Source of the DNA: Neocallimastix sp. 'constans'
Taxonomy: Eukaryota
Reading direction: 5' to 3'
DNA: 64,000 bases
Assembly (NCBI GenBank): GCA_050613775.1
Contig: JBODTK010000115.1
Location: 62,001-126,000 of the forward strand
Every line of letters begins with the position of its first letter. Position 1 is the first letter of the stretch. A model generated the notes under the pieces. That model was not told the origin of the DNA. It saw only the letters and a program-made list of their open reading frames with translations, and did no database searches. This document shows positions 1 through 64,000 of this stretch, in pieces. The translations under genes and the position numbers were made by a program.

Positions 1-197
1 AAAGTGTTTAAATATAAAAATATAAGATAAATTAATTGTGTAAAAATTTATTTTATATTTACTTTCTATATTAATTATTTATTGTAGTAATTAATTTTAA
101 TATAAGTTGTAAAATAGTTCTTTCTTAAAAGTTAGAATTTAACTACAACTTTAGAATAACATTATAATATTAATTAATATATTATACTGTTATCAAT

Positions 198-211
198 TGG
201 TGGAGAGTCGG
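198..211 (+). promoter_or_regulatory. Primer-binding site, probably tRNA-Ala 3' end
   Basis: TGGTGGAGA starts 2 nt after the LTR end and is complementary to ...UCUCCACCA, typical of the tRNA-Ala acceptor end. Confidence 0.7.
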
Positions 212-356
212 TCTTCCCAGGGTGCAACTTACAAAATTTTATATTTTGTATTCAAATTTTTGTGAAAAAATCATTTTTTAATTTAGGGAAAATATAACTT
301 CCTAATAATTTATTTTAAAATTCATAATTGTATTGTATGATTATGTTGTAATAACC

Positions 357-1750
357 ATGTTGGATTCAAAGCATATGATTGATATTTTAAGGTGTAATAC
401 TATTCCAAGTGTTTACGCTTTAGTTGATGACCAAATTGCAAAGGTTAAAGTATATAGACAAAACACAGTCAATATAATCTCGGAAAATATATTTAATAAG
501 ATTTCGAAAGGAAAAAAGGTAATAAAACAAAAACATCAATACTTTGTTACAGAAACTGACTTTGTTATGGATTCCAATTCTATGGTTGAGTTAGAGATAA
601 AGTTTAAAAATGCAACTATTAAAGATACCTTTTGGATTGCTTATGATATTGATGATTCTTATGATATTCTAATTAGCTTTTCAGTTTAAAGAAAATACTC
701 CTTATATGTTTCTTATGATGACTCTTTATGTATGAAATTAAAAGATACAAAGGAACATATTACTATATCATTACCTTCAGATATGTATTCTGGAAAAGAA
801 TTTTTAGATTGGTCTAAACTTAAAAGCATTACATATAATAATGAAAATTACGATTAGATCCATGAAAGTATTCAACTTAGTGATAGTAAAGAAACAAAAT
901 TACGTGAAATTGATGATATTAAAGATATTGAAATTCAAAATTTAAAAACCTTATTAAGTCAACTTCAAGCTGATTATAATAAATTGAAAGAGACAAGTAA
1001 TTCAAATATTGAAAAATTAAAGAAAAAATATAACAAACTATATGCTCAAAATCAAAAAGGTAATATCACTATTTATAATCTGAGTAAACAAAATAATCAA
1101 TTAAAAGAAGATTTAAATAATCTTGAAGAATGTAACTATACTTTAAATAATAATTTAAACTTAAGTAATAATGAAATTAACGTACTTAAAAAAAAAACAG
1201 ACAAATGGAAGAACAAAATGAAAAGAAATCTCAAGTAATTTCTTCATTAAACGATAAGATTGATGAATATGATAAATCGAATTATAAATTATTTTGTCAA
1301 ATAAATATTATGCAAAACGAATTACTCCAAGAGAAAGAGAAAAATCAAAACTTAAAAAATATTAATGATGAATTAAAATCAAATATTGAGGAATTAAAAA
1401 GTAAAATGATACATGATGAATTCAGACAACATGATACAAATCTTCAGCTACCATTAAAATCTGATGAATTAAAATTAATTAACGTGGAAAATGCAAGAAA
1501 AATAAATTCAATTTCGGATATGTCTAATCAAATTATGTATACTGATAAAGCACGAAAAGAGAAAATATTTAATAAAAAAATGAAAAAGAACATTGGTTAT
1601 GAATTTTCCAATCTTATGAAAATATACTACGGATCTTTAAAATTAATTGGAAACTATAAAACTACAAGACATTACTTTGAAATATTATTAAAATTTAAAT
1701 ATTTTATATTTCATAATTCTTATTTATTTATTTTAATAAGATTTTTATAA
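357..1750 (+). pseudogene. Disrupted ORF: retropepsin-like N-terminus (catalytic motif lost) plus long coiled coil
   Basis: One frame runs from ATG 357 through in-frame stops at 687 and 855 into ORF 984, then frameshifts at the A-run ~1188-1197 into ORF 1205-1750. Motifs NIIS..F, VELEIKF, TFWI and YDILIS resemble the retropepsin fold. Confidence 0.6.
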
Positions 1751-1868
1751 ATAATTATTATTTTAGAGTTAGATAATTATTAGATAAATTATAAATTTAT
1801 TAAATATTAAAAAATTATTTATTATTTTATTCAGCTATCCCAAAGTGATATCTTAAGGGAGGAAGTCT

Positions 1869-2249
1869 TGATAAAGAATTTTTATAATTTAATAATTTTA
1901 TAATTTAAAATTAATAGAATATACACGTAATCAAACAAAATATAAATTTTACATTTATACTTATTATTTGAAATGGTCTCTTTTTTTGTAAAAGACGGAA
2001 AATATTGTAATAAAAATGTGTTTTTAATAACATATATTAACAGTGGTTAATATATGAAAACTTATAAATTATAAAGTGTTTAAATATAAAAATATAAAAA
2101 TTTATTTTATATTTACTTTCTATATTAATTATTTATTGTAGTAATTAATTTTAATATAAGTTGTAAAATAGTTCTTTCTTAAAAGTTAGAATTTAACTAC
2201 AACTTTAGAATAACATTATAATATTAATTAATATATTATTCTGTTATCA
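1869..2249 (+). repeat. 3' LTR (381 bp)
   Basis: TG...CA termini, preceded by a PPT, and a direct repeat of 1-195. Confidence 0.88.
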
Positions 2250-2804
2250 TATACAAAAAAAGAATATTTATTATTTATTTTGTTATTATTTATTGAATTA
2301 TTAAAAAAACAAGTCATATACAAAAATACGCCACATTACCATTGCGAGATGTACTACATTCCAAAATTCTTTTATTTATTTATATATTTATATTATTCAA
2401 AAATTGTTCTTTAATAAAATAATTAATAAAATTTAAAAATAAGAAATATTAAATTTCATTAAAATAATAATCGAATGTGTTACATTACACAATGTGACAG
2501 TGACTTTTATATTATAGTAATTTGACGCCATAAATTTTTAAACATTTTTTAATGCCATTTTTAAATAAATAAATGAATAAATAAATAAATAATTAAACAA
2601 ATATTTTACTTTTTAAATATTAAAAAAAAAAAATATATTTTATTAAAAATACTTTATAATTAAATGAACTAAATAATTAATACTAATTTATTCAGAACAA
2701 ATAAATAACTATATAATTTTATATATATATATATTCATAAAATTTTTAACAAATTAAATATATTTTTTATTAAAATAATATATAATTAAAATATTTTATT
2801 ATAA

Positions 2805-3899
2805 ATGGAAGAAAGCATTAATATTGAAATAAATGAACCAAATCGAGGAAAGGAACAAATTATTATTACCAAAAAATATAAATTTAATTCTTGACCAAAT
2901 AAAAAAAAAAAAAAAAAAAAAAAAAAAAGATAATTCTTATAGTCATACAAAATATAAAACTTTTAAATAAATGTAAAATTTTCATTATTTTAAACGATAA
3001 GAAGAAAGTTTTAAAATATGAAAATTTATATAATTATTTTGAAAAAGAATTTGATGTATTTATATCAATTTCAAAGCATAAAATTAAAAATGAAATTAGA
3101 ACAAGTTAATATTCCTTTAGGTATAAAACTTAAACGTATATTAAATAAAGTCTCACAATAAATGGGATTTATATGTTTATACATCCTGAATATAATGCAA
3201 TCAAATCCCAAATGACAAGAAATAGAAATATAAATAAACAACTACCTTCTAATGTAACAAAGTTTGATGAAATTCCTGATGAATCAAAATATTATAAAAA
3301 AGTAAAAAATGAGAATTTTATGATATCTAAAAATCCATATTTAATAATCTTTCCCATCATATAAAGCAAAACTATTTATGAAATATAATGAAGATATATT
3401 TACAGATGATACTTTTTATATTTCACCTAAATTTAGTTATCAAGTGTTTAATACAAAAACTTATATTACGAAATTAAATATTTTTTGTACTATTTCTTTT
3501 TCAATATGAAAAAGTAAAGAACAAACTACCTGCGAGATGTTGATTTAAGAAATATAAAAAAATAATAATAATAATAAATATAATAATAATACTACTATTA
3601 CTCCAAAAATTTTTCATTGAGATTTCGAAATAGGCATATCTAATGCAGTAGAAATAATTATTTCCAAATATAAATGTGAAATACTGTATTTAACACTTTA
3701 AAAAAAAAGCATTAGAATTTTTTTTAAAATAAAATGAATTATAATGGAGTAAAATATTAAATAATAATATATATTTTTATTATAAAGTGATTTCGAACTT
3801 ATCTTTTGTAAATCTTGAATATATAATTGATGTTTTTCTTAAAATTCGGTGTTAAACAAATAATAATGTCCTATTGTTTGAAATTTATAGAATATTTTG

Positions 3900-3932
<33 letters not shown>

Positions 3933-4165
3933 TTTTATAAAATTAAAAAAAATTGGAATTATTATAACAATATAAAACATATAACAATCAATGTATCAGA
4001 ATTATTCAATAATTATTTAAATAATTTGGTTTCAAAAGAAAAAACTTCTTTTTATAAATTAATATATGCATTAAAACAAGAAGAATTTTTATCTTATAAT
4101 AATTATATAAGAAAAGGTACAGGAATTTAGAAAAAAAAATATTAAAAAAAAAAAAAAAAAACTGA
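2805..4165 (+). pseudogene. Degenerate Mutator-like (MULE) transposase with FLYWCH-like N-terminus
   Basis: Fragments MEESINIEINEPNRGKEQIII, PEYNAIKSQ, QLPSNVTKFDEIP, FTDDTFYISPKF, H*DFE and WNYYNNIKHIT are colinear with the transposase at 39790-41203, with many stops and frameshifts. Confidence 0.85.
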
Positions 4166-6060
4166 TATAATCATATCCGTCCTTAAAAAGTGGGGTGGTC
4201 TTCGTTAGAGTTCTTCTTAGTGAATAAAGTAGAATCAAATAGTAGTCAAATAGGTTATCCAAGTAGAAAAATAAAACCGGTGGTAGAATCTAAAAGTTTC
4301 AAAGCGATGGTAGAAATTCCAAAAGTCTAGAAGAAGTAGATTAATAGATTTCCGAGAGTTTGAAGGATAGAAACACAAAATTTTATTAACACTTTTTAAT
4401 AATATTTTTATAATTGAATATTTTTTTTTATTTATAATTATGAATCAAAAATTACTGAAATATAAAACAAATTATATAGTATTAGACCAACTAAATATAT
4501 AATCTGTCAAAGTTTAATATGATAAGTTCCTTTAACCTTTTTTTTTTAGTGATAACACAGAAAAAATCAAAAATTATCACGTGAAAATCAGTAAAATAAC
4601 AAAGATAGAAATAATTCCAACGATTCAATTATGAATAATTTACAAGGAACTATAATTAATAAGAAAGTGGACTTTAAAGAGAAGAAATTAAAAATTAATG
4701 ATTAGGAAGGTAATACAAAAAGAGAATTCCATATAATTTTATCCAGATAAGCTAATATGGAATTTTATAAAATTATCAAAGAATTGGTTTAATACCAGAT
4801 GTAATATTACTTTTGGTCAAATCCTTGATATATATCCTAAACTAAGGTCAGACTTTACCAGAATTTTAATTTAAAAAAAAAAATTTTTTTTTGGCAGTTT
4901 TCTTGATACAATGGAACCTTTTATAATTAATGAAGAAGAAAGTGAAAAAAAAAGTTAATTTAAGGAATATAAAATTTCATAGTGATGACTTGGGAATTGT
5001 AGAAGCATCTGTGGACAGTATTCAAGGAAGATTACACATAGATTCTTGAAGTAATTTGAATCTAGTGAGTATTGCTTTAATGAATAGTCTACCAGGTACC
5101 AATGAGCAAGTTAGTATATGTACTGGTAGGATTTATGAAGCGCTATTGATAGCACTATTACGGACGCCATTGTGGTTCGTCTTATGGTTTCAATTATGTA
5201 ATTATACATTTACTTCGGATTTCTGTATTAAAGACCAAAAAGATATATGTTTTGAATTCTTACTGGGATTTAGGTCAATAGCTAATAACTACCTTTTTCA
5301 TTTATCCAATGTTAAGATCGTTGTGTCGCTTTTACTTCTGATGAAAAGTTTGATATCATTGTTTTTATTGCTAAAGACCAAGACATTGATAGGAATACCT
5401 GTTTTATAAAAATTTACTGGACCTAAACAAAAGTATTGATGTTTTAAGAATGCCTATAATGTACAAAAGTATTGATGTTTTAAGAATGCCTATAATGTAC
5501 AAAAGTATTGATATTTTTAGAATGCCTATAATGTACAACGGAAACTCTTATTCAGAAAGTAACTAATTTACTAATAAAATCATTGAGGAACACGCTATAA
5601 AAGAGAAATATGTATTTTCTCTTTTAGAGTACATTCATTCTACTACATTTTATTCTGATTTAGGTCCAAAATTTAGGGATCGCATAAGAAAAATTTTTTA
5701 AAAAAATTATTGATGTAATTGCTACTTCATTTGATAAACTTACTCTTTCTAAATTAAACTCTCATCATACAAAGCTTACTAAGGACGCAAAACCATTAAA
5801 TATCAAATTTTTTAATTTAAATAAAAATAAGTCAGATATGCTTAAAGAAGAATTAACTAAACTTATCAATAAGAGATTAATTGAATATTCTAAATCCTCC
5901 AAGTATTCTGTTGTGTTGGTAACTAAGAAGAATGGGAAATGACGATTGTGCTCCCACTATCGTAAATTAAATGGTATGCCAATGCCAAACTCTTATTTTC
6001 TTCCTATTATGGATGAAATATTTGATAGTTATTCTCTTCCTAATATTGATGAAATATTTA
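4163..6060 (+). mobile_element. Ty3/gypsy remnant (degenerate protease and RT N-terminus)
   Basis: EASVDSIQGRLHIDS*SNLNLV (~5000-5065) is protease-like. EELTKLINKRLIEYSKS, VVLVTKKNGK*RLC, YRKLN and SYFLPIMDEIF (~5847-6025) are the classic gypsy RT start. Boundaries are approximate. Confidence 0.75.
5427..5537. repeat. 36-bp tandem repeat x3
   Basis: ACAAAAGTATTGATGTTTTAAGAATGCCTATAATGT repeated head-to-tail with no spacers. Confidence 0.9.
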
Positions 6061-7009
6061 GTTGACTATTATTCTGTTTGTTAAGTTAATACCAATATAA
6101 TATATTATTTTCAACATTAATAACAAAATTATTAATGTTGAAAATAATCATATATTACTTTCATCTTAACCCTTTTTGACAATTATTAAAATTTTTTAAA
6201 TATATTTTAAAAAAAATTTTTTTCTTTTTTATATTGTTTCAATTATATAATTTTATTAATTTTTTTTTTTTACATTGGAACTCAATATTTTTATTGATGT
6301 TTTAAAATATACCTTTTATTTTTATTTTGTTTTACTGTCATTGTAATTTAATTTTTAATTTTTTTTTTTTATTCTTATTTTTTTTTTTGTTTGTTAGTTT
6401 GTTTGTTAGTTTGTTTGTGTAATTTCAATATTATTATATTTTATATATAATATTTAATAAATATAAATAAAAAAAAAAAAAAAAAATAGAGAAATATAGT
6501 TTTAATGTTTATAATTTTATGTTATATTTTATTAATAATATAATATTATATTATTCTTCGCTTTGTACTTTACTCAACTGGTGAGTTGAGACTCTTAATA
6601 TTTTAAAATCAAGACCACATCTTGAATATTAAAGAGATGAATTAATATGTTTATATGATATACTTTTGTTATACCTTTAAATTATATTAAATTTATCCAC
6701 TACAATAATATAATTATTTATATAATCTAATTTATTTTATTTATTTATAGAAAACTATTGGCAATATCAACTTTATAATATACACTATTTTTATTAATAA
6801 TTTTTATTTCTGACATAATTTATAATTTATGTATAATAAATTTTTTAATTTTTTATTTTAATTTTTAATTTTAATTTTTTTTTTTTTTTTCTTTGCATTT
6901 TCTTTTTAAATTATTAAAATTCATTAATAAATAAACTATTTTTAATTTAGAAATTCAAATTCAATTTAGAAAAAAAAAAAAAATAAAAATAAAAAAAGAT
7001 TAGTAATTT

Positions 7010-7040
<31 letters not shown>

Positions 7041-7325
7041 TTATAAAAAATTATTTAATAAAAGAGATAAAAAGAAATCATATATCATATATATTTATAA
7101 TTTATTATATAGAAAAAATACTGTAAGATACATCAATGTAAATTTTTATTAATTTAATAAAAATTATATATAATAAAAAAGAACAAAAAAGATATTAATA
7201 CTTTATATATATATATATATATATAAATTATATATATTTAAATAATATTATTAATACTAATATCAATGGCAATTTTTTTATTTTTACCATATATATACCC
7301 TTAATAAATTAAAAAAAAAAAAAAA

Positions 7326-13036
<5,711 letters not shown>

Positions 13037-13041
13037 AGGAG

Positions 13042-13075
<34 letters not shown>

Positions 13076-13469
13076 ATAAAATAAAGTAAAAATAAAAATA
13101 AAACTTTCAACAACAAAAACAAAAGAAAAAAAAAAAAATTGTTAGTAATCATTAGAGGTTTATATAAAAATCTTTTATAAATCGTTATATAACCTTTACC
13201 TTTTAAATAAATAAATAAATAAATGAAATAAATAATATCTAAAATATAATAATATAATTTAATTAAAAATAAAAATAAATGATTAAAAAAAAAAAAAAAA
13301 AAAAAGATAAATTTATAAAAGATAAAAAAAAAAAAAAATAAAAAAAACGTAGTAATAGTAAATTTTTAAATTAATTCCTATGAATGAATAATTTTAAAAA
13401 AAAAAAAAATAAATAAATAAATAAATAAATATATATACATTTTTTCATAGAACATTTATATCATGGAAT

Positions 13470-13502
<33 letters not shown>

Positions 13503-14260
13503 TTTATTTTATTTTTCATTTTTTATTTTATTTTATATATATAATGTTATACACCTATAATATAAAAAATTTTTTTGGAAGGAACATTTTGTTTTATTTT
13601 TTTATTTTTTTTTTATTTTTTATTTTTTTTTTTTTTTTTTTTTTTTTTTATTTTTTTTTTTATATTTTTTATTTATATAAATAATTAATTCTTATATATA
13701 TTTTATATATTTAATATATATATACCTTTTTTTTTTTTTTTCTTTTTTTTATTATGATTTTAAATTAATTTTATATTCATTTTTTTATATATATAATTTT
13801 TTATATTTATATTTATTTTAATTTTTATATTTTATTTATTTTAAATATATTATATGTTATTAATAATAATTTTTTTTTTTTTATTCTTTTTATATTTTTA
13901 ATTTTTATATATATCTTTTTTTTTTTTATTTTCATTTTCTTTTTCTTTTTCTTTTTTTTTTTTTTTTAATATTGAATATTGAAATAAAAAAAAAAAAAAA
14001 AAAAAAAAAAAATAATTATTGATTTTTATTTGTATATAATATTATTTTAAGTATATAATGCTAATTTTTTTTTTTTAAAAAAAAAAAAAAGTTTATGCTG
14101 TACATATATTTTTAAGGATAATGGAATTTAGTTGTTAAATTACTAAGGATATTTATTTTTTAAAAAATGAGTAAAAAAAAAATATATATATATTTTTTCT
14201 TCTTCTAACTTTTGGTTTTTAATTTAATTTAATTTGTTTTACTTTAATCCTTCATTCAAC

Positions 14261-16263
<2,003 letters not shown>

Positions 16264-17428
16264 GTTGTATATTTATATAATAATATATTAAATAATTGGT
16301 TTGACTGCAAATAGATATTTTTAATTAATATTTATATATATTTTCCATTTTTAAAATTAAATAAGTGAAATTCCATAATTGAATAATTCCATTTAATATT
16401 TTAATGATTATAATTTATTCCCATATTTTTTTTTTTAAATAATGATGTATTATTAATAATGTTTTTATTAGTATTTTCGTTTTTTCATTAGAGTAGATTT
16501 TAAATAAAAATAATATGAATATAAATAAATTTATATATATAAATTATTTTAAAAAAAAAAATAAAAATAAATAATTAGTAATTATATTTTATTGATAGAA
16601 ATAAATAAATAAACAATATTAATATTAATATACAAGGTTAATATATTTATTATTATTAAAGAATTTTATACATATATAAAGTAAAATTATATAAATAAAA
16701 TGAGATATTGTAAATTTCTCAAAAATACATTCAGATTTGTTTATTTATAATGAAATATATCATAATCATTATATATTGATATATTGATATATTGATATAC
16801 TGATATATTGATATTTATATTTTCCTACTAGGCTCTTTTTTATTAATGTTTATTTTTATACAATAAAGAATAAAAATATAATTTTTATTATATAAATAAA
16901 CAATTATTATTTATTATTTTTTTTTTCTTTAAAATTGAAAATACTATATATTCTAATTTTATTTTGTTATCAAACATCAATTGTTTTTCCCTTCTAATTC
17001 CATAATCAATAATCCATTGTGTATATAATTATTTTTAGTTTATATATATATATATTATTTAATTTTCATTTTATTTATATTAAAGATATTTTTGAATTTA
17101 TATAATATGTGATATTTATATTCTCTTTTATTACTTTAATAATTTTTATATATTGATATAGATATCTTTTGTCTTTATATAACTTTATTAATATTAATCT
17201 AATGATTAATATTAATAATAAAATTCTTTAATCTTTTTTTTTTTTTTTTTTTGTTCCAGTATTGAAAATAAAAAAAAAAATAATTATTCTAAATTTTTAT
17301 GGAAATTAATTCCATGAAACAAAAAAAAAATAATAAATTTTAATTTATATAATAAAAAGAAAGATTGCTAAAAAAAATACATACTTCTTATTATTTTTCT
17401 TTTCAAATATTATAAATTTAATTTATAA

Positions 17429-17459
<31 letters not shown>

Positions 17460-18239
17460 CCTTTATTTTAAATAATTTAATTTAAATTAAACTTTTTTTT
17501 TAAAAGTTTCTTTATTTTTTTATATTATAATATTTAATATATTTAATAAATAATTAATATATATTATTTATTATTTAATTAATAATAATTATGTCTTTAA
17601 ATAAAATAAAAAATTTTTCAAATCATATCATTTATATCATATCATGAACATTAATAATGAGCATTAATAATTAGATATTAGATAATAAATAATATTAATT
17701 GCACAATCATCCTTCATATAAAATAATTAAATAATAAATAAATAAATAAATATTTAATTAAAGAAATTAATATAATTAAATATATAATTAAATATATATA
17801 ATTAAATGAATGAATGAATGTATAAATAAATAAATAATGTATTATATATTTATATTCTTTTTTACTATTAAATTATATCTGTTTAATCTTTATATAGTAT
17901 ATTCTATTTAGTTAACTTAAATAGTCATTTTTTAAATTTCACTATTTAAATTTGATTAAATAATAAATAATAATAAAAACAATCATTTTTATATTTATTT
18001 ATATAACAAATAATATTAAGACCACCTGTTTTGTTATATTTTTTATTTCCAATATTCAGAAGAAGATAATCACAAAATTAAAATTATAGATAACATTACT
18101 ATTAGATAGTTAATATTCTATTGATAATAAAATAAAATTGTTTAATATTAATTATTAATTAATTATTAATTAATATTTTAACATAATAAATAATTAATAT
18201 TAAATTGATAGTAACAATAATTATAAGATTATTTATATT

Positions 18240-19740
18240 GAACTACCGTTGATTTATTCCATTTACATTATAATCGGTTATATGATTCATTTATTATTTA
18301 ATTATTTATTATTAATCAATACTCTTTTTATTATTTATTATTTATTATTTATTAATAAATACAATTATTATTCCATTATTTATTATTTATTATTTATTAA
18401 TAAATACTCTTTTTATTATTTATTATTTATTTATTATTTATTAATAAATACTCTTTTTATTATTTATTATTTATTATTTATTAATAAATACTCTTTTTAT
18501 TATTTATTATTTATTATTTATTAATAAATACTCTTTTTATTATTTATTATTTATTAATAAATACTCTTTTATTTATTTATTATTTATTATTTATTAATAA
18601 ATACTCTTTTTATTATTTAATTATTATTTATTAATAAATACTCTTTTTATTATTTATTTATTTATTATTTATTATTTATTACTTTATTATTTATTATTTA
18701 TTATTTATTAATAAATACTCTTTTTATTATTTATTTATTTATTATTTATTATTTATTACTTTATTATTTATTATTTATTATTTATTAATAAATACTCTTT
18801 TTATTATTTATTATTATTTATTAATAAATACTCTTTTTATTATTTATTTATTTATTATTTATTATTTATTACTTTATTATTTATTATTTATTATTTATTA
18901 ATAAATACTCTTTTTATTATTTATTTATTTATTATTTATTATTTATTACTTTATTATTTATTATTTATTATTTATTAATAAATACTCTTTTTATTATTTA
19001 TTTATTTATTATTACTATTTATTATTCAATTATTAATTATTTATTATTCTATTATTTGTTAATAAATAATATATAATATATAATTAAAAGAGTATTTATT
19101 ATTTATTAATGAATAATAACCTTTTAGTTATATATTATTTAATTAATTAACATTGATTAAAAGTGTAATTATTTCATTGAAAAATTGCAAAAATAAAATA
19201 TTAGAAAAAGATTTGTTGTAGTATATTGATAATATATAAAAAATAGGCATTAAACAAAATGTTAGCTTCTATCAATATCAATTCTGATAATAAAAGTTAG
19301 CAATGGGAGGACCAATAAATATAATAATAATAATAAAAGAGTATTTATTAATAAATAATAAATAATAAATAATAAATAATTGAATAATAAATAATTGAAT
19401 AATAAATAATAGAAAGAGTATTTATTAATAAATAATAAATAATAAATAATTGAATAATAAATAATAAATAATTGAATAATAAATAATAGAAAGAGTATTT
19501 ATTAATAAATAATAAATAATAAATAATTGAATAATAAATAATAAATAATTGAATAATAAATAATAAATAGTAAATAATAAATAATTAAATAATGGAATAA
19601 TAAATAAATAATAAATAATAAATAATAAATAATAAATAATAAATAGTAAATAATAAATAATTAAATAATAAATAATTAAATAATAATTAATAATAAATTG
19701 AATAATAAACTAATCTAAATAAATATAAATGGTAGATAAT
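18240..19740. repeat. Foldback-like structure: inverted arms built of tandem units
   Basis: Left arm (~18310-19020) repeats ATTAATAAATACTCTTTTTATT. Right arm (~19330-19700) repeats its reverse complement AAAGAGTATTTATTAATAAAT. Confidence 0.6.
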
Positions 19741-22265
19741 TAAATAATTATTTAAATATGTTTTATATCCATTTTTTTATCATTATTTAAATTAATAATA
19801 TATAATTTAATTTAAAGCAATATATTCCATTATATTGATTTATTAATAAAAACTTTAAAATTAAAATTAGAGCTATTCTTTTTCTTTTTGGATATGGTAA
19901 AAAAATAAATTGACAATATAATTATTATATATTGCAATATATTCATTAATATATATATTAAAATTTTAAAAAAAGGTGATCTATTTCAATTTCAATAGAA
20001 TTATGAATATATTGTAATATATTTTAATATATATTTATTATTTTATATTTATTTTTAATTAAAAAATCAATATATTGTAATTGATTATAATATATATGAA
20101 TTGAAAGTATAAAAAGTTTAAATCTTTGAATTTTCATAAAAGAAGACTTTATCTCTGTATATTGAGGGAAATTAAAAAAAAAGAAAAAAAATAAAAGAAC
20201 AAAAAAAAAAAAAAAAAAGAAAGTGATATTTATATATATATATATAAAAAAACTAACATATAAATAATGAAAATTAACTTTTTATAATAAAAAGTTTTTA
20301 TTAATAACATTTTAAAATAAAATAAGGAAAAAGAAGACTTTACTTAAAAAGTTTGAAAATTCATAAAAAAAATAAAAATAAAAAATTACATATTAAATCA
20401 CTATAAATTGATTGACTATAAAACTTTTGATAAAATAATAATTTATTATAAAATATATAAAATATATATATTGATATAATTTTATTTTATTCTCAAATAA
20501 AATAAAATTTATTGAAAAAACTATTTATAAATCTTTATATAAAATAATATTATAAAATAAAATAAAATAAAATAAAATAATAATAAATTGAAAAAAAATT
20601 ATTAAAATTTTATGTTATTTTATGTTCTTTATATTTATATAAAAGGATATAATGAGAGAATTAGTAATATTTAAAATATTATGGAGTTATTGAATAGAAA
20701 ATAAAATAAAAATTAAATATATAAATATATTTCTATATTTAACCAATTTATTAATTAAAATTTTACAGAAAAAATTTTTTTTTTTTTTAATTTTTATATA
20801 TAATTAAAATGTGGATAAATTTTTAATTTAAAAAAAAAAAATTCTATATTTAGATAATAAAATTAAATGTAAAAATAAAAGGAATGAAATTTAAATTTTT
20901 TTAAAATAAAATACAATCAATAATTTTACACTAAAAGAGTGGTTTTTTTGTTTTTTGATTTTTTTTATAATTGTTTTATAATTAATAACTGACATAAAAA
21001 TTTTTTTTCTTTAGTTAAATAGCCTTTAGAAATTATTTTGTATCATATAAAACTAATTAAATGATCCTCAATAAATTATATATAAAAAAAAATTTATTTT
21101 TTACTTTTTTTCTTTATAATATAAAGTTTATAAAGTTTTTCCTTAATTAAAATGAAAACTTTCAATAATAATACAAAATTTAGATTATAGAAATACTGCT
21201 ATGTATAATAAAATTTATTCATTAAAAATGAACAATATAATTCTATCTACTTTAAAATATTCATTAAATAAAACAACAAAATAGTATTATATATTTATTT
21301 TAATTATTTTAATTATTAGAAAATATAGTATTATATCATAATTTAATTTTTATCATAAAGTTTGTATCTTTCATTATTATTAAAAAAAAATATATAGGTG
21401 TAAAATATATTGGTGTAAAAAAAAATTTTTTTTTTAAATTGAAATATATTAAAATTAAATATATTCACTATTAGATTGATAATGATTCATGTATTTTAAT
21501 TTTTTTTTTTTTTTTTTTTTTTTTTTATGATATTATTAATTGAAATATTTATAAATAATATGATCTTTTTGTTTTTTTAATTTTATTTTTATTTGTAATA
21601 TTATTTTTTTTATTTTTATTTTAATAATAGTTTTAATAATAGCATATTTAAATAATTTTTTCATAAATGAAAAAAAAAAAAGGAAAAAAAGGAAAATAAA
21701 TATTTATATATATATATTGATAATATATCTATTTTATATCAATTTTATATTAATTTATAAAAGATATATAAAAAGAATACATAATAAAAAAAAAAAAAAA
21801 AAAAAAAAAAAAACAGTGAAATTAATTTTAATATTAAATATTTCATTAAATATAAAACAATAATTAATAAATAAATAATTAAATAAAAGTATTCAATCTT
21901 TATTATTTAATATTATTATTATAATATAGTATATGTATATTTATATATAGAATATGTATTGAAAATAAATAATAATAATAGTAATATACATATGTAAAAT
22001 AGAATTTTTAACATCTTTTATTAATATATAAAAAATGTTATGAAATAGTAATTATTTAATATTATGTAATATATGTAATATATACTTTCATATATAAATA
22101 GTAAAGAAAGGAATTAAAGAATAATAAATAATTAAAATTAAATAAATAATTAAATAAAATTTAAGTTAAAAAAAAAAAAGTTGATATAATTAAATAAATA
22201 TATAAAAAATTTAAAGATATAATAAAATATTAAATATTAACATAAAAATAAATTAAAAAATAAAA

Positions 22266-22312
<47 letters not shown>

Positions 22313-22391
22313 TGAAAAATATAATATAAATATATATATTTTTTATTTTTGTTTTAACTTATATAATTTATTAAATATAATTTTACTTTCA

Positions 22392-22422
<31 letters not shown>

Positions 22423-22438
22423 TAGAAGGAGTATTACC

Positions 22439-23639
22439 CTATGGATTATCCTCTTGATGATCATCGTAATTATCATCTTCAACGACATTTGGTTTTATCA
22501 TAACATAATTCTTTGGGAACCATCCGCTAAGTCCATTGATTTTACCATAATAATATTTATCATCTTTTTCTTGATAGATTTCTATGGTATCGTTTTCCTT
22601 AAATTTAAGGTTCTGTTTCAATTTGCTATCATTGGAAGGATTAAACGACTGTATTGCTATCCCAACATACAAAGGAGAATTGTATTCCTTAAGTTCATTA
22701 TTTGTATTAGATGAATTTTCACCTTCAAATAACCTTTCGATAGATGCTATTGAGCGTATAATAAAATTAAATAAGATTAGATAAAATATGATAAAAAAAT
22801 AAAAAAAAAAAAAAGAAAAAAAAAAAAAGATTCATAATATAGAAAGAATTTTTTTTTTTATACAATTGATATATAAAACCAAAAAAAAAAATAGTGTTAA
22901 TTATTTAATGAAATAATTTATATAAAAAAACATATTTATTATGATTTATAATAAATTCAAACAATAAAAAAAAAAAAAAAATTTTTTTATAATTTTTATT
23001 ATTTTCATTTTAATTTTTTTTTTTTTTTTTTTTATTTTCATTTTATTTTAATTGTTTTATATATACGAAATATATATATTAATATTTAAAATGTTACCAT
23101 ATACTTTCTTCTTTTTATTTTTGTGAGTAAGAAAACCTTTCAATGTATGCATATTACTTTTGGACATAATATCGGCTCGTGAATAAGAGGAATGGTCAAT
23201 TGATGGCTTCTTAATATCATAAGATGTATAACCTGTATTTTTGATATTGGACATTCCCGAAAAGTATTTTCTGTGATTCGTTTTATGAGAATTGTTTTCA
23301 CTGATAGTCATCATACTATTTAATTTAACATTATGTTCATTAACCTGTTCACTGAACATTAGAGAACTAAATATTTCATGAATTAAATTCTTATTTATGT
23401 TAGGTAAGGAATAAGTGGATTTCAAATTTCTTCTCTCTTGAGTTTGATCGCTATCATCTTTCTTTTCTAAGATTTCATTTAATTTTGAACAGGAATGTGA
23501 TTTTATACTCAAGTCAAGATGGACCTTTTCTTCCGATATTAATTCTAAACTTGATCCTTTTTATTCAATATGAAAAAAATAATAATAATAATAATAATAT
23601 AATAATAAATAATAATAAATAATAATATAAATAATAACA

Positions 23640-23672
<33 letters not shown>

Positions 23673-23758
23673 TAATAATAATAATAATAATAATATAATA
23701 ATAATAATAATAATAATATAATAATAAATAATAATATATAATAATATAAATAATAACA

Positions 23759-23794
<36 letters not shown>

Positions 23795-25077
23795 TTAATA
23801 ATAATAATAATATAATAATAATAATAATATAATAATAATAATAATAATAATATAATAATAATAATATAATAATAATAATAATAATATAATAATAATAATA
23901 ATAATATAATAATAATAATAATATAATAATAATAATAGTAATAATAATATAATAATAATAATAATATTAATAATAGAAAAAATTAATGAACTATGCATTA
24001 TTTATAATATATACATATATATTAATGTGTGTTGTAAAAAATATTATAATATATTAAATAACAATATCTCTCTTGATATTCATAAAATTTTATTTCTTAC
24101 CATTCATTATCTTTGTTTCTGTATTCGTTACTATATCATTACAAACCTCTTGAGAGGTAACCGTTTCGAGAGCATCGCTTTTTATCTCGGCTTCCCTTTC
24201 TTCAACCTTTTCTTCCTTATTATCTTTATTTTCTACTTCCATTTCATTAGTTTTTTCAACATTTTCTAATAATAGTTCTGTTTTATTTTCTTCTTCTTCT
24301 TTATTATTTTCCTTTTTCTCAATTTCTTTAGTATCTATATTTTCTTCTTGATCTTGAACTTGATCTTGATTTTGATTTTGATTTTTATCACCGTTCTCCG
24401 CTTCTTTTTCTTTTTCTTCTAATTTCTCTTCTTCTTCTTCTTCCTTTTCTTTTCCTTCTTCCTTTTCTTTATCTTCTAATTTATCTTCTAGTTTCTCTTC
24501 TTTTTCTTTATTTTCTTTTTCCTCTTCATTTTCTTTATCTTCTAATTTATCTTCTAATTTATCTTCTAATTTATCTTCTAATTTATCTTCTAATTTATCT
24601 TCTAATTTATCTTCTAATTTATCTTCTAATTTATCTTCTAATTTATCTTCTAATTTGTCTTCTTCCTTTTCTTCTTCCTTTTCCTTATTTTCTAATTTCT
24701 CTTCTTCTTTTTCTTCATTTTCTTTTTCTTCTTCCTTTTCCTTATCTTCTAATTTCTCTTCTTCTTTTTCTTCATTTTCTTTTTCTTCTTCCTTTTCCTT
24801 ATCTTCTAATTTCTCTTCTTCTTCTTCTTCCTTTTCCTTACCTTCTAATTTCTCTTCTTCTTCTTTTTCTTCTTCCTTTTCTTTTTCTTCTTCCTTTTCT
24901 TTTTCTTCTTCCTTTTCTTTTTCTTCCAATTCTTCCTTTTTTTCTTTAATATCTTCAGTAACATTATACTTATCATTCTCTTGGAAATCTCCTATTCTTT
25001 CTTTTTCGTCATTTTTCATTTCTTTATTCTTCAGTTCATTTTCATAATGTTCTACCATTATCACCGGAATATTATCA

Positions 25078-25123
<46 letters not shown>

Positions 25124-28100
25124 CAGTATTACTACAATCATTTTCATTTATTTTATCATTTTCTTTTTCTTTATTTTCCTCTTTATCCACATTGATCTCA
25201 TCATGATCATCTTTTTGTTCCTGATGATTCACATTTTCTTCCTCTTTTTTTTTATTTTCATATTTACTCATTAAACTAATTTTGCTACCGACATCTTTCG
25301 TAGACCAAAATAAAAACATCGTATTTTGATATAGAATTAAAAAATAAAAAGAAAATAAAATAGAGAATACAAAATACAATATTTAGAGATAATAATATAT
25401 AAATAATTAGATATAAAAAATATATATATAACAATATTATTATTATTATTTTTTCAAAATATATCAATATTATATAATTTAAATAATAATAATAATAATA
25501 ATAATAATATAAAAATAAAATTAAATATATTAATTTATAATCATTGTTTTTATTATTATTAATGATTGTTACGAATTTCTTTATATAAATTAACTCAATA
25601 TATATATATAATTATTTTTATGTTTTTTTTTTTTTTTTTTTTTTATTTCTTTTTTACCAAAATTTTGAGAAGCCATTTTTATCAATTCAGCTTTACTTTC
25701 AGCAAGATTTTTCTTGGAAGCTGCAGGGTACATTTCTTCCTTAAAGGAGTTGAGCTCCTTTTCATTAGTATTACTGTCATTCTCAAAAAATTGCATCAAT
25801 TGAGCAATTCGATATGATCGTTTATTTCGTATGGCCAAGGAATAGTAGAGACTACTGTTACTACTACTGTAATCAGTGAAATTCAATGAACGTCGTTTCG
25901 CCATAGAGAGGGAATCCGAATTTGGAGATTGATCGAACACGTATGAGGTTGAATGTATTATATTATTATTATTTCTTTGGAAAAAGGTACTGCTAATTGT
26001 TTCAAAATTTTGTCGATTGGCCGCAAAGTTGGAACTACCAATGATATTACTATTAGAATTACCATTATTATTTTTATGGGCATTACCATTACCAATACCA
26101 CCTTTATTATGGTATGAGTTATTATTAATTGTTGAATTGGTAGTAGACGCATTGGTATTCACTAAAGAAGTAGTACTACCTATCATGGCAGCAATAGAAG
26201 CCACATTCAATCGACTTCCAGTCAGCTCTTCTTTAGATATAGCATTGGCATTACTACTATTATTAATATTGAGAAGACTTTGAGCTCGACTGTTTTGAAA
26301 ATCAAGAAATGTTTCCTTCAAATCTTCACCACGATTTTTCATCTTTTTCACCATAGAAGGTTTAAATCCTTCATCTTTATCAATATATTCATTATAAGAT
26401 GTTGCTTCTTTTTATATTCATTTATATTGATGCAATTATATAATATATGTACATATAATATATGTATATAATATAGATGAAGATATATATATGTAAATTT
26501 TATGTTATATTTAATATATATATAGGAAATATATAAATATATTTAAAATAAAAAAATATAAATATATATAAATATAAATAAAATAAGTTAACATAATAAA
26601 TGATATTTGTAAATATGTATATATATATATATATAATGATTTAAATATTAAAAAAATAATAATAATTATTATTATTATATAGAAAACAAAATTAATAAAT
26701 TTTAAAAAAAAAAAAAAAAATATTAAACAATATTATATATTTATTTATTTCACCTATGTATTATAACATGATCTATTTTTAAACAACTTTTTTTTTTTTT
26801 TTTTTTATTCTTATTTTGCCATAATTATATATAAACATACCATCATTAGTGGAAACATTAAATAATTTTGAAGGTTTATAATTAGAGTTATCTCCATCAC
26901 CACCACCACCGCCGCCGTCACCACTTTTATCATAGAGACTATCATAACTACAGTTCATGGAATTTGCATTAAAAGTATTAGTAGTAATTTTTCTTGTGGA
27001 ACCTCCTGGACCTGATCCTTTGGGAACCATAAGAGAATGAGTATTACCCTCCATAGAAATTTTACGAATCCATTCATTACGAGTGTTTTGAGTGGTAGTA
27101 TGATCAATTTCAGAAAATAGTTTATCTTTTTTCGCAGGATCCTCCTTACCACAAAAATTAAATTCCGAATGAAATCGTTTTTCCCATTCGCTTTTCATCT
27201 TAGATATGACTTTTCTATCCACTGTTTTATTTTCACTTAAAAGATCATTGAAACAACCGGAATTGATAAAATCACTCTGATTTTGATTATAATCGGTTTC
27301 ACTGATTGATAATAAACTAGTCTTTAGAGTACAGTTCTCTAAGTAATGGCCATTAGGATTAGAGGAAGTAGTAGTATTAGTGGAAGGTGATTTTGAATCA
27401 GTATTATTTAATTTAAATGGAATGGAAGGTTTAGAAGAGGAAGTAGCAGAAGTAGAAGAAGTAGAAATGTTCTTTCCCTTTGTTGATTCTGAATTCATAT
27501 TAGAATAAGAAGTGGCGACCATTTGTGATAATGATGATGATGAAATATTATTATGATTCACTGATAGTTTCGCTGTAGAGGAAGAAGTGGTAGGATTTAC
27601 AAAGAAACTACTATCCATAATAGAATTTTTTTTTTTATTATCATGATTATTATTTTTATATTTAATACGACTTAAGTAGTTGCTGTTGTTGTTGTTATTA
27701 CTGATATTGACATTAGAGGAAGAATTACAATTACTATATATATTATTGGTATTATTAGAATTATTAGAATTATTATTTAAAAATACATTTGTTCCCATTT
27801 TAAAAGATTTCGGTATGGTGAAGCTACTATATTTTGGATTGTTAGAGGAAGAGGAGCTTTTTCGTTGATAAGTACTACTGAGATTTGAATTTTTAGACAA
27901 GGTTTCATATTGGTGTTTTGCTTTAGAAACAATAGAATCAGAATTCTTTAAATTTGTATTAGCTTTATTTTTATTTTTATTGTTATTGTTATTGCCGGAA
28001 CCATCATCATCTCCTTCTCCGGTATCGCTATTGGAATGATTTAGTAATCTTTTTCCAGTTTGATCTTCAATAACCTTAGAATGTAATGTATTTTTTCTAT

Positions 28101-28701
28101 CATACTTAGAAGAGGAGGTACCACCACCACCACCACCACCTTCATCATTAATTTTATTATATATATTCAAGATATTAGCAAAAGATAAATTAGAACCGTT
28201 GTTGTTGTTGTTTTTGTTGATGCTGCTGCTTCCGTTGTTATTACTACTGTACTTATGATTAGTTAAGGAGGAGTTAGAATTGAAAGGGTTATGATTTTTA
28301 GAGAAGGAATTATTTTGAGAGATACATTTATGAAGACTGCTGTTAGAATTGGAGAGGAATTCTAAGGAGGAGCCACCACCGCTCCGACTTTTAGAATGAC
28401 CATGTTTTTTAAAGCTGTTACTATTATAACTTTTTCGAACGATTGGTATGGAACCATTTACGGAAGTATTGGAACCATTTTTAAATTCATAATTATTAAT
28501 GTTGAGAGTCGTCGTTGTCGTTGGTTTCAATCTAGCAGTACCTGTATCAGTACTGCCTCCTCCTCCTCCTCCTCTTGTACCACTGGTATTTAAACTTGGA
28601 TTTTTTTCATTATTACTATTGAAATTGGATATATCCTCATTTAATTTTTTACCAAGAGTAAAATCATTGTCCATTGTATTTTTAAAATTATATGAACTCA
28701 T
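22439..28701 (-). CDS. Large low-complexity (N/S-rich, E/K-rich) protein with C-terminal SH3 domain, 5 exons, ~1523 aa
   Basis: Exons 28701-26841, 26407-25658, 25294-24101, 23556-23098, 22746-22439, all joined by phase-1 GT-AG introns. SH3 motif AIQSF...LKFKENDTIEI...YYYGKINGLSGWFPKNYV. Confidence 0.85.
24470..24930 (-). repeat. Coding minisatellite (LEDK)n and EEKEKE repeats
   Basis: About 10 copies of TTATCTTCTAAT at ~24535-24660, plus larger E/K units within exon 3. Confidence 0.9.
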
Positions 28702-28750
28702 TTAATACTTTGATCGATAGATATATATAATAATTATTTGTTTTTGTTTG

Positions 28751-28800
<50 letters not shown>

Positions 28801-29562
28801 TTTTTAGTCTTTGGTGTAAACTATTGAACAAATAAATAATAAGAATAATAGGAATAATACGATATAATTATAGATAAAAATAAGTGATAAATAAATATGA
28901 ATATAATTTATATAATATATGTGATATAGAGTATATATATTTGAATTATATAAACATAAAAGTGGAAATTAGGTGTCTTCAAGTATAATAATCCCAATAA
29001 TTTATTACACATTATTTTTTTTTTTTTTTTTTTTTTTGGGTGGGTTTTATTATTAATTAAGTGAAGTAATAAATATATTTCTATATAATTATCATTCTAT
29101 TTTTTTTTTTTTTTTTTTTTTTTATTTTTTTATTGTTTAAATACTTCTCCACATAAATATATACATATATTAATATTGTATTATATTAGAACCAATGTCA
29201 AACTTTCTTTTTTTTTTCTCTCTTTAAATATATTCTTCCTTTTTATTTTTTTTTTATTAAAAAAAATAAATATATAAAGTTTCTTTAAAAAAAAAAAAAA
29301 AAATTATATATATATCAGATAGGTAATATTGAAATAGTAATAGTGAATGATATAATAGAATAAATTTTCTTATGATTTAAACAGTAATATATATATATAT
29401 TAATATATATTATTCTCTTCTTTAGTATTTTTTTTTTTTTTTTTTTTTGTTTTTTTTATGTTTTTTTGTCTCTAATTTTTTTTTTCTTCTTTTTTCTTTT
29501 AATCTTTTTTTTACTTATTAATTATTCAGCAATAATTATTTTAGATAGTTTTCTTTTATATT

Positions 29563-29610
<48 letters not shown>

Positions 29611-30026
29611 CTTTTGCTCTACTTTTTTTTTTTTTTTTATTGTTGATTTACAATTGTTATTTCGACTTTATTATTATTGTTATTATTCTTTATTCCAATT
29701 TTTTTTTCTTTTTTTTTTTCTTTTTTTTTTTTAATATTCCTCAACTTTATCTTTAATTATTAAACTTCTTTTTAAATTTATTTTCCTCTAACTTTTTTTT
29801 TTCACTTTACTTTCTTTTCAAATGAAAAAAATCAGTTCTTGTTATAGATTAAAAAAATTTTTTTTTATTATTATTATTGCTGTTGTTATTTGTTTTTCAC
29901 TTCTTCTTATTATTATTATTTAATATATATGTATAATAATTATTAATATAATTTTATAACATATATATATTTGTATATTATCCAAATGTAAAAATTTTTA
30001 TAAATATTGTTTTTTTTTTTTTTTTT

Positions 30027-30170
30027 TGTATGATATTAAATAACAAAAAGGAAGATAAATAAACTCATTTAATTGTATGATATTAAATACCAAAAAAGAA
30101 GATAAAAAAAACTCATTAAATTGAATGGTATTAAATAACAAAAAGGAAGATAAATAAACTCATTTAATTT
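30027..30170. repeat. ~47-bp tandem repeat x3
   Basis: TGTATGATATTAAATAACAAAAAGGAAGATAAATAAACTCATTTAAT variants. Confidence 0.8.
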
Positions 30171-30511
30171 AATATGATTTAATTATATAATTAATATTTT
30201 TTTTATTATTTTTTTTTTATTTTATCATATATATATTAATTTATAAATATATGAATTTTTTTTTTTTTAAAAAAACAAAAAAAAAATTAATAAAACATAA
30301 TTATTGTAAAATCGATATACATTAAGTAATAGAGTTTTCAATTATCAATTATTTCAATTGTATATTCTTATTCAATCTACTATTATATATGAATGATTAA
30401 GTAATTTTATATAAAAAATAAGATTATATATTGGCTAATTTTTTTTTTAAAGAAATAAAAAAAAAAAAAAATTAATTAAAAATATATTTATTATTATTAC
30501 TATTATTATTA

Positions 30512-30599
<88 letters not shown>

Positions 30600-30668
30600 G
30601 ATATAATATCTTTTAACTCGTAATTGTTCTTTTTTAATCTTTATAATTATTTACTTTTTATTAATATC

Positions 30669-30860
30669 TTTATTAATATCCAAATTTTATTAATATCAAC
30701 ATTTTATTAATAACCAAATTTTATTAATATCAACATTTTATTAATATCCAAATTTTATTAATATCCAAATTTTATTAATATCCACATTTTATTAATATCC
30801 ACATTTTATTAATATCCACATTTTATTAATATCCACATTTTATTAATATCCAAATTTTAT
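30669..30860. repeat. 17-bp minisatellite, ~11 copies
   Basis: TTTTATTAATATCCACA / TTTTATTAATATCCAAA units. Confidence 0.85.
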
Positions 30861-31132
30861 TATTTAATATTAAAGTTAAAGAATGATTTATATAAATATA
30901 AGGTAAAATAAATTAAAAATTTTAGTACTATTAATAACTATTAATTATTTTTAAAATTTAAACTTTCACAGCAAAAATAAAAAAAAATATTAAGGTAAAA
31001 TTAAATATAATTAAATTTAATAAAATAAAAAAAAAAAAAAATAGAATATTAAACAGAGATATTCATATGAATAATATATATATTTTTTAAAAAAAAAAAA
31101 AAAAAGATACTAACTCTATTTAATATCTTTTT

Positions 31133-31178
<46 letters not shown>

Positions 31179-31497
31179 GTAAAAAATAATTATAATAATT
31201 AATAATAAAAAATAAAAAGAATAAAAAAAAATTTTTTTTTAACCAAATCGTTGATCCTACATAAATATATATTTTATTAAAGATCAAATAAAAACTTCAT
31301 TTTGAGAAAAAAAGATAATAATAATAATATTATTATTTATTATTATTATTTATTATTATTATTATTTATTATTATTATTATTTATTATTATTTATTGATA
31401 TAATTAAATTTATTTTAAAACTTATATTTTTATTATTATTCTTTTATTATTATTCTTTTATTATTATTCTTTTATTATTATTCTTTTATTATTATTC

Positions 31498-31557
<60 letters not shown>

Positions 31558-32162
31558 TATTATTATTATTATTACTATTATTATTATTATTATTACTATT
31601 ATTATTATTATTACTATTATTATTATTATAATTATTATTATTATTGTTGTTGTTGTTGTTTGCTTTATTAAATTTAGATCATATACTCATTTTCCTTGTA
31701 TATCATTACTAATAGCTAAAGAGTTTACTTGTTAAAATATCAAATTTTTAGTTTCAATTAAGTATGAAGACACAAAAATTTTCTTTTTATATATACGGTT
31801 TAAGCGTGTTTTTCTGGGTTTCTTCAATTTTGCAATCTTGATCATTTTGATCATTTTGATCAGTTTTATTAATCTTACTTCAATTGACATAATGAGCAGT
31901 TTTTTTTTTTTTTTTTTATCATAATTTAAAATTCAATTTTTTTTTTTTTTTTTGATATAATGTTGATTTCAGTCAACATTTCTTTTTGCTAATAATCTTT
32001 TTTTAGAGATAGATGAGACTCTTAATCTGTTAAGAGTCAGGAATTTATAGTTTATAATTATGGTAATTTTATATAATATATTTTATAATAAAGAGTTACT
32101 ATAACTTAATTATTTTAAATTAAATGCTTTTATATTAGTACATTGTGATATTATTATTATTA

Positions 32163-32208
<46 letters not shown>

Positions 32209-32212
32209 TTTA

Positions 32213-32332
<120 letters not shown>

Positions 32333-32573
32333 TGCAGTTATGTGTTACATTACGAGGTTACAATTTACTACAATATTAAGCGTAAAATATTTTTATTTGA
32401 TAGAATCATGCAGCGTTAACGTTAAACTTACCAATAATGTTAGACTATTAAAGAAAAATAATTATAAATAAATAATAAAATGAATAAAAAAAAATAATTA
32501 ATTAAATAAATGAATAGATAAACACATAATAAAATATAAGTATCATTTCTAATTTTAAATATTATATTTAAGA

Positions 32574-33669
32574 GATTAAGAGTCTCGCTAACTTAGTAAC
32601 TCATTTTAACAGTTGTTATTATCAAAATTCATTATATAAAATATTAAATATTCATTAAATATTAAAATAAAAGAAATATTTGCGGCCAAATTAAAATGAA
32701 TAAATCAAAAAGTTCAATAACTACTGGAAGTCCTTCAAAAACTTCAACAAATGCATTAGGCACAACGATGAATAATGTTCCTGCAAGAAGTTGAACCTCC
32801 AACTATTAAAACAAATATAATTAGTAAATTTCATATTCAACATTTTAAAATTACATATGAAAACTTTCACAAATTGGTATTCAGATTTGGAATTATTCCT
32901 TAATTATGAAGAATTAGGTGAATATATATATATCAAAGAATATTAAAGATATAAGCACCAATAAAAAAAAAACCCATAAAATAGGATTGTATCTTATGGA
33001 TTATAATATTAAACAGTATCGATGAATATACAAAAAGTTTATTGAATAATTGCATAAGTGCATACTTTAATGATAAGTGAATTAAAAGAAAGATTTTCAA
33101 AAAGAGATCCATCCAAACTATTTGAAATTAAAATGAAAATAAAAAAAATTAGAAATTGAAAACGATCCAAAGAATAACTATAGAGGAGAAAAGAATAATA
33201 ATAATAATAAATCAAGAAATACAAATTACACAAAAAAATAAAAATAAAAAAAAAAAAGCATCTTTAAGTAGAAAAAGTTGTAAAAGAAATTTCAAATCTT
33301 ATAAAACGTTATTCAGATTCAAATTCAGATTCAGATTTAGGTCTGATAACAATTTTTAAAATTATAATAATTCTAATTTTTTTTTTAAAAAAATTATCTC
33401 AAATATAATGGTATTACATTTAATCATTCTACACCAAAGTAATCCCCCAACAAAATAGTTTCCCTCTGAAAGAATTAATCATACCTTTAGATAACTGCCT
33501 GAAAGCATTTTACTCAGTGCTTGCTAAATTATCTTCTAATAATAGTTATTATTATTAGGGTATTCTTCTAACTCTCCTAGCTATCGTGTCCTCGACCTTA
33601 CTTCACATTCAAAAATTATCAATTACGATGCATTCTTCAATGAAAAGTTCATTGGGCTCACTTGACACA

Positions 33670-33702
<33 letters not shown>

Positions 33703-33901
33703 ATTAAAAATGTGAAAATAAAAAAAAAAAAATTTTTTTATAAATTTTAAATTTTAAGAAATCGAAATTAAAAAAAAAAAAAAATCAAACCTTAATAATT
33801 ATAAAATTTTATCTAAATCAAACAACCGTAACAATTATAGAATTTTATCAAAATCAAAAAACCTTAACAATTATAAAAATGAAAAACCAGAAATTTAAAT
33901 G

Positions 33902-33938
<37 letters not shown>

Positions 33939-34092
33939 ATAAAAATCTGGCGAAAAAAAAACGAAAGGATGAACAATTAAATTTAGGAAATAATGAAAAT
34001 TATTATGAAAAATATATTAAAATTAAAAGACTATAATTCTGAAAATGAATCTAAAGACAACTATAGTGATCTTGAAACTTTAGATAAAAGAA

Positions 34093-34139
<47 letters not shown>

Positions 34140-34330
34140 AAAGAAAAGGATATAAAGTTTAATATTAAATTAATAATAAAACTATCGATAAACAAATAAA
34201 AAAAAAAGTCAAAAAAGAAAAAAAAAAAAAGAAAAATTTTAAGACAAATCGATATTAAAACTACATACTTGAATGCTAATCTAGATGGAAAAAATATATA
34301 TATATATATTCAAATTCCAATTGGTGATAA
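32574..34330 (+). mobile_element. Highly decayed Ty1/copia remnant
   Basis: PBS-like GATTAAGAGTCTC at 32574, gag-like YENFTNWYSDLELFLNYEELGEY (~32855-32925), LLGYSSNSPSYRVLD (~33552-33597) and RT-like QIDIKTTYLNANLD (~34245-34287). Confidence 0.75.
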
Positions 34331-35183
34331 AAAAAAAAAAAAAAAAAAAAGCTTCGATTGCAGAAAAACTAGTTATTATTATTATTATTATGTATATTAC
34401 ATATCTGTTAATAGATCATTTAATATTTGCTTATTCATTCATTTATATATTCATTTATATATTTATTTATTTATTTATTTAAATTAATTTACCTTTTGTA
34501 TATAAACATAATCATAAATTTTCTTATATAGAAAGATAGGAATATGAAAAAATAAAAAAAATTTAAAAAAAATAAAATCTAATTTTATTTTAAAGATTTA
34601 ATTAACGTGGTTTTAACGTGGTTTACAAATTTTCATGAAATTTTTTTTTTTTTTATTTTTATTTAAATTTTTTTTTATTTATTTTTTTTTTTTTTTTCTA
34701 TTTTATTTTCTAAAATAATGAAAGTCAATGTGTTGATATTAAATTATATTTCTATTAAATTTTTCTTTTTTTTTTTTTTTTTTTTTTTTCATAAATAAAA
34801 ATTATTAATTTATGTATATATATTTAGTGTTCATTATTGATTGTAAAAAAATGTTTTTTCACTTTTTTTTTTTTTTTTTTTATTTTTTTATTTTTAATAT
34901 TATTTATTATTCTTTATTAATAATAAAACTAAAAATAAAATAAATAAATAAATAAATAAATAAAAAAAAAAAAAAGTATTATAAATTTAAAACATTTTTT
35001 ACATAATATTTTTTTACACTATACTTTTTTTTTTTTTAAAAAAAAAAAATAATAATAATAATAATAATAATAATATAAATGTTTCGTTTTTACATTAATA
35101 TTAATATATATACATTTATATTTTATAGGTATATATATCTATTATATTTTTATTTTTATTTTTATCCTTTTTAAATAATGAAA

Positions 35184-36190
35184 TTAACATTCTGAAGCCC
35201 ATTCGTTCTCTCTCTTAATTTGTTCTTCTTCTTCTGGAGTGAAATCATTTTCAATATTAAAGGTAGCTCTAATTTCTTCTGGCTTCTTACCTCTAATCAT
35301 ATTGGCAATATGTTTACAAGTTAAATTTAAAAGTGGCTTGATATCCATGTAGTTAGCAGCAAGGGTAATATCAAATAAAACTTCATTAGTTTCGATACTC
35401 TAATGTTTATTTTTTTTATTTACATTTTTTTTTTATATAATTAATAAAATTGGAAGTTTTATAAAAAAAAATATATTATAATTTATTTTTTTTTAAAAAA
35501 ATAAAATATATATATATATATAATGTTATATATATATATATATATTGATATAAAACATTGAATTATTTTTATAATATTATCAATGTAATTTATAAATGTT
35601 ATATAATTTTGACAATTTAATATTAGTATGATAAGTTGTTATCACAAAATATATATCAAGGTTATAATAAATTTGAAAATTTATTATGAAAATAATAATA
35701 ATATTAATAATAATAATAATAAAATTATTTAGTATTAAGAAAAAAAAAAAATTCAATTATAGTTATTAAATTTTACTTTTAAAATAAAAAAAATATTATA
35801 TTTTAAAATATATCATATTTACTTCTAAAAATTTCATATCCCAGTTACCGATTCCAGTATTACTTCTTGAGATATCATCTAATTCTTCATCAACTTCAGC
35901 TGGATCATTACGATGATATTCACAATATTCAATAACCTTTGAATTGTAAAATACAATAATATAAAAAATTTTTATTATTAAATTAATAAATATAAATATG
36001 AATATTATTGTTAAAATAAATATAATAAAAGTAAAATATAATATAATATAAAATAATATAATAAAAAATAATAAAATAAAATAAAGAAGAATAATTTTAA
36101 TTAGCAATAATACTTATATATATAAAGTAACATTGATAATATTTAATTAATATCTAAAATCATATTTTTAATAAGTATATATATATATAA

Positions 36191-36235
<45 letters not shown>

Positions 36236-36397
36236 TTTTACCTTTTTTAAAATATCACCAGAAACATTTGGAAGTGGAATAGCATTGTCAGATTCACCAA
36301 CATCTTCTAACATATTATGAAGAAGAGTAGACTTTTCGGCAATTTCCTTATCAATAGTGAAAATTTGGTTATCAGAGCTAGATAAAGTAACAGACAT
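35184..36397 (-). CDS. SKP1: Skp1, SCF ubiquitin-ligase adaptor (canonical intron-containing copy, 161 aa)
   Basis: Exons 36397-36242, 35936-35823, 35399-35184. Translation MSVTLSSSD...[21 protein letters not shown]...WDMKFLE|...[17 protein letters not shown]...[36 protein letters not shown]. Confidence 0.97.
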
Positions 36398-36428
36398 TTT
36401 GATATATATAAATTTATTTATTTCTTTT

Positions 36429-36473
<45 letters not shown>

Positions 36474-38539
36474 GAAGGTATATAATAAAAGTATTTATAT
36501 ATAATATTTATAATTATATATAATATATAATATATATAGATTGTTATTATTTGTTATTATTATTTTTCTTATTAATTATATATAAAGAAAAAAAAATAAA
36601 ATAAAATAAAATCATTAAATTATATTATCAACAATGATAGTGAATTTTTATAATTTTCTTTTTTTTTTTTTTTTTTTTATTATTATTTCATATATATATT
36701 TATAGTATAATAAATTTAATGGCAATATTGTGTTTTATATCGTATATCAATTAATATATATATATTGAACATATTTATATATATATATTATATAAATAAA
36801 TTTAATATTTCAATGGTTTGATTTCATTTTCTTTTTTTTCTTTGTATTTTTTGTAAACAAAAATAAATATTAAATATTTTTCATAATAGAATAAATAGTA
36901 AATTCCAAAAACAATTTTATTATTTTTTCTATTTAATAATATATATTGATATAAACATTTATCAGTAATTTAAATAGTTTATTTTATTTTATTTTTTTTT
37001 TAATAAAATTAATAGTTTATAAAAACAATTGATTGTCATCCATCTAAGTATCTTTCTTTTTTTGTTTTAATAGTAATATAAAAATTTAATAAATAATAAA
37101 TTGTTTATTTTTTTTTTTTTTTTATAAAATTAATAGTTTATAAAAACAATTGATTGTCATCCATCTAAGTATTGTTCTTTTCTTGTTTTAATAGTAATAT
37201 AAAAAGTTTAATATATAATAGGGATATTTATATTATATATATAGATATATAGATATGCATGTATATATAATAATTCTATATTATATAATATTTTTTTTTC
37301 TTATAAAATTTATTTATTATTTCAAAGAAAGAATTATTTTAATTTATTGGATAATAAATGGTAAATGGTTTGTTTGATTAATTATTAAAAATAAACATGC
37401 TCTCTTTGTATTAATGTTTAAAGAAAAAGTACTCTTTTTTAATTATTTAAATTAAAATAATTGTAAATAACCTTTTTAATAATATAATAAAAAAATTTTA
37501 TTTATATTTTATTGCATAATAATAATTTTTAATGATATTTATGGTGAACTAAATTTATAAGTAATGATTTTCGGTTTGATTTTAAAATTTTCCCTTCTTT
37601 TATTATTTTTTTATATTGATTACTGACAGAACTTTTTTTTTCTTTAAAGTTTGTAATATTTTTTAAAATATTATTTTTACTTACAATAATCTAATTAAAT
37701 AAAAAACTAACTATAAATATTTTATACTTTATTGATTTTCTATTTTTTATTAATTTATAAATTAGGGATTTTAAAAAATAAAAAAAGTTTAAATATTTTT
37801 CTTTTAATTTTTTTTTAAAAAAAAATAATAAATATAAAAAATAATAAATATAAAAAATAACTATAATATATAACAAATATAGATATAATAAAACTAATAT
37901 TAGATATAAATTAATAATAAATCGTAAATAATAAATAATATAAATAAGAATATTAATAATTCAATAATAATATAAATAATAATTAAATAATTAAATAATA
38001 AATAATATTAATAATTAAATAATAAATAATTAAATAATATAAATAATATAAATAATAAATTAATAATTGAATAATAATATAAAATAATAATATAAATTAT
38101 AAATATTAATAAAAAATTTACGATATTGAAAAAAAATAAAAAAAAAAAAAAATATGAAGTATTTAATATACTTTTAATTCTATTTAGTATATATTATATT
38201 TGTATTCTATTATATATTATTGAAAAAAGTCTTTATAACTTTTAAATTAATAATAATTTGTTAAATATATTATAATCAATTGGGAGAGGTCCAAAACGCC
38301 AATTTTTTTCACGTGATATATCAAATTTTGAGGCTTTTTAAATTAATAGTTATATGATACTATTTTGTTGTATTATTAATTTGTAATTTTTTTCTTAAAA
38401 TTTATTAAGTGAATAATTAAATAAATTATAATGGTTAGATAAAAATAAATATTTTTTTACAAAAAAAAAAAATAAAATAAAATATTCAAACAATTAAAAG
38501 GTTTAATATATTCAAACAATTAAAAGGTTTATTTTAAAA

Positions 38540-39445
38540 AAAAAAATATTAATAAAATACTTTAACAATTATATAGATTTATTTATTTAAAAAAAATATT
38601 AATAAAATACCTTAACAATTATATAGATTTATTTATTTAAAAAAAAATATTAATAAAATACCTTAACAATTATATAGATTTATTTATTTAAAAAAAAATA
38701 TTAATAAAATACTTTAACAATTATATAGATTTATTTATTTAAAAAAAAATATTAATAAAATACCTTAACAATTATATAGATTTATTTATTTAAAAAAAAA
38801 TATTAATAAAATACTTTAACAATTATATAGATTTATTTATTTAAAAAAAAATATTAATAAAATACTTTAACAATTATATAGATTTATTTATTTAAAAAAA
38901 AAATATTGATAAAATACTTTAACAATTATATAGATTTATTTATTTAAAAAAAAATATTAATAAAATACTTTAACAATTATATAGATTTATTTATTTAAAA
39001 AAAATATTAATAAAATACTTTAACAATTATATAGATTTATTTATTTAAAAAAAATATTAATAAAATACTTTAACAATTATATAGATTTATTTATTTAAAA
39101 AAAATATTAATAAAATACTTTAACAATTATATAGATTTATTTATTTAAAAAAATATTAATAAAATACTTTAACAATTATATAGATTTATTTATTTAAAAA
39201 AAAATTAATAAAATACTTTAACAATTATATAGATTTATTTATTTAAAAAAAAATATTAATAAAATACTTTAACAATTATATAGATTTATTTATTTAAAAA
39301 ATATTAATAAAATATTTAAACAACTATTAATAAAATACTTTAGCAATTATATAGATTTATTTATTTAAAAAAAATATTAATAAAATACTTTAACAATTAT
39401 ATAGATTTATTTATTTAAAAAAAAAATTAATAAAATATTTAAACA
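38540..39445. repeat. ~58-bp subterminal tandem array (~15 copies) inside the MULE
   Basis: AAAATATTAATAAAATACTTTAACAATTATATAGATTTATTTATTTAAAAAA units. Confidence 0.92.
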
Positions 39446-39789
39446 ATTATTAATAAAATTAATTATAAACATTAATAATAAAATATAAAAATATAAAAAT
39501 ATATTATTGATATTAATATAAAAATATAGGATTATTTATTTTAAAAAAAATATTAATAAAATATTTAAACAATTATTAATAAAATAAATTATAATAATAA
39601 AATTATAGAATATTTATTTAAACTACATAAATTTTATCAAGAATATAAACATTTTAACTTTTTAATAATTATAAAATTTTAATTAATAAATTTAATTATA
39701 AGTTTTTGTATGAAAGAATTTTAATGATTTTTTCTTTTGGAAATTCCTCTGTCATTTCATAATTATTTATTATTAAATAATATTTATAA

Positions 39790-41203
39790 AATATTATTTA
39801 AATTAGTTAAACATTCAAACCACAATTTAGTAAGATCACTTCTATCATATTTAATATTAATTAACTTGGCTTCTTTATTTTTGTATTTTTCAATTAAGAT
39901 ATAATTTCATCAGTTTTTGTTTTTATTTTTTTTTTTCATTCTCCAAATTCCTTTTATTTTCATTTGGTAATCATAATATGATAAATGTTCCTGTTCTTTT
40001 AATTTATTTATTAATTCATAAAATTTTGGTTTCATTGGAAATAGTTTATTTAAAGAATTATTGAGTGATTCTGAAGCATTATTGGTTATATGTTCAATAT
40101 TATTATAATAATTCCAACTTTTCATATCGTAACCAATTAAATATGTTTCATAAAAATATTCTAAAAATTTTAAAAATTGACAAGAATTTTTTTCAATGGA
40201 TTTAGTTTTAATTAATGAAAAAATATCCATTATGTATTCAGGGTTGATAAATGGTAAGTTTGAAATTCCTTTGTAATAATTAAATATTTTTTCATCATCG
40301 TTCACTTCATTACGGCACAATTCATTTTTTTTAATTTCTAATAAATTTTTATAATGCCAAATACAGTATTTAATATTTATATTAGGAAATATTTTTTTAA
40401 CTGCTTTGGATATGCCTTTTTCAAAATCGCAATGTACATTTTTTGGTTCAGTTATAATATTATTATTAGAATTTTGTTTTAATTTATTGAATAACATTTT
40501 ATATGTTTTTTGCTTTTTATTTCTTAATATTGCATAAGAAGTAGTATAAAAACTATTCAATTCTTTAACGTAAGTTCTTGTAATAAACACTTGTTGACTA
40601 AATTTAGGTGCGATATAAAAAGTACCATCCACAAATATATCATTATTATATTTCTTAAATAATTTTGCTTGAAAAGGGGATTGAAAAATTACTAAATCAG
40701 AATTTTTGAATATCATAAAATCTTCATTTCGTTCAGTTTTATAATATTCAGATTCATTAGGAATTTCATTAAAAGTTGTTACATTGGATGGTAGTTTTTT
40801 ATTAATACTTCTTAATATTAGAGTTTTAACTGAAATATATTCTGGACACGGATATAAATCCCATTTCTTTAGAAATTTCATTATATAGTCTTTTTCGTTT
40901 TATATCAAAAGGATTTGAATGTTTTTTAATTTCATCTTTAATTTTATGTTTCATTACAGATAGGGATACACTATATTCGTTTCCAGGATGATTATGTAAA
41001 CTCTCATATTTTAAGATTTCTTTCTCATTATTTAAAATAATAAAAGATTTACATTTATTATTTTTTTTATATTCGGTACATTTATAAACTCTTGAATTAT
41101 CTTTCCTTGAATGTGAAAAATTAAATTTATATTGTTTATTAATAATGATTTGTTCTTCTCCTTTATTAGACTCACTTATATAAATAGTTATGTTTTCTTC
41201 CAT
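39790..41203 (-). pseudogene. MULE transposase (FLYWCH-like + DDE) split by frameshifts
   Basis: ORFs 41203-40826 (YKC...KCKS...HNH) and 40881-39910 (FVDGTF, HCDFE, CIWH, TNNASES) overlap at an apparent 4-bp insertion (~40850). Further frameshifting near the A-run ~39925 precedes LIEKYKNKE...KLWFECL. Confidence 0.88.
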
Positions 41204-43972
41204 TTATAAATTTTAATATATAGTTTTTAATTATATCTTTTAAATTATTATATTAATTATCTAAATATTATTTTTTAATATTAATTCTGAACAATTAAAT
41301 ATTTAATTTTTTTTAAAAGATAAAAAGTATTTTAATTATTTCTTTTTCTTTTAATTTTTTTAAAAAAAAACAGATACATAAAGTATATATGAAAATATTT
41401 TAATTTTTATTATTTAAAAATAAATTATTTATTTAATGTATATAAAAAAAATTTAATTATTTATTTATTCTAAATTAATATTAATTATTTTTTTTTAATA
41501 TATACTAATAAAGAATTTATGAATTAATTAATTATTTTATTTATATTATAATCTAATTAAATTATTAACTTTTAAGTCTTTTTAAAACAACAAATATATA
41601 TAGCATTTTTTAGCATATAAAGTAGAACTGGGCTTTCTACTGGTTGTTATGTGGCGGACTTAATAATCAACTGGTATCTATTCTTTATCTGATTTTCCCG
41701 ATAGGGTTTGGAGAAAGGGTAAAGGGGTTATAATGGCACAATTTCAGGTAAGTATTAATTCCGCTCCTACCATTATTGGATTGCCACGTATTTAATTTCT
41801 ATATTTGATCACCCATGGCATCCTAGTGTAGTTGTATAGCCTATACTGTGAGGGTTACGAGTTCAATTTCTATAGGATAACACGGATGTTATTTGGCAAG
41901 ACATGTCTACTGGAGCTACCTCTGCTTAGGAATTTGGAGCGCCGACGTCGAACTGATATAGTATAAGATATATATACCAAAGTATATATGTTCTTTACAA
42001 GCCCATATATATAATATGGGATAGACATGTGAATTCATATGTGTAAAAAACCTATTTATATATCTCTACAAAACGGTTGCTGTAATATATAAATAGTAAT
42101 TGAAATGTGAACAACAAATTTTAATTTTTGAAATTTCAATTTACAGCTATAATTTAAGTCTTATAAAAATATTATTTTGTAATTTTTATTATTACTTAAT
42201 ATTTTATTTATAAATTATATATAAAATAAAAGGTTTAATTCTATTATTAAGATGTTATAATAACAACTAAAGTTTTAGTTATAATATAAAAAATTAATAT
42301 TTTAAATAATATTAATTTAAATATAAATTTATAAAATAAAATTTTTTAATAATAAAATATAAAAATATTATATTGATATTAATAATAAAATATAAAAATA
42401 TAAAAATATAAAAATATAAAAATATAATATTAATAGAAAAATATAAAAATATAATATCAATAATAAAATATAAAATATAAAAATATAATATAAATATTAA
42501 TAATAAAATATAAAAAATAAGGTTATAAGGAAAATAATTATTTATCATTTTCCTTATAACATGATTGTCAAAAAAAAAAAAAAATTATATAAAAATATTT
42601 TATTTTTTATTGACCTTTTTAATTTTTATTTATTTATTTATTTACTTATTTATTTATACATTTATTTCTTTTTTACTTAAAATTATATTAAATTTTATGG
42701 CGTAATAATATAAATTTTAAAAGCCACAAATAAATAGATGGCTTATTAAAATTTCCAAAAAAAAAAATTGGCGAAATGGACCACATTCTAATCAATTGAG
42801 TAATATACGAATATACCTATTTAAACTATTTCAATATGAAAAAAAAGAATATTTATTATTTATTTAATTATTATTTATTTAATTAAAAAAGCCACATACG
42901 AAAATACGCCACATTGCGAAATGCAACTAGATTCAAATTTTCTTATGTAATGAAAAGTTTAACCTTTTATTGAACTTTTTTTTTTTTATCTTTATCTCTT
43001 AATTAAAAAGGATAATTTAATAATTAAGAATAGTTTAAAAAAAATTATATATATATATTATAATAATTAATTATAATATAAAAAGTTTAGCAAATATAAT
43101 AATATATGTGTATTTCTCATTTTTATATTACCCTTAATGTTTAAATGATATAAAAAAAAAAAAAAATAGTTAAAAAGTATATTTATATACACATCTATGA
43201 ATTATCATCATAATATAATATTTATTAAAAATATGCCTTTTTTTTTTTCCTTCTTTTTTCCTTTCATTTTATATGTAACACATTTTTTAATTTTATTTTT
43301 TTTTTTTTTTAAAAAAAAAAATATTCAATATGATTAATTATAATTAAGAGAAATAAGCTTACAAAATATGTACTTTGGTAAAATATTAATTTTTTTTGGG
43401 GGTTCATTCTAATTTTTTATTCATTTATATATATATATATACTTATAATTTTCATTAATTATTCTTATTCTTTCTTAGTTATTCTTTAAAATAAAGGAAA
43501 GAAAGGAGAAAAGAAAAAAGGAAAGGAAAAAAAAAAAAGTGATAGTTAATATATATATAATAATTTAAAAAGTAGAAATTTAAATATATATCATTAAGAT
43601 TAAGCATTATTTTAATCAATATTTGAAAATTATTTTTATATTTTTTTAATATTTTTTTTATATTTTTTATATTTCTTTCTTGTACTTTTTGTATTTTTTA
43701 ATATTTTTTTAATATTTTTATATATTTTTTAATATTTTTATATATTTTTTTTAATATATATATATATTATATATCTTTTTCATGTTTTTTTTTTTTTTAT
43801 TCGTTAGATGATGTGATGGATAACTACAAATTTATTAAAAGATTTCTATTCTAACAAATAAATAAATTCAAATTATTATTGGTAACTAAACAAATAAAAA
43901 TAATTAAAAAAATAAAAATAAAAAAAAAAGTTACTTTTTTAACTAAAAAGATATAATTAAAACAAAACAAAA

Positions 43973-44025
<53 letters not shown>

Positions 44026-45302
44026 CAAAAAGAAAGAAATCTTTTTTTTTTTTTTTTTTTTCTAAACTAAAAACTATTGTTTCTAACTCATATTTTAGAT
44101 TAAATTTTATATCATTTTAATTACATTTTAATATATTTTGTTTAAATTTGTAATTTTTATTTATTATATTTAAACCAATTTTTTTTTTTTTTTTAAATAT
44201 AATTTAAAATATATATATTGTTGTTAAGTATTATGATATTGTATGAAAAATAAAAATAATGATATTAAAATTAATTTTTTAATAATAATAATAATAATAA
44301 TAATAAAAATAAAAATAAAAATAATAGCTTTTATGAATGGTTATGACATAAAGATATGATATAAAGTATCTTATGATTGAGTGTCTTGAATAATATTTTA
44401 TATTGTTTGTATTATTATTGAAAAATCTTATATATAGCTTTTTTTTTTTTTTTCAAAAATATTTTTTGTTGGTATCATTTTTTGTTCTATTATATTTTTA
44501 TAAAAATAATAGTATTCCAAAAAATTAATGTTTCTGGAAAAGAACAAAATTAAAGTTTATGTATAATATTAGACATAGACCATAATAATGTTACTACTAA
44601 AAATTATATATATGTATAATATATATCACTTAATATTATATACATCATGTTTTTAATTTCTTATAAAAAAAATTTTTATCTTTTTTTTTTTTTTTTTTAT
44701 CATTTTCTTTTTTCTATACTTAATTTATTATTAAATAATATTTTTAAGGTATTCAATAATTTTTTTACTTCATATTAACATAATTAACTTTTTAAATTCA
44801 ATTGACATTTCCTCTTAATCAGTAACTAATTTTTTTTTTTTCATTTAGTATATAATTAATAATTATTTGGTTCTTCCATACCATTTAATATTGTATAATA
44901 ATTTTAAATTATATTATTACATTTAAAGTTTAACTTTTATGTCATTTTTTCTTATTTTTTTTTTTTTTTTTTTTAAAAAAAAACAAAAAAAAAGTTTTAT
45001 CTATTAATTATTATTTTTTAACATTTAATATTGGAGCTATTTTTTTTTTTCCTAACCAAAAATAAATATATTGACTAAAAATATATATTAAATTATTATA
45101 TACATTTATTTTAAATATAATTTTACTAATATTTTTATATTTAAATTATAAAAAAAAAAAAAAACTTTAATTATAAGAAACTTTAATTCTTAAAATTAAA
45201 TATGTATATATAGTATTATAGAAAAAAAATAAAAGTAATAAAGAAAGTTTGGACACTCTAATACTTTTTAAATAAAATGTCAAAACCTTTCTTATTATAT
45301 TA

Positions 45303-45336
<34 letters not shown>

Positions 45337-46124
45337 TATTGCCCATAATAAAATATAATAAAATTAATTTTAACATATTTATGTATAAATTTAGTAGTAA
45401 ATATATATATATATTTTTTTTGGTCCATTGTTCACTTTTCCTTTTTACTGTTCATAATAGTATACGTATAATAATTAAAAAGCTAATGTCTTAAAATAAA
45501 AATATTTGTCAATGTTATGAAAAATTTTTTATTATAGTCCCAATTTTTGTGAATAAATAAAAAAAAAAAAATAATTAAATAAAATAATATATATACATTT
45601 ATATTAGGAAATGTATAATTATAATATTACTTTATAATAATTATTACTTTTTATTCATTTTTATCATTATATTTTCCATTATATTTTCTATTAGATCATC
45701 TATTTTTACTTGTATATTATTAATACTTTTTTTTTTTTTTATTATTTTTTATTTTTAATTATTTTTAATATTTATAAAATTTATTTTATTTATATATTAA
45801 AGATAAAATTCTTTTTTCATGATATGATAAATTGTAAAAAATATATATTTATGTATTTTATAATAATTTTTTTATAATAATACTATTAATTTAGTGATAT
45901 ATTAAGGAAATATTCTTTTTTTTTTTTTTTATTTTTGTGAATAAAGAAGAATACATATATTTATTATTAAATTGTATTATTATTTACAAAATAAGATATA
46001 GCAAATGTTTGTATTCGTTTTTAAATTGTAAAAGTATTTTATTTTTTTTTATTAATTACTATAATTTAATAATTATTAACTACATATAAATTTATAATTT
46101 CAACAAAACAGTCTTTTCACTTTA

Positions 46125-46568
46125 TTATTCACTCATTTCTTGAACTCCATTTTCTTCATCATTCCCTAAATATTCTAATATTCTTTCAACAGTTTTACCT
46201 CTAAAATTACTAGCAATACGTCTGCAAGTTAAATTTAAGAGATTCTTAATATCCAAAAAGTCAGCAGCAAGAGCAGTATCAAATAAATCTTTCTTAGTAA
46301 ATCTTTCTAAGTATTCTGTATCCCAATTATCATTATTTTCATAATAATTATGACCATATTCATCTGTATTATCGTTACGATGATACTCACAGTATTCAAT
46401 AACTTTTTCTAAAATATTACCTGTAATCGTTAAAAGTGGAATATTTTCATTATTATCTTCATCAACATCTTCTAACAGATCATTTAAAAGTTTGGATTTT
46501 ATAGCAACTTCTTTATCAACAGTGAAGACCCTACCATCTTTAGATTCTAAATTAACCTGGATATCCAT
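46125..46568 (-). CDS. Intronless divergent Skp1 paralog, 147 aa
   Basis: [23 protein letters not shown] and LAADFLDIKNLLNLTCRRIASNFRGKT. The C-terminus lacks FTPEEE/ENEW. Confidence 0.9.
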   Translation of the reverse strand: MDIQVNLESKDGRVFTVDKEVAIKSKLLNDLLEDVDEDNNENIPLLTITGNILEKVIEYCEYHRNDNTDEYGHNYYENNDNWDTEYLERFTKKDLFDTALAADFLDIKNLLNLTCRRIASNFRGKTVERILEYLGNDEENGVQEMSE

Positions 46569-48106
46569 CTTGATTTTACTTTTTCTATAAATTTTTTAAT
46601 TATTTATAAAATATAAATCAATTAATGTAATAAAAAAAAAATATTAATATTTTAATCTTTTTAAATTTCTTTATTAATATTTCTTTTTTAATTTTAATTG
46701 TAACACATTTCATTTTATATTATTTTAAATTATTTTTATAGATCTATATAAATTTAATAATTTATCTATTTTAATATTTTTATCCCTTTTTCCTTTTATT
46801 TCTTTTTTTTTTTTTTTTTTTTTTTTAGTAAATAATTTTAAATATAAAATTTAAATTTTTTAATTTACCTTTGAATAGTTTAATATATAATTTTATTAAT
46901 ATTTGTTAGAAATAGAGTTTAATAGAGCTTTAGATTAATCATAATTCTTGTATAACTTTAATTATATATTTTATATTTTATTTAATCATTACCATTATAT
47001 TGTGACATATAAAAATAAAGAGTTCAGATGATTTCATTAGATTTATGTGGATAAAACATAAATATTAATTACATGTAATAAATAATTTCATTTATTTTTA
47101 TTTCGAAAAATTTCATTTTGTAAAAATTTTTTTAAAAGTTAATAAATAAATAAGTTAATAATAAAACAAATAAATACTATATGTAATTTAAATAAATAAC
47201 TAAATAAATGAAAAATAAATAAATAAAATTATAATATATATATAAATAAGATTAAAATTAAATTTTTTTTTTAAAAAAAAAAAAATATTTATACAATAAA
47301 TTATAAAAATATATAACAATAAATATACATTAGAATTAAAGCTTTAAAAAAATAAAATGTTCTATCACACGTTTTTATAATTTTTCAAAATATAAATAAA
47401 ACTAATAATAATTTTAAATATATAAAAAAAAATAATATTAAAGATGCATAAAGATAATAATTTAAGTTATAATTATTAAATTTAAAAAAAAAAAAAAAAA
47501 AAAACAATATTTAAATAATTATTTGATTATTTTTTCATTTTTACACCTTTTAAATTCTTGCGCAGTATTTTTTATAAAATCTTAAACTTTAATAAAAAAT
47601 ATTTTAATATTTAGTAAAGATTAATAAATATTAATAAATATATTTAATAAAAGAGATATTTATGGATAGTCTTATAAAAAAAAAAAATATTTTAATATAT
47701 GGTTATATAGAATGTTTTTTAAAATTATTTCTTTTTTTTTTTAAATAAAAAAAAAAAGAGATAGTTGTAAATATAATTAAATATTATTATTATTTTTTTT
47801 TTTTTTAATATTTAAATATTGAAATATTTAAAACTTTTATTTTATTAAATAAATAAAAATATAATAAAATAAAAAATATTAATTTAATTATTTATTATTT
47901 TTAAATTTTTTTATTATTTTCTTTAATATTATTTAAAATTTATTATTTATTTATTTTATTATTTATTTATCTACTGATTAAAATTATGCGAAATGCACCT
48001 TTTAGCGAAATGAAATTTTTCAAAAAATGTACTTCCTCTATTTTTATATTCTAATTATTGTTAAATTAAAAAAAAAGTAATTGATCCCAATTTAATTTCA
48101 TTAAAA

Positions 48107-49630
48107 GATTAAGAGTCTCAGTTAGACTTTACTTTTTTACATATTTTAAGTGTATAGATTATTGTTAACACTGTTTTTAAATATTTTTATTAATTCCATA
48201 ACATTTTAAAAAAATTTTTTTTTTTTTTTTTGAAATTTTAAAATTTTGAAATTTGAAATGAGTTTTGAAACAGATAAATTCATTTTGTAATAATTCCAAT
48301 GGTTCCTTTTTTTAAAAAAGAAAAAAAAAACCTAAAAACTCGACATTAAAAGTAATTCTTATGATGTGTGGGAAATGAAAATAAAAATAAAAATAAGAAC
48401 GTTATTACATATTAATATATTAATAAAATATATTTCAAAAGATCAAATTGAAAAATATACAAACAACGTTGAAAAGTTCATGATGAAATACCTGAGTATG
48501 TTAATGTTATTTCATTAATATAGGTATTCAAGTTCAAATGTGTGTTGTTAGAAGGTAACATATCAAAAAAAGGAAAGCAAGATTTGTTGCTCGTAGATTC
48601 ACACAACAATAACAATATGGAATTGATTTTAAGAAAACTTTCTCACCTACTTTTTTTAAAACAAGATACATTAAAAATAATGGTTACAATTACTTCTCAA
48701 AGAATAGTTGTAACATACATCAAACGGATATTTAGGCTGCTTATCTCAATACTAAATTAAATGAAGATATATATATGTATTTGACTGAAAGCGAAGAAAT
48801 TGCAAATTAAATAAAGCCTTGTTTAGATTAAAACAAAGCTGGACGTATGTGGGAATGATACATTAAATATGGTATTATTAAATCTTAAATTTACTAGATT
48901 ATCCAATGAACCTTACCTATATGTAAAGAGAGATTAAAATTGGAGATATCATTTGTTTATTAGTAGTATACGTAGATTCTGTTTTCTTTACTAGTAAAGA
49001 CTCTGAAATACAAAAGATTAAAAATTTTTTGGAAAGAAAAATTTGAAATTACTGATATTGAACTCGTAGATTTTATTATTGGTGTAAAAATTTCGTTAAA
49101 TGAAAGAATAGATTTTTTAATTCGTCAAAAGAGATATTTAAAATAGTATTTTTAGAAAAATTCCTACTTTCTTTGGCATTTTTAAGTTTAATAAATTTAA
49201 AGATTAATATAGCAATTAAATTAATAATCCTTAATTACTTATTAAAGATTTTGAATCTGTCGTGTTTTAAAATTAAAAATAATTTTATTTTTTCAATAGA
49301 ATTGTTACAATAGATTCTGATTTAGGAGGTAATACAAAAACAAAAAACAAGAAGCTCGACCACAGGATTTTTAATGACAACAAATTCTGCTCCATCTAGT
49401 TAGTTATTCCAAATTGCAAAGAACTCTTGCATTATCAACTACTGAAAGTGAATATTAGAGTATTAATGAATGCTCTCGTCATTGTCTTTGTTATATAAAT
49501 TTATTCAAGGAATTAAATATCAACATAAAATGTATAACAATTAACTCAGATAATAAAGCTACTATTTACAATTGCAAAAACGAAATCATTAATACAAAAT
49601 TGAAACATACAGATTTTAAAATTTATTAAA
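48107..49630 (+). mobile_element. Decayed, internally deleted Ty1/copia remnant
   Basis: PBS-like GATTAAGAGTCTCA at 48107. RT fragments QTDI*AAYLNTKLNEDIY, AGRMW and VYVD. RNase H fragments DSDLGG, RSSTTGF, ALSTTESEY, DNKA and KHTD. Confidence 0.85.
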
Positions 49631-49653
49631 TATACAATAAAGAAATAATGCAA

Positions 49654-49699
<46 letters not shown>

Positions 49700-50541
49700 A
49701 ACTTTAAAGTTAGAGAAAAGTTATAAAAAATAATTAATTAATTAATAAATAAAAGTTATATTATTTTAATAAAATATACTTTATATTATTTCTATTATAT
49801 ATAAAAAATAATTAATTAATAAATAAATGGGATATTTTTTTAATAAAATATACTTTTATTTATTTTATTTTTGTTAATACATTAAAAACACAAAAGAAAT
49901 AATATAAAGTTTAAAATATTTATTTTATATTTTTATTATATATTGATATTAAAATATATTTTATTATATTATGGCAACTTAGTATAATAAAATTTATTTT
50001 TAATATATTTAATTATATATAGAGAGATTTTATTATCAGTCACAATTATTGCTAATGAAAAGAAAAGAAATTATTTTTAAATGATTTTTAATATATATTT
50101 TTTTTAACAATTTACCATATACCAGAGAAAAGAATTTTATTTTTAATATATAAATAAGATAAAATTAATAAAATAAAATTATTTTTATGTATTTAATGAT
50201 AATCAAATTAGCTGATCACACATATATGGCTTTTATACTAATATTAGCATAAATTGGCATTCAAATACAAATTACAGATTGGACCTTTTATTAATTTTAA
50301 TTTTTTTTTTTATGATAATACTATTAGTTTAGAGACATATAAAGAAATATAGATAATTCCTTACAATAACTCTATTTAACAACACATATGTTAAATTATT
50401 ACTTATAAAATAGAATATAATAAATATTTGTATTTATTTTTTAAGTTGTAAATTTATTTTTTTTTTTTACTATTAATTATTATATAGTTTATTACTTACA
50501 AAACTACATATAAAAATTTAAATTTCAGTAAAACAACCTTT

Positions 50542-50995
50542 TTACATTATTATTTTCTCTTTTTCTACTCCTTCTGGGTTTGAAATGTTAAAGTATCCTC
50601 TTAAAAATTCAACATTATTATCTCTGATAATTTTAGCAATATGTCCTCAAGTTAAATCTAAGAGATCCTTAATATTCAAAAAGTTAAGCAACAACAATGG
50701 TTTTATATAAATCTTCTTTCGTGGTAAATTTTTCTATGTATTCTTTATCCCAATCGTCATTATATTTATCACCATGAATATATTTATCAGTACTATCGTT
50801 ACGATGATGTTCACAGTATTCAATAACTTTTTCTAAAGTATTACCTGAAACATTAGGAAGTGAAATATTTTCATTATCATTTTCATCAACATATTCTAAT
50901 CTGTCTCTTAAAAGTTCGGATAGCATACCAACTTCTTTATCGATTGTGAAGACCCTACCATCACTAGATATTAAATTTGCTTTGATTTCAGTCAT
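50542..50995 (-). pseudogene. Intronless Skp1 paralog pseudogene
   Basis: ORF 50995-50684 stops after a 1-bp insertion (VVA[t]NFLNIKDLLDLT). The shifted frame has TGA at the conserved Cys (LT*GHIAK) and ends at 50542. Confidence 0.88.
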
Positions 50996-51395
50996 CTTGA
51001 TTTTACTTTTTTCTTTAAATTTTTACACAATATTTATGAAATATAAATCAATTAATGTAATATAAAAAAAATATTTTAATATTTTAAACTTTTTAAATTT
51101 CTTTATTAATTTTAATTGTATCACATTTCATTTTATATAAATTTAAATTATTTTTATAGACCTACATAAATTTAATAATTTATCTATTTTAATATATTTA
51201 TCTCTTTTTCCTTTTATTCTTTTTTTTTTTTTTTTTTTTTTTATTATCAAATAATTTTAAATATAAAATCTAAATTTTTTAATTTACCTTTTACCAAGGT
51301 CGGTATACACCAAAAACAAAAAATAAAAGTAATAATAATTTACTATTGAATAGTTTAATAGATAATTTTATTAATATTTTTATATGAAAAAATTC

Positions 51396-51436
<41 letters not shown>

Positions 51437-51957
51437 TTAATTATATGAAAACTTTAATTCCTAATATTAAAATATTAAATGTATATATATATATATATTT
51501 TATAGTATTAAAAAAAAATACAATAAAAAAGTTTGGTTATTTTTATATAAAATATTCTAACTTTTCCTGTTATTATTTTCTCTTTTTTTTTTATCGCTAA
51601 TGTTAAAAATATAAATTTATATTTAAATATTTAAATATATATTTTTATTTTTTTATTTTTTTTTTTTTTTTGTCCATTTTCACTTTTTACTATTCATAAT
51701 AATTTACATAGAATAATTAAAATGCTAATATCTTTTAAAATAAAACCAATTATTAAAGTAAAAAAAATAATATAAAATGAAATGTGTTAAATAAAAATTA
51801 ATAAAAAAATTTAAAAGTTCAAACTATTAATATTTTTTTAATTTTATTAATTTATACACATTTATATTTTATAGGTATATATATCTTTTATATTTTTATT
51901 TTTATTTTCATTTTTATCCTTTTTAAATAATGAAATTAGCATTCTGAAGTCTATTCG

Positions 51958-52431
51958 TTATTCGTTCTCTCTCTTAATTTCTTCTTCTTCTTCTGGAGTG
52001 GAAACATTTTCAATATTAAAGAGAGCTCTAAGTTCTTCTAGCTTCTTACCTTTAATTATTTTAGCAACATGACCACAAGTTAAATCTAAAAGTGGTTTGA
52101 TATTCATGTAGTTAGCAGCAAGGATAACTTCGTATAAAACTTCTAAAACTTCATTAGGGGTTAATCTTTTTATGTATTCTTTATCCCAATCGTCATTATA
52201 TTTATCACCATGAATATATTTATCAGTACTATCGTTACGATGATGTTCACAGTATTCAATAACTTTTTCTAAAGCATCACCTGAAACATTAGGAAGTGGA
52301 ATATTTTCATTATCATTTTCATCAACATATTCTAATCTGTCTCTTAAAAGTTCGGATTGCATACCAACTTCTTTATCGATTGTGAAGACCCTACCATCAC
52401 TAGATATTAAATTTACTTTGATTTCAGTCAT
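51958..52431 (-). CDS. Intronless Skp1 paralog, 157 aa
   Basis: [36 protein letters not shown] and FNIENVSTPEEEEEIKRENE. The stop falls where the parent has W, and the 3' flank matches the parent 3' UTR. Confidence 0.92.
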   Translation of the reverse strand: MTEIKVNLISSDGRVFTIDKEVGMQSELLRDRLEYVDENDNENIPLPNVSGDALEKVIEYCEHHRNDSTDKYIHGDKYNDDWDKEYIKRLTPNEVLEVLYEVILAANYMNIKPLLDLTCGHVAKIIKGKKLEELRALFNIENVSTPEEEEEIKRENE

Positions 52432-52881
52432 CTTGATTTTACTTTTTTCTTTAAATTTTTACACAATATTTATGAAATATAAATCAATTAATATAATAAT
52501 AAATATATTTCTTTAAATTTTTATACAATATTTATGAAATATAAATCAATTAATATAATAATAAATATTTAATATTTTAAATTTCCTTCTTAAATTTCTT
52601 TATTAATTGTAATTGTAACCCATTTCATTTTATATAATTTCAAATTATTTTTATACATCTATATAAATTTTAAGGGTTTATCTATTATAATATATTTATC
52701 CCTTTTATTCCTTTTTTTTTTTTTTTTATTATCAAATAATTTTAAATATAAAATTTAAACTTCTTAATTTATCTTTTACCAAGGACGGTTCACACAGAAA
52801 ATAAAAAAAAAATAATAATAATATTTTTCTTTTGAATATTTTAATATATAATTTTATTAATATTTTTATATAAAAAATTAC

Positions 52882-52944
<63 letters not shown>

Positions 52945-53806
52945 AAAAAAAGAAAAAAAAAAGAAAAAAAGTTACCTTTAATTAGAAGAAAACTTAAATT
53001 CTTAATATTAAAATATTAAATATATATATATTATAGTATCAAAGAAAAAAAAATTTAAAAAAAAAAAAAAAAAAAAATTGGTTATTCTTTTATTAAAATG
53101 TTTCCTATTATTATGTTTGCTTTTTTTTTTTTTTTTTTTTTTTTTATTGGTCATATCAAAAATATATAAAGTTTATAATTAAATATATATTTTTCTTTAG
53201 TCTATTTTGTCCCATTTTTAACGTTTTACTATTCATAATAATTAATAGAAAATAGAATAAATAGAAAATTTATTCATAGAGTATAAATTTTATTTATTAT
53301 TGAAATATTTATATAAAATTTGGTTGTTACAAATGCAAGAAATATAAATATAATATCTTTATTTATTTCTTATTAAATGAAATTTTAATATTATTTAAAT
53401 TAATTCACAATTATTTAAATTTTAAAATTATGATATGAAATTAAAAAAATAAAATTTTAAATTTATTAATTTACATAATATAACAAAAAAAAATTAAAAA
53501 TTATTAATTTGATAGAAAACTCTTTAATGGTTCGAATATTTCTTGAGAAGTTTTATTCTATTTATGATTATATGAAATTAATGTTTGTTAAATTGAAAAT
53601 ATAGAAGAAATTAGTAAATAAATTTGGCACAAAACTTTTGAAAAGAATATTTATATAGAATTATTCCTATTTTTATATTCTTAATTCTTTATAAACTATT
53701 TAATTAATTAATTTATTTTTATATTCTTGATTCAGTAAAAACTAATTAATTAATTAATTTATAAAGAATTATTCATATTTTTATATTCTTAATTCATTAA
53801 AAACTA

Positions 53807-54190
53807 TTAAAGTATTTCATATAAAAGTATAAAATAAAATATATATTATAATAAAATATTAAAAATAAAATATTAAAAATAAAATATTAAAAATAAAATA
53901 TTAATAATATAAAAAATTATAAAATATAATTAATAATATAAAAAATTATAAAATATAATTAAAGTATTTCATATAAAAGTATAAAATAAAATATATATTA
54001 TAATAAAATATTAAAAATAAAATATTAAAAATAAAATATTAAAAATAAAATATTAATAATATAAAAAATTATAAAATATAATTAAAGTATTTCATATAAA
54101 AGTATAAAATAAAATATATATTATAATAAAATATTAAAAATAAAATATTAAAAATAAAATATTAGTAATATAAAAAATTATAAAATATAA
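53807..54190. repeat. ~122-150-bp tandem repeat x3 adjacent to the copia insertion
   Basis: ATTAAAGTATTTCATATAAAAGTATAAAATAAAATATATATT begins at ~53807, 53958 and 54081. Confidence 0.85.
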
Positions 54191-54492
54191 AATATTAATA
54201 TAAAATAATTAAATATTAATATAAAATATGTCAATGAGTGAAGCTCAGATTAATTATTTTATATTATATATTTTATTTATTTAATAATATTTTATTAATA
54301 AAGAAGAATCATTTTCTAAATAATAATTATTACATGTATTTTATATTAATTTTATTTTATAATAAAGCATAATGTATAATTTTATTTACTATATTTTAAC
54401 ATTCCCCCTACATTATGTCTTTATTAGAACTATTTTATTTTATTAATTTTTTATTTTTATTTTATTTTTTTTTTTTTTTTTTATATTATATT

Positions 54493-57400
54493 TTAATTAT
54501 CAAAAATTATATCGTTAAATTTCTTAATGTTAATACCGAATACTGGTTTTGTTAAAGGATCAGCTAACATATCATTTGTGCTAATATATTCTAATTTTAT
54601 ATTCTTTTCTTTTATTTTTTCTTGAATAAATTTATATCTAGTATCAATATGTTTGCATCTACCTTTAGCATTTTCATCTTCAGCTATTGCTATATAAGCT
54701 TTATTATCTACTTTTATTTTTATTAAGACATTCCTATTAGTTATTTCTTCGAATAAATTTTTTAACCATATTCCATGTTTTGCGCATTCAGTAAGACTAA
54801 CAAATTCAGCTTCAGCTGTTGATAATGTAACATTTCTTTGAATTTGTGATTTCCAGGAAATTGGACTATTTCCAAGTAAGAATATATATCCACTTACAGA
54901 TCTTCTAGTGGCTTCATCATTAGCGTAATCAGCATCTGAAAATCCAACTAATCTATTTTTTCCATTATAGTATATTGATTTATTTATTGTAGATTTTAAA
55001 TATTGTAATATCAGTAGCAATGCTTTATAGTCTATAGTTGTTGGATGTTCACAATTTCTTGATGCTTGGTTAACTGCATATGTAATGTCTGGTCTAGATT
55101 TTATTGCAATATATAATAATGAACCTAAAAGTGATTTATATTTTCCAACATCTACAGGTTTTGCATTTTTTCTTTCTTCATTTGAAATTTTTCTACATGG
55201 ATATTTAATTATTTTAGTTTTATTCATATTATAATTATTAATAATTTTATTTATATAATCTTCTTGATTTATTTTATAACCATCTTTAGTTTTATAAATA
55301 TTTATTCCAATAATTTTTCTGGCATCAGATTCTTTTGAAATTGTATATTTATTTTTTAATTTCTTAATTATATTTTTGATTTCATAATCTTCACCAGTTA
55401 TTAAAATGTCATCAACGTATAATGTTAATAACCCTATTAATTTATTTCCTTTATTATATTTTCCAAATAAGCATTTGTCTGATTTATATTGTTTAAAGCC
55501 GATTGACTTTAAATAATTAGTGATTTCTTCATTCCACATACGTCCAGCCTGTTTTAAACCATATAGTGCTTTTTTCAGCAACCATACTTTATTTTTATTA
55601 TAATTTTTATCTCCTTTTGGAATTTTAACATAAATTGTTTCATTAAGGTCAGCATTTAAATATGCCGCTTTTATGTCTAATTGTTTTAAATTCCATTTAT
55701 TTATTGAAGCTATTGCGATGGTAATTCTTAAACTATCAGATTGTGCTGTAGGTGAATATGTTGAAATAAAATCTTCACCTTCCTTTTGCTGACAACCTTT
55801 TGCTACTAATCGGGCTTTTTTAGTATTATCATTTTTTATTGCTAAAACCCATCTTGTATCTATAATATTTGTATTTTTTGGTATATCATTAATATTGACT
55901 ACCATCATTACATTTTTATCATACATATCTTTAATTTCATTTTTTATAGCTATGTTCCATTCTTTTGAATCTTTTGAAATCATAGCTTCTTCATATGTAC
56001 TTGGACATTGTGTCATAATATTGAAAATTTTATGTTTTTTATTAATGTTTTTATTTTTGGATAATATTTCTTTTCTTATATTTAATGTTTGGGTGTCTGA
56101 TTCATCGCCTGAGTCTTCATCATCTTGAATTCTTCTTTTTTTATTAATATCGCTATCTGAAAAATTGTTAATATTTTTTATATTATTGTTTATATTGTTA
56201 TTATTATCATTAATATTATTATCATCAATATTATTATTATTATAATTGATATTATTATTATTATTATTGATATTATTATTATTATTATTATTATTATTGA
56301 TATTATTATTATTATTATTGATATTATTATTATTATTATTGATATTATTATTATTATTATTATTGATATTATTATTATTATAATTATTGATATTAGAATT
56401 TGTCGATTGTATATTTGCACTTTCCCCCTCAATCGATAAATTTGAGTAAATGAATAAAGAATCAATAGTTTTCGATGAGAAAAAGGAAGTGTCAATAGTA
56501 CCAGGAATATCTTCCATGAAATAAACATCTCTAGCAGTAATGATAGAGTTTGTAGAAATATCTAAAATTCGGTACCCAGAAGAATTTTCAGGATAACCAA
56601 GAAAAATACCTTGTTTCGAATTATTTTCAAATTTATTTGTTTTATGGTTATTAAAGAAAAATGCTTTACAACCGAATACTTTAAAATGAGAAATATCAAC
56701 AGGTTTATTAAAGAATAGTTCATTAGGAATTTTAAAATTAATACTAGAATGAGGATTTGAATTATATAAGAAGGCAGCACATTGAACGGCAGAATCCCAA
56801 AAATAAAGAGGTAATTTAGCAGAATTTAAAAGTGTTTTAGCACAATTATTTATTGTTTGATTTAACCGTTCAGCATGACCATTTTGTTGAGGATATCCAG
56901 GAATAGAGTGAATAAATTTAATTCCGTGATTATTTAAAAACGAAATAACATTTTTATTTATGTATTCAGTTCCATTATCAGATTTAAAAGTTTTAATTTG
57001 AATATTATATAAGTTCGAAGTTAATTTATAAAATTCAACAAATTTATCATAGACATCTGATTTATTTTTTAAAAGATAAATCCAACATTTGCGAGAAAAA
57101 TCATCTAGAAAAGTTAGGTAGTAGTTATATCCTTGAAATGAAGTTTCTAGTTTACCCACAACATCAGTGTGAACCAATTCTAAAGGTTCAGTTGTGAAAG
57201 AATCAGAAGCAGAAAAAGATTTTCTCCTCAATTTACTGATTTTGCATTTAGGACATTCTTTTTTATTGTGAAAAGAAGTATGCTTAATAATAAATTCTTT
57301 AATATTGTTATAATTATTGAAATGTCCTAACCTTGAATGCCAAAGTGAATAATCTACATTGTGAATATTAAATTTTGAATAATTGTCATAATTATTACTT

Positions 57401-58986
57401 TGAATATCAACATTAATATTATTGATATTTGAAATAGTATTAAATGTAAATAAATTTTCATCATTTGCATAAATATTGGCGATTATATTATTATCTTTAT
57501 TAATTATTTGTAATCTATCTTTTTTATTGATATTTTCCATAACTATTTTATTGCCAAGACTTAAGATATGATATGTTGAGATTAGATTGTTTTTAATGTT
57601 TGGTGCAAAATGGACATTTGATAATTTGAATTTATTATTCTTGAAACTTCCATAATATGTACCAGAACAATTTATTTTATCAGTGGTACCATTTGGATAA
57701 ATTATTGTTTTATCATTAGAATTTTGAATATTATTTAGTTGGCTTATGTTGTTGGTTAAATTTAATCCTGTACCACTATCTATAATCCATGTTGTATATT
57801 TATTATTTGTTTTTAAATTGTTACATTTAATATTGTTTTTTAATACAGATATATTTCCGGTAAAGTTAATGTAATCATCATTTGTGTCTGATGAATACTC
57901 TGAATTATTTTCATTTATCTTATAAGAGTGAAATTTATTTTTGTTGTTAATATTATTTTTATTATTATTATATTTATTTATTGTATTTTTATTTTTATTA
58001 TTTTTATTGAATGGATTATAATAACATTTTTCTATAATATGACCATCTTTTTTACATAGGAGACAGTGTTTGCTTTTTATATTTTTATTGTTTTTATTTC
58101 TTGAATTATTAGGTTTATTTTGATTATTATTATTTTTGTATATAGTTTGCTTGCTATTATTTGAAATATAATTAATTTTATTATTTTCATTATTATTTTC
58201 ATTATTATTTTCATTATTATTATTAATTTGAGTGTTAAGATAATTGTTGATTCTTTCTTCATGATTTCTCATTTTTTGCAAATCATCATAAAGTTCATTA
58301 AATTTTTTATATTTGTAAGTTAATGTAAAATTAAATCCAATGTTTTTTAATTTGGCGCAAGCATAAATAATTTTACTTTCTTCAGTTAGTTTGTTTTTAT
58401 TTAGTTTGACACATTCTATATCATATTGTTCAAATAGATTTTTTAATTCATTGAGATATAGAATATAATTATTATTATTAATTTCTAAAATTTTGATTTT
58501 TTGCATTAATAAATTTAATAAGGATTCTCCTGATTTGTAGAATTGTTTTTTAAGTCTATCAATCATTTGATATGCAGTCCTACAACCTTTTAGATAAGCC
58601 TTTGTTTCTAAGTCTAAGCTACCAGATATTATTGATTGAACTGCGTTATCATATTTTATTTGCTTTCTAGTCATGTCATCATACACAAATTCTTTTTCAA
58701 TATATTCGTCGTAATCTTGTGCAATTAGATGACGTTTTAATTCAATAAACCAATCTTCAAAATTTGAGGTATTTAATTTAAAATCTTTGTAATTAAATAC
58801 GGATTTAATTAATAAATCTTTATAGACATAATTTTGAAATAAAATTTCATTTTGAGGAACATTATCCTCTTCTTTATTAATATTTTCATTTTTATTCATA
58901 GTAGGGGTTGATGAAGAGGAAGTGAAACTAACTTCGGAGATTTCTGTTTCTTGAGTTCTTTTTCTTCCCATGATTTTAAACATCAA
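54493..58986 (-). CDS. Copia gag-pol polyprotein, 1497 aa (Gag-PR-IN-RT-RH)
   Basis: CCHC knuckle CLLCKKDGHIIEKC; protease IIDSG; WHSRLGH/CPKC; integrase HTD, SDNGTE, NGHAER; RT LDIKAAYLN, YVDD; RNase H SDAD, AEAE, DN, LADPLTK. Confidence 0.98.
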   Translation of the reverse strand: MMFKIMGRKRTQETEISEVSFTSSSSTPTMNKNENINKEEDNVPQNEILFQNYVYKDLLIKSVFNYKDFKLNTSNFEDWFIELKRHLIAQDYDEYIEKEFVYDDMTRKQIKYDNAVQSIISGSLDLETKAYLKGCRTAYQMIDRLKKQFYKSGESLLNLLMQKIKILEINNNNYILYLNELKNLFEQYDIECVKLNKNKLTEESKIIYACAKLKNIGFNFTLTYKYKKFNELYDDLQKMRNHEERINNYLNTQINNNNENNNENNNENNKINYISNNSKQTIYKNNNNQNKPNNSRNKNNKNIKSKHCLLCKKDGHIIEKCYYNPFNKNNKNKNTINKYNNNKNNINNKNKFHSYKINENNSEYSSDTNDDYINFTGNISVLKNNIKCNNLKTNNKYTTWIIDSGTGLNLTNNISQLNNIQNSNDKTIIYPNGTTDKINCSGTYYGSFKNNKFKLSNVHFAPNIKNNLISTYHILSLGNKIVMENINKKDRLQIINKDNNIIANIYANDENLFTFNTISNINNINVDIQSNNYDNYSKFNIHNVDYSLWHSRLGHFNNYNNIKEFIIKHTSFHNKKECPKCKISKLRRKSFSASDSFTTEPLELVHTDVVGKLETSFQGYNYYLTFLDDFSRKCWIYLLKNKSDVYDKFVEFYKLTSNLYNIQIKTFKSDNGTEYINKNVISFLNNHGIKFIHSIPGYPQQNGHAERLNQTINNCAKTLLNSAKLPLYFWDSAVQCAAFLYNSNPHSSINFKIPNELFFNKPVDISHFKVFGCKAFFFNNHKTNKFENNSKQGIFLGYPENSSGYRILDISTNSIITARDVYFMEDIPGTIDTSFFSSKTIDSLFIYSNLSIEGESANIQSTNSNINNYNNNNINNNNNNNINNNNNNINNNNNNINNNNNNNNNINNNNNNINYNNNNIDDNNINDNNNNINNNIKNINNFSDSDINKKRRIQDDEDSGDESDTQTLNIRKEILSKNKNINKKHKIFNIMTQCPSTYEEAMISKDSKEWNIAIKNEIKDMYDKNVMMVVNINDIPKNTNIIDTRWVLAIKNDNTKKARLVAKGCQQKEGEDFISTYSPTAQSDSLRITIAIASINKWNLKQLDIKAAYLNADLNETIYVKIPKGDKNYNKNKVWLLKKALYGLKQAGRMWNEEITNYLKSIGFKQYKSDKCLFGKYNKGNKLIGLLTLYVDDILITGEDYEIKNIIKKLKNKYTISKESDARKIIGINIYKTKDGYKINQEDYINKIINNYNMNKTKIIKYPCRKISNEERKNAKPVDVGKYKSLLGSLLYIAIKSRPDITYAVNQASRNCEHPTTIDYKALLLILQYLKSTINKSIYYNGKNRLVGFSDADYANDEATRRSVSGYIFLLGNSPISWKSQIQRNVTLSTAEAEFVSLTECAKHGIWLKNLFEEITNRNVLIKIKVDNKAYIAIAEDENAKGRCKHIDTRYKFIQEKIKEKNIKLEYISTNDMLADPLTKPVFGINIKKFNDIIFDN

Positions 58987-59134
58987 ATTTTTAATAAAAT
59001 TTTATTTATTTACTTTTATATTTAATTATTTAATAAATTAATTATATATTTATTTATTTTATAAAATAAATTTAAATTTGAATATAGTAATTTTTAAAAA
59101 TATAATATTATATAAATATATTTATGGTCTCTTT

Positions 59135-59150
59135 CATGAGACTCTTAATC
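59135..59150 (-). promoter_or_regulatory. PBS complementary to the anticodon arm (5' half) of tRNA-Lys(CUU)
   Basis: The minus strand reads GATTAAGAGTCTCATG immediately after the 5' LTR. Its complement CATGAGACTCTTAATC equals positions 25-40 of the conserved eukaryotic tRNA-Lys(CUU) sequence as I recall it. Confidence 0.8.
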
Positions 59151-60944
59151 TGTCAATGAGTGAAGCTCAGATTAATTATTTTATATTATATATTTTATTT
59201 ATTTAATAATATTTTATTAATAAAGAAGAATCATTTTCTAAATAATAATTATTACATGTATTTTATATTAATTTTATTTTATAATAAAGCATAATGTATA
59301 ATTTTATTTACTATATTTTAACAAAATAATTATTATTTAAATAGTTAAAAATATAATAAAATAAAATATTAATATAAAAATAATATAAAAATAATATAAA
59401 AATAATAAAATAGAAATTTATAAATTATTTTCAATTTTCAATTTTTTTTTTTTTTTTAACGACCGTAGCAGGATTTCTCCCCAGCTGCACATCCGTAGAC
59501 ACACAATGGTTTATTGCTAGAGCTCTTATCTAACTTCCTACTTAGTAGGTGGTCCCGTCCCTGCTGGACTGCCTTACAGTTACTCTGCTTCAACGTAACA
59601 TAAAATTTTATGTTATTAATTTTATGTTGACATTAATTTTCATGTTCTTGTATAATTTTATGTTTTTACATAATTTTATTTTTATCACGTTTAATTTATG
59701 TCAGTCACGTAATTTCAAATGATTTATTAAGTTACTTTTATGTAAATGATTAATAAATAATTTTTAATAATAAATAAAGTTTTTATTGTCATTTTATATC
59801 ATAATTCACAATTAATAATGAAAAAACCATTAATTTACAAATTAATAATAATATAAAAAATTAAAATTAGTAATTCACAATTAATAATATTAACGATAAT
59901 CATATTAAAAACATTCTTTTTATAATAAATTAATTTTATTATTAATTTTTATTTCACTTTAATAAAAGCTACCAATACCAGCATTAATTTAAGTATTTTT
60001 TATATATTTTATTTTTTTTAATAACAAACTTCAAATTAGGTTTTTCCAAATATAATTATTTATTAGAAGAAATATAATTATATCATTTTTATGAGAGTTT
60101 CTTACAATAAAGATTTACAAATTTAGAAAATTACATGTAAATTTTGAACCAGGGAAGCTAGTACGTAACTAAATGGGTTAGGTTATACTGACTTCGCTTA
60201 AAAGGAAAATATGAACTGAAGAAGTAGTTCTAGTAAAATTCTCAGTAATAATATGCATGTCAGATCGTGCTAAAACACTCAGTAAGATCGTCCGGTTACG
60301 GACAATTTTATATTTATAAGAAGGAACTGTGTGATTTCCTCAATATTCCCACTACTCCTGAAGGGGGGCTGAAACCAAGAAAGGTTCACACCGGAAATAA
60401 AATAAAATAAAAAAAATATATATATATATATAAAAAAAAAAGAAAAATATGTATTTATACTAAATGGGACTCATTAAATTTGATAATCTATCTATACCAA
60501 ACGACTGTATCATTATTACAAATGGATAATCATCATATTATAACAATGTAAAAGTTTATAAAAATAAAAACTAGAACACACATTAAAATCTCGTTATGTA
60601 AAATAATAAAATAATAAATTTTTAGTTTATTTTAAATTAATTTTCTTTATATCTATATCAAAATGTAAATTTATAATTATATTTAAATATATATTTTTCT
60701 TTAGTTTATTTTGTACATTTTTACTTTTTACTATTCATAATAATATATATAATAATAATTATAAAGCTAATGTCTTTTAAAATAAAACTATTTATCAATG
60801 TAAAGAAAAAAGAAATAAATAACTATATTAAAAAATAAAAAAAAATTTTTTTATAAGAAATTTATGATTATTACTTATAATAATTATTGTTATAAAAATT
60901 TAACAATAATTATTATATTTTTACATGTATATTCACATTATAAT

Positions 60945-61391
60945 TTACTCATTTTCTTCTTCTTCTTCTGGATATGGAATGTTGAAGTATTCTCTTATTT
61001 CTTCAACAGTTTTACCTTTGATATTATTAGCAATATGTCTGCAAGTTAAATTAAAGAGATTCTTAATATTTAAAAAGTTAGCAGCTAGAGCAGTATCAAA
61101 TAAATCTTCTTTAGTGGTGAATCTTTCTAAGTATTCACTATCCCATACATCTTTATTCTCATCATCATCATAATCATATTCATCAATTTTATCATCACGA
61201 TGGTGTTCACAGTATTCAATAACTTTTTCTAAAATATTACCTGTAATATCTGAAAGTGGAATATTTTCATTTTCATTTTCATTAACATATTCTAATTTTT
61301 CTCTTAAAAGTTCTGATTGCATACCAACTTTTTTATCGATTGTGAAGACACTACCATCAAGAGATATTAAATTTACTTTGATTTCAGTCAT
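60945..61391 (-). CDS. Intronless divergent Skp1 paralog, 148 aa
   Basis: ILEKVIEYCEHH, WDSEY and LAANFLNIKNLFNLTCRHIANNIKGKTVEEIREYFNI, with a shortened C-terminus. Confidence 0.92.
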   Translation of the reverse strand: MTEIKVNLISLDGSVFTIDKKVGMQSELLREKLEYVNENENENIPLSDITGNILEKVIEYCEHHRDDKIDEYDYDDDENKDVWDSEYLERFTTKEDLFDTALAANFLNIKNLFNLTCRHIANNIKGKTVEEIREYFNIPYPEEEEENE

Positions 61392-61545
61392 CTTGATTTT
61401 ACTTTTTCTTTAAATTTTTATACAATATTTATGAAATATAAATCAATTAATATAACAAAAAATATTTAATATTTTAAACTTTAAATATAAGAAACTTTAA
61501 TTCTTGATAATAAAATATTAAATGAATATTTATATATATTTATAG

Positions 61546-61587
<42 letters not shown>

Positions 61588-61632
61588 TTACTTTTATATT
61601 AAAATCAATTAAAATATAATTTATTATTAGTA

Positions 61633-61669
<37 letters not shown>

Positions 61670-62389
61670 GGACATAACAATAGGAAAGGTTTGAACATTT
61701 TAATATAAATGTAACAAAAAAAAAAATTTTTTTTTTTTTTTTTTGTAATTCTATAAATATATATATATATGTAATGTTTAATATTTTATTGTTATGTCCG
61801 TTTTATATATATATATATTTCTAATAATAAATTATATTTTAATTGATTTTAATAATAAATTTATATGTAAATATATTATTACAATGTTCACTTTTACTTT
61901 TTATTGTTCATAATAATTTACGTATAATAATTAAAAAAGTTAAGTTCCAAAATAATAAAAGTAATAATAATTATTTTTTTCAGTTTTAAAAAAAATTTTT
62001 AGTACTTAAAAATTTCAATTCCAAAATATTTTTTCAGATCCAAAAAAAAATTTTCAAGTCCTTAAATTTTCAGTTTTAAAGTAATTTATGTCTTAAAAAA
62101 TTTTAATTCTAAAATATTTCAGTTCCAAAAAAATTTAAGTTCCAAAAAAATTTCAGTTCCAAAAAAATTTCAGTTCCAAAAAAATTTAATTCAATAATAA
62201 TATTATTTTTATAAATTATAGTTCAATGTTAAATAATTCCAAAAATAATTGTTTTTTCAGTTCTAAAAATAAATTTAGAACATAAAATTTTCAATTCCAT
62301 AATATTTTTCATGTCTTCTAAAATAAAACTATTTACCAATATGAATACTAAAAAAAAAATATAATATAATATAATAAAATAAAATAAAA

Positions 62390-62745
62390 TAAATAGAAGA
62401 ATATGAATATAAAGTACAGATTGAATAAAATAAAATAAATAGTAGAATATGAATATAAAGTACATATTGAATAAAATAAAATAAATATTAGAATATGAAT
62501 ATAAAGTACAGATTGAATAAAATAAAATAAATAGTAGAATATGAATATAAAGTACAGATTGAATAAAATAAATAGTAGAATATGAATATAAAGTACAGAT
62601 TGAATAAAATAAATAGTAGAATATGAATATAATGTACAGATTGAATAAAATAAAATATATAGTAGAATATGAATATAAAGTACAGATTGAATAAAATAAA
62701 ATAAAATAAATATATAAATATAAAGTGCAGATTGAATAAAATAAA
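62390..62745. repeat. 38-43-bp minisatellite, ~8 copies
   Basis: GAATATGAATATAAAGTACAGATTGAATAAAATAAA(ATAAA)TAGTA units. Confidence 0.9.
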
Positions 62746-63656
62746 AGGAAAGGAAAGGAAAAAGGATTAAATATATTAAAATAGATAAATTATTAAATTT
62801 ATATTGATTCCATAAAAATAAAAATAATTTAAAATAATGTAAAATGAAATATGTTAAATAAATTATTAAATTTATATTGATTCCATAAAAATAAAAATAA
62901 CTTAAAATAATGTAAAATGAAATATGTTAAATAAAAATTAATAAAGAAATTTAAAAATTTAAACTATAAATATTTTTTATTATATTAATTTATAAACATT
63001 GATAAATTTCTTCTCCAAACACTCTTATTTAAAGAAAATTTTATAGAAACGAAATAACTTTATTATTTCGATAAAGTATTTGTAAAGTGACTTTTATTAT
63101 TTATATTTATCCTTTAAATATAAATAATAGTTTTTAATATATTTAACATAAACTTCAAATAAAATATATAATAAATTTATAAACAACACTAATAATTAAT
63201 AAACACGTATTACTAATTATACTAGTTAGTTTTATAAATATTATTTGTTAATATTAATATTTCATTATCAGATTTCCTCTTTTCTTTTCTTTTGTTGAAT
63301 TTTCTTCTCTTCTTCAAAATAAACTTAAGTTGACTTATATTTTATTATTATTATTATAGAACAAAAGTCGAAATTGTTTCTACGGTTTAATATATATTTT
63401 TAAAATATTTATAACTTCTTAATAAACTTAGATTAATATTAAAATTTTAATCCTATCTTACTTGAATAAAATTTTTATATATTAATTTAATTCATTAAAA
63501 AATTATATTTTATTAATTAAATTAATTATTTTTTTTTTATTATACATTTTATATTTTTATTGATATATGTATCTTTTATATTTTTATTTTTATTTTTATT
63601 TTTATCCTTTTTATTTTTGTTTTTATTTTTATTTTTATCCCTTTTAAATAATGAAA

Positions 63657-64000
63657 TTAACATTCTGAAGCCCATTCTTTCTCTCTCCTAATTTGTTCTT
63701 CTTCTTCTGGAGTGAAACCATTTTCAATATTAAAGATAACTTTAATTTCTTCTAGCTTCTTACCTCTAATCATACTGGCAATATAATTACAAGTTAAATT
63801 TAAAAGTGGCTTAATATCCAAATAGTAAGCAGCAAGAACGGTATCAAATATATCTTGGTGATAAATAAACCTTTCTACGTATTCTTTATCCCAACCCTTA
63901 ATACATCAAATTTCATCAAGTTCATTTTCATCAGTTCTATCATTACGATGATGCTCACAGTATTCAATAACTTTTTCTAAAATATCACCTTTAACATTTG
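63657..64000 (-). pseudogene. Intronless Skp1 paralog, 5' end outside window, in-frame TGA
   Basis: NVKGDILEKVIEYCEHHRND...LDEI*CIKGWDKEY...[16 protein letters not shown]...[22 protein letters not shown] is at 63906-63908, and the 3' flank matches the parent 3' UTR. Confidence 0.85.

What the first reader, a model, noticed from the sequence alone, without database searches (positions are those of the whole stretch)
59126..59151. Copia element apparently primed by a half-molecule of tRNA-Lys(CUU)
Seen: there is no TGG-type PBS after the 5' LTR; instead GATTAAGAGTCTCATG abuts it. Its complement CATGAGA-CT-CTT-AA-TC is an anticodon arm with a CTT anticodon, ending at tRNA position 40. Known: Drosophila copia and yeast Ty5 prime from tRNA-iMet cut in the anticodon stem, and some Candida elements use a tRNA-Arg fragment. 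I do not recall a Lys(CUU) half-tRNA primer being described, though I cannot search. A GTCTC/GAGAC hairpin (59127-59142) overlaps the PBS.
Basis: partly seen in the sequence, partly recalled or inferred. Interest (0 to 1): 0.8.

Follow-up and report, generated by a model that had tools for sequence, protein, structure and literature searches.

The report
Gut-fungus Copia with lysine half-tRNA site
An intact, recently inserted copia-type jumping gene in what is likely an anaerobic gut fungus has a primer site matching the middle of a lysine tRNA instead of a tRNA's end, so it likely starts copying itself from a cut half-tRNA, and this same site is already described for a large group of mould copia elements.

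Summary
An intact minus-strand Ty1/Copia element (identical 173-bp LTRs, 5-bp target duplication, 1,491-aa ORF) has no TGG-type site. The 16 nt at 59135-59150 abut the 5' LTR and equal nt 25-40 of real tRNA-Lys(CTT) genes, the register of the half-iMet-type sites in 38 of 80 more distant relatives. Only 14 nt (27-40) are conserved: in 4 of 5 clade relatives with enough upstream DNA, and nearly so at four more sites in this window. Host-gene homologues point to Neocallimastigomycota; the host's own tRNA was not obtained.

It is not new as a primer type. Donnart et al. 2017 (PMC5445492) give the same 11-nt site, matching an internal region of tRNA-Lys, for FunCo1 Copias. Kojima 2024 lists four other anticodon-loop primers in fungal Copias. 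This scan noted Lys half-sites before in other genomes.

What may be new: a well-supported gut-fungal clade using it, whereas FunCo1 is reported only from Ascomycota (membership untested). Also a post hoc tendency of downstream bases to fold over the site (Fisher p 0.0001-0.002 over 9 sites; iMet controls p 0.19-0.48). Priming itself is inferred, not shown.

The parts
59151..59323 (-). 5' LTR, 173 bp, TG...CA
   Evidence: identical to 54229-54401; identity stops exactly at both ends
59135..59150 (-). Primer-binding site complementary to tRNA-Lys(CUU) nt 25-40; conserved core 59137-59150 = nt 27-40; published FunCo1 11-mer = 59139-59149
59127..59142 (-). 5-bp hairpin (59127-59131 with 59138-59142) covering the 3' part of the PBS
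   Evidence: MFE fold; shuffle p 0.03-0.16 for this site alone
59145..59175 (-). 8-bp U5 inverted repeat (59168-59175 with 59145-59152) covering the LTR end and the 5' part of the PBS
   Evidence: MFE fold; 6-nt complement of the PBS at LTR position 149 of 173
54493..58983 (-). Single uninterrupted gag-pol ORF (1,496 aa from the first ATG, 1,491 aa from the ATG at 58968): protease, GAG-pre-integrase, rve, SH3, RVT_2 in Copia order
54402..54409 (-). Polypurine tract directly before the 3' LTR
54229..54401 (-). 3' LTR, 173 bp
54224..54228 (+). Target-site duplication AAATA (left copy)
59324..59328 (+). Target-site duplication AAATA (right copy)
48107..48120 (+). Same 14-nt core in front of a decayed Copia (RT/RNase H remnants 48571-49614, + strand)
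32574..32587 (+). 13 of 14 nt of the core in front of faint integrase-SH3 and RT traces (33558-34328, + strand, E about 0.01)
32014..32027 (-). Same 14-nt core after a CA end with a 9-bp U5 inverted repeat; no coding remnant detected
6587..6600 (-). 13 of 14 nt of the core, probably a decayed site; no coding remnant detected

Best explanation
The 14-16 bases right after the 5' LTR of this intact Copia element match the anticodon arm of tRNA-Lys(CUU) up to position 40, and they likely act as the primer-binding site for a 5' half of the host's tRNA-Lys(CUU) cut between positions 40 and 41. Shown: element anatomy, the match and its register, conservation of 14 nt across a deep AT-rich Copia clade. 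Inferred by analogy with copia and Ty5: the tRNA is cut in the 3' strand of its anticodon stem, the PBS opens the arm and pairs with nt 27-40, and RT extends the new 3' end into U5 to make minus-strand strong-stop DNA. Inferred from the tree: the clade took up tRNA-Lys by a switch from the half-iMet site that most of its more distant relatives carry in the same register. Speculative: short hairpins fold over the site until the primer is annealed.
For: The 16-mer equals nt 25-40 in 4 of 4 ARAGORN tRNA-Lys(ctt) genes examined. It abuts the LTR with no spacer. Of 80 metagenome relatives, the 3 AT-rich ones with enough upstream DNA all carry the 14-nt core 1.75-1.93 kb before the integrase core, at 35-42% protein identity; none of the other 77 does. 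One more carrier (L091) came from genome contigs. The window element and these carriers fall in one clade with the Orpinomyces proteins (FastTree support 1.0 and 0.996), and carriers occur in all three of its subclades. 38 of the 80 relatives carry a CAT-anticodon arm site in the same register. The site is in print for FunCo1 (PMC5445492, passages read); anticodon-loop priming with Tyr, Ile, Asp and iMet is reported for fungal Copias (PMC10886601, passages read); half-molecule priming by cleavage in the anticodon stem is described in PMC6317226 (passages read). Contigs in 4 of 4 laid runs span the PBS with 1 other letter in 89-124, and no difference is listed inside it.
Against: The host tRNA-Lys(CUU) was not seen: no genome is held, there is no tRNA in the window, and no stretch with the core lies in the 30 tRNA loci taken from two MAGs that carry such Copia contigs; the matched tRNA genes are viral. 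Positions 25-26 vary among sites. L093 lies inside the clade, has about 900 nt upstream of its ORF and lacks the site, though no 5' LTR is visible there either. No primer, cDNA or small-RNA evidence. The sister group of the clade is unresolved (support 0.69 and 0.28).
Confidence: 0.88

Rival explanations
1. Tf1-like self-priming: the transcript's own 5' end would fold back on the site through the 8-bp U5 inverted repeat and be cut to give the primer, and the tRNA likeness would be incidental.
For: The index element has an 8-bp U5/PBS inverted repeat and the site at 32027 has a 9-bp one. Self-priming is proposed for some plant Copias (PMC6317226).
Against: The longest complement of the PBS inside the LTR is 6 nt, against 11 nt for Tf1 (PMC7175516, passage read). 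LTRs differ among families while the 14-nt tRNA-matching core is fixed. A comparable U5 repeat is seen in only 2 of the 8 folds, and L015 has only 5 nt upstream.
Confidence: 0.04
2. The site binds an intact tRNA-Lys or another small RNA or protein for packaging or regulation, and priming happens by another route, as proposed for the hairpin site of fungal GalEa elements.
For: Hairpins over the site recur more than shuffles give. Fungal GalEa elements have a Conserved Hairpin Site in place of a PBS (PMC5445492).
Against: The match ends at position 40 directly at the LTR edge, the register of the half-iMet sites in relatives. There is no other PBS candidate next to the LTR.
Confidence: 0.05
3. 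The motif is a chance match, or the terminal inverted repeat of an unrelated DNA element.
For: Two copies at 32014-32027 and 32574-32587 face each other as inverted repeats about 545 bp apart.
Against: Fixed-position chance is about 1e-9. The motif sits at the LTR edge inside an element bounded by a perfect target duplication and at the equivalent place in four other families.
Confidence: 0.01

Closest known systems
FunCo1 clade of fungal Copia elements (Donnart et al. 2017, PMC5445492; passages, section 6 and supplement 4 read, six supplements searched)
   Same: Their 11-nt PBS is identical to window 59139-59149 (minus strand) and is described as complementary to an internal region of tRNA-Lys.
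   Different: FunCo1 is reported from Pezizomycotina, plus 2 copies in Lipomyces, and from none of 245 Basidiomycota genomes; this host is likely Neocallimastigomycota. The passages read do not discuss cleavage position or a hairpin at the FunCo1 site. Kinship was not tested: no FunCo1 sequence was in hand.
Drosophila copia and yeast Ty5, half-tRNA-iMet priming (PMC5371799 and PMC10886601, passages read; the original papers by Kikuchi 1986 and Ke 1999 were seen only as reference entries)
   Same: Copia domain order, PBS abutting the LTR and matching an anticodon arm. 38 of 80 relatives carry the CAT-anticodon version ending at the same position. That copia's primer ends at standard position 40 is recalled, not from a call.
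   Different: tRNA-Lys(CUU) instead of tRNA-iMet. Priming has been shown by experiment for copia and Ty5, not here.
Rust-fungus Copia and Helenus families with anticodon-loop primers of tRNA-Tyr, -Ile, -Asp, -iMet (Kojima 2024, PMC10886601, passages read); plant Osser, Bryco, Gymco-II (half-Met) and Bianca (half-Ile) (Neumann 2019, PMC6317226); Candida elements with internal tRNA-Arg(UCU) sites (PMC4139406)
   Same: Repeated switching of the half-tRNA primer among isoacceptors within Copia.
   Different: None of these passages lists a tRNA-Lys half.
Fungal GalEa Conserved Hairpin Site (PMC5445492)
   Same: A hairpin directly after the 5' LTR.
   Different: GalEa has no tRNA match and conserved 9-bp arms; here the tRNA match is what is conserved and the hairpin varies in register and is missing at some sites.

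Membership tests
Ty1/Copia superfamily | PR-INT-RT-RH order with RVT_2-type RT | tested here: met
   Pfam Pol_BBD 394-470, rve 593-693, RVT_2 1025-1257; RNase H-like C-terminus read from the translation
Ty1/Copia superfamily | TG...CA LTRs, 5-bp target duplication, PPT | tested here: met
Half-tRNA-primed Copia elements (copia/Ty5 type) | PBS abuts the 5' LTR and is complementary to a tRNA anticodon arm ending at nt 40, with no TGG site | tested here: met
   same register in the CAT-anticodon relatives
Half-tRNA-primed Copia elements (copia/Ty5 type) | The host tRNA carries the complementary sequence | tested here: inconclusive
   no host genome; match shown only to viral tRNA-Lys(ctt) genes; no core in 30 tRNA loci from two MAGs
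Half-tRNA-primed Copia elements (copia/Ty5 type) | A cleaved 5' tRNA half is physically the primer on strong-stop DNA | not testable with these tools
   needs VLP or cDNA primer sequencing
FunCo1 clade | Characteristic 11-nt PBS complementary to internal tRNA-Lys | tested here: met
   identical to 59139-59149, minus strand
FunCo1 clade | RT falls in the FunCo1 clade with bootstrap over 70 (the paper's definition) | not tested
   no FunCo1 sequence in hand; the supplement read and the rows seen hold none. No Pezizomycotina name appears among the listed homologues and no GC-rich relative with the Lys site among 80 loci, a weak hint of distance
FunCo1 clade | Host range Pezizomycotina (described range, not a strict criterion) | tested here: not met
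   a neighbouring Skp1 gene's best named hits are Neocallimastix and Piromyces; the polyprotein's are Orpinomyces; window GC 16%
Tf1-type self-priming elements | About 11-nt complement of the PBS at the transcript's 5' end | tested here: not met
   longest complement within the LTR is 6 nt; the transcription start is unknown

The most novel reading that the evidence does not exclude
Anaerobic gut fungi host an old, diverse Copia clade that switched from half-tRNA-iMet to half-tRNA-Lys(CUU) priming independently of the Pezizomycotina FunCo1 clade (or else FunCo1 reaches back to the base of Fungi), and selection keeps a short stem-loop folded over its primer site in shifting registers, acting as a gate on primer annealing or a shield from tRNA-half-guided silencing.
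Probability: 0.3. Interest if true: 0.45.

Novelty: new member of a known kind. Interest (0 to 1): 0.24.

Why it matters
As a primer type it adds little: the site is in print for FunCo1 and primer switching among half-tRNAs is known. Its value is range and tractability. It extends tRNA-Lys half sites to an early-diverging fungal phylum for which my searches found no such report. It gives an intact, young element for a direct test of non-iMet half-tRNA priming; the papers read infer such priming from complementarity. It also explains why PBS finders that look for TGG would miss Copias in gut fungi. The recurring hairpin over the site would be a small new regulatory feature if it holds up in a larger, independent sample.

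Tried and rejected
Own genome: none held. tRNA scan of the window: none. A viral-contig scan for the LTR-end plus PBS stretch gave 5 hits, none with a Copia match or a tRNA, taken as chance. Protein scans of viral contigs found no relatives. tRNA search in two MAGs that carry such Copia contigs: 72 tRNA matches, 30 fetched, none with the core; ARAGORN on loci L011-L097 gave only two long-intron calls that look spurious. FunCo1 sequences were sought in the supplements without success; two PowerPoint supplements, one holding the main tree, could not be read and may bear on kinship. The Atlas search gave only generic RVT_2 clusters. The representative-protein search never ran. One RNA-library run holds a contig across the PBS, but contigs cannot show transcription. 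Whole-region fold energy was low against shuffles at only 3 of 8 sites, and PBS pairing probability only at the index site, so the hairpin signal rests on the stem-specific tests. Considered by eye and rejected: the downstream arm pairing with the tRNA D-loop instead of the PBS, because the next base is C or T in the four sites sharing that register, as the hairpin needs, not G. Earlier-finding look-ups by genome, sequence and gut-fungus words gave nothing.

Full report
Element. The finding lies in an intact minus-strand Ty1/Copia element spanning 54229-59323: two identical 173-bp TG...CA LTRs, an AAATA duplication on both sides, a purine tract before the 3' LTR, and one ORF with protease, GAG-pre-integrase, rve, SH3 and RVT_2 domains in Copia order. 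Identical LTRs imply a recent insertion (inference). Near-identical DNA is held by 20 of 24 listed runs, mostly faecal metagenomes. The host is likely an anaerobic gut fungus: window GC is 16%, the best named polyprotein homologues are Orpinomyces models at 51-60% identity, and a nearby Skp1 gene's best named hits are Neocallimastix and Piromyces.

Observation. The 16-mer is at 59135-59150, directly against the 5' LTR, with no TGG in the first 8 nt. A scan of viral contigs with this stretch gave 5 loci; in 4 of 5 ARAGORN calls tRNA-Lys(ctt) over the match. In all 4 the 16-mer covers standard positions 25-40, and the LTR's last A also matches position 41. These are viral tRNAs; the host's gene was not obtained. 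Contigs from 4 of 4 laid runs span the site with one other letter in 89-124 and no listed difference inside it; these are near-identical copies and add little independent support.

Conservation. The 12-nt core occurs 5 times exactly in the window (7 at up to 1 mismatch, 0.31 expected). One extra copy (48107, +) precedes clear Copia RT remnants, one (32574, +) faint traces, and two (32027 and 6600, minus strand) none that I could detect. A protein-alignment scan of metagenomes found 469 relatives and kept the best 80. Of the 80, 3 carry the Lys core, 38 a CAT-anticodon arm site in the same register (many are near-duplicates of a few families), 3 a TGG-type site, 9 had enough upstream DNA but no assigned site, and 27 were too short. 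The 3 Lys carriers are the AT-rich top hits (GC 25-29%, 35-42% identity) with enough upstream DNA, and the site lies 1.75-1.93 kb before the integrase core. Of 7 loci from genome contigs (AT-rich Copia contigs inside MAGs, likely fungal), L091 carries the core, L092 is too short, and L093 has about 900 nt upstream with neither the site nor a visible 5' LTR. So 4 of 5 in-clade loci with enough upstream DNA carry it, out of 8 in-clade loci. Across 9 sites positions 28-39 are fixed by the search itself, 27 and 40 agree in 8 of 9, position 41 is A in 9 of 9, and 26 and 25 vary: the working PBS is probably 14 nt.

Tree. An integrase-region FastTree (82 sequences, 278 columns; 32 of the 80 loci with unassigned or short 5' ends left out) puts the window element, the Lys carriers, the Orpinomyces proteins and unnamed metagenome proteins in one clade with support 1.0, with Lys carriers in all three subclades; with 5 more loci support is 0.996. 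The sister group is unresolved (0.69, 0.28). Most outside elements with a readable site are half-iMet type, so a switch from iMet to Lys at the base of this clade is the simplest reading (inference; midpoint root, no clade test).

Mechanism. Shown: anatomy, match, register, conservation. Inferred from copia and Ty5 (PMC5371799 and PMC10886601, passages; PMC6317226, passages): the tRNA is cut in the anticodon arm, its 5' half anneals by nt 27-40 and RT extends it into U5. The cutting enzyme is unknown here; the Ty3 review names RNase P for Ty5. Self-priming is unlikely: the best complement within the LTR is 6 nt against 11 for Tf1.

Hairpin. Its sequence is not conserved, but stems of 5-7 bp between the PBS and the next bases score in 7 of 9 sites, in different registers. 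Combined Fisher p was 0.002 against shuffles of 60 nt (3 of 9 sites under 0.05), 0.0001-0.0009 against shuffles of the same 14-22 nt, and under 0.0001 against real non-adjacent windows. 24 half-iMet controls gave p 0.48 and 0.19-0.38. Against it: I noticed the pattern in these same sequences (only L091 came later), the sites are related, L011 and 32027 show no downstream stem, and whole-region energy was low at only 3 of 8 sites. It is a lead, not a result.

What is known. Earlier notes of this scan pointed to Donnart et al. 2017, and I checked the paper: FunCo1 elements have an 11-nt PBS complementary to an internal region of tRNA-Lys, identical to 59139-59149. FunCo1 is one of two dominant Copia clades of Pezizomycotina and was not found in 245 Basidiomycota genomes. 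Kojima 2024 reports anticodon-loop sites for tRNA-Tyr, -Ile, -Asp and -iMet in rust-fungus Copias and repeated switching. Neumann 2019 lists half-Met and half-Ile, and a Candida review lists internal Arg and iMet sites. I found no paper on this site in Neocallimastigomycota: searches on the motif, Neocallimastig with copia and PBS terms, Neocallimastigomycota with copia and retrotransposon (its one hit names the phylum only as a screen), FunCo1 (2 papers, the second without PBS text) and anaerobic gut fungi, all seen as listings unless stated. The library lacks most subscription papers and Repbase.

Membership. Copia: met. Half-tRNA-type PBS: met by sequence, host tRNA and priming untested. 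FunCo1: PBS met, host range not met, phylogenetic criterion untested, so I do not file it as FunCo1.

Verdict. A real feature, correctly read as to mechanism, of a primer type already in print; a new member from a likely new host phylum, with one modest structural lead. Interest 0.24.

Noticed in passing
window 32014-32587: Two oppositely oriented copies of the PBS core about 545 bp apart, probably two decayed 5' LTRs back to back; the left one has a perfect 9-bp inverted repeat between the LTR end and the PBS.
   Followed up: partly
window 48107-49614 (+): Decayed Copia: the PBS core followed by RT and RNase H remnants only about 450 bp later, so most of gag-integrase seems deleted.
   Followed up: partly
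window 51958-52431 (-), about 60930-61390 (-), about 63660-64000 (-): Three Skp1-like paralogues clustered around the element; only the first was confirmed by Pfam and homologue search, the other two were read by eye.
   Followed up: partly
window 39910-40881 (-): MULE transposase domain ORF, near a 51-bp tandem array at about 38434-39590.
   Followed up: no
window about 5640-6060 (+): By eye, degenerate Gypsy-like RT remnants; not tested.
   Followed up: no
window about 56170-56400 (-): A long asparagine-rich repeat between integrase and RT is kept in frame in the intact polyprotein.
   Followed up: no
L011:1764-2006 and L013:1-216: In these relatives the LTR appears to end in TA rather than CA before the PBS; L011 has a purine tract just before that LTR, suggesting tandem elements sharing an LTR or an assembly loop.
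   Followed up: partly
L091-L093: AT-rich Copia contigs of this clade sit inside bacterial and archaeal MAGs, likely fungal contamination; one such polyprotein is deposited under a bacterial name.
   Followed up: partly
L094:607-13003: A GC-rich locus with 9 copies of a half-iMet-type site in tandem LTR-like units.
   Followed up: no
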